In this document: positions 1 to 64,000 of the stretch, one piece after another
Position numbering within the stretch: the stretch's first letter is position 1
Layout: each line of letters starts with the position of its first letter
Assembly (NCBI GenBank): GCA_963790465.1
Contig: CAWBOP010000011.1
Coordinates: 73,984 to 137,983 of the forward strand
Origin: Terriglobia bacterium
GTDB taxonomy: Bacteria; Acidobacteriota; Polarisedimenticolia; Polarisedimenticolales; JAIQFR01
Length of the DNA stretch: 64,000 bases
Reading direction: 5' to 3'
Translations under genes and position numbers: made by a program
Notes under the pieces: generated by a model
The model's database searches: none
What the model saw: only the letters and a program-made list of their open reading frames with translations
What the model was told of the DNA's origin: nothing

Positions 1-47
1 CCGCCCTCACGCGTATCACCTCTCCAACAACCCGGGAGGACCACGAC

Positions 48-2014
<1,967 letters not shown>

Positions 2015-2132
2015 CCCGGCTCTCCCTCCCTCTCACCCCCTGGGACGGTGAAGGCCGGGCACTCGCCAGGCCTTCCCGTTTCCCGGGACGCATCGACGCC
2101 CAAGCGGCCGCCGGAAGTTCGCGGACGGAGGG

Positions 2133-3395
2133 TTACGGCGCGCCGGCGGGGAGGAAACTCGTCACCACCATGAGCGCGGTGAGTCCGACGAGAGCGACCG
2201 TCGTGACCCAGGCGATCATGTTGTAGACGGGACCGTTGGTGAACGAGCCCATGAGCGCCTCGTCGTTCACGAGGCGGAGCATGAACAGCAGCACGAACGG
2301 GAGGAGCACCCCGTTCATGATCTGCGAGATCAGGATGATCTTGAGGAGCGGAACCCCCGGCATGAGGATCATCCCCGCGCTCACCGCGATGATCCCGGTG
2401 TACAGGCTGTAAAACTCCGGCGCCTCGCTGAACGTCCGGTTCACGCCGGCCTCGAGCCCGAGACCCTCGCACACGCTGTACGCGGTGGCGAGCGGGAGGA
2501 TCGACGCGGCGAAGAGCGACGCGTTGGCGAGGCCGAAGGCGAACAGCGTCTCGGCGTAGCGCCCCGCGAGAGGCGCGAGCGCCCGCGCCGCCTCGGCCGC
2601 GGACCCGATCGAGTAAAGCCCCGCCTCGTGGAGCGTCGCCGCACAGGCCACGACGATGAAGAACGCCACCACCACCGCCATGATCGAGCCCATGATCACG
2701 TCGAGGCGGGACTTGGCGTAATCGGCGATCCGGACCTCTTTCTCGACGACCGAGGACTGCAAGTAGAACTGCATCCAGGGCGCGATGGTCGTGCCGACGA
2801 TCCCCACGATCATGGCGATCGACTGGAGATCGATCCGCATCGAAGGGACGAGCGTTCCCCGCGCCGCCTCGCCCCAGTCCGGCTTGGCGATGAACCCGGA
2901 GATCGGATAGGCGAGGTACAACAGGCAGGCGATGAGGAACGCCTTCTCCACCGTCTTGTAGTTGCCGAACACCACGAGCCACCAGACGAAGACCGCCCCC
3001 AGTGGGACCGAGACGTAGCGGCTCACGCCGAACAGCTCGAGCGCCGAGGCAAGCCCCGCGAACTCCGCCACCGCGTTCCCGAGGTTCGTGAAGAGCACCG
3101 CCATCATCAGGAGAAACGTCACGCGCAGGCCGAATTCTTCCCGGATCAGGTCGGCGAGCCCCTTGCCGGTCACCGTCCCCATGCGCGAGCACATCTCCTG
3201 CACGACGATGAGAGCGACCGTGATCGGGATCAGGATCCAGAGGAGCTGGTAACCGTAACGCGCACCGCACAGCGAGTACGTGTAGATGCCGCCGGCATCG
3301 TTGTCCACGTTGCTCGTGATCACGCCGGGGCCCATCACCGCCAGGAGCAGGGCGATGCTGGTCCCGAGGCGGCGGAAAAAGCGGCCGAAGGGCAT
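2133..3395 (-). CDS. NRAMP/SLC11-family cation transporter with non-canonical metal-binding motifs (NRMT-like, possibly Mg2+)
   Basis: 420-aa polytopic ORF. GPGVITSNVDNDAGGIYTYSLCGARYGYQLLW aligns to NRAMP TM1, but the DPGN signature reads DAGG. The TM6 region GTTIAPWMQFYLQS replaces the canonical A..MPH. Confidence 0.85.
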   Translation of the reverse strand: MPFGRFFRRLGTSIALLLAVMGPGVITSNVDNDAGGIYTYSLCGARYGYQLLWILIPITVALIVVQEMCSRMGTVTGKGLADLIREEFGLRVTFLLMMAVLFTNLGNAVAEFAGLASALELFGVSRYVSVPLGAVFVWWLVVFGNYKTVEKAFLIACLLYLAYPISGFIAKPDWGEAARGTLVPSMRIDLQSIAMIVGIVGTTIAPWMQFYLQSSVVEKEVRIADYAKSRLDVIMGSIMAVVVAFFIVVACAATLHEAGLYSIGSAAEAARALAPLAGRYAETLFAFGLANASLFAASILPLATAYSVCEGLGLEAGVNRTFSEAPEFYSLYTGIIAVSAGMILMPGVPLLKIILISQIMNGVLLPFVLLFMLRLVNDEALMGSFTNGPVYNMIAWVTTVALVGLTALMVVTSFLPAGAP

Positions 3396-3398
3396 TCC

Positions 3399-4622
3399 CT
3401 AGTCCCCCGTCACCGCCCGGCTGAGGACGTCCTCGATGTTGATGAGCCCCACCAGCTCGCCGTACTCGTCCACGACCGCGAGGCCGCGCAGGTGGTACTT
3501 CTCGAACCGCTCCAGGATCTCCTTGAACCGCGCGGTCGGCGTGACCGCCCGGGCCTCGCGGCGCATGAAATCGGTCACCGGCCGGTCCTCGCTCGCCCTG
3601 ACGACCCGCCCGAGGGGGACCACTCCCACGAGGCGGCCGTCCGTCCCGACCACCGGAATCTCGTCGAGATCGCCGAGCAGATCCTCGTCCACCTCGCGCA
3701 GCTCGGCCAGGGTCCGCCCCACCGTCCACTCCGACTTCGCCTTGAAGAAGTCGGTCGTCATGAGACCGCCGGCGGTGTCGTCGTGGAAGCGGAGCAACTC
3801 CCGGACCTCCTCCGCGTCCTCTTGCTGCATCGCATCGAGCAGCGCACGGGAGCGCGCCTCGGGCAGGTCACCGAGAATGTCCGCCGCCTCGTCCGGCTGC
3901 ATCTCCTCCAGGAGGTCCGCCGCGTGCTCGACGTGGATCGCCTCGACCACCGCCGCCTGCACGCTCGGCTCCGCCTCCGACAGCGCCTGGGCCGCGGTCT
4001 CCGGGTCGAGGGCGGAGACGATCGCGCGGCGCTCGACCCGTCCGAGATCCTCGAGGATGTCCGCGAGATCCGCGGGGTGCATCTTCGCGAGGTGCTGGTG
4101 GACCTTGAGCCGGATCCGGGCGGTACCGGGCTCCACCAGCCCCACGTAGTCCCAGGGGATCGATCGTTCGGAGAGACCGTCCGCGATCCGGCGGACCACC
4201 ATCGGCCTGACGATCCCGGCGAGCAGGCGCCGGACCGCCCCGCCGAGCCCCACCTCGACGCGTTTCAGGACCAGCCGCTCGGCGGCGGGCTCGAGAAGAA
4301 TGTCGTTGACCTTGACCACCTTCCGGCCCTGGATGTCGATGATCTGCCGGTCGAGAACGTCGCGTTTGAGATGCAGCAGCTCGGATGCCTGCCCGTCGAC
4401 CGGCTCCGGTGCCGCTCCCTCGGCCAGCGCGACCCTGCGTGTCTCCGGCGAGAAGCTCTCCACCCCCTCCCACCGGACCCAGGTCCGCCTGCGGCCCGAT
4501 CGGAGCACCAGGCGATCGACGACCCCTCTCGACGAGTCCACGAGGAGATCGTCCACTCGGCCGACACGCCGGCCGCCGGCATCGAACACGGGGATGTTGA
4601 GCGCTTCGGAGAGATGCACCAC
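3399..4622 (-). CDS. Soluble MgtE-N-domain + tandem CBS protein with PRC-barrel-like N-terminus (no transporter membrane domain)
   Basis: MHPADLADILEDL...EEMQPDEAADILGDLP matches the MgtE N-domain pattern. It is followed by a CBS pair (TTDFFKAKSEWTV..., VTDFMRREARAVTP...GLAVVDEYGELVGLINIEDVL). Start chosen at GTG 4622, 8 nt after a GGAGGG RBS; the upstream 50 codons of ORF 3399..4775 look non-coding. The stop is 3 nt before the NRAMP start. Confidence 0.75.
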   Translation of the reverse strand: MVHLSEALNIPVFDAGGRRVGRVDDLLVDSSRGVVDRLVLRSGRRRTWVRWEGVESFSPETRRVALAEGAAPEPVDGQASELLHLKRDVLDRQIIDIQGRKVVKVNDILLEPAAERLVLKRVEVGLGGAVRRLLAGIVRPMVVRRIADGLSERSIPWDYVGLVEPGTARIRLKVHQHLAKMHPADLADILEDLGRVERRAIVSALDPETAAQALSEAEPSVQAAVVEAIHVEHAADLLEEMQPDEAADILGDLPEARSRALLDAMQQEDAEEVRELLRFHDDTAGGLMTTDFFKAKSEWTVGRTLAELREVDEDLLGDLDEIPVVGTDGRLVGVVPLGRVVRASEDRPVTDFMRREARAVTPTARFKEILERFEKYHLRGLAVVDEYGELVGLINIEDVLSRAVTGD

Positions 4623-4813
4623 GGAAGGACCCTCCGGTTCGGGGCGCGTGCTCGACGCCCGAGGTATTTCAGCCAGCAGCGGGGCAGGATGCCACGAACC
4701 GTGCATCGGCGTCGAGGCCCGGCGCGGGGTCTCTGGAAGCCGCGTGCTTGCAATCCCGGGGGATCGCGGGTACAAGTCCCGTTCGCTCGTCGCACTGTCG
4801 CACCGGAGACCGG

Positions 4814-7720
4814 ATGGCCGATCGCCGTACCCCTCTAGCCCCCGCCACGGACCGGCCGGACCCCCGGGGGGCCGCGCTCCCCTGGCTGTTCGGCGTCTCG
4901 GGCGCCGCGGCCCTGGTCCTCGAGGTGGTCTGGACGCGCTGGCTCGTGCTCTCCCTCGGGGCGAGCAGCCTCGCGGCGACCGTGGTGCTCGCCGTGTTCA
5001 TGGGAGGTCTCGGCGCGGGATCGTTCCTCGCGGGGCGCTTCGCGGACCGGCATCCGGATCGTGCGGTTGTCCTGTTCGCTTCGGCCGAAGCGCTCGTCGG
5101 GGCCTGGAGTTTCCTGTCCATTCTCCTTCTGGGGAGGTGGCTCCCGGGGCTCGCGGCGGCGATCGCGCGCGCCTTCGACGCGCCGGCCCTGCCGCTGCCG
5201 CTTCGAGTCGCGATCGCGGCACTGGCGCTCGCTCCCCCCACGTTACTGATGGGAGCGACGCTCCCTCTTCTCGCGCGGTGGGCGGGAACCGCCGGCATGC
5301 TTCCCGGAAAGGGAACCGGCACGCTTTACACGCTGAACACGCTCGGAGGCATGGCGGGAGCGCTTCTCGCCACGTTCGTCCTGATCGACCGGCTCGGACT
5401 CGCCGGCAGCGCGGCGATCGCGGGCGCCGCGGATCTGTCGGTCGCGGCCGCGGCCTTTCTCCTCTTTCGCGGCGTGGCAACGGGGGAAAAGCGCGGCGCA
5501 CCTCGGCGCGAGGCGCCACGTCCCGCGACTCCCGCCGTGCCCGCCGCCGCGCCGTCCTCCGAACGGGCGATCTTCGCGGCCGTGGCGGCCGCGTACTTCG
5601 TTTCCGGATTTGTCGGCCTCGCCCTCGAGGTCGTGTCGCATCGCATCCTCGCGATCCTCGCGGGCTCGAGCGTGTACGCGTTCACGGTGATGCTCGCCGC
5701 GTTCCTCGCGGGAATCGCCGGAGGAAGCGCGATCGCTTCACGGTGGGCCGACCGGGTGCGAGAGCCGCTGGCTTGGGTCGGCATGACCTTGGGAGGGCTC
5801 GCGCTCGGGACCGGCTTCGCGCAGCGCTGCTTCGACGCGGGCGGCTGGTCCGCCGCCGGACGCGCGGCGGCGGCGGTGCCCGGACTCGGCGGAGGGTCGT
5901 ACGGATTCGAGTTGGTGGGCTGTCTCGCGACGCTCCTTCCCGCGACCTTGATGCTCGGCGCGGTGCTCCCGTTCGTCGCGAGAGCCGCCGGGTCGGTGCC
6001 CGACCGGTTCGCAGGGCGTTTTGGAGGCGCGTACGCGCTCAACACGGCAGGCGCCGTCCTCGGCGCGGTCGCGGCCGGATGGGTGCTCGTCCCGGCACTC
6101 GGTACCGGCCTGTCGCTGTCGCTCTTGACCCTGCTGGCGGGAGCGGCCGGGACCCTGGCCGTGCTCGCCGCGGTTCCGCGTTCCTCCCGTGCCGTTCCCG
6201 CGGCTGTTGCCGCCGGTCTCACGGCCGCGGGACTCGCGCTTGGCTGGGGCGCGGATCCGGTCAAGACCGCGCTCGACCGGCAGGTCGAGAAGAGCCCGCT
6301 CCTCGCCTTCCGGGAGGGCCCCGTCCAGACGCTGGCGGTGATCCGGGAGGAGAACGACCTTCAGCTCGGCTTCCTGAGGATGATCGCGAACCAGACCAGC
6401 CTCACCGGGACGCACCTTTACTCGCGCCGCTACATGACGCTGCTCTCGCACCTGCCCGCGCTCTGGGGACCGGTCCCGAAGCGCGCGCTCGTGATCTGCT
6501 TCGGCACCGGTATCACTGCGGGCGCCGCCACCTACCCGACGCTCGACCGGCTCGACATCGCGGAGATCTCGCCGGAGGTGATCGAGGTCTCGCCGCTCTT
6601 CCGCGAAGAGAACGGGAACGTTCTCGCCGACCCCCGGGTGCGGCTCCACGTGGAGGACGGCCGGCAGGTGCTTCTCGCCTCCCGCGACCCCTGGGATTTC
6701 GTCACGCTCGAGCCGCCTCCGCCGAGGGACTCCGGCGTCGTGTCCTTGTATTCCTCCGACTTCTACCGGCTGTGCCGGCGGCGATTGACCCCGGGCGGAG
6801 TGGTGGCGCAGTGGATTCCGCTTCTCTCCCAGTCGCGGGACGAGATCCGGATGCTCGTCCGCACCTTCGTGGACGCGTTCCCGCACGCGCTGGGGTTCCT
6901 CCCGGTGGAGCGCGATCTGATCCTTCTCGGCTCCGATCGTCCCCTCGTGATCGACCCCGCCGAGACGGCTCGCCGGATGGCCGATCCGGCGGTGAGGCGG
7001 TCGCTGGCCGAAATCGGTTTCGACGAGCCCGCGGACCTTCTCGCCGCCGCGGTCGCCGATCGCGCGTCGCTCGCGCGATTCGCGGGAGACGCCGAGACGG
7101 TCTCGGACGACCGGCCGCGAGTCGAGGTGTTCGCGCGCTACGGCAAGCGCGTGCCACGGCCGGACGTCTCGGCGCTCGTGGCGTCCCTCCCGCCTCTTGG
7201 CGAGCTGGCGTCGCCCGAGCCGCCTCCCGCCGCACGGATGCGATTCGAGACCGCCCGCGGCGCGCTCCTCGCGTCTCTCGGAGGCGGCTGGGCCCGCGAG
7301 GCACGGCGAGGAGCGGACTGGGAAGCGCTGTCGGTCCGGGCGGTCAAGCTCCGGCCTGAAGACCCTTATTACCTCTGGGCGGCCGGGCTGTCCGACGAGC
7401 ACCTGCGTCGGATGGCGGAGCGTGCCGGACGCGCCGTGGAGGCCGGTCGAGGCAAGGAAGGGGCCGAGGCCTGGACCTCGTTCGGGATGCTGTGCGCGAG
7501 GCGCGGGCGCTACGCCGGCGCCGTCGACGCCTATCGCAAGGCGATCGCTCTCACCCCTTCGAGCACGGACCTGCTGTTCAACCTCGGAATGCTTCTCGAT
7601 GGCCCGGGCGGCAAGCCCGACGAGGGAAAAGCGATGCTTCGGCGATTCATCGAACTCGCTCCTTCCGATCCCGCGGCCGAGGCCGCCCGGCAGAGGCTCG
7701 CCTCTCCGGAACGCCGGTAG
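4814..7720 (+). CDS. Fused polytopic membrane domain / spermidine-synthase-like methyltransferase-fold protein with C-terminal TPR
   Basis: The N-terminal roughly 480 aa contain many hydrophobic helices. The middle carries LVICFGTGITAGAA...DIAEISPEVIEV...DFVTLEPPPP...TPGGVVAQWIP (spermidine synthase-like). The C-terminus has TPR-like AGAVDAYRKAIALTPSSTDLLFNLG. ATG 4814 is preceded by GGAG. Confidence 0.8.
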   Translation: MADRRTPLAPATDRPDPRGAALPWLFGVSGAAALVLEVVWTRWLVLSLGASSLAATVVLAVFMGGLGAGSFLAGRFADRHPDRAVVLFASAEALVGAWSFLSILLLGRWLPGLAAAIARAFDAPALPLPLRVAIAALALAPPTLLMGATLPLLARWAGTAGMLPGKGTGTLYTLNTLGGMAGALLATFVLIDRLGLAGSAAIAGAADLSVAAAAFLLFRGVATGEKRGAPRREAPRPATPAVPAAAPSSERAIFAAVAAAYFVSGFVGLALEVVSHRILAILAGSSVYAFTVMLAAFLAGIAGGSAIASRWADRVREPLAWVGMTLGGLALGTGFAQRCFDAGGWSAAGRAAAAVPGLGGGSYGFELVGCLATLLPATLMLGAVLPFVARAAGSVPDRFAGRFGGAYALNTAGAVLGAVAAGWVLVPALGTGLSLSLLTLLAGAAGTLAVLAAVPRSSRAVPAAVAAGLTAAGLALGWGADPVKTALDRQVEKSPLLAFREGPVQTLAVIREENDLQLGFLRMIANQTSLTGTHLYSRRYMTLLSHLPALWGPVPKRALVICFGTGITAGAATYPTLDRLDIAEISPEVIEVSPLFREENGNVLADPRVRLHVEDGRQVLLASRDPWDFVTLEPPPPRDSGVVSLYSSDFYRLCRRRLTPGGVVAQWIPLLSQSRDEIRMLVRTFVDAFPHALGFLPVERDLILLGSDRPLVIDPAETARRMADPAVRRSLAEIGFDEPADLLAAAVADRASLARFAGDAETVSDDRPRVEVFARYGKRVPRPDVSALVASLPPLGELASPEPPPAARMRFETARGALLASLGGGWAREARRGADWEALSVRAVKLRPEDPYYLWAAGLSDEHLRRMAERAGRAVEAGRGKEGAEAWTSFGMLCARRGRYAGAVDAYRKAIALTPSSTDLLFNLGMLLDGPGGKPDEGKAMLRRFIELAPSDPAAEAARQRLASPERR

Positions 7721-7729
7721 GTCCGGGCC

Positions 7730-9169
7730 GTGGACCGCCGCGCGTTCTTCGTGGGAGGCCGGGAAACGATCGCCTCCGGCACGATCGAGGTCGCGAGCCC
7801 CTTCGACGGACGGCCGGTCGCGACCGTCTGCCGCGCGTCCGCGGGAGACCTCGACGCGGCGCTCGACGCCGCCGTCCGGGGCTTCGGCGCGGTCCGGGCG
7901 CTTCCGGCGTGGAAGCGGTCCGATCTGCTGCACGACGTGTCCCGTCGGCTGGCCGCGGCGAAGGAGCGATTCGCGAGAACCATCGCCCTCGAGGCGGGCA
8001 AGCCGATCGTCCAGGCGCGCTCCGAGGTGGATCGCGCCGTCCTCACGTTCCGGACCGCCGCCGAGGAAGCGCTCCGGATCGGCGGAGAGGTCCTGCCGCT
8101 CGACCTCTTCCCGGGGAACGACGGCCGCCTGGCGATCTGGCGGCGCTTCCCGCTGGGACCGGTCGCGTGCATCACGCCGTTCAACTTTCCGCTGAACCTC
8201 GTCGCCCATAAGGTCGCGCCCGCGATCGCCGCCGGCTGCTCGTTCGTGCTCAAGCCGGCGTCGAAGACCCCGCTCTCCGCTCTCGACCTCGCCGGTTTGC
8301 TGCTCGAGGCCGGAGTGCCGGGGGACGCGGTGTCGGTCCTCCCGATGGCCGGCTCGGAGGCGGGGGCGCTGGCGGACGACCCGCGGACTCGCGCGCTCTC
8401 CTTCACCGGATCCCCCTCCGTCGGCTGGGATCTGAAGCGGCGCGCGTACCGCAAGAAGGTGGTGCTGGAGCTCGGGGGGAATGCCGGCCTGATCGTGGAC
8501 CGTTCGGCCGATCTCCCGCTCGCGGCGGCGCGGGCCGCGGCCGGCGGGTTCTGGCAGGCGGGCCAGAGCTGCATCTCGGTGCAGCGGATCCTCGCGCACC
8601 AGGAGGTGTTTGATTCCTTCGTCGAGCGCTTTCTCGAGGCGGTGCGCGGACTCGTTCCCGGCGATCCTCTCGACGACCGGACGACCGTCGGCCCGGTGAT
8701 CTCGGCCGAGGACGCAGAGCGAATCGAAACCTGGATCGGCGAGGCGGTCTCGGGGGGGGCGCGCGTGCTCGCGGGGGGCGGCCGCCGCGGCAACCTGGTG
8801 GAGCCGACCGTGCTCACCGGCACCCGCCCGGACATGAAGGTTTGCGGGAAGGAACTGTTCGGGCCGGTCGTCGTCGTCGAGCCCTACGGCGACGTCGAGG
8901 AGGCGATCGCCGAGATCGACCGCTCCAGCTACGGCCTCCAGGCCGGGATCTTCACGCGCGATCTCCCCACGGCGATGGCCGCATGGGAACGGATCGAGGT
9001 GGGGGCGGTCGTCGTCAACGACGTCCCGACGTACCGCCTCGACCCGATGCCTTACGGCGGCGTCAAGGACTCAGGCCGAGGCAGGGAAGGGCCGCGCTGG
9101 GCGATCGAGGACTACACCGAGATGCGGCTGCTCGTGATCAACGGCGCCATCGCGACCGCTCAGCCGTAA
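7730..9169 (+). CDS. NAD(P)-dependent aldehyde dehydrogenase family protein
   Basis: 479 aa with ALDH signatures FNFPLNL, VLELGGNAG and catalytic-Cys context GQSCISVQR. GTG start. Confidence 0.9.
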   Translation: MDRRAFFVGGRETIASGTIEVASPFDGRPVATVCRASAGDLDAALDAAVRGFGAVRALPAWKRSDLLHDVSRRLAAAKERFARTIALEAGKPIVQARSEVDRAVLTFRTAAEEALRIGGEVLPLDLFPGNDGRLAIWRRFPLGPVACITPFNFPLNLVAHKVAPAIAAGCSFVLKPASKTPLSALDLAGLLLEAGVPGDAVSVLPMAGSEAGALADDPRTRALSFTGSPSVGWDLKRRAYRKKVVLELGGNAGLIVDRSADLPLAAARAAAGGFWQAGQSCISVQRILAHQEVFDSFVERFLEAVRGLVPGDPLDDRTTVGPVISAEDAERIETWIGEAVSGGARVLAGGGRRGNLVEPTVLTGTRPDMKVCGKELFGPVVVVEPYGDVEEAIAEIDRSSYGLQAGIFTRDLPTAMAAWERIEVGAVVVNDVPTYRLDPMPYGGVKDSGRGREGPRWAIEDYTEMRLLVINGAIATAQP

Positions 9170-9855
9170 AGCCTCGCGACCACGAACCGGAGTACCGGCG
9201 CGAAGGCGACCGGGAAGAGGAACCACGCCAGCGCGAGCCCCGCGATCGAGCCGAGCGGCGATCCGCGAAGGCGGTCTCTCAGGCGGCGGGCGGGGGGGAA
9301 GAAACCGGAGAGCACCGCGGCGCCGTCCATGGGAGGGAGAGGGAACGCGTTGAACACCGCGAGCACGAGGTTCAGCACGAGCAGGATCGAGAACATCCGG
9401 CCGACCCCCTCGACGATTCCCGCCGCGCCGGCGCCGGGCACGACGAGACGATCGAGCGCGAGCACAGGGGGAAAATCGAACCAGCCCGTCGCGATGCCGG
9501 CCTTGAGTCCGGCGAACCCGATCGCCGCGAGCGCGAGGTTGGCGAGCGGGCCCGCGGCGGCCATCAGCGCGGCGCGAGCCGGATGGCGGTCCTCCCAGGA
9601 CGGGTCATACGGCGCGCTCGCCCAGCCCATCATCCAGCCGGTCTGGAAGAAGGTCACGAGAGGGACGAGCACCGTGCCCAGCGGCTCTCGCATGACGTGC
9701 GGGAGCGGATTGAGCGTCACCTGGCCGCCGAGATAGGCGGTGTCGTCTCCTCCCCGCCTCGCGGCCCACGCGTGCGCCGCCTCGTGACAGGTCAGCGACA
9801 GAAGGAACACGACGTACCAGATCGGGAAAACGGCGAGCGTCGCGGAGAGGTCCAA
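9160..9855 (-). CDS. Site-2 protease family (peptidase M50) membrane metalloprotease
   Basis: 231-aa hydrophobic ORF with HEAAHAW (HExxH) in the first TM region and the FNAFPLPPMDG motif. Confidence 0.85.
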   Translation of the reverse strand: MDLSATLAVFPIWYVVFLLSLTCHEAAHAWAARRGGDDTAYLGGQVTLNPLPHVMREPLGTVLVPLVTFFQTGWMMGWASAPYDPSWEDRHPARAALMAAAGPLANLALAAIGFAGLKAGIATGWFDFPPVLALDRLVVPGAGAAGIVEGVGRMFSILLVLNLVLAVFNAFPLPPMDGAAVLSGFFPPARRLRDRLRGSPLGSIAGLALAWFLFPVAFAPVLRFVVARLYG

Positions 9856-9864
9856 AGGCAGTCC

Positions 9865-12090
9865 TCAGGTCCGCGACAGGTCGCGGAGGAGATTGCGCGC
9901 TTCGGGAAGGAGACGGGGCTCGGCGTTCGGCTGGGCCAGAAAACGCTTCAGCGCGTCGCGCGCCCCTTCCCGGTCGCCGGCGGCGGAGAGGATGCGGGCC
10001 AGCAGGAATCGCGCCGACGGATGCGTCGGCTCCGCCTCGAGCAGCCGGTTCACGCTCTCGCGCGCCGGCGCGAGATCCCGGAGTTTGAGGCAGGCCTTCG
10101 AGTGATTGAACAACAGCCCCGGGTTTCGAGGCTCCGTGGCGAGAGCGCGCTCCCAGTCCTTCCGGGCCGCCGCCGTGCGGCCCGATCGGTCCGCCAGGAT
10201 GCCGAGGCGGTTCCAGGCGTCGACGAGACCCGGCTCGATCTTGACCGCTCGAGTGAACTCCCGTTCCGCGCCGGCGGCGTCGCCCGAGGCCTCGAGCGCC
10301 ACGCCCATCGCCGCGTGCGCCGAGGAGGCGTCCGGCGACAGACGGAGCGCCTCGCGGTACTCCGCGAGGGCCCCCTTGAAATCTCCGAGAGCGGCGAGGA
10401 CGTTGCCGAGGCCGAGCCGGCCATCCGGCGACGCGGGCTGGATGGCGAGCGCGGCGCGGTAAACCGCGGCCGCCTCGTCGAGCCGGCCCGACGCGTGGAG
10501 CGCGTTCGCGAGGTTGCGCTCGAGTTCGAACACGCCTCTCGCCGCGCGGACGGCGTCGCGCAGCCGCGCGAGCCCTTCTTCCCGCCGGCCCAGCGAGAAC
10601 AGGAGGGTGCCCTCGAGCCCGAGCGCCGACGGGTTGCCGGGATCCGCCGCCAGCACCCCGCGGAGTTTCGCGGCGGCCTGTTCGAGACGCCCCACCGCGA
10701 CGAGCTCGCGCGCCTCGAGAAAGGCGTCGTTCTGCCCGACGAGCCGCTTCGGGTCCGGCCGGTCCTTGCGGTGCGCGGCGGGAGCGCCCAAGGACACGTA
10801 CCCGAGGCTCTCGAGACGTGAGCGCTGCTCCTCCGTCATCTCGCGCGTCGCGGGAGCGCCCGGGGCACCGAGGGACGAACGCAGCGCCGCGAGCCGCTCG
10901 CGCCACGCGGCCAGTTCGCCCGGAGCGCTCGGCGCGCGGTTCTTCGATTCGCCGGGATCCGTCGAGAGATCGAAGAGCTCGGGATCGGGTGACTCGACGA
11001 ACTTCCTCGCGCCGGAGCGCAGCGCGTACAGCGGCGCCCAGCCGTAGGCCCGCTCGCCGTAGAGCGACTCCGCGTAGAGCGGCCCCCTCGGGACCTCGGG
11101 ACCGCCTCGAAGCGTCGCCGCGAAGCCGAGCCCCTGGGCGTCGGCGAAACCGGGAAGTCCCATGAGGTCGAGGAGCGTGGGCGCGAGATCCACTCCCGAA
11201 ACCGGGTTCTCGATCCTCACTCCGGCGCGCACCGTCCCCGGGTATCTCACGATCATCGGCACTCTCAGCGTCCCCTCGTAGAGCAACAGTCCGTGGGTCG
11301 ACTCTCCGTGCTCGCCGAGCGCCTCGCCGTGGTCCGCCACCACCGCGACGACCGTCCGATCGAGCATCCCGCGCCCCTTCATGCCGTCGAGCAGCCGACC
11401 GATCTCGGAGTCCACGTACGCGATCTCGCCGTCGTACGGCCTCGACGCGAACCGCTCCCGCCAGGGGGCGGGCGGCGCGTAGTCGCCGTGCGGGTCGAAG
11501 TAGTGGACCCAGAGAAAGAACGGACCGGACGAGAGCTTCCCGAGGACGCCGAGCGCCGCGCCGGTCACCTCGGTGGCCGGCCGCTCCGCGATCGGCTGGT
11601 AGAGCACTCCCGTTCCGCGCGCCGCCGGCAGGATCTTCCTCGCGGGCTCGTCGTAAACGTCGAACCCCTGGTCGAGTCCTTGAGCTGCCGCGAGGACCAC
11701 CGACCCGACGACCGCGGCGGTCAGGTAGCCCCTGGTCTTCAGGAGCTCCGCGATCGTGATCTCGCTTTCCGGCAGCCTGAAGTCCGCGTTGTCCCGCACG
11801 CCGTGCCGCGGCGGATAGTGCGAGGTCAGGATCGAGGCGTGCGAAGGGAGCGTGAGCGGGACCGGCGACATCGCGTGCGCCGCCAGCGCCCCCTCCGCGG
11901 CCAGCCGGTCGAGCCGCGGCGTCGCCGCCTCCCGGTCGCCGTAACAGCCGAGGTGGTCCGCCCGCGTCGTGTCCAGCGTGATCAGCAGCAGGTTCGGAGG
12001 CCGCGCCGCCGCCGGCCGCGGCTCCGCGGGCGCGGCCGCGCACGCCGGCAAGAGGGCGCACATCATCAGCGCCGCCGCGGCGCGCGTCAC
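9865..12090 (-). CDS. Secreted sulfatase-family (alkaline-phosphatase superfamily) domain + TPR repeat protein, paralogue 2
   Basis: LLLITLDTTRADHLGCYGDREAATPRLDRLAAEGA...PLTLPSHASILTS...VADHGEALGEHGE, followed by about 350 aa of TPR. GTG 12090 overlaps the upstream stop (AGGTGACG); ATG 12066 is an alternative start. The longer ORF 9865..13266 is a shadow extension. Confidence 0.85.
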   Translation of the reverse strand: MTRAAAALMMCALLPACAAAPAEPRPAAARPPNLLLITLDTTRADHLGCYGDREAATPRLDRLAAEGALAAHAMSPVPLTLPSHASILTSHYPPRHGVRDNADFRLPESEITIAELLKTRGYLTAAVVGSVVLAAAQGLDQGFDVYDEPARKILPAARGTGVLYQPIAERPATEVTGAALGVLGKLSSGPFFLWVHYFDPHGDYAPPAPWRERFASRPYDGEIAYVDSEIGRLLDGMKGRGMLDRTVVAVVADHGEALGEHGESTHGLLLYEGTLRVPMIVRYPGTVRAGVRIENPVSGVDLAPTLLDLMGLPGFADAQGLGFAATLRGGPEVPRGPLYAESLYGERAYGWAPLYALRSGARKFVESPDPELFDLSTDPGESKNRAPSAPGELAAWRERLAALRSSLGAPGAPATREMTEEQRSRLESLGYVSLGAPAAHRKDRPDPKRLVGQNDAFLEARELVAVGRLEQAAAKLRGVLAADPGNPSALGLEGTLLFSLGRREEGLARLRDAVRAARGVFELERNLANALHASGRLDEAAAVYRAALAIQPASPDGRLGLGNVLAALGDFKGALAEYREALRLSPDASSAHAAMGVALEASGDAAGAEREFTRAVKIEPGLVDAWNRLGILADRSGRTAAARKDWERALATEPRNPGLLFNHSKACLKLRDLAPARESVNRLLEAEPTHPSARFLLARILSAAGDREGARDALKRFLAQPNAEPRLLPEARNLLRDLSRT

Positions 12091-14339
12091 CTCGACTCCA
12101 TGCGCACAAGGAGGTCGCGAGCCGGAGCGAGGAGTCGCGGATCGGCTCCCTCCTGCGACAGGAATTCCCGAGCCGCCCTCGCGGCCCCTTCCGAATCGCC
12201 GGTCGACGCACGCAGCTCGGCCAGCAGGTATCGCGCGGAGGGATGGCCGGGGCTCGCGGCCACCAGCCTCTCGAGGCTGCGCTCGGCTTCCGGCAGGTCG
12301 CCGAGCTTCCGGAGCACCTTCGCCCGGTCGAGGAGGACCTCGGGTTGCGCGGGTTGGAGCGCGAGCGCCCGGTCGAGCGCGCGCCGCGCCTCGACCAGCA
12401 TCCCCTTTCGCGCCGCCGCTCGTCCCAGCCGCGACCACCCCTCGAAACGTACCGCTCTGTCGGCGCCGTCCGAACGGAGCAGTTCCTTCTCCGCCTCCGC
12501 CAACTCTCCGGTGTCGGCGAGAGCCAGGCCGAGGTCCGCGTGCATCGCGGGGCCGGAGAACCCGAGGGCGGCCGCCAGGCGGTACTCGAGGATCGACGCC
12601 GCGGGATCCCCCTGCTCGTGGAGTGCCTTCGCGAGGCCGAAATGCGAGTCCGACGACGACGGCCGGATCGCGAGGGCGGCCCGGTACGCTTCCGCGGCCT
12701 CCCGCGGCTTCCCATCGTCGCGCAGCGCGGCGCCGAGGTTTCTCTGGATCTCGTGCACGCCCGGCGCGGCGCGCGCCGCAGCCTCGAGACGCGCGATCCC
12801 CTCGTCGTGGCGTCCGAGGGAACGAAGCAGGGAACCGCTCGTCGCGAGCGCGAGAGGATTTCCGGGATCGGACGCGAGGACCTTTTCGAGAGACACACGG
12901 GCCTCTTCGATCTGTCCTTTCGACACCAGGATGCGCGCATCGAGGAAGAGGTCGTTGAGCGCCACCCACCGCTTCGGATCCGGACGGTCCTTCCTCCCGA
13001 GGGCCGGCGAGCCCGCGGAGACGTAGCCGAGGCTCCCGAGCCGCGCCCGCTCTTCCTCGGTGGCCTCGTGCGCCGCCGTCGCATCGGGCGCCCCCATCGA
13101 ATTGCGAATCGCCGCGAGGCGATTCCGCCATGTGTCCAGTTCCGAAGGATCGGCCCCGGCCAGGTTCCTCGACTCCGCCGGATCCGCCGCCGGATCGTAG
13201 ATCTCCGGCTCCGGCGCCTCGACGAATTTCCGGTTCCGGCCGGTGAGCGCGTACAGCGCCGCCCACCCGTAGGCCCGCTCACCATAAAGAGATTCGGAGT
13301 AGACCGGCCCCCGGTCCCCCTCGGGCCCGCCGCGCAACGCCGCCGCGAAGCTCTTCCCCTGCACCCCCGGCATTCCGGGCAGCCCCATCAGGTCGAGCAG
13401 CGTCGGCGCGAGGTCCACGCCCGACACGACGCCGCCGAGCCTCGCGCCGGAGCGCACGCTCCCGGGGTATCTGACGATGAGCGGCACCCGAAGCGTTTCC
13501 CGGTACAGCAACAGGCCGTGAGTTCTCTCTCCGTGCCCGCCCAGCCCCTCGCCGTGGTCGCCGATCACCGCCACGACGGTGCGCGACAGCCGCCCGCGCC
13601 GATCGAGCGTGTCGAGCAGCCGGCCGATCTCCGCGTCCATGTAAGCGATCTCGCCGTCGTAAGGCCTCGCCGCGAACCGCTCCCGCCAGGGGGACGGCGG
13701 CACGTACTCGACGTGCGGATCGAAATAGTGGACCCAGAGAAAGAACGGCCCTCGACCGATCCGGTCGATCGCGGCGAGCGCCGCGTCGGTGACCTCGGTC
13801 GCGCTGCGTTCGACCCTGGGTTCGTAGAGAACGCCGGAGCCCCCGACCGCGGCCCCTCCCGCTTTCGCGCGCGGCTCGTCATAGACGTCGAACCCCTGAT
13901 CCAGTCCCTGCGTTGCCGAAAGCACCGCCGAAGCGACAACCGCCGCCGTGCGGTACCCCCGCGCTTTCAGAACCTCGGCGAGCGTGGACTCGCGCTCCGG
14001 CAGGCGGAAATCCCCGTTGTCGCGGACACCGTGCCGGGGCGGATAGAGCGACGTCAGGATCGAAGCGTGCGACGGCAGCGTGAGCGGCACGGTCGCGATC
14101 GCGTTTTCCGCGACCGCCCCCTCCGCCGCGAGCCGGTCGAGACGAGGGGTTGCCGCCTCCCGGTCGCCGTAGCAGCCGAGGTGATCCGCCCTCGTCGTGT
14201 CCAGAGTGATCAGCAGCAGCCCGGGCCTCGAGTCCGGCACCGCGGGAGTACTCGCGGCAGGTGCCGCGGCGACAGCCGCCACCGACGCGAGAAGCGCCAG
14301 GAGCGTGCAAATCCCGTGGTTCGACCGTCGCCTGATCAT
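12087..14339 (-). CDS. Secreted sulfatase-family domain + TPR repeat protein, paralogue 1
   Basis: Same architecture and long identical peptide stretches as 9865..12090. Signal peptide MIRRRSNHGICTLLALLASVAAVAAAPA from ATG 14339. Confidence 0.85.
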   Translation of the reverse strand: MIRRRSNHGICTLLALLASVAAVAAAPAASTPAVPDSRPGLLLITLDTTRADHLGCYGDREAATPRLDRLAAEGAVAENAIATVPLTLPSHASILTSLYPPRHGVRDNGDFRLPERESTLAEVLKARGYRTAAVVASAVLSATQGLDQGFDVYDEPRAKAGGAAVGGSGVLYEPRVERSATEVTDAALAAIDRIGRGPFFLWVHYFDPHVEYVPPSPWRERFAARPYDGEIAYMDAEIGRLLDTLDRRGRLSRTVVAVIGDHGEGLGGHGERTHGLLLYRETLRVPLIVRYPGSVRSGARLGGVVSGVDLAPTLLDLMGLPGMPGVQGKSFAAALRGGPEGDRGPVYSESLYGERAYGWAALYALTGRNRKFVEAPEPEIYDPAADPAESRNLAGADPSELDTWRNRLAAIRNSMGAPDATAAHEATEEERARLGSLGYVSAGSPALGRKDRPDPKRWVALNDLFLDARILVSKGQIEEARVSLEKVLASDPGNPLALATSGSLLRSLGRHDEGIARLEAAARAAPGVHEIQRNLGAALRDDGKPREAAEAYRAALAIRPSSSDSHFGLAKALHEQGDPAASILEYRLAAALGFSGPAMHADLGLALADTGELAEAEKELLRSDGADRAVRFEGWSRLGRAAARKGMLVEARRALDRALALQPAQPEVLLDRAKVLRKLGDLPEAERSLERLVAASPGHPSARYLLAELRASTGDSEGAARAAREFLSQEGADPRLLAPARDLLVRMESR

Positions 14340-14432
14340 CGGAGCCAGGATAGGGCGAAACGAATTCGCGGACCAGAGGGAAGAGGGCGGGTTCGGATTC
14401 GGCACTCCCGGCCGGCCCCCTCTCCTCTATAA

Positions 14433-15233
14433 TTGTTCTCCGTGAACGCTGGGAGCTCTCAGGACGCGCCGCGCCAAGGCGCCACCGAGGCGCGCGGCCG
14501 CACCGCCACCCCGGAGGAGTTGCGGGAGCGGCTCGTCCACGCGCCGGCCCCGTACCTGGCTGGGGCGGCGGCGAACCCGGCCCTCGGCCCGGACGAGATG
14601 ATCCTGCTTCTCCGGAATCGCGCGGCCGGCGCTTCTCTTCTCGCCCGGATCGGCGGCGAACGGAAGTGGTCGCGTCTTCGGAAAATCCAGCGTGCGCTCG
14701 TGCGGCACCCCCACACGCCGGTGGCGGTCGCTCAGGGCCTGGCCGCGCACCTCTTCTGGAACGACCTTGCGGAGATCGCGGAGGATCTCCGGGTGCCGCC
14801 CGCCGTGAGGCACCGGGCGGAGGAACTGCTCAAGGGAAAGGTCGAGCGGCTGGCGCTGGGGGAGAAGATCGCCCTCGCCCGGAAGGCGAGCCGCCCCGCG
14901 ATCGCGGTCCTGCGGGATTCGACCGACGCGGCCGTCCTTCGAGCGCTCCTCCGGAACCCCCGTCTCGTCGAGGCGGACGCGACCCGGATCGCCTCCGGGA
15001 CGGCGGCGCCGGCGGTGTTGCTGCAGTCGCTCGCGGAAGACGCCTCGTGGGGGATAAGGCGTCCCGTGAGGCTGGCCCTGCTGAAGAACCCCAGAACCCC
15101 CGTCGCGTCCGCGCTCGTCCTCGTTCGCACCTTGTCCCGGCAGGACCTCTCGCTCCTCGCTGGCGACGCGGACGTGCCGGAAATCGTGAGGGTGGAAGCG
15201 GGGCGGCGCCTCGAGAACAACCCCGGCGGTTGA
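14433..15233 (+). CDS. Alpha-helical repeat protein (HEAT/LRV-like, recurrent NPR(T/L)P motifs), function unknown
   Basis: 266-aa ORF with repeats LRNPRLVEAD, LLKNPRTPVASAL, VRHPHTPVAVA. Start uncertain (TTG 14433 or GTG 14443). Confidence 0.55.
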   Translation: MFSVNAGSSQDAPRQGATEARGRTATPEELRERLVHAPAPYLAGAAANPALGPDEMILLLRNRAAGASLLARIGGERKWSRLRKIQRALVRHPHTPVAVAQGLAAHLFWNDLAEIAEDLRVPPAVRHRAEELLKGKVERLALGEKIALARKASRPAIAVLRDSTDAAVLRALLRNPRLVEADATRIASGTAAPAVLLQSLAEDASWGIRRPVRLALLKNPRTPVASALVLVRTLSRQDLSLLAGDADVPEIVRVEAGRRLENNPGG

Positions 15234-15259
15234 CAGCGGCTTCCGCAACTTCCTAGAAT
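15230..15259 (+). promoter_or_regulatory. Sigma70-like promoter candidate for the rodZ-like gene
   Basis: TTGACA (15230-15235), 18-nt spacer, TAGAAT (15254-15259), about 55 nt upstream of ATG 15314. Confidence 0.4.
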
Positions 15260-15313
15260 CGCCTTTCGGTCGCGGCAGGTTCCAGGTCGCCCGGCCCTAC
15301 TCGGAGTGTGCCC

Positions 15314-16093
15314 ATGTCCTCCTTCGGAGAGACGCTGAAGCGCGAGCGGGAATTGCGCCAGATCACCCTCCGGGAGATTGCCGAGGCGACCAAGATCAAC
15401 CTGCGTTACCTCGACGCCCTCGAACGCAACGAGTTCCGGCACCTCCCGGGAGGGGTATTCAACAGGGGGTTCGTGCGCGCGTTTGCGCAGCACATCGGCA
15501 TCGACCCCGAGGCGATGATCGATTCGTATCTCGAAGAGATCCGCAAACAGGAGGCGCGGCTGCAGGAGAAGGACAGGGATCGTGCCCGTCGCGCGGCCGG
15601 AGAGCCGCACCGCGTCCCGATCGCCGAGCCCCCGTCCCGGCCGCGCCTGGGTCCTTGGATCGCCGGGGCGATCGTGTTGCTGGCGGTGGCGATCGCCGTG
15701 GGGTTCCTCGTGATACGCCCCCGCCGAACCGCGGCGTCGCACGAGCCGCCGGTCACGTCGCAAGCCGCAGAGCCCGGGACGGCGGCCCCGCCCCCCGCTC
15801 CAGCCGATGCGGAAGGAATGTCCGTGAGGATCGTTCTGGATCGGCCCGTCCGGGGGACGATCGTGTGCGACGGCCGGCTCGTTCACCTGCTCGAGTCGCT
15901 TCCGCCGGGCGCGCTCGTGGACATCCAGTGCCGCGAGGATCTCCTCCTCGACGCCGACGACGCCGGCGCGCTCCGCGTGGGGGTCGGCGGCGCCGAGCCG
16001 GCGCCCCTCGGAGCGGCGGGAACGCCGCTCGCGCACCATCGCATCGCGGCCCCCCCACCCCGCGAAGGTCGGACCACGGATGGGGCGCCGTGA
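15314..16093 (+). CDS. RodZ-like HTH (XRE-type) membrane protein with DUF4115-like C-terminus
   Basis: SFGETLKRERELRQITLREIAEATKINLRYLDALERNEF..GGVFNRGFVRAFAQHIG, one TM segment (WIAGAIVLLAVAIAVGFLVI), and a C-terminal beta-rich domain. ATG is 7 nt after GGAG. Confidence 0.8.
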   Translation: MSSFGETLKRERELRQITLREIAEATKINLRYLDALERNEFRHLPGGVFNRGFVRAFAQHIGIDPEAMIDSYLEEIRKQEARLQEKDRDRARRAAGEPHRVPIAEPPSRPRLGPWIAGAIVLLAVAIAVGFLVIRPRRTAASHEPPVTSQAAEPGTAAPPPAPADAEGMSVRIVLDRPVRGTIVCDGRLVHLLESLPPGALVDIQCREDLLLDADDAGALRVGVGGAEPAPLGAAGTPLAHHRIAAPPPREGRTTDGAP

Positions 16094-17199
16094 GCGAACT
16101 TTCCGCGGTCGACTCGCTCGTCCAACGCCTCCTCGACGGCACGGCGCCGCGATCGCTCCTCACGGCGGCGGCGCGCGGCGCGCTGCCTCTGCCGAGGGCG
16201 GTCCTCGCCAAGTTGTTCCTGCTGCTTCGCGACGACACGGACGAGGCCGTGCGGACGGAGGCGGCATCGAGCCTCGCCGCCCTCGATGCGGATGCGATCC
16301 GGGAGATCGTCTCCGATCCCTCATGCGCGGCCGAGGTGCTTCATCACTTCGCCCGCGCTGCCGCCAGGGACGAGGCACTCGCCGAAAAGATCGCGTTTCA
16401 CCCCGCCGTACCCGACGAGGCGCTGGGCGTGCTCGCCGCGGAGGGGAACGCTTCGGTCCTCGATCTGGTGCTCACCAACCAGAACCGGCTGCTCGGGAGC
16501 CCGGGCCTCCTCGACCGGCTTTCCGAGAATCCGGCTCTGAGGCCGGACCAGCGAGGGCGCCTCCTCGACCTCCTCGCGCAGTTCTTCAAGGACGGGCAAG
16601 CGCCGGCCGCCGGGACGGATTCGGGGGCGGCCGTCGAGCCGGGCCTCGAGGGGGTGGACGAGGAGCAGGCCGCCCGTCTGCTTCAGGTCGACGTCGGCGA
16701 ACTGTTCGCCGCGAGCGAGATCCTGGGGGGAGAGGAGTTCGAAAAAGCCGACGACCCCGCGATCCGGAGCGTGTACAAGAAGATCCTCTCGCTGAACACG
16801 GGGCAGAAGGCGATGCTCGCGATGAAGGGGGGGCGCGAGGAGCGGACGATCCTGATCCGCGACACGAACAAGGTCGTCGCGCTGGGCGTGCTCAAGAACC
16901 CGAGGCTCACGGAGCAGGAGGTCGAGAGGATGGCCGCGATGCGCAACGTGTCGGACGAGGTGCTGCGGTCGATCGGCGCGGGGCGCGAATGGTCGAAGAG
17001 CTACGTCGTGGCCGCGACCCTGGTACGCAATCCGCGCACCCCTCCGGGGGTCTCCACCAACTTCATCCCGCGAATGACCGACCGCGACCTCAAGGGGCTG
17101 GCCAACGACAAGAACGTGCCCGAGATCGTGAGGAGGAACGCGAAGAGAACCTACGACACCAGGAACCAGAAAACGAACGAGATCAAGCTCAAGAAGTAA
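16091..17199 (+). CDS. Alpha-helical repeat protein related to 14433..15233 (NPRTP/NPRL motifs), function unknown
   Basis: GTG 16091 overlaps the rodZ-like stop (GTGA). Contains LLRDDTDEAVRTEAASSLAAL, VLKNPRLTEQEV, LVRNPRTPPGV, KNVPEIVRRNAKR. The upstream part of ORF 15655..17199 is a shadow of rodZ. Confidence 0.6.
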
Positions 17200-17221
17200 T
17201 CGGATCCGGGAGAGACCGACC

Positions 17222-18193
17222 ATGCGCCTGCTCAAGGAAATCCTGAACCTCATGGGGAACTACCACGTGAAGTCCGGGATCTATCACTACTACCGGAACG
17301 AGTACAAGCAGGCGGTGGATTTCCTCCGCAAGGCCCTTCGCGACGAACCGGCCCTCGGCGACAGCGACCGCCGTCTCGCGCGCTACTACATGACCGAGAC
17401 CTTCGTCAGCTCCGCGGAGCGCTTCGAAGGGAAGGACGATCTCGAGGCGGCGGAGCGGGATTACGGCCGTGCGGTCGAGGTGAGCCCCGACTATCCCGAT
17501 ATCCGCTTTCGGCACGGTCGCGTGCTGGAGAGGCTCGGGCGCCACGAAGACGCCATCCTCGAGTACGAGGCCGCGGTGTCGGACCAGCACCGGTACCTGG
17601 ACGCGATGGTGGCGCTGGCGTTCTGTCTTCTCGACGCGGGGCGGGAGGACGAGGCGATCGGCCGGTTCGCCGAGGCGCTCGAGATCAAGCTTCGGCAGGT
17701 CCGCGATCCGTACGAGAAGGGGCTGCTGCGGCTCCGCGAAGGGATGACCGAGGAAGCTCGCGAGTTCCTGAAGGAGACCTTCTTCTCGGCGCCGGACCGT
17801 CTTGCGGAGCACTACCGGAAGGCGATCCAGTTCCTCAAGCAGGAAAACTGGGAGAAGGCGCTCGAGGAGTTGGACGAGTCCACCTCGATCAATCCGAAAT
17901 TCACCGACCTGCACAACTACCGCGGCATCTGTCTTTGCCAGCTCGATCGCGTCGAGGAGGGGATCGGAGCGTTCCGCAGGTCCGCGGCGCTCAACCCGGA
18001 CTACGTGGAGGCGCGCCTGAACCTGGCGTTCGCGCAACTCCGCGCCGGGCAGTACAAGGAAGCCGAATCGCAGCTCGAAGCGGTCCTGGCCCTCGATCCG
18101 ACTCAGACCGCCGCGTCGGTCAAGCTGGAGGAGTTGCGCACCGGTCGCTCGGCGGAGGCGCGGCGAAACCCGCCGCGGGGAGGAGCGAGATGA
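17222..18193 (+). CDS. TPR repeat protein
   Basis: 323 aa with several TPR-like units (AERDYGRAVEVSPDYPDIRFRHGRVLERLGRHEDA..., AFRRSAALNPDYVEARLNLAFAQLRAGQYKEA). Confidence 0.8.
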   Translation: MRLLKEILNLMGNYHVKSGIYHYYRNEYKQAVDFLRKALRDEPALGDSDRRLARYYMTETFVSSAERFEGKDDLEAAERDYGRAVEVSPDYPDIRFRHGRVLERLGRHEDAILEYEAAVSDQHRYLDAMVALAFCLLDAGREDEAIGRFAEALEIKLRQVRDPYEKGLLRLREGMTEEAREFLKETFFSAPDRLAEHYRKAIQFLKQENWEKALEELDESTSINPKFTDLHNYRGICLCQLDRVEEGIGAFRRSAALNPDYVEARLNLAFAQLRAGQYKEAESQLEAVLALDPTQTAASVKLEELRTGRSAEARRNPPRGGAR

Positions 18194-18930
18194 AGCCGGC
18201 CTCGTTCGGTCTCACGGACGTCGGGCGCCGGAGGGAGAAGAACGAAGACTCCTGTCTCGTCGACCCCGAGATCGGCCTCTTTGTGGTGGCCGACGGGATG
18301 GGCGGGCACGCGGCGGGCGAGGTCGCCTCGAGGCTCGCCGTCGAGGCGATCGGCTCCGTGGTCCGAGACGGCGGGTGGGATCCCGCCGCGGCCACACCCG
18401 ACGACGCCTCGCGGCTGATCGAGACCGCGATGCTGGAGGCGAACCGCCGGATCTGCGATTCGATCCAGGGCCACGACGAGCACCGCGGCATGGGAACGAC
18501 CGCCGTGGCGCTTCTCACGGCCTCGGGGCGCGCGGTGCTGGCGCACGTCGGCGATTCCCGAGGCTACCTGATCCGGCGCGGGGCGATCGTGCGTCTCACG
18601 AGCGACCACTCGTGGGTCAACGAACAGGTCAAGCTCGGCCTGCTTTCCGCCGACGACGCGCACCGGCACCCGATGAGAAACATCGTGACGCGCGCGCTCG
18701 GCAGCCGCCCCGACGTCACGGTGGACCGCACCGTCGAGGAGATGCGCTCCGGGGACGCTTTCCTGCTCTGCTCGGACGGCCTCAACACGATGCTGACCGA
18801 CGGCGAGATCCAGGCGTTGGTCGATCGCTACCCGGGCGCTCCGGAGCTGGCCTGCCGGGCCTTGATCGCCGCCGCCAACGAGCGCGGAGGGGACGACAAC
18901 ATCACCGTCGTGATCCTCGACGCGCGTTGA
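18190..18930 (+). CDS. PP2C-family Ser/Thr protein phosphatase
   Basis: MKPASFGLTDVGRRREKNEDS...FVVADGMGGHAAGEVAS...MGTTAVA...LLCSDGL...GGDDNITVVILD. ATG overlaps the TPR stop (ATGA). Confidence 0.9.
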   Translation: MKPASFGLTDVGRRREKNEDSCLVDPEIGLFVVADGMGGHAAGEVASRLAVEAIGSVVRDGGWDPAAATPDDASRLIETAMLEANRRICDSIQGHDEHRGMGTTAVALLTASGRAVLAHVGDSRGYLIRRGAIVRLTSDHSWVNEQVKLGLLSADDAHRHPMRNIVTRALGSRPDVTVDRTVEEMRSGDAFLLCSDGLNTMLTDGEIQALVDRYPGAPELACRALIAAANERGGDDNITVVILDAR

Positions 18931-18974
18931 GCGCGATCACCGGCTCGTAACTGGCGCGATTCCAACAAGTTCGC

Positions 18975-19003
18975 TTGACGGCAGGGCGAAATCCTCTTAT
19001 ATT
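18975..19003 (+). promoter_or_regulatory. Near-consensus sigma70-like promoter
   Basis: TTGACG (18975-18980), 17-nt spacer, TATATT (18998-19003), in the only AT-richer patch upstream of the 19058 gene. Confidence 0.5.
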
Positions 19004-19057
19004 CGGATTCTCGAGGTGCGCGGAATTCTACGGGTGCGCCGCGAGTCTGGAGGTCGG

Positions 19058-20764
19058 GTGACGGAGTACGCCACCTCAGCGGGTGGAAGGTTTGTGCGGA
19101 TCGCCGCTTTGCTGGCGGTGGTGGCCGGCGTCTTCTCTCCCCCGGCTCTCGCGGAGGGCGCCTTCGCGCCTCGGTCCGCAACGCGGGCACAGGCGATCGC
19201 GGCGCTGTCCGGCGGCGGACCGTTCCCCGTTCAATGCCTCACGCCTTTCATTCTCTCGCTCCTGCAGGATCCGGCGGGCGGGACGCCGGCGGCTCGGCGC
19301 GCCCTGTCGTCGCTCCAGTCCGAGTCGGCGCTCTCGGGTGAGCGGCGGTTCGCCGATCGCGAAGGCAACGTGGTCCGGTTCAGCACGGAGCGCGGAGTTT
19401 TCGATCGAGTGGACTTCCTCGACGGCGACGCCGACGGCCAGCCGGACGCGGTCGAGGCGGTTCTCGAGGGGCTGGCCGCGGCGAGGCAACTGTTTGTCGC
19501 GCAGATGGGGCTCCCCTCCCCCGCCCCCGCGGACGTGCTGCTGGCCAAACTCGGCGGCGGCCTCGACGGCTATCTGATCCCTCCGGCCCGGAAGGACGGC
19601 CGCGCGTTGTGGGTGCTCGAGGCGGCGCCTCGCGGGGGCCTCGCCGCGATCCGAAGCGCCGCCGCCCACCAGTATGCGCATGCCGTCTTTCTCGCGGCGG
19701 GTCCGGCCGCCCCCGTGGCGTTCGGCGAGGCGATCGCGACCTGGGCCAACCTCGAGATCGCCGGCGGCCCGGACGCGCGGACCGCGAGCCTGATGGGCGC
19801 GAGACTCGAGCGGCTCTCGGCCGGGCTCGCGACCGACGATCTCGCCCTGGCGGCAGGCAACGCCCTCTGGTTGGCGTTTCTCGACGAGGCGTACGGTCCG
19901 AGCGCGGTCGCCCTCGCGATCGAGGAACTGTCCACCGGCGCCCCGTTCGCGCCGGCACTCGATCGCGCGCTGCGCCGCATCGCCGGAGAAACGCTCCAGA
20001 ACGCGTTCCGGGAGTTCCACCTCTGGTCGGTCCTGACCGGCGCCCGGTCGGACGGCCGGCACTTCTCGTTCGCCGGGCGTTTACCCTCCCCGGCGTTTGC
20101 CGCGTCGCCGGACGCGCTCCCCGCCCTTTCGGTGCAGGGGGATCCGCCGGTGGCCTCCCTCGGAGCGGCCCACGTGCTGCTTCGGCCCGAAGAAACCTCC
20201 GGGGGAATGACCGTCCGTTTCGAGGGGGAGACCTCGGCGCGGTGGGACGTGGACCTGCTCCTCTACGACGCGCCGGGCCGCATCCGGCGCCTTCCGATCG
20301 GACTGTCGGGCGAAGGGCGCGGGGAGGTCACGGTGCCGTTGCGCGGCATGACCGAAGCGGTCCTTCTCGTGAGAAACCTGGACGGCGACGGCCGGTCCTC
20401 CCATCGTTACACCTGGTCGGCGCACCGGGAATCGGGATTCCCGTGCGAGTTCGCGTCGATCGAGGTTCAAGACGTGGAGTCCCCCGTGGGCGCCGTTTCG
20501 GTCGCGTGGGAGACCACGTCGGAGCACTCGCTCGCGGGGTTCAACCTGCTGCGCCGCCGCGAGGGGACCGGCAGCGAGGTCCGGATCAACCCGATCCGGG
20601 TCCCCGCGTTCGGCGATGCGGCGACAGCTGCGGCGTACCAGTTCCTCGACGCGACCGCCGAGCCGGGCGTCCGGTACCTTTACCGGATCGAAGCGGTCAC
20701 CCCCGAGGGACTTTCGGCTTTCTCCGAGATGGCGGCCAGCGGCCCCGCCCTCCCGACCCCCTGA
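19058..20764 (+). CDS. Secreted hypothetical protein with an HQxxH (metalloprotease-like, Glu-less) motif and a C-terminal Ig/FN3-like domain
   Basis: GTG 19058 lies 5 nt after GGAGG. Signal-like FVRIAALLAVVAGVFSPPALAEG. AAAHQYAHAVFL at 19667-19681. The C-terminus reads VSVAWETTSEHSLAGFNLLRRREGTGSEVRINP...YLYRIEAVTPEG. Confidence 0.6.
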   Translation: MTEYATSAGGRFVRIAALLAVVAGVFSPPALAEGAFAPRSATRAQAIAALSGGGPFPVQCLTPFILSLLQDPAGGTPAARRALSSLQSESALSGERRFADREGNVVRFSTERGVFDRVDFLDGDADGQPDAVEAVLEGLAAARQLFVAQMGLPSPAPADVLLAKLGGGLDGYLIPPARKDGRALWVLEAAPRGGLAAIRSAAAHQYAHAVFLAAGPAAPVAFGEAIATWANLEIAGGPDARTASLMGARLERLSAGLATDDLALAAGNALWLAFLDEAYGPSAVALAIEELSTGAPFAPALDRALRRIAGETLQNAFREFHLWSVLTGARSDGRHFSFAGRLPSPAFAASPDALPALSVQGDPPVASLGAAHVLLRPEETSGGMTVRFEGETSARWDVDLLLYDAPGRIRRLPIGLSGEGRGEVTVPLRGMTEAVLLVRNLDGDGRSSHRYTWSAHRESGFPCEFASIEVQDVESPVGAVSVAWETTSEHSLAGFNLLRRREGTGSEVRINPIRVPAFGDAATAAAYQFLDATAEPGVRYLYRIEAVTPEGLSAFSEMAASGPALPTP

Positions 20765-20853
20765 TCCCCGCTCTCTCGAAACGCCGGGGATAGGCGCGGC
20801 CGGTCGCAAGCGACTTCCCTGTTGTATAGTCCTCTCCTCCGGAGAGTCTCGAC

Positions 20854-22848
20854 GTGGAAGGCACTTCGCCCGAAAGAGCGTTTCAGGAGGCCCTTCGTCG
20901 GGCGGTGTTCAAGACGCTCGGGATCGAGCCCTCGGCGATTCCGCTCGCCTATCCGCCCACCGCGACCCAGGGGGACATCGCGAGCCCGATCTGCTTCGAG
21001 CTGGCACGCACCGCGAGAAGACCCCCGCGCGCGCTCGCCGAGGCGATCGCCGTCGCCTTCGAGCCGGGGAGCGGGATCGAACGCGTCGAGGTGGCGGGCG
21101 GCGGCTACCTCAATGCCTTCCTCGACCGGAACACGTTCTTGCGCCGCTGGCTCGTCGAGGACCGGGGAAACGTTCCGCCGAGCGGCCACCCGAAGACGAT
21201 CGTCGAGCACACGAACATCAACCCGAACAAGGCGGCCCACATCGGCCATCTGCGCAACGCCGTCCTGGGCGACACGCTGGTCCGGTGCCTCAGACAGCTC
21301 GGCGAGACGGTCGAAGTCCAGAATTACATCGACGACACCGGCGTGCAGGTGGCCGACCTCGTCGTCGGCTTCCGCGTACTGCGAGGCGAGGGGATCGAGG
21401 AGATCCGCGCTCGTTACGCGGAGGAGTCGCTCCTCTCTCGCGGCGAGCGGTTCGACTACCTCGCCTGGGATCTTTACGCCGAGGTCACCCGGTTCTACGA
21501 GGAGGATCGCGCGAGGCTCCGGCATCGCGAGGAGACGCTGCACGCGATGGAGCAGGGGGGAAACCCGATCTCGGAGATCGCCGCCCACGTGGCGCATCGC
21601 ATGGTGCGCCACCACCTGACCACCATGGCCCGGATCGACGTGCGCTACGACCTCCTCCCGCGGGAGAGCGACATTCTCGTCCTCCGCTTCTGGGAGGACG
21701 CGTTCGCGCGCCTCAAGGAGAGCGGCGCGATCCGCCTCGTGCGGGAGGGGAAAAACGCCGGCTGCTTCGTGATGGACCTCCCCGGCGTCGAGGAGGGGTC
21801 GGGCGAGGACCAGAAGGTCATCGTCCGGTCGAACGGCGTCGTGACGTACGTCGGCAAGGATATCGCTTACCAGATGTGGAAGTTCGGCCTCCTCGAGCGG
21901 GACTTCCGCTACGAGACGCTGGACTGGTCCCCCGCGGCGCGGCGGTACGACCTCTGGGCGACCACGCACGGGACGGGGGTGAAGGAGCATCCCGCGTTCG
22001 GGCGCGCCGGCAAGGTTTACAACGTCATCGACGTCAGCCAGTCGTACCTGCAGCGCGTCGTGGCGCTCGGCCTGCGCACCCTCGGACACGCCGCGGAAGC
22101 GGACCGGTCGATCCACTTCTCCTACGAGAAGGTGGCGCTTTCCCCCGCGTCCGTCGCCGCCATGTTCCCCGACTATGCGCTGACCGACGACGACCGCGCG
22201 AAGCCGTACCTCGAGATGAAGGGGCGCAAGGGGCTCGGCGTGCGCGCGGACGACCTGATGGACTCGCTCATCGCGCGAGCGTCCGCCGAGATCCTCAAAC
22301 GGAAGCCGGATGCCGGAGAAGAGCGGGTCGCGGAGACCGCATCGCGCATCGCGGTCGGCGCGTTGCGCTACTACATGCTCCGCTTCAGCCGGAACCGGGT
22401 GGTCGCCTTCGACATCGACGACGCGCTCGCGTTCGAGGGGGAGACGGGGCCGTACCTCCAGTACTCCGTCGTCCGCGCGCGAAACATCCTGGCGAAGGTC
22501 GCCGAACGCTACGGGAAGGAAGCAGCGGACGCCGTCCTTCTGTCGGAATCCCTGGATCTCGGCGCGCTGGCGCCCGAGACGCTCGCGGAGCACTGGAACC
22601 TCGCGCTGCTCCTCTCCCGGGTCGAGGCGGTGGTGCGGCAGGCGGTGGACTCGCTCGAGCTCGCGACGGTCGCCAAGCACGCGTACGTCCTGGCGCAGGC
22701 GTTCAACTCGTTCTATCACCGCTTCCCGGTGACCCAGGAAGAGAACGCCTCGGTACGCGGGACGCGCTCCGCGCTGGTCCGCCTCTACCACGACGGGATG
22801 GTGCACCTGCTGGGACTGATGGGGATCGAGGTGCCGGACCGGATGTAG
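20854..22848 (+). CDS. argS: Arginine--tRNA ligase
   Basis: 664 aa with class-I HIGH motif (NPNKAAHIGHLRNAVLGD) and the typical ArgS anticodon-binding C-terminus ending ...GIEVPDRM. Confidence 0.93.
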   Translation: MEGTSPERAFQEALRRAVFKTLGIEPSAIPLAYPPTATQGDIASPICFELARTARRPPRALAEAIAVAFEPGSGIERVEVAGGGYLNAFLDRNTFLRRWLVEDRGNVPPSGHPKTIVEHTNINPNKAAHIGHLRNAVLGDTLVRCLRQLGETVEVQNYIDDTGVQVADLVVGFRVLRGEGIEEIRARYAEESLLSRGERFDYLAWDLYAEVTRFYEEDRARLRHREETLHAMEQGGNPISEIAAHVAHRMVRHHLTTMARIDVRYDLLPRESDILVLRFWEDAFARLKESGAIRLVREGKNAGCFVMDLPGVEEGSGEDQKVIVRSNGVVTYVGKDIAYQMWKFGLLERDFRYETLDWSPAARRYDLWATTHGTGVKEHPAFGRAGKVYNVIDVSQSYLQRVVALGLRTLGHAAEADRSIHFSYEKVALSPASVAAMFPDYALTDDDRAKPYLEMKGRKGLGVRADDLMDSLIARASAEILKRKPDAGEERVAETASRIAVGALRYYMLRFSRNRVVAFDIDDALAFEGETGPYLQYSVVRARNILAKVAERYGKEAADAVLLSESLDLGALAPETLAEHWNLALLLSRVEAVVRQAVDSLELATVAKHAYVLAQAFNSFYHRFPVTQEENASVRGTRSALVRLYHDGMVHLLGLMGIEVPDRM

Positions 22849-22873
22849 CGCGCTGGAGCGGGCGGAGGCGAAC

Positions 22874-23551
22874 GTGGGGCTCAGGATCCTGGTTCTCGGA
22901 ACGGTCGAGGACGACGTGCGGCGGCAGGTCGCGGCGCTTGGCGGCGGCGCCGAGATTCACGAATTCGCCTCGGGGGGCGACGTGGCCGACGCGATCCGCG
23001 CCCTCTCTCCCGACATCGCCATCGTCGGCCGGCCCGGCGCGCTCCCGGCGTTCCTCGACGCCTCGGGACTCGACGCGCTCGCGCGGCGGGTCGACCACGA
23101 GTACCTGAGGAGCGTCCGCTATCGCCATCCGCTCGGCCTTGCGCTGCTCTCGGTGGACCGCGTCGGCGACCTTGCGAGCACCCACGGCGCGGCCACGGTC
23201 GACGCGTTCTCCGACTCGCTCGCGGCGGCGGCGCGACGGACGCTTCGAGAAGTGGACATCCTCTTCCGCCCCGCCGTTTCCGAGATCGCGGTCATCCTGC
23301 CCGAAACCGAGATGGGGGGCGCGCGCATCGTCGCCGAGCGGCTGCGCACCGTGAGCGCGAGCCTTCTCTTCAAGCCGGAACGGCCGGCGTCCGACCGGCC
23401 CGCGCTCCCGCTGAAGGCGACGGTGAGCGTCGGGCTGGCGGGGTGCCCCGGCGACTCGATCCGCTCGGGCGCCGACCTCATCGCCGCGGCGCGCGCTGCG
23501 ATGGAAGCCGCCCGCGACGCGGGGGGAGACCGGCTGGCCGGGGCCTCCTAG
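22874..23551 (+). CDS. Pseudo-receiver + degenerate GGDEF-domain protein
   Basis: The N-terminus is CheY-like (LRILVLG...PDIAIVG) with no Asp at the acceptor position. The GGDEF fold (LLSVDRVGDLASTHGAATVDAF...) has AVSEI where GG(D/E)EF is expected. Confidence 0.7.
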   Translation: MGLRILVLGTVEDDVRRQVAALGGGAEIHEFASGGDVADAIRALSPDIAIVGRPGALPAFLDASGLDALARRVDHEYLRSVRYRHPLGLALLSVDRVGDLASTHGAATVDAFSDSLAAAARRTLREVDILFRPAVSEIAVILPETEMGGARIVAERLRTVSASLLFKPERPASDRPALPLKATVSVGLAGCPGDSIRSGADLIAAARAAMEAARDAGGDRLAGAS

Positions 23552-23670
23552 CCCGGCCTCTCGATCCGGTGCGGTGGCCCGTCCGCGGACGTTCCAAGTC
23601 CACGAGTTACGGCGTGTTATCCTCTTCGAGGCACGCGCGGCCTGGGTGGGCGCGCGTGCCTGGAGAGCCC

Positions 23671-25467
23671 TTGAACAATCCGATTCGCGCGATTTTCCTC
23701 GCCGTTCTCGCGATCGTTTCCTGGCTGCCGGCCCGCGCGGCGGCGCCGACCCTTCTCCCGTTCGCGGACGTTCATCCGGGAATGAAGGGGACCGGACGGA
23801 CCGTCTTCTCGGGGACCACGGTCGAGGAGTTCCAGGTCGAGATCGTCGGGACCCTCCCCAACATCGGCCCCGGCCAGAGCCTGATTCTCGGCAGGTTGAG
23901 CGGCGGACCGCTCGCGACGACCGGCGTCCTCGCCGGGATGAGCGGCAGCCCGGTGTTCCTGGACGGGAAGCTCGCCGGCGCGGTCGCCTACAGCTGGGGA
24001 TTCTCGAAAGAACCGATCGCGGGGATCACGCCGATCGAGGAGATGCTGGCGGCCGCCGCGCGAGCCGAAGGATCGGGCGCGCCGGCGCGAACCGGCGCGC
24101 CGCTCGACCGGGCGGCCCTCGCTCGCCTTCGTTCCCCGCTCGCGGCGGCCTCGTTCTTTCCCGACGGCCTTCTCTCGCGTTTCCCGCACCCCGTCGCCGG
24201 ATCGCCGGCCGCCATCCCCGTTTCGGTGGCGGGACTCGGCGCGGCGGGGCTCGCGCGGCTCGTCCCGCTTCTCGGGCGGGCAGGGCTCACCCCCCTCGAG
24301 GGAGGCGGCGCCGGACGATCCCCCGGGGTTTCGCCGGCCCTGGTCCCCGGTTCCGCGGTGGGCATTAAGCTCTCGCGGGGCGATCTCGACATTACCGCGA
24401 CGGGAACCGTGACCTGGGTGGACGGCGACCGCGTGATGGCGTTCGGCCACCCGCTGTACGGACTCGGACCGGTGGATATGCCCCTCACGGGGGCGCGCGC
24501 CGAGGCGCTCATGCCGAGTCTCCAGGAATCCTTCCGGATGGCGACCCCGCTGTCGGAGATCGGAGCGTTCCGCCAGGACCGCGTCTCCGGGATCTTCGGC
24601 AAGCTCGGCGCCGCCGCCCGGATGATCCCGGTCCGCCTCGAGCTTCGCTCCCGCGGCGGCCCGACGGAGACGTTCGCCTTCGACGTCGCGAGCGACCCGC
24701 TGCTGGCCCCGCTGATCCTCTACGCGGGACTCAACGGCATTCTCGGCAACAAGGAAAGGGTCGCGGGCAACTTCACGCTCCGCCTCGCGGAAGGCTCCGT
24801 GATCAAGTCGGACGGGGTCGAGGACATCGCGCTGGACAACGTGTTCACCGGGCCCACGGCGGCGTACTTCGCCACGGGGATCCCGGCGTACGTGCTCTAT
24901 CTGCTTCTCAACAACGACTGGGCGCCTCCCAGGGTGAGCGGGATCAACTTGATCCTCGACTACGACGCCGATCCGCTTTCCGGCCGGATACGGCGCGTCA
25001 GCCTCGACCGCTACCGGGTTCGCGCCGGGGAGAAGGTCGAGGTGTCCGTCGTCGTGGCGCCGTACCGCGGCGCCGAACAGGTGCTGAAGCAGCAGATCGA
25101 GGTGCCTTCCTCCACGGCGCCGGGCCGCCTGCTCCTGTTCGTCGGGGACGCCTCGGGCCTCGGCCAGATCGAGGGGAACGAAGGCGACGTCATGCCCCGG
25201 GACCTCGCGCAGCTCGTGAAGCTGATCAATCAGCTCCGGCGCAACGATCGGGTGTTCGTGCTCGGGATCCGCGAGGACGCCGGGGTGATCCTGGGAGGCG
25301 AACGGATGCCGTCGCTCCCCCCTTCGGCGCTCAGCATTCTGTTGCGGCCGAAAACCCTCGGGAATTTCACCGTCGTGCAGCGCCGCGCGGTGCTCGAGGA
25401 GGAGATTCCAGCGGAGTACGCTGTCGAAGGGTTGGCGCGCGTGCAGCTCGAAGTGGAGGCGCCATGA
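23671..25467 (+). CDS. Peptidase S55 (SpoIVB-like) domain secreted protein
   Basis: TTG 23671 follows GGAGAG. Signal peptide NNPIRAIFLAVLAIVSWLPARAAAP. GTGRTVFSGTTVEEFQVEIVG...GMSGSPVFLDGKLAGAVAY is the S55/trypsin-like serine motif. Confidence 0.7.
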   Translation: MNNPIRAIFLAVLAIVSWLPARAAAPTLLPFADVHPGMKGTGRTVFSGTTVEEFQVEIVGTLPNIGPGQSLILGRLSGGPLATTGVLAGMSGSPVFLDGKLAGAVAYSWGFSKEPIAGITPIEEMLAAAARAEGSGAPARTGAPLDRAALARLRSPLAAASFFPDGLLSRFPHPVAGSPAAIPVSVAGLGAAGLARLVPLLGRAGLTPLEGGGAGRSPGVSPALVPGSAVGIKLSRGDLDITATGTVTWVDGDRVMAFGHPLYGLGPVDMPLTGARAEALMPSLQESFRMATPLSEIGAFRQDRVSGIFGKLGAAARMIPVRLELRSRGGPTETFAFDVASDPLLAPLILYAGLNGILGNKERVAGNFTLRLAEGSVIKSDGVEDIALDNVFTGPTAAYFATGIPAYVLYLLLNNDWAPPRVSGINLILDYDADPLSGRIRRVSLDRYRVRAGEKVEVSVVVAPYRGAEQVLKQQIEVPSSTAPGRLLLFVGDASGLGQIEGNEGDVMPRDLAQLVKLINQLRRNDRVFVLGIREDAGVILGGERMPSLPPSALSILLRPKTLGNFTVVQRRAVLEEEIPAEYAVEGLARVQLEVEAP

Positions 25468-27606
25468 CCCGCGCCGCGCTGCTCCCCGTGCTGCTCGCTT
25501 GCGCTACGCTCGCGCCGAGCCCCGCACACGCGATCCACACGCGGACCTGGACCGCCTCCGTCGCGGAGCTCGAGCGCGGCGAGGCGGACGGCGTCGCGGT
25601 CACCTCGCGTGGAAGGCTGTTCCTGGTCCCGCGCTTCGTCCCGGCGGGAGGGCCCCGCTTCGCCGGCGCTCCCGATCACGTCTGGTCGGCCGTGGCGGAC
25701 GCCTCCGGCAACGTCTATCTCGGGACCGGCCCCGAAGGACGCCTCCTCAAGATCGCTCCGGCCGGCGCCCTCAGCGTCCTCTTCGCCGCCGAGGAACCGA
25801 TGGTGACCGCCGTCGCCCTCCTCCCCGGCGGGGAACTCCTCGCGGGGACCTCCCCCGGCGGCAAGATCTACCGGGTCGGCCCCACCGGGAAGAGCGAACT
25901 CTGGTGCGAGACGGGCGAGCGGTACGTGTGGACGCTGGCGGTGGCGCCCGACGGCGCCGTGTACGCCGGCACCGGCGACCAGGGCATCCTTCTCAGGATC
26001 GACCGTGCCGGGAAGGCGTCGCCGATTTTCGACGGCGACGAGTCGCACATCGTCTCCCTCGCGTTGCTCCGGGAGGGCGGACTGATCGCCGGGGGGGCGG
26101 GGCGCGGTCTCGTCTACCGGATCGACGCCGAGGGGCACGCCCGCATTCTCCACGACGACGATCTTCCCGAGGTGCACGCGGTGGCGGTGGCGCCGGACGG
26201 CGCGATCTACGCGGCGATCCTCGGGCCGCCGGAGGCCGAGGCGAGGCCTCCCGCCGTGCGGATCCAGGTCGCCGGCGGCGGCGCGGAGGTCGGGGGCGAA
26301 CCCGGACCCCGTGGGGGACCTTCAGGAGCGGCCCGGGCAGACCCTCGAGGGGGTCATCGAGGGGTTGCCCACGATTCCCGAAGAGCACGCAACGCGCATC
26401 CGCGGCAAACTGGTGCGGATCGCGCCGGACGGGACCGAAACCGAAATATGGCGATCCGCGACACAGGCTCCGTTCTGCCTCGTCGTGGACCCTCAGGGAA
26501 GGGCGACGTTCGGAACGGGCGAGCCCGCGAGGATCTTCCGGACCGAGTCCGCGGACGAGGTCGCGCTGATCGCGTCCTTCCCGGAGGAGCAGGTCACGGG
26601 ACTGCTCGCCGCGGCGAACGGCGTCGTCGCGGCGACAAGCAACCCCGCGGCGGTTTACAGAATGGAGCGCGAGCCGCGGGAGGCGGGGGTCTTCGTGTCG
26701 CGCCCGTTCGACGCCGGCACGCTGACTCGTTGGGGGGCGATTCGCTGGCGGGCGGAGGGGGTGCCGGGCCGGGCGGAGTTCTACACCCGCACCGGGAACA
26801 CCGCGGAGCCCGACGCGACCTGGTCCGCCTGGGGCCCGGCCTTGACCGATCCCGACGCGAGCAAGGTGGGGAATCCGGACGGGCGGTTCGTCCAGTGGCG
26901 CGCGCGGCTCGCGGGGGGCGACCTGTCCGGCTCCAGGATCTCGGTGGCGGCGGTCAGCTACGCGGCGATGAACCGCGCTCCCGGAATCCGGGCTTTCACT
27001 CTCGACGGACCGAAGCCGGCGATCGCCGGGACGGCGAACTTCAGATTCGCCGTCGCGGATCCGGACGGCGATCCCCTCGCGGTCGAGGTGCGCTACCGGA
27101 AACGGGGGACCGACGCCTGGTCCGTTGCCGGCCGCGTGGACTCTCTCGACACGACGCCCGGTTCCGCGGACGACGAGGACTCCGGCTGGAAAAGCGGCAA
27201 GCTGGCATGGGACGCTTCGGCGGTCCCGGAAGGGACCTACGAGATCGCCGCGGTCGCGAGCGATCGCGCGGCCAACTTCGCCGGCGAGGCGAAGGAGAAG
27301 GCGGCGGATCCGCCGCTGATCGTCACCGTCGACCGGACGCCGCCGGTTCTCGACGTGCGGCGGATCGAGGGAGGCATCATCGAGGCCAGGGGGGTGGACG
27401 CGCTCTCGCCGATCAACCGGCTCGAGGCGATGCGCGACGGGAGGCCGGTCTTCCAGGGGCGCCCGGTCGACGGCGTGTCGGACTCTCGCGACGAGGTGTT
27501 CCGGATCGAGGCGTCCGATCTGGGGACCGGCGCCGAGGCGATTCAGATGCTTCGGGTGCTCGACGACGCCGGAAACGTCTCGGAGAAACCCGTCCCGGCC
27601 CCGTGA
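25464..27606 (+). CDS. Secreted beta-propeller-like repeat protein, function unknown (one apparent frameshift near 26307-26317)
   Basis: ATG overlaps the upstream stop (ATGA). Signal peptide MTRAALLPVLLACATLAPSPAHA. Repeats such as GNVYLGTGPEGRLLKI, GELLAGTSPGGKIYRV, GAVYAGTGDQGILLRI. The protein continues in ORF 26311..27606, and removing one C of the CCCC run 26307-26310 joins the frames. Confidence 0.7.
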
Positions 27607-27631
27607 GCCGGAACCGATAGGGGGCGCGACG

Positions 27632-29269
27632 ATGAGGCCATTCCTCTTCCGGCGCCGTTCGCCGGGCACCGCGGCCGCGCTCCTCGCGTGCGTCGCCGCG
27701 GCGGCGGCGTGCTCCGCCCCCGCGCCGACGCGGGTTCACGCGTCGGTCGTGCGCGGAGCGATGAATGCATTCCCGGCGTCGCTGTCGCTCATCGGGAAGA
27801 ACGACACCGCGTCCGAGGTCGTGGCGCGCCTCGTGACCGACAGCCTGTTCCAGTACGACGACTCGCTCACGCTGCGTCCGCGCCTCGCCTCGTCATGGGA
27901 GATCTCGCCGGACGGGAAGACGGTCGTGCTTCGCCTGAGGGACGGCGCGACCTGGCAGGACGGTGCCAAGGTCACGGCGAAGGACGTGGTGTTCACGATC
28001 GGCAAGGTGCGCGATCCGAAGACCGAGGCGCGGGCGTACCTCGGCCAGTTCGAGAACCTCGTGTCCCTCGAGGCTCTCGATGCGCTGACCGTCCGGGCGG
28101 TCTACTCCGTCCCTTATGCGGACGTGCTGGACTCGTGGACCGTTCCGATCGTCCCCGAGCACCTCGCGGCGCGCGACGCGGACCTTCTCACCGGCGATTT
28201 TTCGCGGCACCCGATCGGATGCGGCCCGTTTCGCTTCGCGAGCGCGGAGCCGGGAAGGGAGATCGTCCTCGAGGCGAATCCCGCCTACTGGGACGGCCGG
28301 CCGCTCGTCGACCGGCTGGTTCTCGGCGTGATCCCCGACGAGAGAACCGGCTACCAGGCGCTCCTGCGAGGGGACATCGACATCCTGGGCGTGACCTCGG
28401 ACACGTTTCGCGCGGCCGAGACCGCGCCCGAGGCGGCGCGGCTCAGGCGGCTCGTCTACATCCCGTTGCGAACCTGGTACACGGCGTGGAACCAGAACGG
28501 GAGCAATCCGTTCTTCGGCGATCCGCGCGTCCGCCGCGCGATGGTGCTCGCCCTCGACCGCGAGCCGTTCATAAGAAACGTGATCGGCGGTCTCGCGAGA
28601 GCGGCGGTGCTGACCTACCACCCGGACTCCTCCTGGACCGATCCGTCCATCCGCCCCTGGCCGTACGATCCTCGCGAAGCGGGCCGGCTCCTTGACGAAG
28701 CCGGATGGAGGATGGGGCCGGACGGTAAACGGTCCCGCGACGGGCGGCCGTTCGCGTTCACGCTGACCCTCCCGGTCGGGACGCAGGAGATCACCGACCG
28801 GATCGCCGCCTGGTTCCAGCAGTCGCTGTCGAAGATCGGCGTCGAGGTTCGGATCGAGAAACTCGAGTGGAAAGCCTTTCTCGAGCGAAGACGAGCGCGC
28901 CAGTTCGAAGCGCTGATGCAGACCCTGCAGCTCACCTCCCCCGCTCCCGACCAGTTCGAGCTCTACCATTCGTCCGCCCAGAAGGCCGGGATGAACTTCT
29001 TCGGTCTCGCCGACCCCGAAGTGGACCGGCTCGTGGACGAGGGAAGACGGACCTTCGATCCCGCCGCGCGGCGGGCGATCTACGCGGCGCTGCAAGCGCG
29101 GCTCCACGAACTCGAACCGATCTCCTGCCTGTTCCACTTTGCCGCGCCGGTGCTCGTCGATCCCCGGCTCTCCGGCGTCAAGCCGTCGCCGCTCGGCCTC
29201 TGGGCCTCCTTTCCGGGGCCGAGGGGCTGGAGCTGGACCGCCGCCCCCTCCGCGGCAGGCGGGAGCTGA
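27632..29269 (+). CDS. ABC transporter substrate-binding protein, family 5 (peptide/nickel type)
   Basis: 545 aa with signal peptide and typical SBP_bac_5 stretches (LRPRLASSWEISPDGKTVVLRLRDGATWQDG, FRFASAEPGREIVLEANPAYWDG). Confidence 0.9.
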   Translation: MRPFLFRRRSPGTAAALLACVAAAAACSAPAPTRVHASVVRGAMNAFPASLSLIGKNDTASEVVARLVTDSLFQYDDSLTLRPRLASSWEISPDGKTVVLRLRDGATWQDGAKVTAKDVVFTIGKVRDPKTEARAYLGQFENLVSLEALDALTVRAVYSVPYADVLDSWTVPIVPEHLAARDADLLTGDFSRHPIGCGPFRFASAEPGREIVLEANPAYWDGRPLVDRLVLGVIPDERTGYQALLRGDIDILGVTSDTFRAAETAPEAARLRRLVYIPLRTWYTAWNQNGSNPFFGDPRVRRAMVLALDREPFIRNVIGGLARAAVLTYHPDSSWTDPSIRPWPYDPREAGRLLDEAGWRMGPDGKRSRDGRPFAFTLTLPVGTQEITDRIAAWFQQSLSKIGVEVRIEKLEWKAFLERRRARQFEALMQTLQLTSPAPDQFELYHSSAQKAGMNFFGLADPEVDRLVDEGRRTFDPAARRAIYAALQARLHELEPISCLFHFAAPVLVDPRLSGVKPSPLGLWASFPGPRGWSWTAAPSAAGGS

Positions 29270-29272
29270 GCG

Positions 29273-30250
29273 TTGCTCCGCCTCGCCGCCCGCCGGCTCC
29301 TCACCGCCGCGGCGACCCTGCTCCTGGTCAGCGTCGTCGTGTTCTTCATGGCGGGCCTTTCTCCCGGAGACCCGCTATCGGCGAGCGGCGACGAGGAGGG
29401 GCTCTCGCGCATCACCCCCGAGCAGCGCGCCGAGCTCTCGGCGCTTTACCATCTCGACCGGCCGATCCTCGTCCGCTTCGGACTGTGGCTCCGCGACATC
29501 GCGGCGGGCGATCTCGGATCGTCGTTCCACGACCGGCGTCCGGTTTCCGCGAAGATCGCCGAGAGACTCCCGTTGACGCTCTCGCTGAACGTCGCGGCCC
29601 TGCTCCTCATGCTCGGTGTTGCGGTGCCGCTCGGCACCGCGGCGGCCGGCCGCTCCGGCTCTTGGCTCGACCGCGTCGCCGGCACGGGGACGTACGCGCT
29701 CCACGCGCTTCCGGTGTTCTGCGGCGGGCTTTTCCTGCAGACCGTCTTCTCCGTGCGGCTGCGTTGGCTCCCTCTTTACGGCCTCGCGGCGCCCGGCGGC
29801 GAAGCCGCGGGCGCCGGCGCGCACCTGGCGGAGGCGGCGGCGCACCTCCTGCTGCCCGCGATCTGCCTCGCCTATCCCGGCATCGCCTACGTCTCGCGGT
29901 TCGTGCGCGGGACGCTTCTCGAGAGCGCCCTCGTGGAACCCGGCCGCGCGGCGCGGGCCCGCGGCCTGTCCGCGCGGGCGGTGCTCTTCCGCCACGGATT
30001 CCGGCAGGCCTCGGTGCCGCTGCTCACGCTCGCGGGGTTCCTGCTGCCCGCGCTCGTGGGGGGATCGGTCATCGTCGAGACGATCTTCGCGATCCCGGGG
30101 CTCGGGCGCCTCTTCGTCGAGGCGATGTTCGAGCGGGATATGCCGGTCATCATGGGATTGACGCTCCTCTCCGGAACGGCGACGCTCACGGGGATTCTCC
30201 TCGCGGACATCGCGTACGCCGCCGCCGATCCGAGAGTGCGCCGTGGCTGA
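29273..30250 (+). CDS. ABC transporter permease (DppB/OppB-like)
   Basis: MLRLAARRLL..., six TM segments, and the BPD-transporter motif ARARGLSARAVLFRHGFRQASVPLLTL. Confidence 0.9.
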   Translation: MLRLAARRLLTAAATLLLVSVVVFFMAGLSPGDPLSASGDEEGLSRITPEQRAELSALYHLDRPILVRFGLWLRDIAAGDLGSSFHDRRPVSAKIAERLPLTLSLNVAALLLMLGVAVPLGTAAAGRSGSWLDRVAGTGTYALHALPVFCGGLFLQTVFSVRLRWLPLYGLAAPGGEAAGAGAHLAEAAAHLLLPAICLAYPGIAYVSRFVRGTLLESALVEPGRAARARGLSARAVLFRHGFRQASVPLLTLAGFLLPALVGGSVIVETIFAIPGLGRLFVEAMFERDMPVIMGLTLLSGTATLTGILLADIAYAAADPRVRRG

Positions 30251-31199
30251 GAAGAGGCGCGGCCTTCGTGTCGGCGGCGCGCTGCTCGCCGCTCTGATCG
30301 CCGCGGGGCTTCTCGCGTCCTGCCTCGCCACCTCGCACCCGCTCCTCGAGCGCGGAGCCGCCGGGCTTCGCTCACCGGCGCTCCGGGCCGCGTTCGGCTT
30401 CGCGACCCGGCCGGACCCCTCGGCACGCGTGCTACTTCGCGCCCCGGTCCCTCACGATCCGTACGAGGTGGATCTCGACTCGGTGCTCGCGCCACCGTCG
30501 AGGGAGCACCTTCTGGGGACCGACGGTCTCGGGCGGGACCTCGCGGCGCGGCTTCTTCACGGCGCGCGCGTCTCGCTGTTCGTCGGCCTGCTCTCCGCCG
30601 CGCTCGCTCTCCTCGTCGGCGTCCCGATCGGCGCGCTGGCCGGCTACGCCGGCGGAGCCACCGACGCCCTGATCTCCCGCGTCGTCGAAGCCTTCCTCTG
30701 TTTTCCGAGCCTGCTGCTCGCGCTCGCCCTGCTGGCGGCCGCGCCTTCCCGTTTCCTCGCACTCCCCGACGGGGTCCGGATCGCCCTGGTGGTAGGCATC
30801 ACCGGCTGGACTCCCGTCGCGAGGTACCTGCGTGCCGAGTTCCTGCGGCTCAGGGGATCGGATCTCGTGGAGGCGGCGCGCGCCGCGGGCGCCGGCCCCC
30901 TGCGGATCGTGGTTCGCCACCTCCTCCCCTCGGCGCTCGCGCCGGTCCTGGTGACGGCGGCGTTCGCCGTCGGCGCCGCCATCCTTCTCGAGGCCTCGCT
31001 CTCCTTCCTCGGCCTCGGTGTCCGCCCGCCGACCGCGACCTGGGGTGGCCTCCTGACCGAGGCGCGCGTGCACATCGAGCGCGCCTGGTGGCTCGCCCTG
31101 TTCCCCGGCGCCGCGCTCTTCGCGTCGGTGCTCGCGTGCAATCTCGTCGGCGAGGGGATCCGGGACCTTCTCGACCCCCGGCGCCGCGAGCTCCGCTGA
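30243..31199 (+). CDS. ABC transporter permease (DppC/OppC-like)
   Basis: HLLGTDGLGRDLAARLLHGARVSL... and EAARAAGAGPLRIVVRHLLPSALAPVLV. Overlaps the preceding permease by 8 nt. Confidence 0.9.
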   Translation: MAEKRRGLRVGGALLAALIAAGLLASCLATSHPLLERGAAGLRSPALRAAFGFATRPDPSARVLLRAPVPHDPYEVDLDSVLAPPSREHLLGTDGLGRDLAARLLHGARVSLFVGLLSAALALLVGVPIGALAGYAGGATDALISRVVEAFLCFPSLLLALALLAAAPSRFLALPDGVRIALVVGITGWTPVARYLRAEFLRLRGSDLVEAARAAGAGPLRIVVRHLLPSALAPVLVTAAFAVGAAILLEASLSFLGLGVRPPTATWGGLLTEARVHIERAWWLALFPGAALFASVLACNLVGEGIRDLLDPRRRELR

Positions 31200-31203
31200 C
31201 CTC

Positions 31204-31693
31204 ATGACCCGCTCCGCGCCGACCGCACCTGTCCGCAATGCACTCCCCGACGAAGGCCGCTGGCTGATCGAGATCCTGCTGGCGCTCGCCATCGCGACCG
31301 CGGCGGTCTTCCTCGCGGCCCGCTACATCGCAATTCCCTGGACGGTTCTCGGCCGCTCCATGGAGCCCACGCTCGAGCCGGGCGACCGAGTCCTCGTGGA
31401 TCTTCGCTCGTATCGCGCCCGCGCACCGGCACCCGGGGAGATCGCGCTTTTCGAGGGGCCCGATCGCACTCCTCTGGTCAAGAGAGTTGTCGCCGGACCC
31501 GAGCCTTCCGACGGGCCGCCGCCGTGGTCGCTCGATCCCGGAGACCCGATCTCGCGACGTTTCTGGGTGCGAGGGGATAACGCTCGCGAGAGCGCGGACA
31601 GCAGGGTTTTCGGTGGGGGTGCCGGCCGGGAGATTTCGCGGACGGGTTATCTTTCGGTACTGGCCGGTTTCTCGGATGGGATGGGTGAGGTGA
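31204..31693 (+). CDS. lepB: Signal peptidase I (S26), with an apparent +1 indel in a G-run near the 3-prime end
   Basis: GRSMEPTLEPGDRVLVD (catalytic Ser box), PLVKRVV, GDNARESADSRVFG. The conserved C-terminus VPAGRFRGRVIFRYWP is in another frame (ORF 31487..31693). One fewer G in GGGGG 31615-31619 restores ...SRVFGGVPAGRFRGRVIFRYWPVSRMGWVR*. Confidence 0.8.
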
Positions 31694-31732
31694 CATAGCC
31701 AGTTCCTGCACGACCAATCCCAATCCCAACCC

Positions 31733-31987
31733 GACGCGGATTTCCGGGGATTTCATCCCCGGACCCCTGGCAACCACCGTTCGCAGGGATCGGCGGACCG
31801 ATCCCCGCGAACGGCGGTTTCTACCTGCAAGCCCGACCCGAGCAGGGTTCGAACTCCGGACTCCCAAGTGGAAACCTCCGTTACGGACGGCAGTCCGCTG
31901 CCGTCCGTAATGGAGGTTGCGCGGGCGTTCGCCCGCGGAGGAGAAAAATCCGTTAGCGTCGCCGCCGAGTCGGAATCCCCGCATGAC
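31733..31987. repeat. Repeat unit 1 (255-nt core)
   Basis: GACGCGGATTTCCGGGGATTTCATCCCCGG ... GAGTCGGAATCCCCGCATGAC. Has one G-to-A change in the second hairpin (GCAGGG). Confidence 0.9.
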
Positions 31988-32005
31988 AAACTTCCAATCC
32001 CGCCC

Positions 32006-32260
32006 GACGCGGATTTCCGGGGATTTCATCCCCGGACCCCTGGCAACCACCGTTCGCGGGGATCGGCGGACCGATCCCCGCGAACGGCGGTTTCTACTTG
32101 CAAGCCCGACCCGAGCAGGGTTCGAACTCCGGACTCCCAAGTGGAAACCTCCGTTACGGACGGCAGTCCGCTGCCGTCCGTAATGGAGGTTGCGCGGGCG
32201 TTCGCCCGCGGAGGAGAAAAATCCGTCAGCGTCGCCGTCGAGTCGGAATCCCCGCATGAC
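32006..32260. repeat. Repeat unit 2 (255-nt core)
   Basis: Hairpins at 32016-32036, 32050-32087 (17-bp perfect stem, loop CGGA), 32148-32189 (19-bp stem, loop TCCG) and 32193-32210 (7-bp stem, loop GTTC). Confidence 0.9.
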
Positions 32261-32322
32261 GGATCCCGATCCGGACCCGACGAACCACCGATTCTCAACC
32301 GACAAACCACCGATCCCAACCC

Positions 32323-32577
32323 GACGCGGATTTCCGGGGATTTCATCCCCGGACCCCTGGCAACCACCGTTCGCGGGGATCGGCGGACCGATCCCCGCGA
32401 ACGGCGGTTTCTACTTGCAAGCCCGACCCGAGCAGGGTTCGAACTCCGGACTCCCAAGTGGAAACCTCCGTTACGGACGGCAGTCCGCTGCCGTCCGTAA
32501 TGGAGGTTGCGCGGGCGTTCGCCCGCGGAGGAGAAAAATCCGTTAGCGTCGCCGCCGAGTCGGAATCCCCGCATGAC
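32323..32577. repeat. Repeat unit 3 (255-nt core)
   Basis: Near-identical to units 1 and 2. Confidence 0.9.
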
Positions 32578-32618
32578 GGATCCCGATCCCGGACCCGACA
32601 AACCACCGATCCCAACCC

Positions 32619-32873
32619 GACGCGGATTTCCGGGGATTTCATCCCCGGACCCCTGGCAACCACCGTTCGCGGGGATCGGCGGACCGATCCCCGCGAACGG
32701 CGGTTTCTACTTGCAAACCCGACCCGAGCGAGGTTCGAACTCCGGACTCTCCAGTGGAAACATCGATTACGGACGACGGTCCGCCGTCGTTCGTAATCGA
32801 TGTTGCGCGGGCGTTCGCCCGCGGAGGAGAAAAATCCGTTAGCGTCGCCGTCGAGTCGGAATCCCCGCATGAC
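32619..32873. repeat. Repeat unit 4 (255-nt core, variant third hairpin)
   Basis: The third hairpin, 32761-32802, has 10 substitutions relative to the other copies, yet the 19-bp stem is retained. Confidence 0.9.
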
Positions 32874-32935
32874 GGATCCCGATCCGGACCCGACGAACCA
32901 CCGATTCTCAACCGACAAACCACCAATCCCAACCC

Positions 32936-33160
32936 GACGCGGATTTCCGGGGATTTCATCCCCGGACCCCTGGCAACCACCGTTCGCGGGGATCGGCGGA
33001 CCGATCCCCGCGAACGGCGGTTTCTACTTGCAAACCCGACCCGAGCGAGGGTTCGAACTCCGGACTCCCAAGTGGAAACCTCCGTTACGGACGGCAGTCC
33101 GCTGCCGTCCGTAATGGAGGTTGCGCGGGCGTTCGCCCGCGGAGTAATAAAATCCGGATT
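32936..33160. repeat. Repeat unit 5 (3-prime end diverged after about 33144)
   Basis: Full hairpins 1-4, then GCGGAGTAATAAAATCCGG instead of GCGGAGGAGAAAAATCCGT. Confidence 0.85.
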
Positions 33161-33217
33161 CGCACACGAAAAAGCGCAGGCCCACCCGACCCGAGCGCAG
33201 GTTCGAACTCCGGACCC

Positions 33218-34038
33218 TTAAGTTGAAACCTCGCCAGGATTCAAGCTTCCGGTCCGGTAGCCTTCGAGGTCCAGGGCGACGAAGCGAAAACCGGCCGCCT
33301 TGACCGCCGCCACCACCGCGCTCCGAAGCGCGGGGTCGGACAGGCGGCGGTCGCCGTCGGGATCGAATTCCAACCTCGCGATGTCTCCGTGGTGGCGCAC
33401 CCTGAACTGGCGGAAACCGATCTCCCGCAACGACTCTTCGGCGCGTGAGACCTGGCCGAGGCGCTCCTCGGTGACCTCGATCCCGACAGGGATCCGCGAG
33501 GAGAGGCAGGCGCTGGCCGGTTTGTCCTTGGTCCTCAGGCCTGCGGCCGAGGCAAGGACACGGACATCTTCTTTCGACATGCCGGCCTCGAGCAGAGGCG
33601 CGATGACCTGCCGCTCCTCCGCCGCGCGCATGCCGGGCGGAAATCGCCGCGATCCTCCGCGATCGCGCCGTAGGCGACCGCCGGGAACCCGCGCTCGGCG
33701 GCAATGCGGCCCAGCGACTCGAACAGGGCCGACCGGCAGTGGTAGCAGCGGTCGCCGGCATTGGCGCGGTATTCCGGGATGTCGAGCTCGCCCGGGTCGA
33801 CCTCGACGTGGGAGACACCGAGGGCGGCTGCTGTGTCCCGGGCGTCGGTCTCGTCCTGCCGAGGTAGCGAGGCCGAGCGGCCGGTGACCGCGAGAACCCG
33901 GTCCGTCCCGAGCGCCTCGACCGCGAGCGAGAGCAGGACGGCGGAGTCCACCCCCCCCGAAAAGGCGACCACGACACTTCCGGCGTGACGAAGGCAGGCC
34001 AGAGCTTTTTGCTTCTTTTTAAGAATTGCTGAATTCAT
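33218..34038 (-). CDS. larE: PP-loop ATP-utilising enzyme, LarE-like sulfur transferase family (one apparent frameshift near 33632-33640)
   Basis: VVAFSGGVDSAVLL (PP-loop SGGxDS), DRCYHCRSALF, then, in a second frame (ORF 33218..33631), MRAAEERQVIAPLLEAGMSKEDVRVLA...ACLSSRIP. The join DRGDFRPGMRAAEE needs one extra base at CCGGG 33633-33637. Confidence 0.8.
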
Positions 34039-34289
34039 CGCTCGCTCCAGCCCCCGCGTCGCGTCCCGGCTTTTGGCGCTGCCCGCAGGCCGTCGCGCCG
34101 GAAATCGTCTTCTTCATCCTAGCACTTCGGCGCGACCGCCTGCGGTCGGTGGAACCGCAAAACGCAGGGGAGAACGGCTTGACAACCCGTGGCGATCACC
34201 GTACATGAACGTTGCCCCGTGAGGGAACTGTGTATCGGGTAGACTCTATAGTCCGTTGTGTCCCACTAACCCAAAAGCAGGAGGAGGAT

Positions 34290-37200
34290 ATGCGCATTCG
34301 TTTTCTCGCTGGCTGGAGAGGCCTGACGTTGGCCGCAGCCGTCGCGAGCTTGGTGCTGCTGTCGGCGACGGGAGCCTTCGCAACTGTCGTCGCGAACCCG
34401 ATCGGCGGAACCCAGGGATTCGCCGCCGCGTCGGAAGAGAACACCATCAAGCAGCCGACGCTGTACCCCAGGGCCAACTACCAGTGGCAGTACGGCACTG
34501 GCCCCTTCTATGGGGAGGTGGACGAATCGAACTGGAACGCCAAGGGGGTCATGCACCTGTCCGTCGGCTCGTTCGACACAGGCCGTGGACTCCCGAACAT
34601 TCCGCAGGAACTGCGAACGGCCGTCAAGCTTGACCGACAGGCGGCCCAGTATTTCCTGCTGCAGGTCGATCCGGCGTCGTTCGCCGACGGCTCGTTCGAC
34701 CGGCTCAAGGAGAGCGTCGAAGCAAGCGGGGGCGCCGTCGTGCAGAGCATGCCGGTCGCTGGCTTCGTCGTCCGCCTGACCCCGGCTGCCTTCTCGGCGG
34801 TCCAGGGGCAGCCCGGCGTGCTCTTCCTCGAGCCCTACCATCCCGCGTTCAGAATTTCTCCGTACCTTGGCCGCGTCCCGCTGACGGACCCGGTGAAGGC
34901 TCTGTCGAGCGTCTACTCCGTCGAGATCACGCTGTTCCCGGGCGAGGACTCCAAGGTCGTCGCGCAAGCGGTGGCCGCTCTCGGCGCGAACGTCACGGCG
35001 ATCTGGAGCGACGTGGTGAAGGCCGACGTTTCTCGCGAAAAGATCTCGCAGATCGCGGCCCTCGAGCCCGTCGCGATGATCTTCGAGGAGATTCAGAACC
35101 TCCCGAAGAGCGAAGAGACCACGACGGTTATCCAGCAGGGGCATTACACCAATGGTGCGATCCCCTACCACGACGCCGGGATCAAAGGCAGCGGGCAGCT
35201 TCTCATGGTGCTCGACAGCGGCATCCAGCTCGACGCCGGCGACATATCGGACACCTACTCCAACGCCGGAACGCCCGGCGCGCTGCACCGCAAGGTGCAG
35301 TGGTACACGACGACCAATACGTACCTCGGCGCGGGCGACGCGCTCGGGTGCGACGCGCCCCAGCAGGGCGGCTTCACGCACGGCCAGATGGTGTCAGCCA
35401 CCGCGCTCGGAAACGGCAGCGCGACGTCGCTCGCTTACGGCGGCGCGTGGTACTACACCGATCCGCTCAGCGGCAAGAAGTGGAAACTCGACGGCGTCGC
35501 GCCCGGCGCGCGCGTCGGGCTCTACGACGCCAGCGTGACCGCGACCACCACTTCCTGCGACGACCCCGCCGTGAGCGGGATCTTCCCGGGCAACATCTAC
35601 ACCCGCCCCGGCGTGGCGGGCACAGGTTCCCTGAGCGACGCGTACACGCTCGGCGCGCGCGCGTTCAACTTCTCCTGGGGTCAATACCAACAACCCGGTT
35701 TACGGCACGAACGCCACGAAGATCGACCAGTTCCTGTTCGACAACAAGGACGCCATGCTTTTCGTGTCCGCCGGCAACTCGGCCCTGGACACGGACCGCA
35801 ACGGCTTCCCGGACTCGCTCTCCGTTTCCGACCCGGCGACCGCGAAGAACGCCATGGTCGTCGGTGCGACCGACACGGCGAACGACGGCGGCCTCGACAC
35901 CACGAAGCGCCGCGCCTCCTTCTCGAGCATCGGCCCGGCGACCTTGACCTCGGGGCGCACCGCCCCGGTCATCATGGCCCCCGGCCAGGACATCGGCACT
36001 CTCGGCCCGCTGTCGGAGTACTCCTGCCGCACGAACGACAACGACCAGAACAACCCGGTCGAGTGCGACGTGATGCTCGGCGTGGCCGGCACCAGCTTCG
36101 CGTCTCCTGCCGCCGCGGGCGCGGCCCTTCTCGTTCGCGACTACTTCGTCCAGGGGTTCTATCCCGACGGCACCGCGAGCAACACGCTGAACGCGGCGGA
36201 CCAGGTCCCGAACATCTCCGGCGCGCTCGTGAAGGCGATCCTGATCGCGTCCGCCGATTTCCTCAATTACCCCTGCTACTTGGGGGATCCGAGCTGCACG
36301 ATCAGCACGGCGAACCCGACCAAGTACCGCTTCAACAACGAGCAGGGGTACGGGCGCGTCCAGTTGAACAACATCCTGCCGCTGCTCACCTACCCGAGCC
36401 CTGTCGGCCTGATCGTGGCGGACGGCGGGATGGTCGGCGGAGTCAACAACACGTCGTTCTCGGGCACCGCGGGCGCGGGCACCACCGAGACGTACACCTT
36501 CACGATCTCCGACACCACGAAAGAACTGCGGGTCGGCCTGGCCTGGATCGAGGACGCCTCGGACGCCTTGGCGAACGACCTCGATCTCGAGCTTGTGTCT
36601 CCCAGCGGAAAGATCTACTGGGGCAACTACTTCACGGACGACAACGACAGGGACCGGCAAAGCGATGTCGGCGAAGATTGCGCCGTAGCTCCGTGGGAGG
36701 CATTGGCCACCGCGGACTTCTACCCGTGGAGCCTTCCCACCTGCGCGAACTCGATGCGCGACACGAAGAACCCGACCGAGGCGATCTTCCTGTCTCCCCA
36801 CCCGGATTACACCGTCGGCGCGGGTTCCACCCTGCCTGATCCCGATCCCAAGAACCAGCTCGAGGCCGGGTCCTGGACCCTCAAGGTGATCGGACGGACG
36901 GTCCCCGCGGGCAGCCAGAAGTACGCGGTGGCGATCGCCGGGCCGGTCCAGCTCGGCTCCTCGGTTCGCCTCAACGTCTACCGGGCCATCAGCGGCACGG
37001 ACGTGCTGGTCGGCGACCTCCCCGCCTGCAACGACAAGGTGAAGGTGGTCGTCAACGAGTACGCCGACGTCACCGATCCGACGCCGACGACCTCGCAGGT
37101 CAGCGCCCGGACCGTCGTGCAGGTCCTCGACAGTGTCGGAAGCGTTATGGACCAGGAGACCAACCTGGCCTTCACGCAGGACGCCGGCACGCTCAAGTAC

Positions 37201-40200
37201 AGCTCCTCGATGGTGATCCTCACCGACAGCATGCTGCCGGTTTCCGGCAACGGCGTCCTCGATGTGCGCGATGGTCAGACGATCAAGGTGTTCTACAACG
37301 ACCAGACCAGCGGGTCGGCCGATCCGAACAAGACGCGATTCAACCAGACGACCGTCTACTGCCGCAGCACGATTCTGTTCGGCGGCGTCACGTTCGGCCT
37401 GTTCGGCAAGGACATGGCGGTGGCGATCAATGGCGGCTGCGAGCGGGATGCTCGCGGCATGTTCACGTTCGGCTACCCCGACCAGTACATGGATCACGGC
37501 GAGCTGATCGACTTCCAGATCGCCGTCCAGACAGCGGATACGACGGATCTCGAGGACGCGGTCGCCACGCTCAAGGCCGTGTACCACGACCTCGACAGCC
37601 CGGCGAGCTGCCTGCCGAACACCACCGGGTGTACCGATCCGAACCGGACGAACAACGTCCCGGTCGCAAGCTCGATTCTCACCGTGCTGGACTCGCCGAA
37701 GATTATCGGCCTCATCCCGGCCCAGTACAGCCCGAACGTCAACCAGACGTCGGCGCCGGTCTTCGCGGTGAACTTCACGATCCAGATGGGGGCCGTGATC
37801 ACCGGGAAACTCGACGTCGACATGATCCTCGGCATCTCCGCACGGAAGGCCGGCAAGCCGATCGAGGGGCTCTCCGTCTACCGGATGGACCTGAACGCCA
37901 ACGAGACGGCGCTCTATTACTCGACCGATTTCCCGACCGGCGGCACCCAGAACTACGACTGGAACAACAACGAGTCGCTCGAGAATCCCTCTTCGATGCT
38001 GGGCGATGTCAACGTCCAGTGGGACTACCACTTCGAGACCGTGACCTGGTCCGACCTGACCGCGGGCGGCACTCGTAACACGTCGCTCCAGTCGCCCTGG
38101 AAATTCGACACGAACAACGGCGGATTCCGCTCGGGGCTCAACTCCGGGACCAACGCCGCCACCTCCGGTGTGCTCGCGCAGTGGGGCGAGGACAAGAACT
38201 TCAACGACATCCTGGACACCGGTGAAGACCGCGACCCGTCCAATAGCCTTCTGGACCAGAACTGGTCCACGAAGGGCGGTTGCGGGTGGCAGACCAAGGC
38301 CCTCACCACCAGCGCCACGGGCGGTGTCTGGCACACCGGCAGGATCGACGTGACGACCCTGTCGCAATGCGCCAAGAGCGGGAGCATCAGTTCCCAGTGC
38401 CAGACTTACGAGACATACCCCGGCATCACCGCACAGAGCTACTGGTGGGAGCTCCTCGAGACGCCGGTGATCAATAAGGTCAACCCGACGGTTGACGCCG
38501 AGGGCCGGCCCGTCTACCGCGTGCAGTTCACCAACTGGGCGTGGAACATGGCAATCGACATGCCGGACTCCCTCGCGATGATCACCTGGGAGTTCGACAC
38601 CGATCTCGACAAGATCAGTCCTATCACGCTCGAGGCGGACGGCAACCTCTTCAACAGCCTGTCCGGCGCGTTCGGGACGGTCAGCATGGGCAATGCGCCG
38701 CTGACCAACGGCTTCCCGGTGTTCGCCGATTTCAACGGCACCGGCGCGACCACATCGAAGAACGGCACGATCGGCGGGAACCACGAAGGGAAGAATCCCT
38801 GCACCTTCGAGGAGTACGGATCCCGCTACACCCCGTACGGGTTTGCCCTCCCGGTCGACGACGATCTCCGTAACGGCTGGTGCGAAGCCGCGAACGTGGC
38901 GGACCGCACCTGGAACAAGCAGACGTCGTGCACGACCGCGGACCAGGCGACGGTCTGCCTGGCGCCGACGTATCACGGCCTCTGCGTGTTCGACGCCGGC
39001 TCGTCGACCGACCTGTACGTCTACAAGAACGGACCGCTGCGCAACATGAACCTCGAACACGTGAACGGTTGGATCGACGGCCGGTACTACACGCTCGAGG
39101 ACATCTACGGCGACTCCGGCTCCCGCTTCCAGGGGGCCGTCGGGTTCGTCGCGTTCGAAGGAACGACCAGCCTCGCGCCGAAGAACGGCTACGGTGTCGC
39201 GATCGACGACATGGTGGTGGAGTGGAAGGAAACACGGACCGACGAGGACACCACCACCAACTGCAGCACGGCGGGAGCCTGCGCAACGCTCAACCTCTCC
39301 GCTGGGACGTTCTACTCCGGCCTCGCGGTGCTCGAAATCACCGTGACCGACCGGTCGCCCGGCAACCTGTTGGGCGTGAATGACTGCGACCACAACGGCC
39401 TTTACACCGATCTGGGGGTAGACGACAACGACTGCGACAACAACGGAACCCCCGACGTGCCTCTCCAGGCCTACAACGACGTCGAGCCGCTCGGCGAATG
39501 GGTGGTCCTGAACCAGACCAGCGTCACAGGGGTGTTCAAAGGGAACTTGCCGATCTCCTCGGCCTTCGACTCGGCGGGCACCCTCTTCGTCCAGAAGCAG
39601 GGGACGTCGCCGGCGTCGGTGACGGTCAAGTACCTCGACCCGAACGACGGAACCGGCCAGCCCTGCAAGGCGAGCCCCGACGCCGCCCAGTGGGGCCAGG
39701 TGCAGGCCTACGCGAGCGTCTACGTTCCGTTCCTGAACGTCACCGTCAAGTCGAGCCGGGTCGTGAGCCTCACGGGAGACGGCGACGGTTTCGCCGACAC
39801 GAACGAGACGGCGCAATTGTGGATCACCATCTCGAACAAGTCCACCGTCGACCTCACCAACATCGTGGCCCGGCTGGTCTCGAACGACCCCAAGGTCGAC
39901 TGCATCCTGCAGCCGACGATCACGATGGCGTCGCTCGCCAAGCTGACCACCCAAGAGATCGGTACCCCGTTCGTGTTCCACGTTTCGTCGACAGCCAGCC
40001 GGCCGGCCGGCGGCGAGAACAGCGAATTCACGGCGAAATTCAGCGTCACGATCGCCTCCGACCAGATGGATGCGACCTCCGCTGCCCAGGAGATCACGAA
40101 GGAGTTCGATCTCGACATGACGGGCGGGGGCACGGCGCTGAACTACGTCGAGGGGTTCGAGGGGGGCTTCGGAACGTTCACCTCGATGTCGCTGGACAAG

Positions 40201-41898
40201 GGACTCAACACCAACCTGCTGTCCGACGGCATGCGTTGCCAGTACAGCGACCCCGACTACATCAACTCCAACTCCTACGGCGAGAAATACTGCTACCTGG
40301 GATTCGCGGGCAAAACCGATGAGTTCAACATTTTCGACTGGCACATTCACTCGACCGCGAGCCCCGACGGCGGACGCGCCTTCCTGGGAAGTAATTCCCT
40401 GCACTACGGCTTCCACCAGTCGGCCTCGGCGGACAACGACATAACCCACTTCTCCTCGATGGACGCGATCCGGATAAACAATCCGGTCAACCTCGGGTAC
40501 ACCCCCGTGACCCCAGGCGATCCCGAGATGTCGTTCAAGATGCAGGTTTCGATGATGGACTACCGCTCTGTCAACGCGCTCTTCATGCAGGCCCCCGACC
40601 GCGCTGTCGTCGAGCTCCAGTTCGCCGACACCGCCGGCACCCCCACGGGCGTCTGGCAGAAGCTGTATCCGTTCGAGAACACTTACGACATCCAGACCTC
40701 AAACAACTACATCAACTGTATTTTCGACCCGAGCGACGACGGCAACAACGAGGACAGCTATTTCTCGCCGACCGATCCGCTCAGGTGGTTGGGCCCCTCC
40801 ACCACCTGCTACCCGGAGTTCAACTTCGGGTCGGTCGGTAGCACCAACTGGAACAACGGGTTCATCCCCGGCACTACCGAGCGCGCTTCCGACGACCGCA
40901 TCGGCCTGCAGGGCTCGATCGATCGCGGCACCTGGGTCCAGACGAAGTTCAACTTCGATCGGTACCTCGGCCGCAGCGTCCGTCTCCGTTTCCTCGCAAC
41001 CACGATCAAGGTGAACGACACCACGGATTGCATCGCGCTCGGCTTCCCGAACAAGAGGTCGCTGGACGACGGGTGGTGGATCGATGACCTCCGGATCTCC
41101 AACACGATGAGCAGCCCGGCCACGATATCCGCGGACACCAAGGACAACTCCGCGCTCGCGGCCTGCCCGGCCAACTGCACGACGGTCACGGCAGCGCTCG
41201 TCTCCAGCCCGAGTACCGCTCTCGCGGCGCCCGGCCAGGTGGTTGAGCTTCGCGCCGCCGGCTCGTCCGCCGACATCTGCCTCTCCGGCACGCTCCAGTA
41301 CCAGTTCTGGCTCGACAACAATAGCAACGGAACGTTGAGCACCGTCGACGGCGACACGCTGGCGCGCGATTGGTCCGACAACTCGGCGTACATCGATGCT
41401 CCGCTGTACTCGACGCAATATGGCGTCAAGGTCCGTTGCTCCTCGGCGCCGACTTGCGCGAGCCAAGCGGTCCGCGCCGTCGTCGTCACCTGCCCGGGCA
41501 CCGTGCAGACGTTCTTCTGCCCCACCATCTACGTCAACAAGCTCAATCTCACTGGCACCGTCGAACCGGACAACACCGTCTGGGTCGCGGGCCTTACCGC
41601 GGCTACCCCTGTCGACGTGATTGCCGGCAATCTCACCGCGCTGAGGACTGCCAAAACCTACACCGGCAGCGCGCTGGCGTGCCTGGCGAACGACGGCACC
41701 CTCCCGTATTACATCCCCATCGGCCCAACGATCCTCGACACGACGCTGGCGCTCACCCCCGGCCAGGCGCAGTACTACCTGTGCCGGCCCCAGGGGGCGA
41801 GTTACTGCAACGCGAAATACACCTACAGCGCGGGCGCCCCGAAGGAATTGGCGGGTCGCGACACCGAGATCGCCGCGGGCGCGATCAAGTGCCCCTGA
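34290..41898 (+). CDS. Giant secreted subtilisin-like serine protease (peptidase S8), about 2,500 aa, with a very long C-terminal extension (one apparent frameshift at G-run 35677-35680)
   Basis: AGGAGGAGGA RBS then ATG 34290. Signal peptide MRIRFLAGWRGLTLAAAVASLVLLSATGAFA. Catalytic triad context: LMVLDSGIQ (Asp), GGFTHGQMVSATALG (His), LFVSAGNS (oxyanion Asn), GVAGTSFASPAAAGAALL (Ser). The protein continues from ORF 34212..36839 into ORF 35755..41898 at ...AFNFSWG/VNTNNPVYGTNATKIDQFLFDNKDAMLFVSAGNS. Confidence 0.85.
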
Positions 41899-41925
41899 TC
41901 CTTAGAAGTTAACCGTTTCTTTCAA

Positions 41926-41955
41926 GGGGAGGGACTTCGGTCCCTCCCCTTTTTT
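41926..41955 (+). terminator. Rho-independent terminator after the giant protease gene
   Basis: GGGGAGGGAC-TTCG-GTCCCTCCCC (perfect 10-bp stem) followed by TTTTTT, 28 nt after the stop codon. Confidence 0.85.
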
Positions 41956-42049
41956 CATGGGGGCTGGGGCAGTCTGTTGGATCTGAAGCCGGGTTCGCCG
42001 CGAATGAGCGCCGCGGAATCGCTCGGCGCCACGCGCTCGACCCGCCGGG

Positions 42050-43759
42050 TCAGCTTCTGGAATTCCGGACTGTCGCCGACGAACGAGTTGCCGGAATCGG
42101 GCGGCCCGGGGCGGGCTTGGCCGCGCGGGCCGGGAACAGCACCCCCGGCGCGAACCTCCATTCCGGATCGAGGGCCGCCTTGATCGTTCGCATCGAGGCG
42201 ACGGCGTCCTCCCCCAGGAATCGCCGGAGCATCTCCTGCTTGACCGCGCTCTTGCCGACGCCGTGCTCCGACAGCGGCGCCCCTCCCCGTTTCGCCGCCT
42301 CGTCCGCGAATTCGAGCAGCGCCTCGACCGCGAGGCGCGCCTCGCCGCTCGTCCGCGGCATCGCGTTGGGGTGGAGGTTGCCGTCGGAGACGTGCCCCCA
42401 GATCGCGAATTCGAGCCCGCGCCGGGAGAACCCGTCCTCGTAGAGGTGCAGCATCTCGCCGACGCGCTCGAACGGCACGATCAGGTCGCCGCCGATCTTT
42501 CTCGCGCCCGGGTCGTCGAGCCGGCGGCTCGCGAGAATCTCGTTGACCCGCTTCGGTACCGCCTCCCGGAACTCGTGGAGCGCCTCCCTCCTCTGGCCGT
42601 CCTCGGGGAACGCGAGGTCGAGGCTCGGGAGAACGCCGTGCCGCGCCAGGATGCGGAGGAGCCTCTCGAGGGGACCGTCCGGCGCCCCCCCGCCCTCTTC
42701 GAGAAAGGCGGCGAGCAAGCTCTGCGCCTCGTCGTTGCCGAGGCGCTCGGGCAACTCGATCTCGAACAGCAGACCGGCTCCGGCCCCGTCGGGAATCGAG
42801 ACCCTGAGCTTGCGGGCGTCGCCGTGCACGCGGAGAAGCTCGAGCGCGCGAGCGTCCACGAGCTCGATGGCGCGCACGTCGGGTCCGGAGCTGTCGCCGC
42901 TCCGTCGGGCCGACAGCGCGGAGCGACGGAGATCGGCGGCGATGGCGACGGCCGCGTCGAGGCCGTCCGGGAACACGAGACCGGTCATCACCGCGGGGGG
43001 GGCCGCCACGAGGTCCACGGTCGCCTCGGTGATCAGCCCGAGCGTCCCCTCCGATCCGACGAACAGGTCCACGAGGTCGAGCGGATCGGAGGCGTGGTAG
43101 CCGGCGGAGATCTTCTTGAGATCGGGGAGGCGCCAGTCCGGAACGGGCACCTCGAGAACCCGGCCGTCCGACAACCGAACGCGGAAACACCCACCGCGAC
43201 GCGCGACCGCCTCCCCTCGCTCGAGCACGAGCAGGTCCCCGTTGAACAGCAGCACCCGTAGACCGCGCACCCACTGCCGGGTGACGCCGTACTTGAAGGT
43301 CGCCGCGCCGCCCGCGTTGGTCGCGACGGTGCCGCCGAGCATCGCTTCCTGATAGGTCGGCACCGGCGGGTAGTAGAGCCCTTGCGACGCGAGCGCTCGC
43401 TGAAGGTCCTCGAGCCGGACCCCGGCGCCCACCGAGACGCGCGCACCGCCGGCGCGCCGCTCCACCTGCCCGATGGCGTCGAGCTTCTCGACCGACACCA
43501 CGATCTCGCCGTCGGGGACCGCGCCCCCCGTGAGCGACGAGCGCGCAGCCTGCGGGAGGATGGCGACCCCTCTTCCCGCCGTCGCGCGCAGGAAGGCCGC
43601 CGCCTCCCCTTCGGTCGCCGGCCGGAGCAACCCCGCGGCGCGACCCGGCGGGTTTCCCGAGGCATCCTCGAGGTACGCCTCGAGGATTCCGGGATCGACC
43701 ACCGGCTCGGGGACCGCGACACTGTGAAGTGCGCGGGCTTCGACGAGGGGACCGGGCAT
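42050..43759 (-). CDS. FAD-linked oxidase (GlcD / D-lactate dehydrogenase-like)
   Basis: From ATG 43759 (MPGPLVEARAL...): FAD_binding_4-type region ILPQAARSSLTGGAVP...VSVGAGVRLEDLQRAL...GGTVATNAGGAATFKYG, and C-terminal GGAPLSEHGVGKSAVKQ. The upstream 139 codons of ORF 42050..44176 overlap the next gene and look non-coding. Confidence 0.85.
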   Translation of the reverse strand: MPGPLVEARALHSVAVPEPVVDPGILEAYLEDASGNPPGRAAGLLRPATEGEAAAFLRATAGRGVAILPQAARSSLTGGAVPDGEIVVSVEKLDAIGQVERRAGGARVSVGAGVRLEDLQRALASQGLYYPPVPTYQEAMLGGTVATNAGGAATFKYGVTRQWVRGLRVLLFNGDLLVLERGEAVARRGGCFRVRLSDGRVLEVPVPDWRLPDLKKISAGYHASDPLDLVDLFVGSEGTLGLITEATVDLVAAPPAVMTGLVFPDGLDAAVAIAADLRRSALSARRSGDSSGPDVRAIELVDARALELLRVHGDARKLRVSIPDGAGAGLLFEIELPERLGNDEAQSLLAAFLEEGGGAPDGPLERLLRILARHGVLPSLDLAFPEDGQRREALHEFREAVPKRVNEILASRRLDDPGARKIGGDLIVPFERVGEMLHLYEDGFSRRGLEFAIWGHVSDGNLHPNAMPRTSGEARLAVEALLEFADEAAKRGGAPLSEHGVGKSAVKQEMLRRFLGEDAVASMRTIKAALDPEWRFAPGVLFPARAAKPAPGRPIPATRSSATVRNSRS

Positions 43760-43779
43760 CGGCGGCGGGATCCTCGGGG

Positions 43780-44106
43780 TCAGACGGTCGCCCCTCTCGG
43801 GGGAGTCGCCCCCACGAGTTTCACGAGGCCCCAGACCGCGAGCGCCATGAGAAGGACCGGCGCCACGACCATCAGCAGCAGCCCTCCGACCACCAAGAAG
43901 GGGAGTAGCAGCAGTCCGCCGGCGAGAGCCGCGACGCCGAGGACCAGTCCGCCGAGGCCGAGACCGAGGCCGACCACAGCCGCCGCGATCTTGAGGGGAA
44001 TCAGCACGATCTTGAACACGAGCCGCAAGACGAGGCCCGCGACGAGAAACGGCAGCAGCGCCGCGAATCCGAAGAGCAGCATCCCACCGAGCAACATGCC
44101 GAACAT
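43780..44106 (-). CDS. Small hydrophobic membrane protein (about 4 TM), unknown function
   Basis: 108 aa, almost entirely L/G/V/A. GAGGAG RBS 7 nt upstream of the ATG. Lies 20 nt upstream of the oxidase gene on the same strand. Confidence 0.55.
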   Translation of the reverse strand: MFGMLLGGMLLFGFAALLPFLVAGLVLRLVFKIVLIPLKIAAAVVGLGLGLGGLVLGVAALAGGLLLLPFLVVGGLLLMVVAPVLLMALAVWGLVKLVGATPPRGATV

Positions 44107-44318
44107 CGCCAGACTCCTCAGCCCCGGGGGCCCGGGCTCTCGCGGCTACCCGTTCCGGGGCTCCCGACATAAGCATACGGCTTCCCCGGCGCAGGGTTCC
44201 GGGAATCCGTTGACGAAGAACGGGGATATTCTGCTTTTTCGCGCAATTTCCGTACGCACGAAGTCGCCGGGAAGACGCGTGCGTGAGGATTACGAAACAA
44301 GCAGAATGTCCCCACCTC

Positions 44319-45845
44319 CTACAAGTCGAATTCCACGGCCTGGGCGAGCGGAAGTTCCCGGCTCCAGTTGAGGGTGTTGGTCTGCCGCCGCATGTAGACC
44401 TTCCAGGAGTCGGAGCCGGCCTCGCGGCCGCCGCCGGTGTCCTTCTCCCCCCCGAACGCTCCGCCGATCTCGGCGCCCGACGTTCCGATGTTCACGTTCG
44501 CGATCCCGCAGTCGCTGCCGAGGTGGCTGAGGAAGGTCTCCGCCGAGATCAGGCTCGTCGTGAAGATCGCCGAGGACAGCCCCTGTGGCACGTCGTTGTG
44601 GAGCGCTATCGCGTCGTCCAGGGTGTCCACCTCGTAGAGGTAGAGGATCGGCGCGAAGGTCTCGTCCTTCGCAACCTCGAGCCCCTTGTGCGCCTTCACG
44701 AGGGTCGGCTCGACGAAGTACCCGCTCCGGTCCAGCTTCTTCCCGCCGCAGAGCACGGCGCCCCCCTCCGCCTTCGCCCGATCGAGGGCCGCCATCATTT
44801 CGGCCACCGCCTCGGCGTCGATCAGCGGTCCCATCAAGGTCTTCTCGTCCAGAGGATCTCCGATCCGGACCTCACGGTAGGCGGCGACGAGGCGATCGGT
44901 CAGCTCCTTCGCGATCCCCTTCTGCGCGATCACCCGGCGCGTCGAGGTGCAGCGCTGGCCCGCGGTCCCGACGGCGCCGAACAGGATCGCCCGGACCGCG
45001 AGGTCGAGGCTGGCGTCGTCCATCACGACGATGGCGTTGTTCCCGCCCAGTTCGAGGATCGTCCTGCCGAGCCGCTCTCCGACGACGGTGGCGATCCGCC
45101 GGCCCATCCGGCAGGAACCGGTGGCGGAGATCAGCGGGATCCTGCGGTCGTTAAGCATCCGCTCCCCCACGTCCTTGCCCCGTCCGATCATCACGTTGAA
45201 CACCCCGTGGAGGCCGTTCCGCTTCATCACGTCGTTGCAGATATTCTGGACCGCCACCGCGGTGAGCGGGGTCTTGGACGACGGCTTCCAGATCATGGTG
45301 TCGCCGCAGACCGCCGCGATCGCGGCATTCCAGGACCAGACCGCCACCGGGAAGTTGAACGCGCTGACGATCCCGACGATCCCGAGCGGGTGCCACTGCT
45401 CGTACATCCGGTGCATCGGCCGCTCGGAGTGCATCGTCAGCCCGTAGAGCTGCCGGGAGAGGCCGACGGCGAAGTCGCAGATGTCGATCATCTCCTGGAC
45501 CTCGCCGAGCCCCTCGGAGAGGATCTTTCCGGTCTCGAGGGACACGAGCCGGCCCAGGTTCTTCCTGTGCTTGCGCAGCTCCTCCCCCAGCTGCCGGACG
45601 ATCTCGCCCCGCCCCGGCGCCGGCGTCATTCGCCAGGTCAGCAGCGCCTTCTCCGCCTCGACGACCACCTTCTCGTAGTCGTCGGCGGTGGCTTGCAGGA
45701 CGCTCGCGATCGGCTCGCCGGTGGTCGGGTTGACGGACACGAGTTCGGGGCCGTGGGTCTCGATCCAGGCGCCGGTGCATGCGCCGGGACTCACCGGGCG
45801 GACGCCGAGCGATTCGAGCAGGGAGTGGTCCGTCATCGCCGCCAT
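44319..45845 (-). CDS. Aldehyde dehydrogenase, ALDH7/antiquitin-like (aminoadipate-semialdehyde / piperideine-6-carboxylate dehydrogenase type)
   Basis: From ATG 45845 (GGAGG RBS): FNFPVAVWSWNAAIA, ILELGGNNAIVV, GTAGQRCTSTRR, and C-terminal EIGGAFGGEKDTGGGREAGSDSWKVYMRR, typical of the ALDH7 group. Confidence 0.9.
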   Translation of the reverse strand: MAAMTDHSLLESLGVRPVSPGACTGAWIETHGPELVSVNPTTGEPIASVLQATADDYEKVVVEAEKALLTWRMTPAPGRGEIVRQLGEELRKHRKNLGRLVSLETGKILSEGLGEVQEMIDICDFAVGLSRQLYGLTMHSERPMHRMYEQWHPLGIVGIVSAFNFPVAVWSWNAAIAAVCGDTMIWKPSSKTPLTAVAVQNICNDVMKRNGLHGVFNVMIGRGKDVGERMLNDRRIPLISATGSCRMGRRIATVVGERLGRTILELGGNNAIVVMDDASLDLAVRAILFGAVGTAGQRCTSTRRVIAQKGIAKELTDRLVAAYREVRIGDPLDEKTLMGPLIDAEAVAEMMAALDRAKAEGGAVLCGGKKLDRSGYFVEPTLVKAHKGLEVAKDETFAPILYLYEVDTLDDAIALHNDVPQGLSSAIFTTSLISAETFLSHLGSDCGIANVNIGTSGAEIGGAFGGEKDTGGGREAGSDSWKVYMRRQTNTLNWSRELPLAQAVEFDL

Positions 45846-46070
45846 GGGAACCTCCGTGAAAAACGTGGAAATCCGCGTGCACTGGATGCAGAGCCAGTCT
45901 AGCAAACGAAGGGCGATGCGTCAGGTCGGACAAAAGGGGCGCACCACAGGAGACGGTCCACTCCATCGGGCCTCCGGGGCGCGCCAAGGAAAACCAGGAC
46001 GGCATGCGGATGCCAAGAATCAGGTCGGTCCACTCGGACCGAGGCGTCGAGAGGCGAATACAATGGTCCC

Positions 46071-46583
46071 GTGACGAAACGAAGAGACGACGATTCCGAC
46101 GCCGAGGAATTCAAGAGTGCGGTGAAGGACGTCATCCCTCTCGAGCCGGATCCGCGCGGGCGGAATCGCCCTCGTCCACCGATCCGTGCACCGACCCGCG
46201 CCTCTCGTCCCGCGGCGACGCCGTCAACCGTCGGTGTCGCGGACGGATCGAACGAGGATTTCGTCGCGCCCGGCGTGAATCGCCTCGAGATCAAAAAACT
46301 GAAACGCGGAGAATACTCCGCCGACGCCTGGCAGGACCTGCACCTCATGACAGCCGCCAAAGCGTGCGCGATCGTGGAACGGTTTCTCGACGAGAGCCGT
46401 CGGAAAGGCCATCGGTGCGTTTGCATCGTGCATGGCCGCGGCTTGCACTCGGAAGGGGCAGTTCCGGTCCTGAAGGCACGCGTGCGGGATTACCTCAGGT
46501 CACATCCGTCCGTGCTGGCTTACGCCGACGCGCCGCGGTCCGACGGCGGACCTGGAGCCGTTTACGTCCTGCTGCGGAAGTGA
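46071..46583 (+). CDS. Smr-domain protein (SmrA/MutS2-C-like nuclease domain)
   Basis: C-terminal DLHLMTAAKACAIVERFLDESRRKGHRCVCIVHGRGLHS...VLKARVRDYL is the Smr signature. Confidence 0.8.
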   Translation: MTKRRDDDSDAEEFKSAVKDVIPLEPDPRGRNRPRPPIRAPTRASRPAATPSTVGVADGSNEDFVAPGVNRLEIKKLKRGEYSADAWQDLHLMTAAKACAIVERFLDESRRKGHRCVCIVHGRGLHSEGAVPVLKARVRDYLRSHPSVLAYADAPRSDGGPGAVYVLLRK

Positions 46584-46829
46584 AGATCCATCAGCTCTCG
46601 ACGCATCGCGAAACCTCCGCCTCACGGAATCCCCAACTCTCTCGACGAAGTCGCGGAGCGCCCCGCCGCCGCGGCTTCCGGGCGCGAGGAGATGGAAGGC
46701 CTCCGTCAGGACGGGCACGGTCGTGAAAAGCGGGTCGCGCTCGCGGCGCAGGGCGGCCCGCGAGCGCGCGTGCGCTCCGTCCTTCGGGTCGAACAGCGAG
46801 ACCAGGGGGCCGGTGTCGACGAGGATCAC
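46500..46829 (-). CDS. vapC: PIN-domain toxin (VapC-like), C-terminal third atypical or possibly disrupted
   Basis: MILVDTGPLVSLFD (first PIN Asp) and TTVPVLTEAFHLL (conserved Glu). After about residue 60 the sequence is Arg/Ser/Gly-rich and overlaps the Smr gene 3-prime end by 84 nt. Confidence 0.6.
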   Translation of the reverse strand: MILVDTGPLVSLFDPKDGAHARSRAALRRERDPLFTTVPVLTEAFHLLAPGSRGGGALRDFVERVGDSVRRRFRDASRADGSSLPQQDVNGSRSAVGPRRVGVSQHGRM

Positions 46830-47086
46830 CGGCGGTGCTTCCGCCGGATCACCTCCCGGACCGCGCGCTTGGCGCCGGCACCCTCCGACCGAGCGTAGCC
46901 ACCGGGTCCCAGGTCGAGGCCCTCGTAGACCTCCCAGGCCGTCGCGGAGGGCTCCCGGCGCAGCCCCCGAAGCAGGGCGAGCAGCCCGCTCTTCAAGGTC
47001 GCCGAGATCGTCATGCCGGTCTTGCGACGCAACTCGGCGAGCACTTGCTCGGCCTCGTCGTCCAGGCGCACGGTGCGCGACGCCAT
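46826..47086 (-). CDS. vapB: Ribbon-helix-helix antitoxin (VapB-like)
   Basis: ATG 47086 after GAGGAG. MASRTVRLDDEAEQVLAELRRKTGMTISATLKSGL is a typical RHH N-terminus. The stop overlaps the toxin ATG (ATGA). Confidence 0.65.
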   Translation of the reverse strand: MASRTVRLDDEAEQVLAELRRKTGMTISATLKSGLLALLRGLRREPSATAWEVYEGLDLGPGGYARSEGAGAKRAVREVIRRKHRR

Positions 47087-47217
47087 CGGAAACTCCTCTG
47101 TCGGACAGTTTGTATTACGTCCCTGTGGCGCCGTCAACTTTCGAGGCCCGCGCAAGCGAACTCAGTTCGCCTTCCCCGCCTGGCCACGAACGAGAGGGTT
47201 GGGAAAGGGCCGCGCCG

Positions 47218-48351
47218 TCATGACGACCGCGCATCGTACGGATCTTCCGTCGACTTCGGTTCACGCGTCGCCGCTCGAATCGATTGCAGTCCGAAAGACG
47301 CCACGTAGAACCGGCCGCGCTTCTCGCCGTGCGCGACGAGAAACCCGGCGTCCACGAGGAGCTTCAGGTCCCTGCTCGCGACGAAGTCCGAGACCTCCGC
47401 GACCGAGCGATACGTGGCGTTCCGCACCTTGAGGCCGGACGCGGCATCCGCCAGCGCGAGGATGACGCGCTCCGGCAGGTGCTTCTGGGCCAGCTCCTGC
47501 TCCAGCGCATTCCAGAGACGGGCCGTTTCCTTCGTTCGCCTCAGGAGCGTGCTGGCCTGCCTGTGGTGCGCGGTCAGTATGAACCGTACCCACGGTCTTG
47601 TATCGCGGCTCGGGTCCCAGCCGCCGCCGCCCACGCTTGCGAGCACGTCGTAGTACGCCCGGGTGTTTCGGCCAAGGTACTCTTCGATGCTGCAGAAGTG
47701 AGTGGAGAGGATCCCTTCCCGCGCCAGTGCCAGGGTCTGAAGGCACCGGGCCATGCGGCCGTTTCCATCGGCGTGGGGATGGATCATGACGAAGTTCAAG
47801 TGGGCCATGCCCGCGCGCACGAGAACCGGCGTGCCTATGTCGGCGGCGTTCAGCTCCGCGACGAGCTCGTCCATGAGAGCAGGCACGAACTCCGCCGGCG
47901 GTCCTTCGTATACCGTCTCGTGCTTCTCCTCGTCACGCACGAAGATCGGACCTCGGCGCCACTTCCCCGGCGCCTTCGCCAGGTCGTACTGAAGCATCAT
48001 GTAGTGGAGACTTCGCAGTAGCCCCACCGAGTGGGCGAAGTGCGGATCGTCGGCGAGTTGCAGGACATAGGTCATCGCCTGCCGATAGCCTCTCACGGCC
48101 ATCCAGGCGTCGGCGCTTGCGTCCAGAGGATCCTGGCCCTCGGCGGCGGCGATCGCGTCGTCCACCGTGACGTTGTAACCCTCGATGGTGTTGGAACCGC
48201 GAATGGCGCGGGCGAAGGCGACCCGCCGGAGCAGACCGGTCCACCTCTTCGGCTCGCCTCCCACCGCGTACCGCAACACGCGCCGAAGCTCGTCGACTTC
48301 CGCGATCACCCTCGCGTCGTGCTCGTCCAGCTTCGGCGCTTCGAAGAGCAT
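47218..48351 (-). CDS. Fic/DOC family protein (AMPylase-type) with N-terminal inhibitory-helix motif and C-terminal wHTH-like region
   Basis: Fic motif HPHADGNGRMARCL. SNTIEG matches (S/T)xxxE(G/N). ATG 48351 follows GGAGAA; TTG 48366 is an alternative start. Confidence 0.85.
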   Translation of the reverse strand: MLFEAPKLDEHDARVIAEVDELRRVLRYAVGGEPKRWTGLLRRVAFARAIRGSNTIEGYNVTVDDAIAAAEGQDPLDASADAWMAVRGYRQAMTYVLQLADDPHFAHSVGLLRSLHYMMLQYDLAKAPGKWRRGPIFVRDEEKHETVYEGPPAEFVPALMDELVAELNAADIGTPVLVRAGMAHLNFVMIHPHADGNGRMARCLQTLALAREGILSTHFCSIEEYLGRNTRAYYDVLASVGGGGWDPSRDTRPWVRFILTAHHRQASTLLRRTKETARLWNALEQELAQKHLPERVILALADAASGLKVRNATYRSVAEVSDFVASRDLKLLVDAGFLVAHGEKRGRFYVASFGLQSIRAATREPKSTEDPYDARSS

Positions 48352-48376
48352 GCCATTCTCCAGCAACTCAAGTCAT

Positions 48377-48405
48377 ATAATAACCGACTCCGAATCGGTT
48401 GTCAA
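48377..48405 (-). promoter_or_regulatory. Consensus-like sigma70 promoter of the Fic gene with an embedded inverted repeat
   Basis: On the - strand: TTGACA (48405-48400), 17-nt spacer ACCGATTCGGAGTCGGT containing the inverted repeat ACCGA...TCGGT, then TATTAT (48382-48377). Confidence 0.5.
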
Positions 48406-48727
48406 TTGCTTATCCGACTTGAGGCTTCAAGCCATTGATGGGACTGACCTTGGCAAAGTCGAAGACGCTCCTCGGGACTCCGCCATGCGGCACAGCGCCA
48501 CCAGGTCGGTCTCAACGATGCCGCGACGCGGGAGCTAAGCGACACACCCACCGTCGCATTCTCTCTCTTCACGGCGCCGTGAAATATAATACCCATAATT
48601 GACATATATGCTCATAACAGGTAATATTTAAACTGAAGTTCCCGGGCCTGTAGGCACAGAAATCCACGGACACCGTTGCCAGATCAAAGGAAAGGTTGAA
48701 ATTCGTGTGTCATAACGTTGGCCACGA

Positions 48728-49903
48728 TCAGGGCGTCTGCGACCCTGAACGAGAAGAGGTCTCCCTGCTCAACCATTTTCCCAAATGCGAAATGGAACAG
48801 ACATCGAATTCCAATCCGGCGACGGATCGGCGTTTGGGCTGGACGGCGTCCGACACAACCAAGAGGTTTTTTCCGCCCGGGTAGTAACGCCGGAAAGCCG
48901 CGACCGCATCGGCCGAAAACGTCCGTTCCTTCCATTTGCATTCGATGGCCAGGGGAGCGCGGCCGCGGGGCGCCAGCACAAAATCAATTTCGTGCCCCTG
49001 TTTCGTCCGCCAATACGAGGGCGCGTGCCCGTGGGCCAGGAGCTCATTCAGCACCAGGTGCTCCCAAAGCGGCCCGCAATCATCGGGCCGCAGAGTCTGC
49101 CAGCCACGGTAGTAACAGACGAAGCCGGTGTCAAAGGCATAGACCCTGGGTGCGGCGACGATCTCCGTCGTCTTGCGCGTGGAATAGGGCCGCACGCGGG
49201 TGGCCACGAACGTCGTTTCGAGCGCCGACAGGAAGTTGTGGATCGTCGGCCGGCTGACCTCGCAGTCCGCGGCGAAGCTGGTGGCCTCGAAAATGCCACC
49301 GCTCCGGGCAAAGATGAGCTCCACGAAACGGAGAAAGGCAAATCGCCGGTCGAACCGAAAAAGTGCCTGGATGTCTTTCGACCAGTACGAATCCATCCAA
49401 TCGGTGAAGTCCTCGTCCAAGGAGCGGGGGTGCATAAAAAACGGAGGCAGTCCGCCCTGCAGGAAACGGTGGGACAGGTCGGGCTGTCGAAAATCGAGCA
49501 GATCCTGCCAGATCATGGGCGTGAGATGAATCACCCGTTTTCGGTCGGTCAGCGTGTCGCGGAATTTTCGGGTCGCGGCAAGCGTGGAAGAACCGGTGGC
49601 CAGGATTCGAAGATGGGGAAAATGGTCGGCGGCGATCTTCAACAGCTCGGCCGGGTTCTTCAATCGGTGAATTTCATCGAAAACGATCCGTCGGCCTGTA
49701 ACGTGGCGGAAGAAGTCCTCCGGATCCTCAAGATCGCGTCGGACCCGAGGCAACTCGCAGTCGAGAAAGTTCGTCTCGCCCAAGCTCCTGGCCAAGAAGG
49801 TCTTGCCCGCCCTTCGAACACCGGCCAGCCAGACGATTGACTTTTGGCGCCAAGCCTGGGCGATCCTTTCCAACCAGAAGTCGCGTCTAACCATATGCAA
49901 CAT
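48728..49903 (-). CDS. AAA-family ATPase with DUF4143-type C-terminal domain
   Basis: Walker A GVRRAGKTFL, Walker B RIVFDEIH, 391 aa. Visibly lower G+C than the flanking genes. Confidence 0.85.
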   Translation of the reverse strand: MLHMVRRDFWLERIAQAWRQKSIVWLAGVRRAGKTFLARSLGETNFLDCELPRVRRDLEDPEDFFRHVTGRRIVFDEIHRLKNPAELLKIAADHFPHLRILATGSSTLAATRKFRDTLTDRKRVIHLTPMIWQDLLDFRQPDLSHRFLQGGLPPFFMHPRSLDEDFTDWMDSYWSKDIQALFRFDRRFAFLRFVELIFARSGGIFEATSFAADCEVSRPTIHNFLSALETTFVATRVRPYSTRKTTEIVAAPRVYAFDTGFVCYYRGWQTLRPDDCGPLWEHLVLNELLAHGHAPSYWRTKQGHEIDFVLAPRGRAPLAIECKWKERTFSADAVAAFRRYYPGGKNLLVVSDAVQPKRRSVAGLEFDVCSISHLGKWLSRETSSRSGSQTP

Positions 49904-50035
49904 GTTATACGATTGGTCATACCAAATGCAACACTTATTGCGTTTGGTAATTGGGCCGGAGTGGTGGCGCTATTTTCATCCTGCCTATCCCCACCGAGCC
50001 CGTCCTGTTTTTTGCTCGAAAAGCGTGCCGATCGC

Positions 50036-53000
50036 CTACGCGATCTTCCGCTCCCTGCCGGTCATGAACCAGAGCCGGCGGCCGAGCTTCTCCTGCAGGC
50101 TCTCCATGTAAGTGTAGACCACCGGCGTGACGAAGAGCGTCAGGGACTGCGAGACCAGCAGGCCGCCCACCACCGCGAGCCCGAGCGGGCGCCGCGCCTC
50201 GGCCCCCGCGCCCAACCCGAGCGCGATCGGGAGCGTGCCGAACAGCGCCGCCATGGTGGTCATCATGATCGGGCGGAACCGCACGACGCACGCCTCGTAG
50301 ATCGCGTCGGACGGGTTCTTCCCCTCCGCGCGCTGCACCTCGAGGGCGAAGTCGATCATGATGATCCCGTTCTTCTTCACGAGCCCCACCAGCATGATGA
50401 TGCCGACGAAGGCGTAGATGTTGAGGTCCACCTGGAAGAGCAGCAGCGTCAGGAGGGCGCCGAGCCCCGCGAGCGGCAGCGCCGACAGGATCGTGAGCGG
50501 ATGGATGAAGCTCTCGTAGAGGATCCCCAGGACCATGTAGATCACCAGGATCGCCAGGAGCAGCAGCAGGCCGAGCCCCTGCATCGAGGACTGGAACGCC
50601 TGCGCCGTCCCCTGGAAGGTCGCGCTGATCGTCGCCGGCAACGTGTCGCGCGCCATCCGGTTCACCTCGCCGGTGGCCTGGCCGAGGGCGATGCCGGGGC
50701 GCAGGTTGAACGACAGCGTGACCGACGGGATCTGCCCCGAGTGATTGACCGCCAGCGGGCCGAGCCCGGGCGTCATCGTGACCAGCGAGTCCAGCGGCAC
50801 CAGTCGCCCCGACGACGCCCGGACGTAGAGCAGCGACAGATCCAGGATGTCGGTCTGGAACTCCGGCTTCAGCTCCATGATGACCTGGTAGTCGTTGTTC
50901 GGCGCGTAGATCGTCGAGATCTGCCGGGTGCCGTACGCGGTGTAGAGCGCGTTCTCGATCGCGGCCGCGGTGACCCCCAGGGAGGCCGCCTTGTCCCGGT
51001 TGATGGCGATGTCGATCTGCGGGTTCCTGAGCAGGAGGTCGGTGCTGACGTCCACCAGCATCGGGTGAGCCCGCATCTTCGCCTCGAGTTGCGGCGCCGC
51101 CCTGTACATCTCGACGGTATCGGGACCGGTGAGCGTCAACTGGTACTGGCTTCGGGTCTGCCGCCCGCCGACCTGGATCGCCGGGGGGGATTGCACGAAC
51201 ACGCGCAGGCCGGGGATCGACGAAAGTTTCGGGCGCAGTTCCTCCACCACCTGGTCGGCGGTGAGAGCGCGCGCCGAGCGCGGCTTCAGGCGGGCGAAGA
51301 AGAACCCGGTGTTGGAGGCCCCCATCCCGCCGCGCCCTCCGGCGGAGGACATGAACGCCTCGATGTTGGGGTCGGCGCCTAGGATCCCGGCCACGGCCTT
51401 CTGGTGCTTCACCATGGCGTCGAAGGAGATCCCCTCGACCGCCTCCACCTGGCCGAAGATCTGGCCGATGTCCGTGGACGGGATGAACCCCTTGGGGATC
51501 GCGACGAACAGCACCCCGGTGAGCGAGGTGATCGCCACCGTGCCCGCGATCACGGTTCGACGGTGGCCGAGCGACCATCTCAGCCCGGTCTCGTAAACGG
51601 CAAGCATTCCGGAGAAGAACCGCTCGAAGAAGTTGTAAAGCGCGTGGTGCTCCACCTCCCTCGGGGGACGCAAGAACCGCGAGGAGAGCATCGGCGTCAG
51701 GGTCAGCGACACGAACCCCGAGATGAGCACCGACAGGCCGATCATCACCGAGAACTCCCGGAACAGCCGCCCGATGATCCCGCCCATGAACAGCACCGGG
51801 ATGAACACCGCCGCGAGCGACAGGGTCATCGACACGATCGTGAAGCCGATCTCCCGGGATCCCTCGAGCGCCGCGGCGAACGGCGGCTTCCCCTTCTCCA
51901 TGTGGCGGACGATGTTCTCGAGCATGACGATGGCGTCGTCCACCACGAACCCCACCGACAGCGTGAGAGCCATGAGCGAGAGGTTGTCGAGCGAGTAGCC
52001 GAGCAGCTGCATGACCGCGAAGGTGCCGACGATGGACATCGGCATCGCGAGCGACGGGATCACGGTGGCCGAGAGGTTCCGCAGGAACAGGAAGATGACC
52101 AGGACGACGAGCGCCAGGGTGACGAGCAGCGTGGTCTTGACGTCGGTGACGGATTCGTCGATGGAGAGGGAGCGGTCGAACAGCACGTTGAGGGAGACGC
52201 TGGCGGGGAGCTGCCCCACGAAGGTCGGAAGGAGCTGCTTGACCCGGCTCGCGACCTCGACGGTGTTGGTGCCGGGCTGCCTCTGGATCGCCAGGACGAT
52301 CCCCCGCTGATTCACGAACCAGGCGGCTGTCTTGTTGTTCTCGACGCCGTCGGTCACATTCCCCAGCTCTTCCAGGCGGACCGGCTTGCCGCCACGGTAG
52401 GCGACCACCAACGGGCGGTAGGCCGCCGCCCGCGTCAGCTGTCCCTGGGTCGTCAGGGTGTAGGCCTTGTCCGGCCCGTACAGGATCCCCGAAGGAAGAT
52501 TGACGTTCGCCGCCTGGACGGCCTGCGACACCTCGTCGATCCCCAGGCCGCGGGTCGCCAGCGCCCTCGGATCGAGCTGGATGCGCACGGCGTATTTCTG
52601 GGCGCCGTAGACCAGCACCTGCGCGACGCCGGTGACCGTGGAGATCCGCTGGGCCATCATGGTTTCGCCGAACTCGTCCAGGTCGTACAGCGGCAGCGTC
52701 GGCGAGGTGAGCGCGAGGAAGAGGATCGGCTGGTCGGCCGGATTCACCTTCTGGTAGGTGGGGGGGTACGGCATGTCCGGGGGGAGCTGCCGGCTGGCGC
52801 GCGCGATGGCGGCCTGGACGTCCTGCGCCGCCGCGTCGATGTCGCGGCTCAGGTTGAACTGCAGCACGATGTTGGTGTTCCCCAGCGCGCTCGACGAGCT
52901 CATCGAGTCGACGCCGGCGATGGTGGAGAGCTCCTTCTCGAGCGGCGTCGCCACCGACGAAGCCATCGTGTCCGGGTTGGCGCCCGGAAGCGCGGCGGAC

Positions 53001-53140
53001 ACGGAGAGGGTCGGGAAGTCCACGTTCGGAAGATCGCTCACCGGCAGGAGCCGGTAGGCCATCGTGCCGAAGATCAGAATCCCCCCCATCACGATCGTCG
53101 TCATGATGGGGCGCCGGATGAACAGCTCGGAAACGTTCAT
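50036..53140 (-). CDS. RND efflux transporter permease (AcrB/MexB family)
   Basis: 1034 aa, MNVSELFIRRPIMTTIVM..., 12-TM/two-large-loop architecture with typical HAE1 motifs. Confidence 0.95.
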   Translation of the reverse strand: MNVSELFIRRPIMTTIVMGGILIFGTMAYRLLPVSDLPNVDFPTLSVSAALPGANPDTMASSVATPLEKELSTIAGVDSMSSSSALGNTNIVLQFNLSRDIDAAAQDVQAAIARASRQLPPDMPYPPTYQKVNPADQPILFLALTSPTLPLYDLDEFGETMMAQRISTVTGVAQVLVYGAQKYAVRIQLDPRALATRGLGIDEVSQAVQAANVNLPSGILYGPDKAYTLTTQGQLTRAAAYRPLVVAYRGGKPVRLEELGNVTDGVENNKTAAWFVNQRGIVLAIQRQPGTNTVEVASRVKQLLPTFVGQLPASVSLNVLFDRSLSIDESVTDVKTTLLVTLALVVLVIFLFLRNLSATVIPSLAMPMSIVGTFAVMQLLGYSLDNLSLMALTLSVGFVVDDAIVMLENIVRHMEKGKPPFAAALEGSREIGFTIVSMTLSLAAVFIPVLFMGGIIGRLFREFSVMIGLSVLISGFVSLTLTPMLSSRFLRPPREVEHHALYNFFERFFSGMLAVYETGLRWSLGHRRTVIAGTVAITSLTGVLFVAIPKGFIPSTDIGQIFGQVEAVEGISFDAMVKHQKAVAGILGADPNIEAFMSSAGGRGGMGASNTGFFFARLKPRSARALTADQVVEELRPKLSSIPGLRVFVQSPPAIQVGGRQTRSQYQLTLTGPDTVEMYRAAPQLEAKMRAHPMLVDVSTDLLLRNPQIDIAINRDKAASLGVTAAAIENALYTAYGTRQISTIYAPNNDYQVIMELKPEFQTDILDLSLLYVRASSGRLVPLDSLVTMTPGLGPLAVNHSGQIPSVTLSFNLRPGIALGQATGEVNRMARDTLPATISATFQGTAQAFQSSMQGLGLLLLLAILVIYMVLGILYESFIHPLTILSALPLAGLGALLTLLLFQVDLNIYAFVGIIMLVGLVKKNGIIMIDFALEVQRAEGKNPSDAIYEACVVRFRPIMMTTMAALFGTLPIALGLGAGAEARRPLGLAVVGGLLVSQSLTLFVTPVVYTYMESLQEKLGRRLWFMTGRERKIA

Positions 53141-54267
53141 GACGGAGAGACCCCAGCGCCCGGCGCCGCCCCGACGATCACCCGCGAGCCCGGCGCGAGG
53201 CGGAGTTGCCCGTCGGTGACCACGGTCTCGTCGGCCACGAGTCCTTCGGCGATCACCGCCTCGACCTCATCCATCCGGGCGACCTTGACCGGGCGCATCT
53301 CCGCGGTGCCGTCCCCCTTCACCACGAAGACGTACGCCCCCTGCTGCCCGGTCTGGACGGCCGTCGACGGCACCACGACGCGGTCCGGCTCCTCCCCCAG
53401 CGTCACCAGCACGTCCACGAAGGCGCCCGGCCACAGAGCCTCGTCGACGTTCGGGAACGTCGCCTTGAGGAGCACCGTGCTCGTGGCGGTGTCCACCGCG
53501 TTGTCCACGAACGTGAGCGTCCCCTCCTGCGGCCCGGCCGATCCCTGAGGCGGCGTGGCGGTCACCTTGAGCCGCTCCCCCTTGCGCCGGTTGACCTCCG
53601 GCAGGAGCTGCGCCGGCACCGAGAAGCCGACGTGGATCGGGCGGGTCTGGTTCAAGGTCACCATGGGATCGTCGCCGTTGGCCTTGATCAGGTTCCCCGC
53701 CTTCACCGCCAGGCTACCGGTGCGGCCGGCGACCGGCGCCTTGATCGTGCAGTAACCGACCTGCAGCCGCGCGTCGTCCACGCTCGCCCGGTCGGCGGTG
53801 ACGGTCGCCCGCAACGACTCGGCGCCGGCCACCATCCCGTCGTACTGCTCCCGGGTCACGTAGTCTTTCCTCACGAGCTCGGCGTACCGCTCGACGTCCA
53901 CGTCGGCCTTGCGCAGCAGCGCCTGGTCCCGCGCGAGTCGCGCCTCGGCCTGCCGCTGCGCGGCCTCGTACGTGCGCGGATCGATGACGAACAGCGTCTC
54001 CCCGGCGCGAACGTCCTGCCCCTCCAGGAACCCCACGCTCGTCAGCTCCCCCCCGATGCGGGCGCGCACCGCCACGGTGGAGATCGCCTCCACGTGCCCG
54101 ATGGCGCGGAACTGGAGAGGGACGGTCTTCAGGACCGCCTTGGCGACGGTCACCGGGACCGGGGGCTGTGCCCGTTGCGGCGGCTTCCCGCCGCAGCCCG
54201 CGACGGCCAGCGCGAGGGCGGGGACGAGGGCCGCGAGCACCTGCTGCCTCGTGACGATCCGCATCAT
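53137..54267 (-). CDS. RND efflux periplasmic adaptor (MFP) lipoprotein
   Basis: MMRIVTRQQVLAALVPALALAVAGC lipobox, then HlyD-like hairpin and beta-barrel regions. The stop overlaps the RND start. Confidence 0.9.
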   Translation of the reverse strand: MMRIVTRQQVLAALVPALALAVAGCGGKPPQRAQPPVPVTVAKAVLKTVPLQFRAIGHVEAISTVAVRARIGGELTSVGFLEGQDVRAGETLFVIDPRTYEAAQRQAEARLARDQALLRKADVDVERYAELVRKDYVTREQYDGMVAGAESLRATVTADRASVDDARLQVGYCTIKAPVAGRTGSLAVKAGNLIKANGDDPMVTLNQTRPIHVGFSVPAQLLPEVNRRKGERLKVTATPPQGSAGPQEGTLTFVDNAVDTATSTVLLKATFPNVDEALWPGAFVDVLVTLGEEPDRVVVPSTAVQTGQQGAYVFVVKGDGTAEMRPVKVARMDEVEAVIAEGLVADETVVTDGQLRLAPGSRVIVGAAPGAGVSPS

Positions 54268-55742
54268 GGCTTTCCTCTCGTCGTTTCGTCGATGGTTGGA
54301 GGATCGGCCTGCGGCTTGCCGGAAGGTGGCCAGAGCGTCCCGGTGTCGCGGGCGAGTTGGGCGAGCGACAAGAACCAGTCCGATCTCGCCGCGACCTGCT
54401 GCGCCCGCGCGGACGAAAGCGTTCCCTGGGCCACGAGGAGATCGATGATGCCGCCGACCCCCGCCTTGTACCGCCCCAAGGCGACTTCCTCGGATTGCGC
54501 CGCGCTCTCGACGAGGGTGGCGAGGGTCTTCACTCTCGCCGCCGCGGTCTCGAGGGCGTAGTAGCTTCGCCACACCTCGTACACGGCCCGCTGCTGGAGC
54601 GATTCGAGCTGCGCCTGGGACCGCTCCGCATCGGCGCGCGCCTCCATCATCTTGTACCGCTGGGAGAACCCGGTGAAGACCGGGATCCTGAGGAGCAGCC
54701 CGGTGGAATACGTGTCCTGGCGCACGCCGTCGCTGCCGTACCAGATCCGCCCGGCCTGTCCGCTAAGATCAACGGTGGGGCGTCCCTGAGAGCGAACCTT
54801 GACGATGTGGCTCCGCGCCTTCGCCGCGAGGGACCTGGCGGCGGCGAGGTCGGGGCGGCGGGCCTCGGCCTCCTCGATCAGACGGTCCACGTCGCTCGAG
54901 ACCTGCTCGAGCGGGAGATCGCCTGACGGCGCCGCCACGTCGAACGGAGTGTTCACGGGAAGGCCGACGGCGGTCGCGAGCGCTCCCTTGATCGTCTGGA
55001 TCTGCCCCTCCACGGTGTCCAGCCCCAGTTGCGCCTGGGAGAGCGCCGTTCTCGCCTGCAGGACGTCGGCGAGGGTCGCGACCCCGGCCTGGTGCCGCTG
55101 CTCGGCGGCGTCGAGGTGGGTCCTTGCCTCCTTCACGCTCGCCTGTTCGGCCTCGAGGAGCGCCCGCGCCTCCACGTACTGGAAGTAGGCCTGCTCGACC
55201 CCGAGCGCGACGTCCTGGATCGCCGCGTTGTGGTACGCGTCGGCGGCGATCAGGGCCAGCCGGGCCTCCTCCACCGAGGCGTTCCTCCCGCCGAGGTCGA
55301 ACAGCAGGTAGTCGACCAGCAGGGTGGGGCCGAAGCTGGTCTGCTGGAAGACGATCGTCCCGCCCGCCGCCGCCCCTTTCACCCGGCCGGCGCTCGCGTC
55401 GATCTCGACGCGCGGGTAGAAGGCCCCGCGCTCGCTCCCTAACGCCGCGGCGGCGGAGCGGGCCGCGGCCCAGGCCGCGCGGGTGTCCGGGCTGTTCCGG
55501 AGCGCCAGGTTCATCAGGTGGCCGAGCGACCAGTGCTGGGCCTCCGCGAGGAGTTCGGGAGGGATCGCCGCGGGCGGCAACGTTTTCGACGTGGGCATGC
55601 GGGTGCCCGGCGGCGGCGTCCAGATCTCCCCGGGCGAGGGAGAGGTTCCGGGTCCCGTACGAAGCTCGGACCTCGTCGTGGCGCAGCCGGCGACCACCAG
55701 CGCGACCGCGACGACGGCGAACACTCCTGGATTCCGTCGCAT
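54264..55742 (-). CDS. Outer membrane efflux protein (TolC/OprM-like OMF) lipoprotein
   Basis: MRRNPGVFAVVAVALVVAGC lipobox, two OEP repeats. The stop overlaps the MFP start (ATGA). Confidence 0.85.
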   Translation of the reverse strand: MRRNPGVFAVVAVALVVAGCATTRSELRTGPGTSPSPGEIWTPPPGTRMPTSKTLPPAAIPPELLAEAQHWSLGHLMNLALRNSPDTRAAWAAARSAAAALGSERGAFYPRVEIDASAGRVKGAAAGGTIVFQQTSFGPTLLVDYLLFDLGGRNASVEEARLALIAADAYHNAAIQDVALGVEQAYFQYVEARALLEAEQASVKEARTHLDAAEQRHQAGVATLADVLQARTALSQAQLGLDTVEGQIQTIKGALATAVGLPVNTPFDVAAPSGDLPLEQVSSDVDRLIEEAEARRPDLAAARSLAAKARSHIVKVRSQGRPTVDLSGQAGRIWYGSDGVRQDTYSTGLLLRIPVFTGFSQRYKMMEARADAERSQAQLESLQQRAVYEVWRSYYALETAAARVKTLATLVESAAQSEEVALGRYKAGVGGIIDLLVAQGTLSSARAQQVAARSDWFLSLAQLARDTGTLWPPSGKPQADPPTIDETTRGKP

Positions 55743-55881
55743 GGACCGGCCTCCGATCCGCGAGCTTGTCATCGCGCTCTCCACGACGTCGAGGACGACG
55801 GGTCGCTGCCGGTTTCCGCGGCGCCGAAACGTATCCCCGCGGCGGAGAAGCGAACGCCAGGGCTGGCGGCCATGGCGAAGA

Positions 55882-57354
55882 TCAGGACTCGCGGTCGCGT
55901 TTTTTTTCGAACGCGCTCTTCAAGGCGTCGCCCAGGCTTGTTCCGAAGGAAGCGCCCGGCTGCGCCGGAACCTCCTCCTCGCGAGGCCTGCGATCCCTCG
56001 CGGAGGGGGCAGGCCGATCCGGGCCGGCGGAGGGCGCCCGGCCGCGGCGCGGCGGCGCCTCGTCCCCTGCCGCGGTCGCGGCCTCGTCCATCGTCAGGCG
56101 GATCCGGCGGCCGCCGTCCACGACCTCGACCAGCGTGACCTCGACGTCCTGGCCCACGGGGAAATGCCGGACGAGATCCGTCCCTCTCGGGGTTCCCGTC
56201 CAGACGTTCGGGACCAGGCCGACCTGCCCCGGAGCGAGCCAGACGAAGACGCCGAACCTCTCCACCTTCTGGACCTTGCCGCGAAGCTTCGCCCCCGCCT
56301 CGAGACTCAGCGGTTCGGCCGCGGCGCCGCCGGCCGGAACGGGCGCGAGGCTCATTCTCCACCGGTCGGGCTCCACGGATACGACGACCCAGTCGCGGCT
56401 CGCGCCGCACTCGAGGCCGTCGTGCCACCCGCCGGCCGCCGGGGGAAAATCTCGCGCCGCGGCGAGAGCCTCGATGCCGGGCTCCAACTCGACGAAAGCG
56501 CCGAAATCGGAAAGGCGCGCCACGGTGCCCGTGCAGACCCTCCCGACGGGATACCGCGAGGCGACCCCCTTCCACGGATCCTCCTGCGCCTGCCGGATGC
56601 TCAGCGAGATCCGCCCGGTCCCGGATTCGAGTCGGAGGATGCGAACCGAAACGCGGTCGCCCACGTGCAGAAGGTCGGAGGCGTCGACGACACGCGCGGT
56701 GCTGATCTCCGAGACGTGCACGAGGCCCGTGACCCCGGCGCCGAGATCGACGAATGCGCCGAAGTCCGCGAGGCGCGCCACGCGCCCTTCCGTGACCGTT
56801 CCCTCGATGAGAGTCGCGCGGACCGCCTTCGCCTCCTCGACGCGGTCGGCCTCGAGGAGCGCACGCCGGGAAACCACGACGTCGTCCCCACCGTGACGCA
56901 TCTGGAGGATCTTGAACTTGAACGTCTTGCCGATCTGTTCTTCCGGGGTATCGACTCGATGCAGATCGATCTGGGAGTGCGGGCAGAAGCCGCGACACTT
57001 CCCCACCTGCACCTCGTACCCCCCCTTGATCACCTTCTCGACCGTCCCGTCCACCGCGAGTCCCGCCCGGAACGCCCGCGCGATCGCAGGGTCCCGTGGT
57101 TTCCGACGAGGCGGCCTGGCGTGCGGCGCGCGCTCGCCGGCGGGCGACGACACCGCTTCCCCGTCGTGCGGAACCGCCTCTTCGCCAGGCGCCCCGGCGG
57201 CGCCGACGTCGACCTCCACGGTGCTCGCGTCGACAGACGCGTTGTCTTCCGACATCTCTGGAAGCGGGGTGGAGGACTCGGAAGGACCGGCCTCCGGCTC
57301 GGGTGTGACGGTCGAATCGTCGGTCACGGCATACCTCTCAGCGCTTCTTCGCAT
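55882..57354 (-). CDS. S1 RNA-binding domain protein (four S1 motifs) with acidic N- and basic C-terminal tails
   Basis: GTVEKVIKGGYEVQVG, GRVARLADFGAFVDLGAGVTGLVHVSEIS, GTVARLSDFGAFVELEPGIEAL, GKVQKVERFGVFVWLAPGQVGLV. Start uncertain (ATG 57354 or downstream Met). Confidence 0.75.
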   Translation of the reverse strand: MRRSAERYAVTDDSTVTPEPEAGPSESSTPLPEMSEDNASVDASTVEVDVGAAGAPGEEAVPHDGEAVSSPAGERAPHARPPRRKPRDPAIARAFRAGLAVDGTVEKVIKGGYEVQVGKCRGFCPHSQIDLHRVDTPEEQIGKTFKFKILQMRHGGDDVVVSRRALLEADRVEEAKAVRATLIEGTVTEGRVARLADFGAFVDLGAGVTGLVHVSEISTARVVDASDLLHVGDRVSVRILRLESGTGRISLSIRQAQEDPWKGVASRYPVGRVCTGTVARLSDFGAFVELEPGIEALAAARDFPPAAGGWHDGLECGASRDWVVVSVEPDRWRMSLAPVPAGGAAAEPLSLEAGAKLRGKVQKVERFGVFVWLAPGQVGLVPNVWTGTPRGTDLVRHFPVGQDVEVTLVEVVDGGRRIRLTMDEAATAAGDEAPPRRGRAPSAGPDRPAPSARDRRPREEEVPAQPGASFGTSLGDALKSAFEKKRDRES

Positions 57355-57579
57355 CCGGCCGCCCTCGGCCTGGCCGGGTTACCCATCGCGGTTCCCGGCG
57401 AAAGCTCAGGACGGGATGCTCCGGTGAACCCTCCCATTGTGCCACAAATGGGGCCGCGCTTCCTGGTGTACCCTACCGGGCGCACCCGAGGAGGCCCAAC
57501 CGCGGTGGGAAAAAGACCTCTTGCCAGGATCCCGGTCGAGCCCCTGCCGGAAGGGCAGGCCCGTCCCAGGGCGGGTTGG

Positions 57580-58686
57580 ATGCGCCGGCTCTACATGACC
57601 CTTCGCACCGAGCACACCACGCCGGGAAAGGTGGCGGCGGCCGTGGCCCTCGGGGTCTTTGTGGGGTGCTCGCCTTTCTGGGGGCTCCATCTCGCGATCG
57701 CCCTGCTGCTGGCGACCGTTCTCAGGCTCAACCGGGTGATGGTCTATGCCGCGACGAACCTGGCGAATCCGATCACCGCGACGCCGCTGATCTTCGCCGA
57801 GGTTCAGGTCGGCCACCGCCTGTTACGGGGGACCTGGATCGGCCTCACGATGGACGAGATCATCCAGGAGGGAGTCACCGGTATCTTCCGTGACTTCTTC
57901 ATGGGAAGCCTCGTCGTCGGGGGCGGCCTCGCGCTGCTCCTCGGCTTCGCGGCCTGGTTGATCGCGCGCGCCGGAAGGCTCCCTCACGACTATCAGAGCC
58001 GGGTGGACGCCATCGTCCGCCGATACCTCGACGTGTCGATTCGTGACGCGGAGGGAGCGCGATTCCCTCTCGTCAACGATCCTCTCCTCCCCTACCTCGC
58101 CGAAGAGCCTGCTTTCGTCGAGGCGCGGCGGGTCCTCGACCTCGGCTGCGGACGCGGCGTCGTCGCCGCGCTGCTCGCGGGGGTGCAGGACGGCTTCGCC
58201 GGCCGGCGGTCGTATCTGGGGGTGGACGTGTCGAAGAGGCACGTTCGCGCCGCCCGCGAGGCGCTCCACGACCTGCCGGACGTTTCGTTCGCCGCCACCG
58301 ACCTGCGCGATTTCGATCCACCGGCGGCCGACTTCGTCCTGGCCTTGGACGTTCTGCGATTTCTCCCGCTGAGTTCGCAGGATGCGCTCCTGAGGCGGCT
58401 CGGGCGCGCGCTCCAACCGGGCGCCACGCTGCTCGTCAGGGAAGTGGACGCGACGGCGGGAGCCCGATTCCGGTGGCGGGCCTTGCTCGACTTCCTGTCG
58501 TTGCTCCTGCCCGGCCGGCCGCACCACAGGCTGAGGTACCGGCGCGCCGCCGACCTGAGGAACGCTCTCGTGGCGGCGGGGTTCGAAGTGCGCGACCGGA
58601 CGACGATCCGCTCCTCTTCGCCGGCCGTCGTGCTGTTCGAGGCCGTACGGAAGCCCGCGGCGGTCTCCCGCGCCGGCACGCCGTGA
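57580..58686 (+). CDS. DUF2062-like membrane domain fused to a class I SAM-dependent methyltransferase
   Basis: TPGKVAAAVALGVFVGCSPFWGLHLAIALLLA...ANPITATPLIFAEVQVG (DUF2062-like), then VLDLGCGRGVVAALLA (SAM motif I). Only the last 368 codons of ORF 55483..58686 look coding. Confidence 0.7.
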   Translation: MRRLYMTLRTEHTTPGKVAAAVALGVFVGCSPFWGLHLAIALLLATVLRLNRVMVYAATNLANPITATPLIFAEVQVGHRLLRGTWIGLTMDEIIQEGVTGIFRDFFMGSLVVGGGLALLLGFAAWLIARAGRLPHDYQSRVDAIVRRYLDVSIRDAEGARFPLVNDPLLPYLAEEPAFVEARRVLDLGCGRGVVAALLAGVQDGFAGRRSYLGVDVSKRHVRAAREALHDLPDVSFAATDLRDFDPPAADFVLALDVLRFLPLSSQDALLRRLGRALQPGATLLVREVDATAGARFRWRALLDFLSLLLPGRPHHRLRYRRAADLRNALVAAGFEVRDRTTIRSSSPAVVLFEAVRKPAAVSRAGTP

Positions 58687-59663
58687 GAGCCGTCGTCATC
58701 ACGCGTCCCGGGGGCCCGGAGGTTTTGGAGGTCCGGGACCTGCCCGACCCCGCTTACGGGCCGGACGAGGTGCGGGTCGCCGTGCGGGCAACGGCGCTCA
58801 ACCGCGCCGACCTCCTGCAGCGGCAGGGCCGCTATCCCGCCCCCGCGGGGGCGCCCGCCGACATCCCGGGCCTCGAGTTCGCGGGTGAGGTCGAGGTGGC
58901 CGGCGGCCGCGTCGCAAGCCTTCGTCCGGGCGACCGGGTCATGGGACTCCTCGGAGGAGGCGGCTACGCCACGAAGGTGGTCGTGAACGCGGGGTTGTGC
59001 GTTCGCATCCCGCCGCTCCTCTCGTGGGAGGAGGCCGCCGCGGTTCCCGAGGCGTTCATGACCGCGTTCGACGCGCTGTTCGAGCGCGGCCGAATGACGT
59101 CCGGCGAGACGGTGCTCGTGCACGCCGCGGCTTCCGGCGTCGGCACCGCGACGGCACAGATCGCCCGGAACTCGCTCGCCCGGGTGATCGGCCTGTCCCG
59201 CTCCCCCGAGAAGCGCCGGAGGCTCGCCGAACTCGGCCTCGACGGCGTCCTCGATCCCGGCGCTCCGGACCTCGCGGGCTCCATCCGGAGCGCGGCGGGG
59301 GGCGCGGTGGATCTCGTGGTGGACTTCCTCGGCGCCGCGTCCTGGCCGCTCAATCTCGAGGTCCTGCGCGAGCTCGGGCGGATCGTGCTCGTCGGCACGA
59401 TGGGCGGGAGCCGCGTCGAAGCGGATCTGTCCGTGCTGATGCGCAAGCGGCTGACCGTCGTCGGCACGGTGCTCCGCGGCCGAGCGCTCGCCGAGAAGAT
59501 CGCGCTCACCCTGGCGTTCGAGCGGGACGTGATGCCGCTCTTCGCCGGGGGACGCCTCCGGCCGCTCGTGGACCGTGTGTTGCCGCTCGAGGCGGCCGCG
59601 CTCGCCCACGCCGCCATGGAGGCGAACGAGAATTTCGGCAAGATCGTGCTCCGGGTCGCCTGA
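58683..59663 (+). CDS. NAD(P)H:quinone oxidoreductase (zeta-crystallin/MDR family)
   Basis: GTG overlaps the upstream stop (GTGA). VRAVVITRPGGPEVLEVRDLPDP...RATALNRADLLQRQGRYP...VLVHAAASGVGTAT. Confidence 0.85.
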   Translation: MRAVVITRPGGPEVLEVRDLPDPAYGPDEVRVAVRATALNRADLLQRQGRYPAPAGAPADIPGLEFAGEVEVAGGRVASLRPGDRVMGLLGGGGYATKVVVNAGLCVRIPPLLSWEEAAAVPEAFMTAFDALFERGRMTSGETVLVHAAASGVGTATAQIARNSLARVIGLSRSPEKRRRLAELGLDGVLDPGAPDLAGSIRSAAGGAVDLVVDFLGAASWPLNLEVLRELGRIVLVGTMGGSRVEADLSVLMRKRLTVVGTVLRGRALAEKIALTLAFERDVMPLFAGGRLRPLVDRVLPLEAAALAHAAMEANENFGKIVLRVA

Positions 59664-59721
59664 CGGCCCCGCTGCCGGGAGTTCCCGCGTCCCCGGAGAC
59701 GGGTTCTGTTACGATCCCCCC

Positions 59722-60624
59722 GTGCGTTCCGAACTGGCGTCCGCGCTCCGGGGGGAAGGGTTCCGTGGGGAACTCCTCGAGGAGGAACCTCTCGCGGCGC
59801 ACACGACCTGGCGGATCGGGGGGCCGGCGGAGATCCTCGCGACCCCCGCGGATCGCGCCGACCTCGTCCTCGCCCTACGGTGGTCGGAATCCCGTGGGGT
59901 CCCGTGGCGAGTGCTGGGAAACGGATCGAACCTCCTCGTCCGCGACGAGGGGGTCAGAGGGGTCGTGCTGCGCGTTCGCGGGGCGCTCGCCGAACTCCGG
60001 GTGGAGGGATCCCGCGTGCTGGCGGGGGCGGGTGCTTCGCTGCCCGCGGCGGCGAATCTCGCGGCGTCGGCGGGACTCTCCGGGCTCGAATTCGCCGCAG
60101 GGATTCCCGGCACCGTCGGCGGGGCGCTGCGGATGAACGCCGGTTGGCACGAGCACGAGATCGGGAACGTGGTCGAGAGTGTGGAGTTCCTCGAGCCGGA
60201 CGGCGACGTCGTCGCGTGCTCTCGCGAGGCGTGCGCTTTCGGCTACCGGACCAGCGTGCTTCGCGCTCGAGCGGGGATCGTCCTCGCCGCGACGCTGGCC
60301 CTGAGCGAAGACGACAAGGGGGCGATCCGCGAGCGGCTCGCCTCGTACGCCGCATCGCGGCGCGAGAACCAGCCCACCGACCTCCCCTCCTGCGGCTCGG
60401 TGTTCCTCAAGCCCGAGGGGGATTTCGCGGGCCGCCTCATCGAGCAGTGCTCTCTCAAGGGGCTTCGCGTCGGCGATCTCGAGGTATCGCGCAAGCATGC
60501 GAACTTCTTCGTCAACCTCGGGCGCGGGACCTCCGTGGACGCCCTCGATCTTGTAGCGCGCGTGGAAGCCGAGGTCCGCCGGCGCTTCGGCGTCGAGCTC
60601 GTCCGCGAGTTCGAGGTCTGGTAG
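59722..60624 (+). CDS. murB: UDP-N-acetylenolpyruvoylglucosamine reductase
   Basis: PLAAHTTWRIGGPAE, VLGNGSNLLV, GLEFAAGIPGTVGGALRMNAGWH, PSCGSVFLKP, GDLEVSRKHANFFVN. Confidence 0.9.
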   Translation: MRSELASALRGEGFRGELLEEEPLAAHTTWRIGGPAEILATPADRADLVLALRWSESRGVPWRVLGNGSNLLVRDEGVRGVVLRVRGALAELRVEGSRVLAGAGASLPAAANLAASAGLSGLEFAAGIPGTVGGALRMNAGWHEHEIGNVVESVEFLEPDGDVVACSREACAFGYRTSVLRARAGIVLAATLALSEDDKGAIRERLASYAASRRENQPTDLPSCGSVFLKPEGDFAGRLIEQCSLKGLRVGDLEVSRKHANFFVNLGRGTSVDALDLVARVEAEVRRRFGVELVREFEVW

Positions 60625-60662
60625 GAACGCCCGTTCGGCGAGGGTTCCCGCGTCGCGACGAG

Positions 60663-63269
60663 TCAGTCCCGGTCCTCGCCGTCGCGCGACGGCGCGATTC
60701 GCGCCGGCGCATCTTCCTCGGTCAGGCTCCTCACCCTCTCGAGGAACGGCGCCTGCCGGTCGCCGTCCAGCAGGATCCGATCCGCCTCCTCGACGAGGAG
60801 TCCGTCGAACAGCGCCCGCTTCGCCTCGATCACGCGCCGGACGCGCTCCTCGATCGCCCCCCGGGTCACGAAGTGCAGCACCTGAACGCTCGCCCGCTGT
60901 CCGAGCCGGTGCACGCGGGAGATCCGCTGCTCGAGGACCGCGGGATTCCACGGAACCTCGAGGTTCACGACGATGGACGCCGCGTCCTGCAGGTTGAGGC
61001 CCAGCCCTCCGGCATCGGTCGAGAACAGCACGCGCAGATCGTGTTCCGAGCCGAAGGCGTCGAGCATCCGAACGCGCGCGGCGGCGTCGAGACCGCCGTG
61101 GAACACTCCCGCCCGCTCGCCGCGCCGGCCCAGCAGATCCCGCACGGCGAAGTGGGCGAGCCTGAGCATCCGCTCCCACTGGCTGAACACGACCACCTTC
61201 GCGTCGGACTGGTCGAGAAGGTCCTCGAGCACCCGGGCGAACTCCTCCAGCTTGGGCGACTGGATCGCCCGGAGATCCTCTCGCGTCGCGCACTTCCGGA
61301 CGGCGAGTTTCCGCGCGGTCCGCTCCCACTCGTACTGCCCGAGCGCATTGCACAGGATCCTCATGCGGGTGAGCGCCTGCAGGAGCATGCGCAGCTCGCC
61401 CGGCCGGAGCGGACGATTCTTGGCGACGAGCGCCGCGACGCGCGCTGCCTCCCGCCGGTACGGGCGCCACTGGGCGGGCGACAGCTCCGTCCAGTAGGTT
61501 TGCTCGATGCGCGGGGGGAGCTGGTCGAGCACCGTCTTGCGCTCCCGGCGGATGAAGAGTCCCTCGAGCCGGCTCCGCAGCAGACCGAGATTCTCGTACG
61601 CCATCACGCGCCCGGTCGGGTCGGTGACCACGTGGAGCGGAAGGAACCTCCACCTCGGACCGAGAACGCGCGGGTGCAGGAACTCGACGAGCGAGTGCAG
61701 CTCCGCGAGACGATTTTCGAGGGGGGTACCGGTGAGCACGAACGCATACGGACTGTCGAGTCGCTTGACCGCCTTCGCCGTCTTGGTGTCCCAGTTCTTG
61801 ATCCGCTGCGCCTCGTCGAGGATCACGAGGTCGGCGCGAGCGCCGCGGATCTCGTCGAGGTCGCGGAGCACCAGTTCGTAGTTCAGCACGAGGAACCCTT
61901 CGCGCCAGTCGCGGTAAGCCTCGAGGCGCGAGGCGAGGCCACCGTCCACGACGATGGCGCGCTCCCCGCACGCGCGCTCGATTTCCTGCTGCCACTGGTG
62001 CTTGAGCGAGGCGGGACAGACGACGAGGGCGCGTTCGGCGCCCGCCGCCTTCCTGAGGAGAAGGGCGGCGGCGACGGCCTGAACGGTCTTGCCGAGGCCC
62101 ATGTCGTCCGCGAGGAACGCCCTCCCCCGCCGCGCGAGGTAATCGACCCCGTCCTCCTGGTAGGCGTGGAGCCGGAGACCGAGCGCGGGGACGACCTCGC
62201 GCCACAGATCCCCGCCGCGCGCGGCGGAGCGGAGTCGCGCGAAGGTCGCCTCGGCCTCGGCCGCTTCGGCGATCCTCGCCTCGACGGCGCGGTCGAGGTC
62301 GAGGACGAACCCGCGGCCCGCCGCGGCGGCGCTCGCCGCGTTCACGGCCCCCCTGGCCCACTCCGAGCGAATCGTCCCGGGCGGCGGCTCGCGAAGCCAC
62401 CCATCGGCGTCGAAGTGCGACGCCACCTCCACCGGAACCGGCGCATCCGGCACGTCGACACGCACTTCACGGAGCGGGTCGGGAAGCCAGCGCGGCCACT
62501 CCCTGGGCTTCCACCACAAGGAAAGCACGCGGACGGGGTAACGCTTCCGCTTTCGCGAGAACCACCCGCGGACGCGCTCCGCATGCTTGCAGATCCCCAG
62601 TTCGTTCTTGGCGAAGTCCGGGCAGGAGCAGGACGGAAGATCTCCCTTCGCGCCGCGAAGCACGACGGTATAGGGAGCCTCCGGCTCCCGGCCTTCCACG
62701 AGAAAGCGCGGCGGCCCCCCCCTGCCCGAGATCCTGCGCACCCCGGCCCGCTCGCGCCGCGCGCGCTTGCGCCGCGCGGCGATCTCCTCGTCCTTCGACT
62801 GAAGGATCCGTTCCTCGAACGTGGGCGCCCCGTCCGCCACCCCCGCAAGAAGCGTCCCGGTGGAAAGCGGCGCCGGCGTCACGATCCTCCCGTACCCGCG
62901 CGCGGTCCGGCCGCCGCGCTCATATGAACGCCGCTTTCCGGTCCGCGCGGCGCGCGCGAACCGCGGAAAGCGGAGCGCCTCCACGGCGGCGACCGCGTGC
63001 TTGCAGACCGGGCCCCAGTCGAAAGGGCACGTGCAACGGCTCATGAGCAAGCCGCCCGCCGCGGCCACCTCGACGCGGCAAGGAATCGGGCCGGAATCGC
63101 GGACGCTCGCCTCGAGCGACCTGCCGTCCGGATCGAGACGGAGCGACAGGACCCGGCCGAGGAGGGCGGTCTCGCGGCCGCTCCTCGCGACGCGCCTCCC
63201 CGCCCACCGCTCGAGATCGGTGGAAAGCAGCGCCGGATCGACGGATGCGGGCGGCAACAACCGCCGCAT
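60663..63269 (-). CDS. SNF2-family helicase with N-terminal SWIM-type zinc-finger motifs
   Basis: From ATG 63269. CTCPFDWGPVCKHAVAA and CSCPDFAKNELGICKHAERV (CxC...CxH). LADDMGLGKTVQAV (motif I), DLVILDEAQRIKN (DEAQ box), and helicase-C region QRISRVHRLGQ. The upstream part of ORF 60663..63950 is a shadow of kdsA. Confidence 0.9.
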   Translation of the reverse strand: MRRLLPPASVDPALLSTDLERWAGRRVARSGRETALLGRVLSLRLDPDGRSLEASVRDSGPIPCRVEVAAAGGLLMSRCTCPFDWGPVCKHAVAAVEALRFPRFARAARTGKRRSYERGGRTARGYGRIVTPAPLSTGTLLAGVADGAPTFEERILQSKDEEIAARRKRARRERAGVRRISGRGGPPRFLVEGREPEAPYTVVLRGAKGDLPSCSCPDFAKNELGICKHAERVRGWFSRKRKRYPVRVLSLWWKPREWPRWLPDPLREVRVDVPDAPVPVEVASHFDADGWLREPPPGTIRSEWARGAVNAASAAAAGRGFVLDLDRAVEARIAEAAEAEATFARLRSAARGGDLWREVVPALGLRLHAYQEDGVDYLARRGRAFLADDMGLGKTVQAVAAALLLRKAAGAERALVVCPASLKHQWQQEIERACGERAIVVDGGLASRLEAYRDWREGFLVLNYELVLRDLDEIRGARADLVILDEAQRIKNWDTKTAKAVKRLDSPYAFVLTGTPLENRLAELHSLVEFLHPRVLGPRWRFLPLHVVTDPTGRVMAYENLGLLRSRLEGLFIRRERKTVLDQLPPRIEQTYWTELSPAQWRPYRREAARVAALVAKNRPLRPGELRMLLQALTRMRILCNALGQYEWERTARKLAVRKCATREDLRAIQSPKLEEFARVLEDLLDQSDAKVVVFSQWERMLRLAHFAVRDLLGRRGERAGVFHGGLDAAARVRMLDAFGSEHDLRVLFSTDAGGLGLNLQDAASIVVNLEVPWNPAVLEQRISRVHRLGQRASVQVLHFVTRGAIEERVRRVIEAKRALFDGLLVEEADRILLDGDRQAPFLERVRSLTEEDAPARIAPSRDGEDRD

Positions 63270-63488
63270 GCGCTCCGACTTCCTTCGGGCCACGCCGCCC
63301 CTCCTCCCCCCTCCTCCGGCACGAGTCCGTGAACCGGAAGCGGGGTCCCAAACTCGATAGTGTGCTCCAGCCACACCCCGGCGCGCAAACACCTCGCGAT
63401 GCCTCCTCGAGGGAAACGGCCCCGTTCCGGGGTATGCTGAAGGCGCGGCGCCGCCGGGGAATCTCGCGCGGCGCACGGAGGAGCCGCC

Positions 63489-64000
63489 ATGAGTCAGGTG
63501 CGAATCGGCGAGGTCGTGATCGGCGACGGTGAGCCCCTCGCGCTCATTTCCGGCCCCTGCGTGCTCGAGGACGCGGACCTCGCGCTCAGGATCGCGGAGA
63601 CGCTCAAGAAGGAGACCGCGAAGCGCGGCTTCGGCTACGTGTTCAAGGCGTCCTATGAGAAGGACAACCGCGGCAAGCCAACGGGGTTCAACGGGCCGGG
63701 GCTCGACGAAGGGCTCGAGCTTCTCGCGCGCATCAAGCGCGAGATCGGCGTTCCCGTCCTCTCCGACGTGCACCGCGAGACCGACGTGGACGCGGCGGCC
63801 GAGGTGCTCGACGTGCTGCAGATCCCGGCGTACCTGTGCCAGCAGACGAGCCTGGTGATCAAGGTCGGCGAGGCGGGCAAGCCGGTCAACGTGAAGAAGG
63901 GGCAGTTCCTGGCCCCCGAGGACATGAAAAGCGCGGTGGACAAGCTCCACTACACCGGCAACCGTCAGGTTCTGCTCACCGACCGGGGCACCTGTTTCGG
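63489..64000 (+). CDS. kdsA: 3-deoxy-8-phosphooctulonate (KDO8P) synthase, 3-prime end outside the window
   Basis: GGAGGAGCCGCC then ATG. MSQVRIGEVVIGDGEPLALISGPCVLED...GYVFKASYEKDNR...LQIPAYLCQQTSL...VNVKKGQF. Open to the window edge, so absent from the ORF track. Confidence 0.9.
   Translation, partial: MSQVRIGEVVIGDGEPLALISGPCVLEDADLALRIAETLKKETAKRGFGYVFKASYEKDNRGKPTGFNGPGLDEGLELLARIKREIGVPVLSDVHRETDVDAAAEVLDVLQIPAYLCQQTSLVIKVGEAGKPVNVKKGQFLAPEDMKSAVDKLHYTGNRQVLLTDRGTCF

Follow-up and report, generated by a model that had tools for sequence, protein, structure and literature searches.

A tandem array of inverted hairpin dimers between lepB and larE that looks like an oversized relative of REP/BIME repeats

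Between a lepB-like gene and a convergent larE gene, the 64-kb stretch of DNA analysed here (“the window”) carries a tandem array of hairpin-dense units, which seems to be related to, though larger than, the REP/BIME palindromic repeats and not to represent a new RNA gene. This assignment is drawn from two features: each unit is a dimer of one hairpin module, and further copies are present at other gene ends in related bacteria. The explanation we favour, at about even chances, is the tandem amplification of a non-autonomous family of REP/BIME-like palindromic repeats. It departs from the sequence-only reading, in which the unit was an RNA-like element that could not be classified; the two-fold pseudo-symmetry, the insertion, the partial copies after stop codons and the landing of an IS110/IS1111-family element are traits of the REP/BIME type.

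The array and its units

Tandem Repeats Finder delimited one array at 31708-33156, with periods of 273, 296 and 317 nt, 90-94% matches and scores of up to 1999. A repeat search resolved five head-to-tail copies in this assembly, with a spacing of 273, 317, 296 and 317(318) nt and an identity of 87-100%, together with a sixth, partial copy consisting of the central segment (49 nt at 33184-33232), which bears out the array of five 255-nt cores plus a partial sixth that had been described from the sequence alone. The core-start sequence CCCGACGCGG was located by regular expression at 31730, 32003, 32320, 32616 and 32933, within 3 nt of the earlier coordinates, and the divergence of copy 5, previously put at about 33144, matches the point found here (33144). 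The 16-mer GGTTCGAACTCCGGAC occurs six times, exclusively in the array, compared to a chance expectation of 0.2. Spacers between the units measure 18, 41 or 62 nt and are built of a 22-nt sub-repeat; two of them are identical. The placement between convergent lepB and larE, also read before, was confirmed, and the region comprises the following features (units, junctions and centre are given without strand).

31204-31698, plus strand: S26 signal peptidase (lepB-like); Pfam PF10502, E = 2e-18; P0001 is 100% identical
31694-31729: left junction/spacer, CATAGCCAGTTCCTGCACGA then (CCAATC)n
31730-32002: unit 1, from regular-expression coordinates and repeat families D1-D4; hp1 31743-31763, hairpin A 31772-31819, centre 31827-31861, hairpin B 31873-31918, hpC 31921-31936, tail type i 31937-31981
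32003-32319: unit 2, with a 62-nt spacer of 22-nt sub-repeats at its end; hp1 32016-32036, A 32045-32092, centre 32100-32134, B 32146-32191, hpC 32194-32209, tail i 32210-32254
32320-32615: unit 3, with a 41-nt spacer after the tail; hp1 32333-32353, A 32362-32409, centre 32417-32451, B 32463-32508, hpC 32511-32526, tail i 32527-32571
32362-32409, minus strand: hairpin A (unit 3 as reference), minus-strand reading GTAG-A-(22-bp stem, loop TCCG)-GC; inverted copy of the B module
32417-32451: centre, i.e., the dyad axis (unit 3 as reference), GCAAGCCCGACCCGAGCAGGGTTCGAACTCCGGAC
32463-32508, plus strand: hairpin B (unit 3 as reference), plus-strand reading GTGG-A-(21-bp stem, loop TCCG)-GC
32616-32932: unit 4, a variant unit; hp1 32629-32649, A 32658-32705, centre 32713-32747, B of subtype 2 32759-32804, hpC 32807-32822, tail i 32823-32867
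32933-33169: unit 5, ending in tail type ii; hp1 32946-32966, A 32975-33022, centre 33030-33065 (1-nt insertion), B 33077-33122, hpC 33125-33140, tail type ii GGAGTAATAAAATCCGGATTCGCACACGA 33141-33169
33170-33184: unusual junction AAAAGCGCAGGCCCA linking unit 5 to the terminal partial copy
33185-33233: terminal partial copy, centre + GTTG + GAAACCTCG, overlapping the larE 3' end
33218-34038, minus strand: larE (PP-loop ATP-dependent sulfur transferase), frameshifted, with ORFs at 33535-34038 and 33218-33631

The left junction is fast-evolving and differs in a relative of 84% identity (L002), while the centre segment is common to all full and partial copies. Compared to units 1-3 and 5, hairpin B of unit 4 has changed in six pairs, with pairing kept in all of them, and the type ii tail of unit 5 is also present in two related metagenome contigs, L044 and L105. 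Each of the four stem-loops reported earlier was found in all units by regular expression, some of them being longer than had been noted; in unit 2, the stems comprise 9 bp in hp1 (32016-32036), 22 bp including one A.C in hairpin A (32045-32092), 21 bp including one G.U in hairpin B (32146-32191) and 6 bp in hpC (32194-32209). A GGAGGAG/CUCCUCC tract adjoins hpC.

The two long hairpins of a unit are instances of a single oriented module of ~100-130 nt, which hairpin A presents on the minus strand and hairpin B on the plus strand. The module consists of half the centre, a GT(A/G)G head and a 20-22-bp hairpin with the loop TCCG, TCCT or TCTG; GGTTGC and a small GC hairpin follow, and an A-rich tail with AATCCG at its end completes it. 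Since A and B are the same module on opposite strands, each unit is an inverted, head-inside dimer of ~225-255 nt, with A and B lying 53 nt apart within the unit and alternating along the array. The left half of the unit (minus strand) aligns to the right half (plus strand) over ~130 nt, the unit ends are inverted, with CGACGC..GGATTT at both ends, and the whole unit is an imperfect palindrome. A covariance model made from B hairpins only gave 46.4 bits for hairpin A on the minus strand (full model) versus 21.3 bits on the plus strand, and 40.2 versus 20.2 bits in L044. The loops of A (minus) and B (plus) change jointly, being TCCG in the window and TCCT in L044.

In module orientation, all 147 of 147 cells of the covariation analysis pair (slid controls, 30-47%), with double changes in 13 of 21 pairs. 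The non-Watson-Crick cells are all G.U on the module strand and would be A.C on the opposite strand, a polarity behind which stand only 5-6 independent events. The head is GTAG in front of hairpin A (minus strand) in L044 and all five window units, and also in front of the B-type hairpin of L105. Hairpin B follows GTGG in each of the five window units, as it does in the second, degenerate unit of L044. Variant heads are TAAG (L101), ATGG (first module of L044) and GTTG (terminal partial copies).

That the region is non-coding and harbours shadow ORFs only, as the sequence-only reading had it, is upheld. The segment 31321-33361 is by far the longest run in the window that lacks third-position GC periodicity (2040 nt versus at most 660 nt elsewhere), which agrees with its earlier description as the only long non-coding stretch in the 64 kb. 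The shadow ORFs gave zero Pfam matches, and they switch frame between units because the spacer lengths differ. A six-frame translation had no match in a word-indexed protein database.

The insertion site and copies at other loci

The TGA at 31691-31693 is probably the true stop of the lepB-like gene, as the G run at 31615-31619 contains a 1-nt indel that puts this assembly out of frame; relative to the Logan contig L001, the run is one G longer in the window. Best homologues of the larE product are 92-74% identical, some remoter ones are named LarE, and the LarE homologues bear Acidobacteriota names. The terminal partial copy provides the last five codons of larE (GEVST) and its TAA stop at 33218-33220, a junction that is identical in a relative of 92% identity (L101); in relatives with an empty site, LarE ends in LNPSRSLP or LNPSRTGA. 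As the stops of lepB and larE lie only 1 nt (L102), 2 nt (contig of P0003) or 62 nt (L104) apart in syntenic relatives, the array is an insertion, and the element has taken the place of the last codons of larE. The filled site is common to the window, L001, L002-L004 and L101, and the array has been retained in lineages with 8-16% divergence of the flanking proteins. Neither a target-site duplication nor a defined cleavage site could be read from the filled versus the empty junctions. Among the ~45 window ORFs scanned against Pfam, there is no transposase, integrase, reverse transcriptase or cas gene, in keeping with what had been reported for the neighbourhood of the array.

Copies of the element in the window, L044, L101 and L105 begin ~0-25 nt from a stop codon. 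L044 carries 1.5 diverged units between two unrelated convergent genes, and L105 a solo module behind the stop of yet another gene. At the gene-proximal edges of L105, L044 (left) and L101, the order is stop codon, centre, head and hairpin in the sense of the upstream gene. The subtype 2 B hairpin and the “GCAAACCC” centre are common to window units 4-5 and L044/L101; these shared subtypes indicate that the units are mosaics of an older family, not the outcome of a single recent duplication. An exhaustive HMMER search with one shadow ORF returned P0170 and P0171, and of 1.84 billion cluster representatives, no more than two predicted proteins matched the translated unit; P0170 is encoded on a 109-kb NCBI/ENA contig and corresponds to 2.6 translated units of an array that repeats every ~351 nt. 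L105 also holds an IS110/IS1111-family element, which is positioned within 1-2 nt of the boundary between GTAG and stem, and a group II intron, which is inside the small hairpin. Guide segments matching the target were sought in the non-coding ends of the IS110/IS1111 element, where a single 7-mer, i.e., chance level, was the only match.

The covariance model R1 detected nothing in the window outside the array (next best match, 14 bits) and no copy in 18.7 kb of the syntenic relative L102, which places the copy density far below that of classical REP families. A scan of the JGI metagenome collection with CGACGCGGATTTCCGGGG, an 18-mer from the unit start, yielded 90 loci, among which the lepB locus and L044 are the only real copies, the remainder being chance 18-mers. 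In a genome collection, GGTTCGAACTCCGGACN{7,11}GAAAC gave 0 matches, and GTTGCGCGGNCGTTCGCCCGCGG retrieved only a chance GC hairpin beside a tRNA in an alphaproteobacterial MAG, neither scan finding a copy of the element; viral contigs, plasmids and phages held no real copy. Y1 or other transposases were absent from the window, from L044 and from beside the modules, and a RAYT from the window, L044 and L105. Of the ordinary REP/BIME situation that the sequence-only reading had set against its own, with many dispersed copies genome-wide next to a RAYT, only a part was encountered: dispersed copies occur at three further loci in related contigs, and a RAYT was not seen.

Explanations for the array

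If the array is a REP/BIME-like family, a member would have inserted between the abutting lepB and larE stops in an ancestor of the lineage. The dimer would then have been reiterated five times, presumably by unequal recombination or replication slippage, with one to three copies of the nested 22-nt sub-repeat setting the spacer length. The spread of the family may have involved hairpins of single-stranded DNA on which a Y1 (RAYT/TIRYT-like) transposase, or a comparable enzyme with its gene elsewhere in the genome, acts; hairpins transcribed from the convergent genes could, by analogy with REPs, hinder exonucleases and read-through at the 3' ends.

A host-selected bidirectional 3'-end element, the hairpins of which block read-through or collisions and shield both mRNAs against 3' exonucleases, with mobility being incidental, overlaps with this explanation, the sole difference being what maintains the array; tandem copies would strengthen such a barrier. 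We regard it as unlikely, though with a chance large enough to be taken seriously. It is in accordance with the position of the array exactly between convergent stops, with the stop-centre-head-sense hairpin order described for L105, L044 (left) and L101, with the persistence of the array in lineages with diverged flanking proteins, and with the comparable roles documented for REP RNA (3'-end barrier, mRNA protection). However, a U-tract is absent after every hairpin, and the two terminator-like sites found in a terminator scan are both situated at the larE end, outside the full units. Furthermore, close relatives manage with the 1-62 nt between lepB and larE, the first hairpins on the lepB side are in antisense orientation, and five copies exceed the needs of a barrier.

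Rather improbable is that the module, beyond being a passive REP-like repeat, represents a large composite hairpin element of a new class in an uncultured, probably acidobacterial (Acidobacteriota) lineage, in which either the sense strand works as RNA or spread relies on some enzyme that is not a RAYT, and the arrays are selected for dosage; the sense-strand RNA might be, e.g., 3'-UTR-derived or outward-transcribed, and multi-copy.

We are similarly doubtful that the array represents genes for a new structured ncRNA, with each unit, or each half-unit outward from the centre, giving rise to a hairpin-rich RNA of regulatory or protein-binding function. Such genes would be consistent with the extreme predicted folding of a single unit (z = -8.8 on the plus and -7.4 on the minus strand versus dinucleotide shuffles), the compensatory changes in the long stems with G.U wobbles on the module strand only, the lack of a coding signal, the tract beside hpC, and a sub-threshold match to RAGATH-10 (RF03147), which is the sole Rfam lead and concerns units 1-3 only (30.7 bits, E = 0.0027, versus a gathering score of 41.2). 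On the other hand, a two-fold inverted dimer makes a single directional RNA gene unlikely, and truncated, rearranged or solo modules abut stop codons at other loci. The promoter scan of the array region found 0 sigma-70-like promoters, the consensus used possibly not being that of the lineage, and no terminator-like site lies within the units. The outer helix of RAGATH-10 is destroyed in copy 4 and L044 with the long hairpin being kept, and in the whole 64-kb window no Rfam family reaches its gathering score. Other Rfam matches in E-value mode were miRNA-type models on bare hairpins, the CcsR1 model reached 13.6 bits versus a gathering score of 65.3, and a tRNA/tmRNA search found none.

An assembly artefact, be it in the array itself or in its copy number, e.g., an expanded or mis-joined repeat in a long-read assembly, is very unlikely. 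The homopolymer frameshifts in the lepB and larE genes of the window might suggest it, as might L001-L004, short-read contigs from this organism or its relatives, all of which stop at the array start, with none spanning the array. However, independent assemblies carry the left edge (L001, L002-L004), the right edge (L101) and related units (L044, L105), a second array is found in P0170, and the structured unit variants (B subtype 2 in unit 4, three spacer lengths) contrast with the identical copies towards which an artefact tends. A protein-coding repeat, gene or pseudogene, can practically be dismissed: the minus strand does offer stop-free ORFs of 191-275 aa spanning units, and gene callers have called such ORFs (P0170, P0171), but there is no third-position GC periodicity as opposed to a GC3 of ~0.85-0.9 in the real genes of the window, the frame shifts between units, Pfam is blank, and the changes preserve base pairs, not codons.

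Should the REP/BIME-like explanation hold, repeats of this type would occur in an uncultured lineage of high GC content as well, and there in exceptionally large form, with 20-22-bp stems, a dimer of ~250 nt and an array period of 270-350 nt. Such repeats can rewrite gene 3' ends, as exemplified by the end of larE, break short-read metagenome assemblies and create spurious database proteins (P0170, P0171). Both an IS110/IS1111-family recombinase and a group II intron have landed at such modules, and these are natural repeated targets of the kind used by RNA-guided IS110-family recombinases. The result would be a tidy new repeat family that opens no long-standing question.

Comparison with known repeat systems

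Several candidate identities were considered and rejected. Concerning CRISPR, the repeat has ~255 nt instead of ~23-50 nt, the spacers are made of the 22-nt sub-repeat with two being identical, and cas genes are missing. In the case of integron attC sites, the flanks GCAACC/GGTTTC and GAAACC/GGTTGC misfit GTTRRRY (by eye), the stems are perfect, and there are neither cassette ORFs nor an integrase. GGA and TCC are equally enriched (~1.8-fold) on both strands, giving no strand-specific signal for a CsrA-type GGA sponge; GATC shows no enrichment that would indicate a Dam/GATC cluster; and a T-arm reading of GGTTCGAAC in the centre was dismissed by eye.

Tandem sRNA arrays such as CcsR1-4 of Rhodobacter and NsiR1 of Anabaena are composed of directional copies, each with its own promoter and terminator. 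The present array resembles them in having head-to-tail structured non-coding copies in one intergenic region, but differs in that its unit is an inverted dimer for which neither a promoter nor an in-unit terminator was detected. As for RAGATH-10, its model can be aligned over the full length with hairpin B, hpC and GGAGGAGAAAAA from units 1-3, GAAACCUC and GAGGAGAAA lying at the two ends. This candidate was set aside due to its sub-gathering score, the lack of a match in units 4, 5 and L044, and the inability of the outer helix to form in unit 4 and L044, whereas the competing long hairpin covaries; in unit 4, the change from CCUCCG to CAUCGA is compensated inside hairpin B, not with the RAGATH-10 partner.

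With MITEs, ERIC, RUP and Correia elements, the unit shares the imperfect palindrome, the terminal inverted segments, the non-coding nature and the dispersal. It differs from MITEs in that neither a target-site duplication nor a parent IS was found, its arms are perfect hairpins, and tandem arrays and solo half-units are atypical of them. Common to the unit and the TIR families are longer, partly self-complementary repeats, their arrangement as dimers or clusters, and a moderate copy number. The TIR families and the RAYT-like TIRYT transposases linked to them are reported from Stenotrophomonas and from Acidobacteria, the phylum to which the names of the LarE homologues point (Di Nocera 2013, PMC3733652). 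By eye, the unit lacks the GGGGWSAS motif that several of these families have.

Published REPs have a palindrome of 20-40 bp with a stem of 5-13 bp and a loop of 2-20 nt (PMC3733652, Table 1), usually in more than 100 copies per genome, or in 20-100 or fewer in some families. GTAG/GTGG is found at one end, the dimers are 20-100 bp apart and located downstream of genes, and dimer clusters are reiterated in tandem together with flanking DNA (Di Nocera 2013, PMC3733652; Nunvar 2010, PMC2817692). In contrast to these short palindromes, the hairpins of the array have 44-48 nt, perfect 20-22-bp stems and 4-nt loops, and each module adds a second small hairpin and a conserved tail, bringing the dimer to ~225-255 nt. 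Further differences are the variable head, the lack of a RAYT in the window, L044 and L105, and the lack of another copy in the 64 kb, which implies a low copy number. What the array and REP/BIME elements have in common is the extragenic palindrome, which in the five window units (though with variant heads in other copies) has a GTAG/GTGG tetranucleotide at one end, the inverted partners 20-100 bp apart (head-inward, i.e., “tail-to-tail” in Di Nocera's nomenclature), the reiteration of dimers in tandem with flanking DNA as alternating clusters, the location just downstream of genes, often convergent ones, and the heterodimers of two stem subtypes. Finally, like REPs, which are targeted by IS110-family elements (PMC1525189, PMC12288879), the module is a target of this family.

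The array and its surroundings

Between the convergent genes for an S26 signal peptidase (lepB-like) and for LarE, Tandem Repeats Finder reported a single array (31708-33156; periods 273/296/317, 90-94% matches), and a repeat search recovered five copies with a spacing of 273/317/296/317-318 nt and 87-100% identity, together with a sixth copy limited to 49 nt of the central segment (33184-33232). The sequence-only reading had described five tandem copies plus a central-segment partial, with the same spacing, and four stem-loops per unit; both descriptions are confirmed: the observation holds, and the account of it was good. All six window matches of a central 16-mer fall within the array (chance expectation 0.2), and folding of one unit was 7-9 standard deviations better than that of dinucleotide shuffles on either strand. 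Every unit contains the following hairpins:

hp1: 9 bp
hairpin A: 22 bp, with one A.C on the plus strand
hairpin B: 21 bp, with one G.U
hpC: 6 bp

A nested 22-nt sub-repeat (CCGATCCCAACCCGACG...), a derivative of the unit's left edge, lies at 32266-32326 and 32888-32939; its one to three copies in the window set the spacer length to 18, 41 or 62 nt. In L002, a contig from an 84% relative, four copies (1920-2005) precede the first unit.

Nowhere in the window does third-position GC periodicity lapse for longer than at 31321-33361 (2040 nt vs at most 660 nt elsewhere), the GC3 of real genes being about 0.85-0.9, and the array's shadow ORFs had no Pfam match, which bears out the claim that the array is non-coding. 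Likewise, no adjacent transposase, integrase, reverse-transcriptase or cas gene had been noticed, and none was found among about 45 window ORFs scanned against Pfam. LarE homologues at 62-66% identity bear Acidobacteriota names, by which the taxon is probably a member of that phylum. In the window assembly, both flanking genes carry 1-nt frameshifts: the lepB-like gene has GGGGG at 31615-31619, where the Logan contig L001 has GGGG, and larE is broken by a one-base indel into two overlapping ORFs (33535-33631). These frameshifts point to a long-read assembly with homopolymer errors, and are probably not signs of true pseudogenes. Downstream of larE, a very large subtilase-like (Peptidase_S8) gene region (34212-41898) is seemingly frameshifted too (ORFs 34212-36839 and 35755-41898); in L102, the syntenic relative, an S8 protein of 1694 aa occupies the matching place.

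Hairpin architecture and RNA families

The sequence shows each unit to consist of two copies of a single module in inverted orientation. Hairpin A, taken on the minus strand, runs CAAGTAGAAACC, stem with loop TCCG, GGTTGC, after which come a small GC hairpin (hp1) and AAATCCGCG; hairpin B, taken on the plus strand, runs CAAGTGGAAACC, stem with loop TCCG, GGTTGC, and then likewise a small GC hairpin (hpC) and AAAAATCCG. Over about 130 nt, the two halves can be aligned. As a non-circular test of this relation, a covariance model built from B-type hairpins only gave hairpin A 46.4 bits with the whole model on the minus strand vs 21.3 bits with the bare stem only on the plus strand, and 40.2 vs 20.2 bits in L044, a contig with diverged units. 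Between lineages, the loops of A (minus) and B (plus) co-vary, being TCCG in the window and TCCT in L044.

In module orientation, 147/147 cells of the long stem are paired in seven distinct sequences, with both-side changes in 13 of the 21 pairs; pairing in slid controls is 30-47%. Non-Watson-Crick cells are all G.U on the module's own strand, corresponding to A.C on the opposite one (5-6 independent events, roughly p = 0.02-0.03). This restriction hints that folding takes place on the module strand, either as RNA or as single-stranded DNA.

The whole-window search yielded no Rfam family at gathering score, so that the reported lack of a match to a known RNA family holds at this threshold; tRNA and tmRNA were likewise not found. 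The only lead in E-value mode was RAGATH-10 (30.7 bits, E = 0.0027; gathering score 41.2), covering hairpin B, hpC and GGAGGAGAAAAA. This identity was rejected, the match being sub-threshold and confined to units 1-3. In unit 4, CAUCGA replaces CCUCCG as the 5' strand of the model's outer helix, and the changes that compensate for it belong to hairpin B itself rather than to the strand with which the model pairs it; the diverged L044 homologue gave no match. The unit is therefore not filed under RAGATH-10.

Insertion and relatives at other loci

In the fully syntenic relative L102 (GCA_041479655.1, NCBI; larE 76% identical), the lepB and larE stops are 1 nt apart, and in two further relatives 2 nt and 62 nt; the filled site is common to the window, L001 (same species), L002-L004 (lepB 84%) and L101 (larE 92%). 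By this comparison of loci, the array is an insertion. In the window and L101, the last five codons and stop of larE (GEVST*) come from the terminal partial copy, the protein ending in SRSLP* or SRTGA* in empty-site relatives. The larE-side inner arrangement differs between window and L101, which indicates that the array has been remodelled since these lineages split. In a more distant relative (L097; lepB 62% identical), another short tandem repeat, GAGGGACAGGTACC x3, stands just after lepB (1440-1529), and the contig terminates within it; the lepB 3' intergenic region seems to be repeat-prone in this clade.

L044, from the same metagenome as L004, holds diverged copies (1.5 units) where two unrelated genes converge; they include a B hairpin of the subtype of window unit 4 and the tail with which, in the window, unit 5 alone ends. 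An exhaustive HMMER search of 1.84 billion representatives with a shadow ORF of the array matched two predicted "proteins". One (P0170, 301 aa, from a 109-kb NCBI/ENA contig) is the translation of 2.6 tandem units that recur about every 117 aa / 351 nt, and the other (P0171, JGI) led to contig L105; public databases thus contain "hypothetical proteins" that are translated repeat arrays. Several lineages share subtypes (B1/B2 hairpins, two centre types, two tail types), which makes the window units mosaics of an older family.

L105 reads gene stop, centre, GCAAGTAG, IS110/IS1111-family element, then AACCTCCG... (B-type hairpin), hpC, tail ii and a spacer, beyond which a new unit begins. Its mobile elements are:

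L105 1-1995: group II intron (Rfam RF02003 at 14-148, RF00029 at 1902-1993), reverse-transcriptase gene at 604-1893
L105 2161-3712 (Ga0373624_0057456): IS110/IS1111-family element
L105 2467-3630, minus strand: IS110/IS1111 transposase (PF01548 + PF02371)

The IS element lies within 1-2 nt of the module's GTAG/stem boundary; its inverted repeats are subterminal (ATGGAACGACC/GGTCGTTCCAT), and its 3' non-coding region measures 300 nt. When its non-coding ends were searched for guide-like matches to the target, a single 7-mer emerged, which is chance level. The new unit is broken inside hp1 by the intron's 3' end. Since the same intron/hp1 junction occurs at the L004 lepB locus (846-969; 98% over 144 nt), the intron may home to the hp1-bearing repeat.

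Modules were found neither outside the array in the 64-kb window (blastn and covariance model) nor in 18.7 kb of L102 (covariance model), and two genome-collection scans gave nothing related. In the JGI metagenome collection, just two of the loci matched by an 18-mer from the unit start carry real copies, and nothing similar turned up in collections of plasmids, phages and viruses. Among the copies examined, no linked Y1 or other transposase was seen. The hpC pattern also matched a GC hairpin immediately 5' of what was recognised by eye as a tRNA gene, in a region of about 500 nt shared by two contigs of an alphaproteobacterial MAG (L095 3060-3082, L096 3601-3623); it was rejected as unrelated.

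Comparison with REP and BIME elements

The array and its relatives display a hairpin module that has an orientation and a GT[A/G]G head, the head not being shared by every copy, inverted dimers whose partners lie about 50 nt from each other, tandem reiteration with flanking DNA, a site right after stop codons, stem-subtype heterodimers, presence/absence between relatives and IS110-family insertion at a fixed palindrome point. All these are traits described for REP dimers and BIME clusters (PMC3733652, PMC2817692, PMC1525189, PMC12288879). On the strength of this match, we take the array for a cluster of oversized repeats from a REP/BIME-like family, a reading to which we give an even chance. 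Mobilisation would be by a RAYT/TIRYT-like enzyme, and a 3'-barrier effect could arise at the RNA level.

A host-maintained bidirectional 3'-end element, which overlaps the REP/BIME-like reading, is unlikely; the array does lie between convergent genes, and no terminator was detected within a unit. Quite improbable is an array of genes for a new structured RNA, for which no sigma-70-like promoter was detected. The unit had been taken for an unclassifiable RNA-like element; its hairpin richness and lack of an Rfam family at threshold stand, but it is an inverted module dimer with REP/BIME traits, with diverged relatives at other loci. That the copy number is an assembly artefact is very improbable, homopolymer errors in the flanking genes and the filled site of related contigs taken together, and a protein repeat has a negligible chance.

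The REP/BIME-like reading is relevant to bacterial repeat biology, IS110/IS1111 targeting and metagenome assembly. On present evidence, the array is not categorically novel; it would be a new form within known REP/BIME-like elements, differing in that its stems are about twice as long as those of any published GTAG REP and that the GTAG head of its family is not invariant.

Follow-up and report, generated by a model that had tools for sequence, protein, structure and literature searches.

The variant hairpin of the fourth unit of a tandem array is best explained, with about an even chance in our estimation, as a module of a new lineage-restricted and non-coding foldback repeat family, which is REP/BIME-like but not a strict REP member. 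The array (~1.5 kb) lies between the 3′ ends of two converging genes in the window, that is, the whole 64-kb stretch of DNA that was analysed (table 1). The stems of its hairpins vary by paired substitutions, with stem length, loop, and flanks remaining constant. The view that the fold rather than the sequence may be conserved, much as in REP-like bacterial repeats, is partly supported by these sequence comparisons.

The array comprises five units of 273, 317, 296, 317, and ~221 nt, the last one with an alternative tail, and a relic sixth copy of the core motif (M3). TRF gave periods of 273/296/317, and the unit lengths of 273, 296, and 317 nt are set by the number of ~22-nt sub-repeats in the linker. 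Each unit is pseudo-symmetric, with two inverted modules facing each other across a core of ~45 nt, and in each module a GTRGAAAC tag is followed by a perfect 21/22-bp hairpin with a TCCG loop, by TTGC, and by a short GC hairpin. Each element of ~230 nt is a diverged inverted duplication whose modules point away from the core and whose arms are ~50–60% identical in inverted orientation. The ends of the element are GACGCGGATTT and AAATCCG..GCGTC, and the elements, together with a variable C/A-rich linker, are reiterated head-to-tail. All ten hairpins of 21–22 bp are intergenic and form palindromes of 46–48 nt, in which hp2(−) and hp3(+) alternate five times with fixed spacing. The hp2 of unit 1 is a 22-bp inverted paralogue of hp3 with one extra G.T on the − strand, and hp2 of unit 3, in the − strand reading, is GTAGAAAC-CGCCGTTCGCGGGGATCGG-tccg-...-TTGC. 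The ends of M3 are inverted repeats of one another, a 16-mer within it (GGTTCGAACTCCGGAC) is invariant, and the core contains the short palindromes TTGCAA, GTTCGAAC, and TCCGGA. The relic M3 extends over the final five codons and the stop of larE (..GEVST*). The sequence of hp4 is identical in the metagenome contig L029.

Table 1. Features of the tandem array and its flanks, in positions of the window
Feature	Position	Strand	Remarks
Left flank: signal peptidase S26 gene	31204–31698	+	Pfam; Logan contig L001
Whole tandem array	31709–33232	.	TRF, repeat families D1-D4, unit alignment
hp1 of unit 4, short hairpin CCGGGGA-tttca-TCCCCGG	32630–32648	−	
Other hp1 copies	31744, 32017, 32334, 32947		
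hp2 of unit 1	31772–31819	−	RNAfold −44.0 on −, −36.5 on +
hp2 of unit 2	32045–32092	−	
hp2 of unit 3	32362–32409	−	RNAfold −46.2 on −, −42.7 on +
hp2 of unit 4	32658–32705	−	Same as in other units
hp2 of unit 5	32975–33022	−	
Core M3 of unit 4 with two inward-facing tags (GTTTCTAC ... GTGGAAAC)	32703–32761	.	
Other M3 cores with tags	31817–31875, 32090–32148, 32407–32465, 33020–33079		
Sixth, relic M3 copy	33184–33232	.	Overlaps larE end
hp3 of unit 1, major allele	31873–31918	+	RNAfold −40.0 on +, −36.0 on −
hp3 of unit 2, major allele	32146–32191	+	
hp3 of unit 3, major allele	32463–32508	+	
hp3 of unit 4, variant hairpin, 21 bp, TCCG loop	32759–32804	+	19-bp core 32761–32802; RNAfold −34.1 kcal/mol on +, −30.1 on −
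hp3 of unit 5, major allele	33077–33122	+	
Divergent mosaic patch of unit 4	32730–32801	.	14/16 differences from unit 3
hp4 of unit 4, short hairpin GCGCGGGCGTTCGCCCGCG	32805–32823	+	
Other hp4 copies	31919, 32192, 32509, 33123		
Tail (GGAGGAGAAAAATCCGTYAGCGTC...) and C/A-rich linker of unit 4, ~22-nt sub-repeats	32823–32935	.	
Right flank: larE, ATP-dependent sacrificial sulfur transferase, frameshifted here	33218–34038	−	

The array is considered non-coding because the GC content of the three codon positions (GC1/2/3) is flat in every array ORF (0.57–0.68, with GC3 at 0.81–0.96 in real genes) and a six-frame translation of one unit had no match among 5.8 billion proteins. A coding repeat was likewise rejected, as the period is no multiple of 3 and codon bias is absent. 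The S26 gene on the left is the final member of an ABC peptide-transporter operon, with its true stop probably at 31691–31693. A scan of the array gave no sigma-70-like promoter. Neither hp2 nor hp3 has the hairpin followed by a T-run of an intrinsic terminator, and this function was rejected for both; the sole terminator-like site nearby is at 33193–33177(−), just past larE. The ORFs scanned across the window included no gene for a HUH/RAYT protein, a transposase, or an integrase, ARAGORN and Rfam detected no tRNA or tmRNA in the window, and no target-site duplication was recognised around the element.

In copies 1, 2, 3, and 5, the major form of hp3 is CCTCCGTTACGGACGGCAG-tccg-CTGCCGTCCGTAATGGAGG, and the form of copy 4 (32761–32802) is CATCGATTACGGACGACGG-tccg-CCGTCGTTCGTAATCGATG. 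On re-checking, the sequences and coordinates of the original prediction matched exactly. The ten substitutions that it counted in 42 nt between the two forms are located at positions 2, 5, 6, 16, 18, 25, 27, 31, 38, and 41. As it described, they include four double changes in the stem (C-G to A-T, C-G to G-C, G-C to A-T, and A-T to G-C), and the two remaining changes turn one G.T into A-T and one G-C into G.T. The tccg loop is identical in both forms, the stem length is equal, and all 19 pairs are standard in each, with one G.T apiece. In a simulation of ten random substitutions, all 19 pairs stayed intact in 16 of 300,000 trials, and the commonest outcome was the breakage of 6–7 pairs. The stem had been given as 19 bp, which is correct for the core, but an AA/TT extension makes the full stem 21 bp.

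The rest of copy 4 had been described as nearly unchanged. Its differences from copy 3 are indeed few (16 in the first 250 aligned bases), but the hairpin is not the sole contrast. In detail, 14 of the 16 differences fall inside one patch of 72 nt, which includes four unpaired changes immediately 5′ of the hairpin. The true contrast is between a mosaic patch and a homogenised remainder, rather than between the hairpin and the rest of copy 4. A donor sequence for the patch is absent from the 64-kb window.

Covariation was examined in six distinct hairpin sequences, in which 98.2% of the cells are paired and 12 of the 19 stem pairs are changed on both sides. The observed score was reached by none of 500 shuffles, and slid registers pair at 30–49%. 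Two further arrays (P0184 and P0183) are known as spurious ORFs only; they were read as translations, and their hairpins were deduced by codon threading. Exact look-ups of P0183, of P0123, and of proteins of the window mostly gave no record. The seven additional hairpins obtained in this way show one impossible pair in 150, and several of their double changes are forced. The claim that structure and not sequence is maintained holds to the extent that pairing, stem length, and loop are kept family-wide while the stem sequence varies. For a palindrome, covariation alone is insufficient to tell RNA, ssDNA, and templated mutation apart. GAAAC is the invariant flank across the family. The tags preceding it in the window are GTGG (five times), GTAG (five times), and GTTG in the relic; elsewhere, L005 has TAAG and GTTG, L029 has ATAG and GTGG, and P0184 implies ATH.

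The idea that the stem of copy 4 changed in place is not supported in that form; instead, nested and fully paired alleles are found in other arrays and organisms. Along the 21-bp stem, the changed pairs are {8} in L029, {8,14} in P0184, and {7,8,14,20} in P0183, and copy 4 stands at the end of this series with {4,7,8,14,18,20}. Since the alleles form a nested and always-paired series, the allele of copy 4 is old rather than the product of a burst in place. Its location in the 72-nt patch points to an old allele that was either kept or imported by recombination. The G.T wobble at pair 14 is common to copy 4, P0183, and P0184, which is an indication that it is long-lived. The units of the array evolve concertedly.

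The original prediction also mildly favoured the + strand. This applies to hp3, whereas for its inverted partner hp2 the − strand gives the more stable fold. When both strands were folded with RNAfold, the outward-reading strand was favoured by 3.5–7.5 kcal/mol in both hairpin types, and this strand reads 5′-GTRGAAAC-hairpin-TTGC outward from the core of the unit. The G.T wobbles mostly favour the same strand (+ for hp3, − for hp2), with the exception of one inferred G.T on the opposite strand in hp2 of P0183. Similarly, the covariance model scored 72–77 bits in the outward orientation and 36–43 bits in reverse.

Three syntenic relatives (L002, L003, and L004; LarE identity 74–77%) keep the gene order subtilase-larE> <S26-permease-SBP. 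The array is absent from the same site in all of them, and the larE-S26 gap is only 1–34 nt. At the same larE site of closer relatives, L005 carries the core and an hp2 homologue and L006 the core, and in both the same tail and core are located 3′ of larE. Related elements occur in two metagenome contigs. The element of L029 is at another locus, adjoining a TonB-dependent-receptor-like gene; this gene offered no route to further loci, its best homologue being merely 53% identical. The P0184 array is on a contig of 209,666 nt, probably the same contig as the window and outside of it, and the P0183 array is on a contig of 177,340 nt. At least two types of locus were seen directly (the larE/S26 site and L029), and two more arrays were deduced from ORFs. 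The family is present at several loci and is lineage-restricted, and relatives that are slightly more distant lack it at the corresponding site.

The copy number appears to be low. Even an unfiltered covariance-model search gave no other copies in 62 kb of flanking sequence, and the protein-level matches were only two among 1.84 billion representatives. No match was found in 185,579 species genomes, a second genome scan gave three chance hits in coding DNA, and blastn of one unit against plasmids and phages gave no match. The exact core pattern had zero matches in the genome, metagenome, and viral collections. A looser pattern in metagenomes gave at least one true locus (L029) among the matches listed; the others listed were almost all a coding amidohydrolase motif or chance.

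If the element is a REP/BIME-like foldback repeat, it would be read as a folded single strand. This strand could be ssDNA on which a structure-specific enzyme of the HUH/RAYT type acts during spread. Equally, it could be RNA, present in transcripts that read through from the converging operons, and the capped 21–22-bp stem could then block 3′ exonucleases or serve as a site for a double-strand-specific nuclease. Only variants which keep the stem would persist, and unequal crossing-over or gene conversion would keep the units of the array homogeneous. Unit 4 would have escaped this homogenisation or would have received an older allele of the right-hand module by ectopic conversion, with a tract of 72 nt.

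An element that acts solely as RNA and serves the host, with DNA mobility irrelevant, would be a small-RNA gene array or a set of bidirectional 3′-UTR stabiliser or terminator hairpins; each unit would provide structured RNA, and selection on the RNA fold would maintain the stems. The array is placed exactly between two convergent 3′ ends, as such an element should be, and its stem lengths are constant (21 and 22 bp). Moreover, the G.U-type wobbles are mostly on the strand where the hairpin is distal to the incoming transcript, and the loop is UCCG (UNCG-type) on that transcript-distal strand only, although its G-C closing pair differs from the extra-stable C(UNCG)G context. The explanation is nevertheless unlikely, given that syntenic relatives manage without the array, that no sigma-70-like promoter was found, that the long stems have no T-run, and that no Rfam family is reached at threshold. 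The same element with conserved termini is also found at unrelated loci, which is not expected of a locus-specific UTR. Without any selection, the paired changes would be a by-product of intrastrand template switching and the array a neutral minisatellite. During replication one arm of the palindrome would be copied from the other, and a single step would either remove a mutation or compensate it. Template switching is an established mutational mechanism at quasipalindromes (PMC7202029), and hairpins have been shown to arise and be maintained through it, several compensatory-looking changes occurring at once (bioRxiv 10.1101/2021.04.15.439925 / PMC8794818). The stems here are near-perfect palindromes with 4-nt spacers, and the array is dispensable in relatives. 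On the contrary, the G.T at the same position in three diverged arrays was never “corrected”, and other G.T pairs persist in 4/4 major copies and 5/5 hp2 copies. The non-palindromic TCCG loop and the GAAAC/TTGC flanks are conserved with one and the same orientation in hp2 and hp3, with a single inferred loop change in unit 2 of P0183, and this conservation in one orientation is unexplained by arm-to-arm copying. Such copying would also presuppose five changes in a single 19-nt arm, and an origin by template switching seems distinctly unlikely.

The palindromes might instead be double-stranded sites for a dimeric protein (centromere-like, partition, or regulator), with their dyad symmetry conserved rather than a hairpin. 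Plasmid centromeres consist of tandemly arrayed repeats with inverted repeats inside them, the core here has several short palindromes, and the array tags resemble what we take to be parS half-sites (GTGAAAC), which is a weak point in favour. However, the half-sites vary freely between alleles with the symmetry kept, so the specificity of the protein would have to change each time. The persistent G.T positions break the dyad, the TCCG centre is asymmetric, and no candidate gene for a binding protein was noticed beside the array; we regard such sites as very improbable. An assembly artefact, in which copy 4 stems from the variant of a co-assembled strain or from a wrongly joined repeat, is highly improbable as well, since the variant is coherent and fully paired and its intermediates are found in independent assemblies. 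The flanks of copy 4 also run into linker features of unit 4 that are present in unit 2, and the covariation result holds even with a wrong unit order. What speaks for an artefact are indel-type discrepancies with the short-read assembly of the same organism (e.g., an extra G in the S26 gene) and the short-read contigs L001 and L007, which end at the two edges of the array, so that copy number and order rest on one assembly. Finally, the modules may be substrates of an undescribed structure-reading system, that is, of a nuclease of a new kind (HUH or other) or of an effector that binds RNA, which we consider improbable. Such a system would measure the 21/22-bp stem, the UCCG cap, and the GAAAC/UUGC flanks. 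The covarying stem sequence would then be an address or specificity code and the arrays its multi-copy store, and the modules would form a new class of structured non-coding element and no REP variant.

The family offers a clean natural example of a stem that evolves via nested and always-paired intermediates. It also indicates that an apparent compensatory burst in one array can be an old allele embedded by recombination, which calls for caution in covariation arguments based on tandem copies. With its unusually large size and its pseudo-symmetry, this palindromic family of an uncultured Acidobacteriota-like lineage is an addition to the REP/BIME/MITE spectrum. If its reader (transposase, nuclease, or RNA decay machinery) is identified, it could extend the knowledge of structure-specific single-strand recognition.

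Several known systems were compared and rejected. Units 1–3 (+) matched the Rfam model RAGATH-10 (RF03147) with 30.7 bits (E = 0.0024 in 1.7 kb), below its gathering threshold of 41.2; GAAAC-hp3-hp4-GAGGAGAAA aligned with the 5′ GAAAC, the UCCG loop, the GGGC..GCCC hairpin, and the GAGGAGAAA tail of the model. Copy 4, copy 5, L029, and L005 had no such match, and in copy 4 the closing helix P1 (CCUCCG/CGGAGG) is destroyed, whereas the long hairpin is compensated. The score is hairpin-driven background, since an animal miRNA model with no relation to it gives the L005 hairpin 29.7 bits. At gathering thresholds no Rfam family was found, at E-value thresholds only RAGATH-10 and animal miRNA matches appeared, and a RAGATH-10-like pattern had four chance matches in viral contigs, none of them RAGATH-10. 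A CRISPR array, which has repeats of 24–48 nt and unique spacers, was rejected because the sequences between GAAAC motifs are repeated and palindromic and no cas domains were found among the window ORFs scanned. For a tRNA/tmRNA-derived element, GGTTCGAAC is present in the core without a complementary T-stem, and for a hammerhead core, GAAAC is present and CUGANGA absent. A 10-bp stem closing the core has uncompensated mismatches in copies 1 and 4, and a possible SD/anti-SD pairing (CCUCC/GGAGG) is lost in copy 4.

Integron attC sites resemble the modules in their structure-based recognition, with one folded DNA strand, freely covarying stems, and arrays, and AAC...GTT is at the base of the stem, as here. 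Extrahelical bases and an unpaired spacer in the centre are typical of attC, which also has core sites of the form RYYYAAC/GTTRRRY and flanks gene cassettes by intI. The perfect stems with a tetraloop, the match restricted to AAC/GTT, the non-coding “cassettes”, and the alternating orientation led to the rejection of attC, and no integrase was found near the array among the window ORFs scanned. Correia elements (CREE/NEMIS, Neisseria) and foldback MITEs are ~100–250 nt long, with inverted-repeat arms, no coding capacity, and positions near gene ends. Correia elements are co-transcribed and fold into long hairpins which are RNase III substrates. The element described here shares with them the inverted-repeat arms, the non-coding nature, and the proximity to gene ends. 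In Correia elements, however, the arms pair mutually, whereas here each arm folds on itself and the arms have diverged; tandem arrays are atypical of them, and their TA-type duplication was not identified here.

The REP/BIME repeats differ from the family primarily in size. GTAG REPs have stems of 5–13 bp in units of 20–40 bp (PMC3733652, Table 1), whereas the stems here have 21–22 bp, outside that size range, in modules of ~100 nt that each contain one additional short hairpin, and in units of ~300 nt. A terminal GTAG/GTRG tag is expected in >90% of REP members, and here the tag is poorly conserved outside the window, with GAAAC invariant. REPs are numerous and dispersed through their genomes, which also encode a cognate RAYT/TnpAREP (HUH Y1), its gene usually having REPs on its flanks. 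The family here appears to be of very low copy and very narrow distribution, and a RAYT gene is absent from the window ORFs scanned. In their architecture, on the contrary, the two are alike. Similarly to the array, REP/BIME repeats (GTAG REPs, SMAG of Stenotrophomonas, and REPIN doublets of Pseudomonas) are extragenic palindromes, often between convergent genes (PMC3733652, PMC2817692, PMC8266576). Published REPs include subfamilies distinguished by complementary stem variants, and G.T pairs are common in them; they also form dimers arranged tail-to-tail with a spacer, and such dimers can be repeated in tandem clusters along with the DNA beside them. The tag has GTRG/GTGG variants, and some REPs are located at gene ends (PMC3733652). 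Some REP groups have perfect palindromes, and the substrate of TnpAREP is folded single-stranded REP with a conserved motif ahead of it (PMC8266576). In the array, the respective features are the intergenic stem-loop palindromes in alternating, regularly spaced, and clustered units, the short tag by the stem, the inverted pairs with a spacer, the tandem clusters, the complementary stem changes, and the overlap with a gene end.

The hairpin hp3 reads CCTCCGTTACGGACGGCAG-tccg-CTGCCGTCCGTAATGGAGG in units 1, 2, 3 and 5 of the array (the major form) and CATCGATTACGGACGACGG-tccg-CCGTCGTTCGTAATCGATG in unit 4. The original prediction described these sequences, their coordinates and the compensated changes of copy 4, and all agree with the window sequence. 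In detail, the two alleles differ at 10 positions and have the same loop; four stem pairs are altered on both sides, one G.T becomes A-T and one G-C becomes G.T, and all 19 stem pairs of copy 4 are still standard. When 10 random substitutions were simulated on the 42-mer, all 19 pairs were kept in 16 out of 300,000 cases. The stem reaches 21 bp once the flanking AA/TT are counted.

Covariation was examined in six distinct half-units (tag, long hairpin, TTGC and short hairpin), that is, hp3 of the major form, copy 4 and the metagenome contig L029, and hp2, the inverted partner of hp3, of the major form, unit 1 and locus L005. In this alignment 98.2% of the cells pair, both-sided changes occur at 12 of the 19 pairs, the observed covariation is reached by none of 500 shuffles, and pairing falls to 30-49% when the partner is slid by 1-3 columns. 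The proposal that pairing is kept while the sequence changes thus holds family-wide. Seven more hairpins were constrained by threading the peptides P0183 and P0184, from other arrays, onto the reading frames of the window, their nucleotides being deduced and not observed; in six of them every pair is possible, and the seventh has one mismatch. The double changes forced in this way are A-T to G-C at pair 20 and T-A to G-C at pair 10 of hp3, and G-C to T-A at pair 8 and G-C to A-T at pair 14 of hp2.

On the + strand, each unit consists of the short hairpin hp1, hp2 (22 bp), GTTTCTAC, the core M3 (~45 nt, with the invariant 16-mer GGTTCGAACTCCGGAC), GTGGAAAC, hp3 (21 bp), TTGC, the short hairpin hp4, a tail beginning with GGAGGAGAAAAATCCGTYAGCGTC and a linker. 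On the - strand, hp2 is GTAGAAAC-CGCCGTT...-tccg-...-TTGC-short hairpin; in that orientation it has the plan and the loop of hp3 on the + strand, and the unit is therefore pseudo-symmetric. Its two ~115-nt arms show ~50-60% identity when aligned inverted. This alignment and the common plan show each element to be an inverted duplication that has diverged and has self-folding arms. A 10-bp stem closing the core was rejected, since units 1 and 4 have mismatches in it that are not compensated. The linkers are composed of ~22-nt C/A-rich sub-repeats (CCGATCCCAACCCGACGAACCA), which suggested no function and whose number accounts for the unit lengths of 273, 296 and 317 nt. An alternative tail, GGAGTMATAAAATCCGGATTCGYACACGA, with the 10-nt palindrome AATCCGGATT, replaces the internal tail in the last unit of three arrays, which suggests a defined element terminus. 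An internal rearrangement found in other arrays, but not in that of the window, has doubled the core's right half, giving GGGGTTCGAcaCCGGACTCttgaGTGGAAAC, a 13-nt truncated hairpin arm and GGGGTTCGAgtCCGGACTCtgaaaGTGGAAAC.

Features of the array and its surroundings
Feature	Sequence	Positions	Strand	Remarks
Left of array	window		+	SBP_bac_5, two permeases, signal peptidase S26
S26 end	window	31610-31698	+	extra G in G-run
S26 end	L001	5330-5410		
Tandem array	window	31709-33156		units of 273, 317, 296, 317 nt and truncated fifth
Linkers	window	32266-32326, 32888-32939		
Divergent tract	window	32730-32801		copy 4
hp3, 21-bp stem	window	32759-32804		unit 4
hp3, 42-mer	window	32761-32802		unit 4
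Alternative tail	window	33141-33183		
Alternative tail	L029	181-225		
Alternative tail	P0184	C-terminal part		
Core-half duplication	L029	1-130		P0183 and P0184 imply it as well
Relic sixth core copy	window	33184-33232		
larE (right of array)	window	33218-34038	-	preceded by very large subtilases; frameshift near 33631-33660
Giant subtilase region	window	34212-41898	+	two overlapping ORFs
Low-GC patch	window	47218-49903		0.59
Fic/DOC protein	window	47218-48366	-	in low-GC patch
Lowest-GC stretch	window	48363-48430		68 nt, 0.43
AAA_14/DUF4143 ATPase	window	48728-49903	-	in low-GC patch

The array is non-coding. Every array ORF has a flat GC content over the three codon positions (0.57-0.68), whereas GC3 is 0.81-0.96 in real genes of this genome, whose G+C content is 70%. 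The repeat period is not divisible by three, and the six-frame translation of the unit yielded no protein relative.

The + strand had been proposed as mildly favored, and this stands for hp3, which in both alleles folds 4 kcal/mol more stably on that strand. It fails for hp2, which folds 3.5-7.5 kcal/mol more stably on the - strand (window, unit 1 and L005), and the favored strands of the two modules run in opposite directions. On the strand reading 5'-GTRGAAAC-hairpin-TTGC, five independent transition mismatches take the form G.T, with one opposite-strand case deduced for hp2 of P0183. The loop is UCCG (UNCG-type) on the favored strand only, and the covariance model scores the favored orientation ~34 bits above the reverse. 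Folding of one specific single strand is suggested by these data, though not decisively.

Compared with the major hp3 of the window (pairs numbered on the 21-bp stem), the L029 allele differs at pair 8; in addition, it carries one G.A close to the loop that is not compensated and, towards the base of the stem, a C.T at pair 4 (C4 against a 3'-arm T). As deduced from translation, P0184 differs at pairs 8, 14 and also 10, and P0183 at pairs 7, 8, 14 and 20; in copy 4 the changed pairs are 4, 7, 8, 14, 18 and 20. Judged from these sequences, the alleles form a nested series and the copy-4 allele is old. In the core, copy 4, L005 and L029 have ACTCT versus ACTCC in the major form. The remainder of copy 4 had been described as near-identical to copy 3; only 16 of 250 aligned bases differ, but 14 of them lie in a patch wider than the hairpin. 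Other polymorphisms are mosaic between units, being common to 2 and 4 and to 4 and 5. The simplest history would be an array under concerted evolution in which one 72-nt tract holds the older allele, either kept from before or brought in by ectopic conversion; the window contains no donor. The G.T at pair 8 of the major allele looks derived from A-T.

Relatives of the element exist at several loci. In L005, whose LarE is 92% identical, a core copy lies 3' of the larE stop and is followed by the hp2 homologue CACCTTTCGCGCGGATCGG-tccg-CCGATCCGTGCGAAAGGTGG-TTGC, and L006 also has a core copy. In L029 the element adjoins an unrelated TonB-dependent-receptor-like gene and has CTCCATTACGGACGGCAG-tccg-CTGACGTCCGTAATGGAG as the homologue of hp3, the same hp4 as the window and the terminal tail of unit 5. 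An exhaustive phmmer search of 1.84 billion representatives with an array ORF returned two proteins only, P0183 (on a 177,340-nt contig) and P0184 (on a 209,666-nt NCBI/ENA contig, not encoded in the window), which are spurious ORFs through other arrays. The contig recorded for the larE fragments of the window has this same length of 209,666 nt, and in all likelihood P0184 represents another array of that contig. Thus, three homologous loci were read as DNA and two more arrays are known from translations alone. No other copy was found in the window, even by unfiltered covariance-model search, nor in 185,579 species genomes. Though real and present at several loci, the family is rare and narrow. 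The pattern TCGAACC(2-5N)GCTCGGGTCGGG, very common in metagenomes (at least loci L008-L127 among the matches listed), encodes the amidohydrolase motif S-N-L-K-L-G-S-G; further true members may lie behind such matches, beyond those listed.

The array is flanked by two transcription units that converge on it with their 3' ends, and the ORFs scanned across the window include no transposase, HUH, integrase or cas domains. LarE homologues are labelled as Acidobacteriota/Polarisedimenticolaceae MAGs. Short-read contigs of run ERR12035932 (L001 and L007) carry the same genes and end exactly at the two array edges. In three relatives (LarE 74-77% identical) the gene order is the same with only 1-34 nt from larE to the S26 gene, which makes the array a gain of this lineage. 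The relic core copy contains the final five codons and stop of larE (..GEVST), a tail otherwise found only in the two closest LarE proteins.

larE is split into overlapping ORFs of 167 and 137 aa, likewise in the independent short-read contig L007 (the intact protein of relatives has 273 aa), and is either a real pseudogene or frameshifted in this organism. An extra G in the window (ggtgggggtgcc vs ggtggggtgcc in the short-read contig L001) moves the point at which the S26 peptidase ORF ends, hinting at homopolymer errors typical of long-read assembly; the L001 frame yields the conserved ending ..FRYWPVSRMGWVR, and the true stop is probably the TGA at 31691-31693. The subtilase ORFs (875 and 2047 aa) correspond to single genes in relatives (products of 1694-2608 aa), and probably reflect another frameshift or indel. 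The low-GC patch (surroundings ~0.70) may be a small islet gained by horizontal transfer.

We give about an even chance to a foldback, REP/BIME-like repeat. Spread or persistence of the element would depend on its hairpins folding in single-stranded nucleic acid, and recombination would homogenize the units, with unit 4 holding an older allele. The anatomy, the lack of coding, the lineage-specific presence, the several loci of the family, the covariation and the mosaic patch are demonstrated by the data; a reader of the single strand, the choice between RNA and ssDNA, mobility and the direction of conversion are what we infer within this reading. It is unlikely that the array instead serves the host as RNA only, be it as a 3'-UTR stabilizer or as a small-RNA array. 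Slightly less probable again is that pairing is kept purely by mutation, through template switching: the mechanism is documented (PMC7202029, PMC8794818), but the asymmetric loop and flanks are conserved and G.T is common to several arrays, the one at hp3 pair 14 of copy 4, P0183 and P0184 indicating that it has persisted. Dyad-symmetric protein sites are very improbable, and we hold an assembly artefact to be just as improbable.

Among known families, Rfam gave none at threshold in the window. RAGATH-10 scored 30.7 bits on units 1-3 (threshold 41.2) and was rejected because copy 4, copy 5, L029 and L005 do not match, the compensated stem is not its closing helix, and a homologous hairpin reaches 29.7 bits with an animal miRNA model. 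Readings as CRISPR, integron attC, tRNA-derived element or intrinsic terminator each lack defining features. REP/BIME is the closest known organization. The array differs in its 21-22 bp stems, ~100-nt modules, weakly conserved tag and low copy number, with no RAYT in view; these differences are substantial, and it is therefore likened to a REP/BIME cluster in its working and not filed as a member. GTAG-type REPs have tag variants GTRG and GTGG, form tail-to-tail dimers with spacers, whose clusters are tandemly reiterated with flanking DNA, divide into subfamilies by complementary stem changes with frequent G.T pairs, and in some copies lie at gene ends (PMC3733652). Perfect palindromes occur in some REP groups, and the REPs on which TnpAREP works are single-stranded and folded, with a conserved motif ahead of them (PMC8266576).

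Follow-up and report, generated by a model that had tools for sequence, protein, structure and literature searches.

Gene structure and flanking elements

The locus at 34290-41898 (plus strand) of the 64,000-nucleotide window, which is the whole stretch of DNA analyzed here, encodes a giant secreted subtilisin-type protease of approximately 2,535 amino acids, and the gene is real. Its features are listed in Table 1. The preliminary description had treated this interval as one self-contained ORF, but in the deposited sequence the sense switches frame at 35677-35682. Frame A starts at 34290, turns to nonsense past approximately 35680 and stops at 36839; frame B makes sense from approximately 35680 to 41898. 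The two frames overlap, and there is no stop codon at the junction. The S8 catalytic residues are thus not in one continuous frame in the deposit, the Asp and His of the triad being located in frame A, and the Asn and Ser in frame B. The public record contains solely the truncated downstream ORF of 2,047 amino acids (P0100, 35755-41895).

Table 1. Positions of the protease gene, its domains and the flanking elements in the window.
Feature	Position	Strand	Details
Palindrome TGCGG-N9-CCGCA	34141..34159	.	between the divergent LarE-like and protease genes
Promoter-like element	34179..34207	+	TTGACA 34179-34184, 17-nt spacer, TACATG 34202-34207
Leader block	34215..34233	+	small CCCC-loop-GGG hairpin, then TGTGT
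Shine-Dalgarno AGGAGGAGGA	34279..34288	+	ahead of ATG 34290
Signal peptide	34290..34382	+	aa 1-31, identified by inspection of the sequence; AFA precedes the predicted cleavage point
N-terminal pro-region	34383..35186	+	aa 32-299; conserved across the family (alignment)
S8 catalytic domain	35187..36354	+	PF00082; Asp309, His364, Asn497, Ser603; frame break inside
Asp309	35214-35216	+	VLDSG
His364	35379-35381	+	FTHGQ
Frame break	35677..35682	+	GGGGTC; one extra base or two missing versus every homologue; within the S8 domain
Asn497	35776-35778	+	SAGNS
Ser603	36094-36096	+	GTSFASP
Beta-jelly-roll, KP-43/SubHal type	36406..36942	+	aligns to C-terminal domain of 5fax/1wmd; AF2 all-beta
Beta-sandwiches BS1 + BS2	36961..38064	+	AF2 tile 1; no Pfam match
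JR1, large jelly-roll-like	38077..39255	+	long Asp/Asn-rich loops; invariant Cys, Trp, His; C-terminal GVAIDDMVVEW
BS3 + BS4	39277..40125	+	BS3 with TSP3-like Asp/Cys loop 39379-39456; BS4 with GDGDGFADTNE; AF2 tile 2
JR2, jelly-roll-like	40126..41145	+	C.FDP.DDGN.ED..F.P.DP ... DDGWWIDD; separable module
Ig-like domain + C-terminal domain (~110 aa)	41167..41898	+	ends Cys-Pro, then stop; AF2 tile
Intrinsic terminator	41924..41957	+	12-bp stem + UUCG loop (41924-41951 including stem-loop), T6

The strong Shine-Dalgarno sequence that had been claimed is present: AGGAGGAGGA contains two overlapping copies of AGGAGG (34279-34287) just 5′ of the ATG, and the core CAGGAGGAGGGT-ATG is kept in all 14 other syntenic orthologues. 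In the promoter-like element, TTGAC and GTA.A show little or no variation among 15 loci, which gives the form TTGACA-17-TACAnn. A consensus scanner missed this element because position 6 of the second hexamer, TACATG, is not the usual T; judged from its conservation, it may act as a promoter. In the leader, CCC..GGGGG..TGTGT is conserved in the 15-locus alignment. The TGCGG-N9-CCGCA palindrome is the sole exact copy in the window (chance expectation, 0.14), its arms are constant and its spacer varies across the orthologous loci, and it may be bound by a transcription factor. The ribosome binding site, signal peptide, TTGACA-17-TACAnn and palindrome are kept together in the 15 loci. At the other end of the gene, the terminator is the sole strong one in positions 1-63000, where other candidates are weak and as frequent as in shuffled sequences, in line with its earlier designation as the only textbook terminator in the window. 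A dedicated promoter, leader, strong ribosome binding site and terminator very probably serve this gene, and the conservation of the upstream elements in 15 loci supports the independent transcription that had been proposed.

Catalytic domain and beta-domain extension

The N-terminus, MRIRFLAGWRGLTLAAAVASLVLLSATGAFA with TVV after the predicted cleavage point, reads as a Sec signal peptide, in line with the signal peptide described previously; it has no lipobox Cys, and its pattern M[HR]xR[FL]LAGW[RK]GL..A.AVASL is kept in orthologues. The pro-region, which had no Pfam matches at E ≤ 0.05, apparently contains two I9-like beta-alpha-beta units and would represent the propeptide. In the frame-repaired protein, Pfam Peptidase_S8 (PF00082) matched aa 300-689 with 89.2 bits, above the curated cut-off of 21.8, and the Asp, His and Ser were found in the S8 order, together with the oxyanion Asn and the usual motifs. 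A triad had been placed within roughly the first 630 residues, and Asp309, His364 and Ser603 are all there. An alignment of 21 sequences shows no variation at these three positions, and Asn497 is present in at least 90%. The prediction of a secreted S8 exoprotease is supported by these sequence features. In a family-profile search of the PDB, 5fax (E 1.7e-27) and 1wmd (E 1.3e-26) came out as the structures nearest to the catalytic domain, with the next matches at E > 0.01.

The domain directly after the catalytic domain had been described as P-domain-like. The segment LRVGLAWIE...NDLDLELVSPSGKIYWGNYF was found where it had been reported, but it has no PF01483 match and aligns to the KP-43/SubHal jelly-roll as the third aligned stretch (i-E 1.4e-4 for 5fax and 5.5e-4 for 1wmd). 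A kexin/furin-type convertase was rejected as a candidate because PF01483 was unmatched at E ≤ 0.1 in the whole protein and the next domain is the KP-43/SubHal-type jelly-roll.

The remaining residues, approximately 1,700, form at least eight distinct all-beta domains for which no described domain was matched, in agreement with the approximately 1,750 residues that had been called unassignable. Profile searches of the whole protein against Pfam, NCBIfam and the PDB gave the S8 region as the only real match, and no PPC, PKD, FN3, P-domain or PA domain was found in the protein by Pfam. Foldseek searches with the extension returned generic beta-sandwich matches that were weak (E 1e-7 to 1e-3, TM-score ≤ 0.25), and those for JR1 were likewise only generic. 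The AF2 models of tile 1 (pLDDT 84.5) and tile 2 (pLDDT 82.8) are both confident and all-beta. Among the accessory domains, of which there are at least eight kinds, only BS2 and BS4 form a related pair (hhalign probability 88%).

The motifs GDGDGFADTNE and WWIDDLRISN are both located as described. The thrombospondin-type-3-like stretch, NDCDHNG...DCDNNGTPD, is also in place and the Asp/Cys loop residues of BS3 (39379-39456) are conserved in the family, but the match to Pfam TSP_3 is not significant; PF02412 was unreported at E ≤ 0.1 (whole protein) or E ≤ 10 (domain), and the likeness is at the motif level. The beta-domains would be rich in disulfides and in acidic loops that probably bind calcium. 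The abundance of cysteines was confirmed, with 43 Cys (1.7% versus 0.6% in neighbor genes), many of which are invariant in the family.

A profile search with JR2 gave 626 protein clusters at E ≤ 1e-3, and the domain also stands alone or joined to TSP_3, PD40, FG-GAP and M10 domains. JR2 had zero matches in a profile search of the PDB, and its score against the InhA-like_MAM domain (PF20773) was 12.7 bits, below the cut-off of 26.9. The C-terminal domain with its terminal CP likewise recurs in proteins of other architectures. The C-terminus, ...AGAIKCP, has neither LPXTG nor a hydrophobic tail, and the last ~110 residues are globular. The suggested search for a dedicated sorting signal at this end matched no known sorting-signal family: for type IX CTD, PEP-CTERM, MYXO-CTERM and GlyGly-CTERM signals, NCBIfam at E ≤ 0.1 gave only a weak mycosin match and one chance match.

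Conservation, origin and proposed role

Approximately 60 full-length homologues of 2,400-2,700 amino acids were found, with identities of up to 58%. The 64 genomic loci belong to Acidobacteriota (including strain Mor1) or unclassified MAGs, except for two small fragments. The gene order [large unknown gene]-SBP_bac_5-permease-permease-signal peptidase I-(LarE-like, reverse)-protease is present in at least 15 Polarisedimenticolia genomes, with the protease gene at the end of the conserved block. The locus is the orthologue, at a conserved position, of a giant subtilase specific to the class Polarisedimenticolia (GTDB class Mor1).

The gene had been regarded as compositionally distinct and laterally acquired. 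The first part holds for its G+C content (0.646 versus approximately 0.70 for the window; 0.56 and 0.48 at codon positions 1 and 2) but not for its GC3 of 0.90, which is the same as in the neighbors (0.81-0.94), and the correlation of its RSCU with that of the neighbors (r=0.958) is within the range of native genes (0.87-0.975). The G+C content is lower because of the amino acid composition, since the protein has much Asn, Thr, Ser and Asp and little Arg (Asn 6.0% versus 1.8%, Thr 9.7% versus 4.5%, and Arg 3.1% versus 9.6% in the gene and its neighbors, respectively). This composition, the numerous cysteines and the all-beta models are in keeping with an extracellular protein. The low G+C content and the gene's own promoter region and terminator are what a laterally acquired, compositionally foreign island might display, but such an origin is very improbable given the native GC3 and codon usage, the recurrence of the neighborhood and its upstream region in at least 15 genomes from this class, and the absence of tRNA genes from the window and of mobility genes from the Pfam-scanned flanking ORFs, which encode transport and metabolic proteins. 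Sequence comparison instead indicates that inheritance is vertical, at a fixed genome position within one class of Acidobacteriota. The frame break is most likely a sequencing or assembly indel, because the gene is a single ORF in 14 of the 15 syntenic orthologues, the removal of one base heals the alignment, other genes in the window are also broken, and a related contig carries an extra G. With T35681 or C35682 deleted, the sequence reads SWGNTNNPVYGT and aligns gap-free to the homologues and to KP-43/SubHal (SWG-NTNN-PVYGT with SWG-APVN-GAYTT of the latter). The frameshift that had been flagged at the G-run 35677-35680 is present in the deposit and may be located outside the run itself. Frame breaks also affect at least three more genes of the window (the LarE-like gene, a large gene at ~26.27 kb and an S9 peptidase), and in contig L074, whose DNA is 91% identical, the LarE-like gene is intact with one G more at window position 33635; this comparison concerns the LarE-like gene, as the site 35677-35682 is covered by no close relative. 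If the break were real, the gene would be a recently inactivated pseudogene that yields no more than 463 N-terminal residues followed by an out-of-frame tail, without the catalytic Ser, rather than a secreted full-length enzyme. This reading would fit the break in the deposited assembly and the truncated public protein, and the breaks in neighboring genes could mean gene decay. It is unlikely, as GC3 and codon use are undegraded across 7.6 kb, there is only one break and there are no in-frame stops, the catalytic and family-invariant residues are all retained, the break in the LarE-like gene is a one-base difference from L074 in a GGG run, which is the pattern of homopolymer indel errors, and four broken conserved genes in 42 kb fit assembly error better than independent decay. 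A programmed +1 ribosomal frameshift could join the frames in that they overlap across a stop-free junction, but is exceedingly improbable: the homologues need none (14 of the 15 syntenic orthologues, like ~60 database proteins, are encoded in one ORF), TGG GGT CAA lacks the slippery or stop-codon context seen at known +1 sites, and similar breaks occur in other genes of the window. With an assembly indel as the most likely cause, the organism therefore most likely makes the full-length protein.

We consider it likely that the gene is transcribed on its own and that the full-length Polarisedimenticolia subtilase is exported by Sec and degrades extracellular protein. An operator-like palindrome would precede the promoter-like element, leader and very strong ribosome binding site of a transcript ending at the terminator; the product would be exported via its cleavable signal peptide, with a pro-region of ~270 aa and an S8 domain and jelly-roll arranged as in KP-43/SubHal. 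Judged from fold class and composition, the beta-domains may anchor the enzyme on polymeric substrate, particles or the cell surface, and the oligopeptide-type ABC importer of the same conserved gene block may bring the released peptides into the cell. As an opposite-strand gene separates the importer genes from the protease gene, the adjacency could also be plain conserved gene order without functional coupling. The protein might instead be mainly a structural surface or adhesive protein or an anti-cell agent, whose S8 domain serves self-processing or attack rather than nutrition. Approximately 70% of it is a beta-sandwich/jelly-roll stack like those of adhesins, integrin legs and macroglobulin-type proteins, JR2 and the C-terminal domain also occur in non-proteases with TSP_3, PD40 and FG-GAP, and the common upstream motif suggests joint expression with those proteins. 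Such a role is improbable as the main one, since the triad and oxyanion residue are strictly conserved in the family, the nearest solved relatives are broad-specificity secreted proteases, the gene is conserved beside a peptide importer, and the lineage is described as protein-degrading (PMC8528874). The nutritional and surface roles are compatible with each other. The composite palindrome-plus-promoter motif lies 5′ of this gene in 11 loci and also 5′ of JR2-domain secreted paralogues in L038, L057 and L058; in a sample of metagenomes, a homologue lies downstream of 17 of the 121 motif sites. A speculative extension, to which we assign a low probability, is that the giant protease and smaller secreted proteins with JR2 and the Cys-Pro C-terminal domain form a co-regulated extracellular system peculiar to Polarisedimenticolia, in which a regulator would act at TGCGG-N9-CCGCA and the C-terminal domain would be a new export or surface-attachment tag.

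Comparison with known subtilases

KP-43 (MEROPS S08.123) belongs to the oxidatively stable protease subgroup in the pyrolysin group of subtilases (PMC9549277). TSS is a related collagenolytic enzyme, and the jelly-roll of KP-43 is needed for propeptide removal (PMC11294657). The protein described here is similar to KP-43/SubHal (1WMD, 5FAX), its closest solved catalytic domains (profile E 1e-27), in having a beta-jelly-roll directly after the catalytic domain and in its predicted secretion with an N-terminal pro-region. In contrast, the solved chains have ~434 residues compared with ~2,535 here, the present catalytic domain is longer, with 390 residues versus a 288-position Pfam profile, the ~1,700 residues of the extension have no counterpart, and KP-43/SubHal are from Bacillus whereas the present protein is from a Gram-negative acidobacterium. 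Given its ~2,535 residues compared with a mature enzyme of ~43 kDa, the protein is treated, from its sequence, as a relative rather than a member of the KP-43 subgroup.

Pyrolysin, fervidolysin (1R6V; a weak match in the PDB profile search, E 0.32) and the PPC/PKD proteases also have a subtilase core followed by calcium- and substrate-binding beta domains, but their usual accessory domains were undetected here by Pfam. JR1 and JR2 end in motifs of the D-D-G-W-x-I-D-D type like the MAM-like domain of immune inhibitor A, although JR2 scores below the PF20773 cut-off. The loop at 39379-39456 resembles the calcium-binding repeat of thrombospondin type 3, and genuine TSP_3 and Laminin_G_3 (PF13385) domains are present in some of the paralogues and larger homologues.

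Lactocepin PrtP is an S8 protease of ~2,000 amino acids with a long stack of beta-domains, and it cuts external protein into oligopeptides that are taken up by the Opp ABC importer with its family-5 solute-binding protein. Similarly, the protease gene here is conserved near SBP_bac_5 and two permease genes. A lactocepin-type proteinase was rejected as a candidate because the PA domain and LPXTG were unmatched in Pfam/NCBIfam and the C-terminus is AGAIKCP; unlike in PrtP, the PA insertion, LPXTG anchor and a PrtM-type partner were undetected in Pfam/NCBIfam, sequence similarity is confined to the S8 domain, and the coupling to the importer is here a putative one. The protein is read as a new form of a known enzyme type, a multidomain secreted subtilase with an unassigned beta-domain extension.

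Catalytic unit and C-terminal extension

The giant subtilase contains the Asp309/His364/Ser603 triad together with Asn497, and the strong ribosome-binding site, signal peptide and triad named in the preliminary description are all present in the sequence, as are the Asp-rich and Cys-rich motifs. When the whole protein was compared with Pfam, the only match was to Peptidase_S8 (aa 300-689, 89.2 bits), and an NCBIfam scan gave nothing useful. A search of all PDB sequences with a 52-member family profile returned subtilases only, the best being SubHal (5fax) and KP-43 (1wmd) at an E-value of about 1e-27. The segment described as P-domain-like is a domain, but of another type: in the repaired protein it aligned to the C-terminal beta-jelly-roll of SubHal and KP-43 (i-E 1.4e-4), and no Pfam P-domain was matched. 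Kexin-type P-domain, PA, PPC, PKD and FN3 modules were likewise rejected, none being found by Pfam with the whole protein or per domain at E ≤ 10. The PDB alignments of the catalytic domain and the jelly-roll indicate that the first ~890 residues form a unit like KP-43, in which a pro-region is followed by the catalytic domain and the jelly-roll. KP-43 itself (MEROPS S08.123) belongs to the oxidatively stable subgroup within the pyrolysin group (PMC9549277), and its propeptide removal requires its jelly-roll (PMC11294657).

The C-terminal extension of ~1,700 residues, with its beta-sandwich (BS) and jelly-roll-like (JR) domains, was modelled as two tiles from an alignment of 52 sequences. Both models are nearly all beta, with pLDDT values of 84.5 and 82.8 and pTM values of 0.68 and 0.73. 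Foldseek against the PDB gave weak matches (E 1e-7 to 1e-3, TM-score ≤0.25) to stacked beta-sandwich proteins, namely SdrD, factor XIII barrels, arrestin, macroglobulin, complement, integrin alpha legs and Sas6, and returned no enzyme fold. Profile-profile comparison of nine sub-domains identified a single related pair, BS2/BS4 (probability 88%), which ruled out a tandem repeat architecture for the extension. Nor does the extension consist only of well-known tandem Ig, FN3 or PKD modules, as judged by Pfam at E ≤ 10 and by Foldseek. The per-domain Pfam matches at this threshold were faint. Assignment of JR2, the last jelly-roll, as a MAM or InhA-like domain was rejected: InhA-like_MAM scored 12.7 bits where the cut-off is 26.9, and a PDB search with the domain profile was empty. 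A second catalytic centre (Cys/His site) at the invariant GGCGWQT...WHTG of JR1 was also considered and rejected: these residues lie in loops and strands of the model, the Cys is on no helix, and Foldseek found no enzyme fold. From the model, we take them to be structural.

The protein database contains some 60 homologues that are full-length and single-ORF (2,400-2,700 aa, identity of up to 58%). Where a name is given, it is 'hypothetical protein' or 'S8 family serine peptidase', and the source is Acidobacteria bacterium Mor1 or Candidatus Polarisedimenticolaceae. When one genome was scanned for each species, 64 protease loci were obtained; two are small fragments labelled Gemmatimonadota, and the others come from Acidobacteriota, unclassified MAGs and strain Mor1. 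Several genomes carry multiple copies. The JR2 profile is more widespread, matching 626 protein clusters at E ≤ 1e-3. JR2 also stands alone behind a signal peptide (~385 aa), occurs in proteins of 700-1,000 aa, and elsewhere precedes TSP_3, PD40, FG-GAP, Big_5 or M10 domains. Many JR2 proteins share the same C-terminal domain of ~110 aa with a terminal Cys-Pro, which had no match to the known sorting-signal models of NCBIfam. A search for annotated relatives of this domain was uninformative, giving only short fragments in which MopE-like motifs were dominant.

The interrupted reading frame

The single gene proposed at 34290-41898 is real, but it is not one ORF. ORF listing and translation showed two overlapping frames and no gene-length single ORF. 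Frame A starts at the ATG at 34290, makes sense through ...ARAFNFSWG and is nonsense from there to its stop at 36839, and frame B makes sense from ...NTNNPVYGTNATKIDQFLFD through the stop at 41898. The switch is located in GGGGTC at 35677-35682, where the homologue family reads NFSWG-xxxx-(P/N)xYG. Removal of either T35681 or C35682 gives SWGNTNNPVYGT, which has the same length as in homologues P0005 and P0006 and aligns without gaps to SWGAPVNGAYTT of SubHal and KP-43. The addition of two G to the G-run also restores the frame, with one extra residue. Since both repairs succeed, the error need not lie inside the G-run. The conceptual repaired protease has ~2,535 aa.

The break is present in the deposited record: the public protein P0100 (2,047 aa), encoded on a single 209,666-nt contig from NCBI/ENA, is identical to the ORF at 35755-41895. 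Signal peptide and pro-region are missing from it, and of the catalytic triad only Ser is retained, Asp and His being absent; as a result of this truncation, automated annotation misdescribes the giant protease gene. Two further disrupted sequences were observed in the family. In one long-read MAG, the orthologue consists of two separate ORFs (L025 8276-14601), and the tail of homologue P0007 reads as out-of-frame sequence, so frame errors in the giant gene are not unique to the window.

Three other genes in the window are frame-broken, and the origin of the protease break was considered together with them. A short-read metagenome contig (L074) aligns to positions 33199-34733 with 90.8% DNA identity; in it the LarE-like gene is intact and has one G more exactly at 33635, in a GGG run. 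By this comparison, the LarE-like break is of the kind that marks an indel error in a homopolymer. The large gene of the conserved upstream block is a single ORF in two related loci (L001, ≥1,063 aa; L002, 1,327 aa). The S9 peptidase-like gene has at least 5 frame changes in 2 kb and retains motifs such as GGSYGGY; either the assembly is dense in errors here or the gene has decayed. Fourteen of the 15 syntenic orthologues of the protease have no interruption. Because the metagenome contig stops short of the protease break, the argument here is one of analogy, and on that analogy the break is very probably an artefact. A real break, which would make the gene a pseudogene, is considered unlikely, and programmed frameshifting as the means of joining the two frames is so improbable that it carries almost no weight.

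Genomic setting and conserved upstream region

The protease gene was described as compositionally distinct and, partly on that ground, as laterally acquired. Its G+C is lower, but what sets it apart is confined to the amino-acid level. The three codon positions have a G+C of 0.56/0.48/0.90, compared with a GC3 of 0.81-0.94 and a higher GC1 in the neighbours. For synonymous (RSCU-type) codon usage, the correlation with the neighbours taken together is r=0.958, native genes ranging from 0.87 to 0.975. The lower G+C results from the amino-acid composition, which is rich in Asn/Thr/Ser/Asp/Tyr and poor in Arg/Leu/Ala, as is typical of extracellular proteins. Gene order and orientation upstream of the protease are the same in 15 or more genomes, that of Mor1 (CP011806) among them. 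This block consists of the large unknown gene, SBP_bac_5, two ABC permeases, a short signal peptidase I and, on the opposite strand, the LarE-like gene; the genes downstream are not conserved. No tRNA gene was found in the window. The claim of lateral acquisition is contradicted by the GC3, the codon usage and the synteny: the gene is not laterally acquired and there is no foreign island.

The signal peptidase gene closes the ABC importer operon, keeps its position in at least 8 related genomes, and could be dedicated to the exported proteins of the block. A tandem array follows it in which each unit contains two long, near-perfect hairpins, and three copies have identical sub-threshold Rfam matches to RAGATH-10 (30.7 bits vs 41.2). 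The array is missing from all related loci, where the signal peptidase and LarE-like genes abut.

The intergenic region of ~250 nt between the LarE-like and protease genes was aligned from 15 loci, and the conserved blocks are listed in the table; the signal peptide is conserved as well. Promoter and operator roles for these blocks are inferred from their conservation. The minus-strand block looks like an extended -10 element of the divergent LarE-like gene. An ECF-sigma promoter type was rejected for its unsuitable AAC-to-CGT spacing of ~13-14 nt, and TTGACA-17-TACAnn was kept, with a predicted transcription start near 34214. For the region upstream of the protease gene, Rfam gave no known leader or riboswitch.

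Features of the giant subtilase locus and related loci (window coordinates unless a locus is named)
Feature	Position	Strand	Remarks
S9-family prolyl oligopeptidase/dipeptidyl peptidase-like gene	48 to ~2000	+	family assigned by eye, no profile search
Large gene without Pfam domain, first of conserved block	24423-27603	+	two frames, break at 26267-26293 near GGGGG run
Type I signal peptidase gene	31204-31698	+	164 aa, complete; SMEPTL, KRVVAGP, GDNARESADSR
Tandem array	31708-33156		~5 copies of 273-317-nt unit, 90-96% alike; between signal peptidase gene and LarE-like gene end
LarE-like PP-loop gene	33100-34038	-	frameshift ~33635, ...GDFRP / GMRAAEE...
Conserved block ATCCTAGCA	34116-34124	-	minus-strand reading TGCTAGGAT
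Palindrome TGCGG-N9-CCGCA	34141-34159		arms constant, spacer variable among 15 loci
TTGACA, 17 nt, TACATG	34179-34207	+	T1, A2 and A4 of second hexamer invariant
Small C-run/G-run hairpin, then TGTGT			conserved in 15-locus alignment
Ribosome-binding site CAGGAGGAGGGT-ATG			conserved in 15-locus alignment
Palindrome-plus-promoter module	L038 6952-7021
Palindrome-plus-promoter module	L057 9721-9831
Palindrome-plus-promoter module	L058 986-1047, 2518-2579
Palindrome-plus-promoter module	L011 7074-7135

A single copy of the palindrome is present in the window, compared with 0.14 copies expected by chance. The composite motif (palindrome plus TTGA-N17-21-GTA) was found in 11 syntenic loci and also upstream of paralogues of three kinds, namely a 991-aa protein in L038, stand-alone JR2 proteins (one in L057 and a pair in L058) and, in L011, a small protein rich in Cys. 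In L057, one palindrome serves promoter-like elements on both strands. With a stricter motif, among the 121 metagenome sites listed, 17 precede a homologue, and 16 of the 17 lie ahead of the start of a giant protease gene. These occurrences support the sharing of the protease's upstream motif by a small set of genes, and suggest a common regulator for the giant protease and the smaller JR2 secreted proteins. The gene ends in a terminator with a 12-bp stem, a UUCG loop and a T6 tail, and the claim that this is the only strong intrinsic terminator holds for positions 1-63000. The elements at the two ends of the gene support independent transcription, which is probably regulated. The view of the locus as a self-contained secreted protease gene is thus borne out by the S8 match, the signal peptide, its own upstream region and the terminator.

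Proposed role and comparison with known systems

Among the multidomain secreted subtilases, the giant protease is a variant specific to its lineage and as yet uncharacterised; its extension is large and unassigned, and its regulatory region is conserved. Polarisedimenticolia, which are common in sediments and soils, are believed to feed on protein; to our knowledge, none of their enzymes has been studied so far. The size, conservation and secreted nature of the protease, and its fixed position beside a peptide importer, make it a concrete candidate for the enzyme that begins protein degradation in this group. The ~1,700 residues without a family assignment, one of whose domains recurs in over 600 protein clusters, are a target for structural and binding studies, and the shared upstream motif offers a direct route to the regulator and the co-controlled genes. 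The protease is therefore a good target for enzymology, domain discovery and regulator finding.

In the proposed mechanism, the protease would be exported through Sec, and its pro-region would be removed with the assistance of the jelly-roll, as in KP-43. The enzyme would then be extracellular or surface-held, with beta domains stabilised by calcium and disulfides keeping it on its substrate or on the cell, and the released peptides would be imported by the adjacent family-5 ABC importer. This is not a new kind of system. In its logic, the combination of giant protease and importer is like the lactococcal PrtP-Opp system; in contrast to PrtP, the giant protease has neither the defining PA domain nor the LPXTG anchor, which places it outside the PrtP family.
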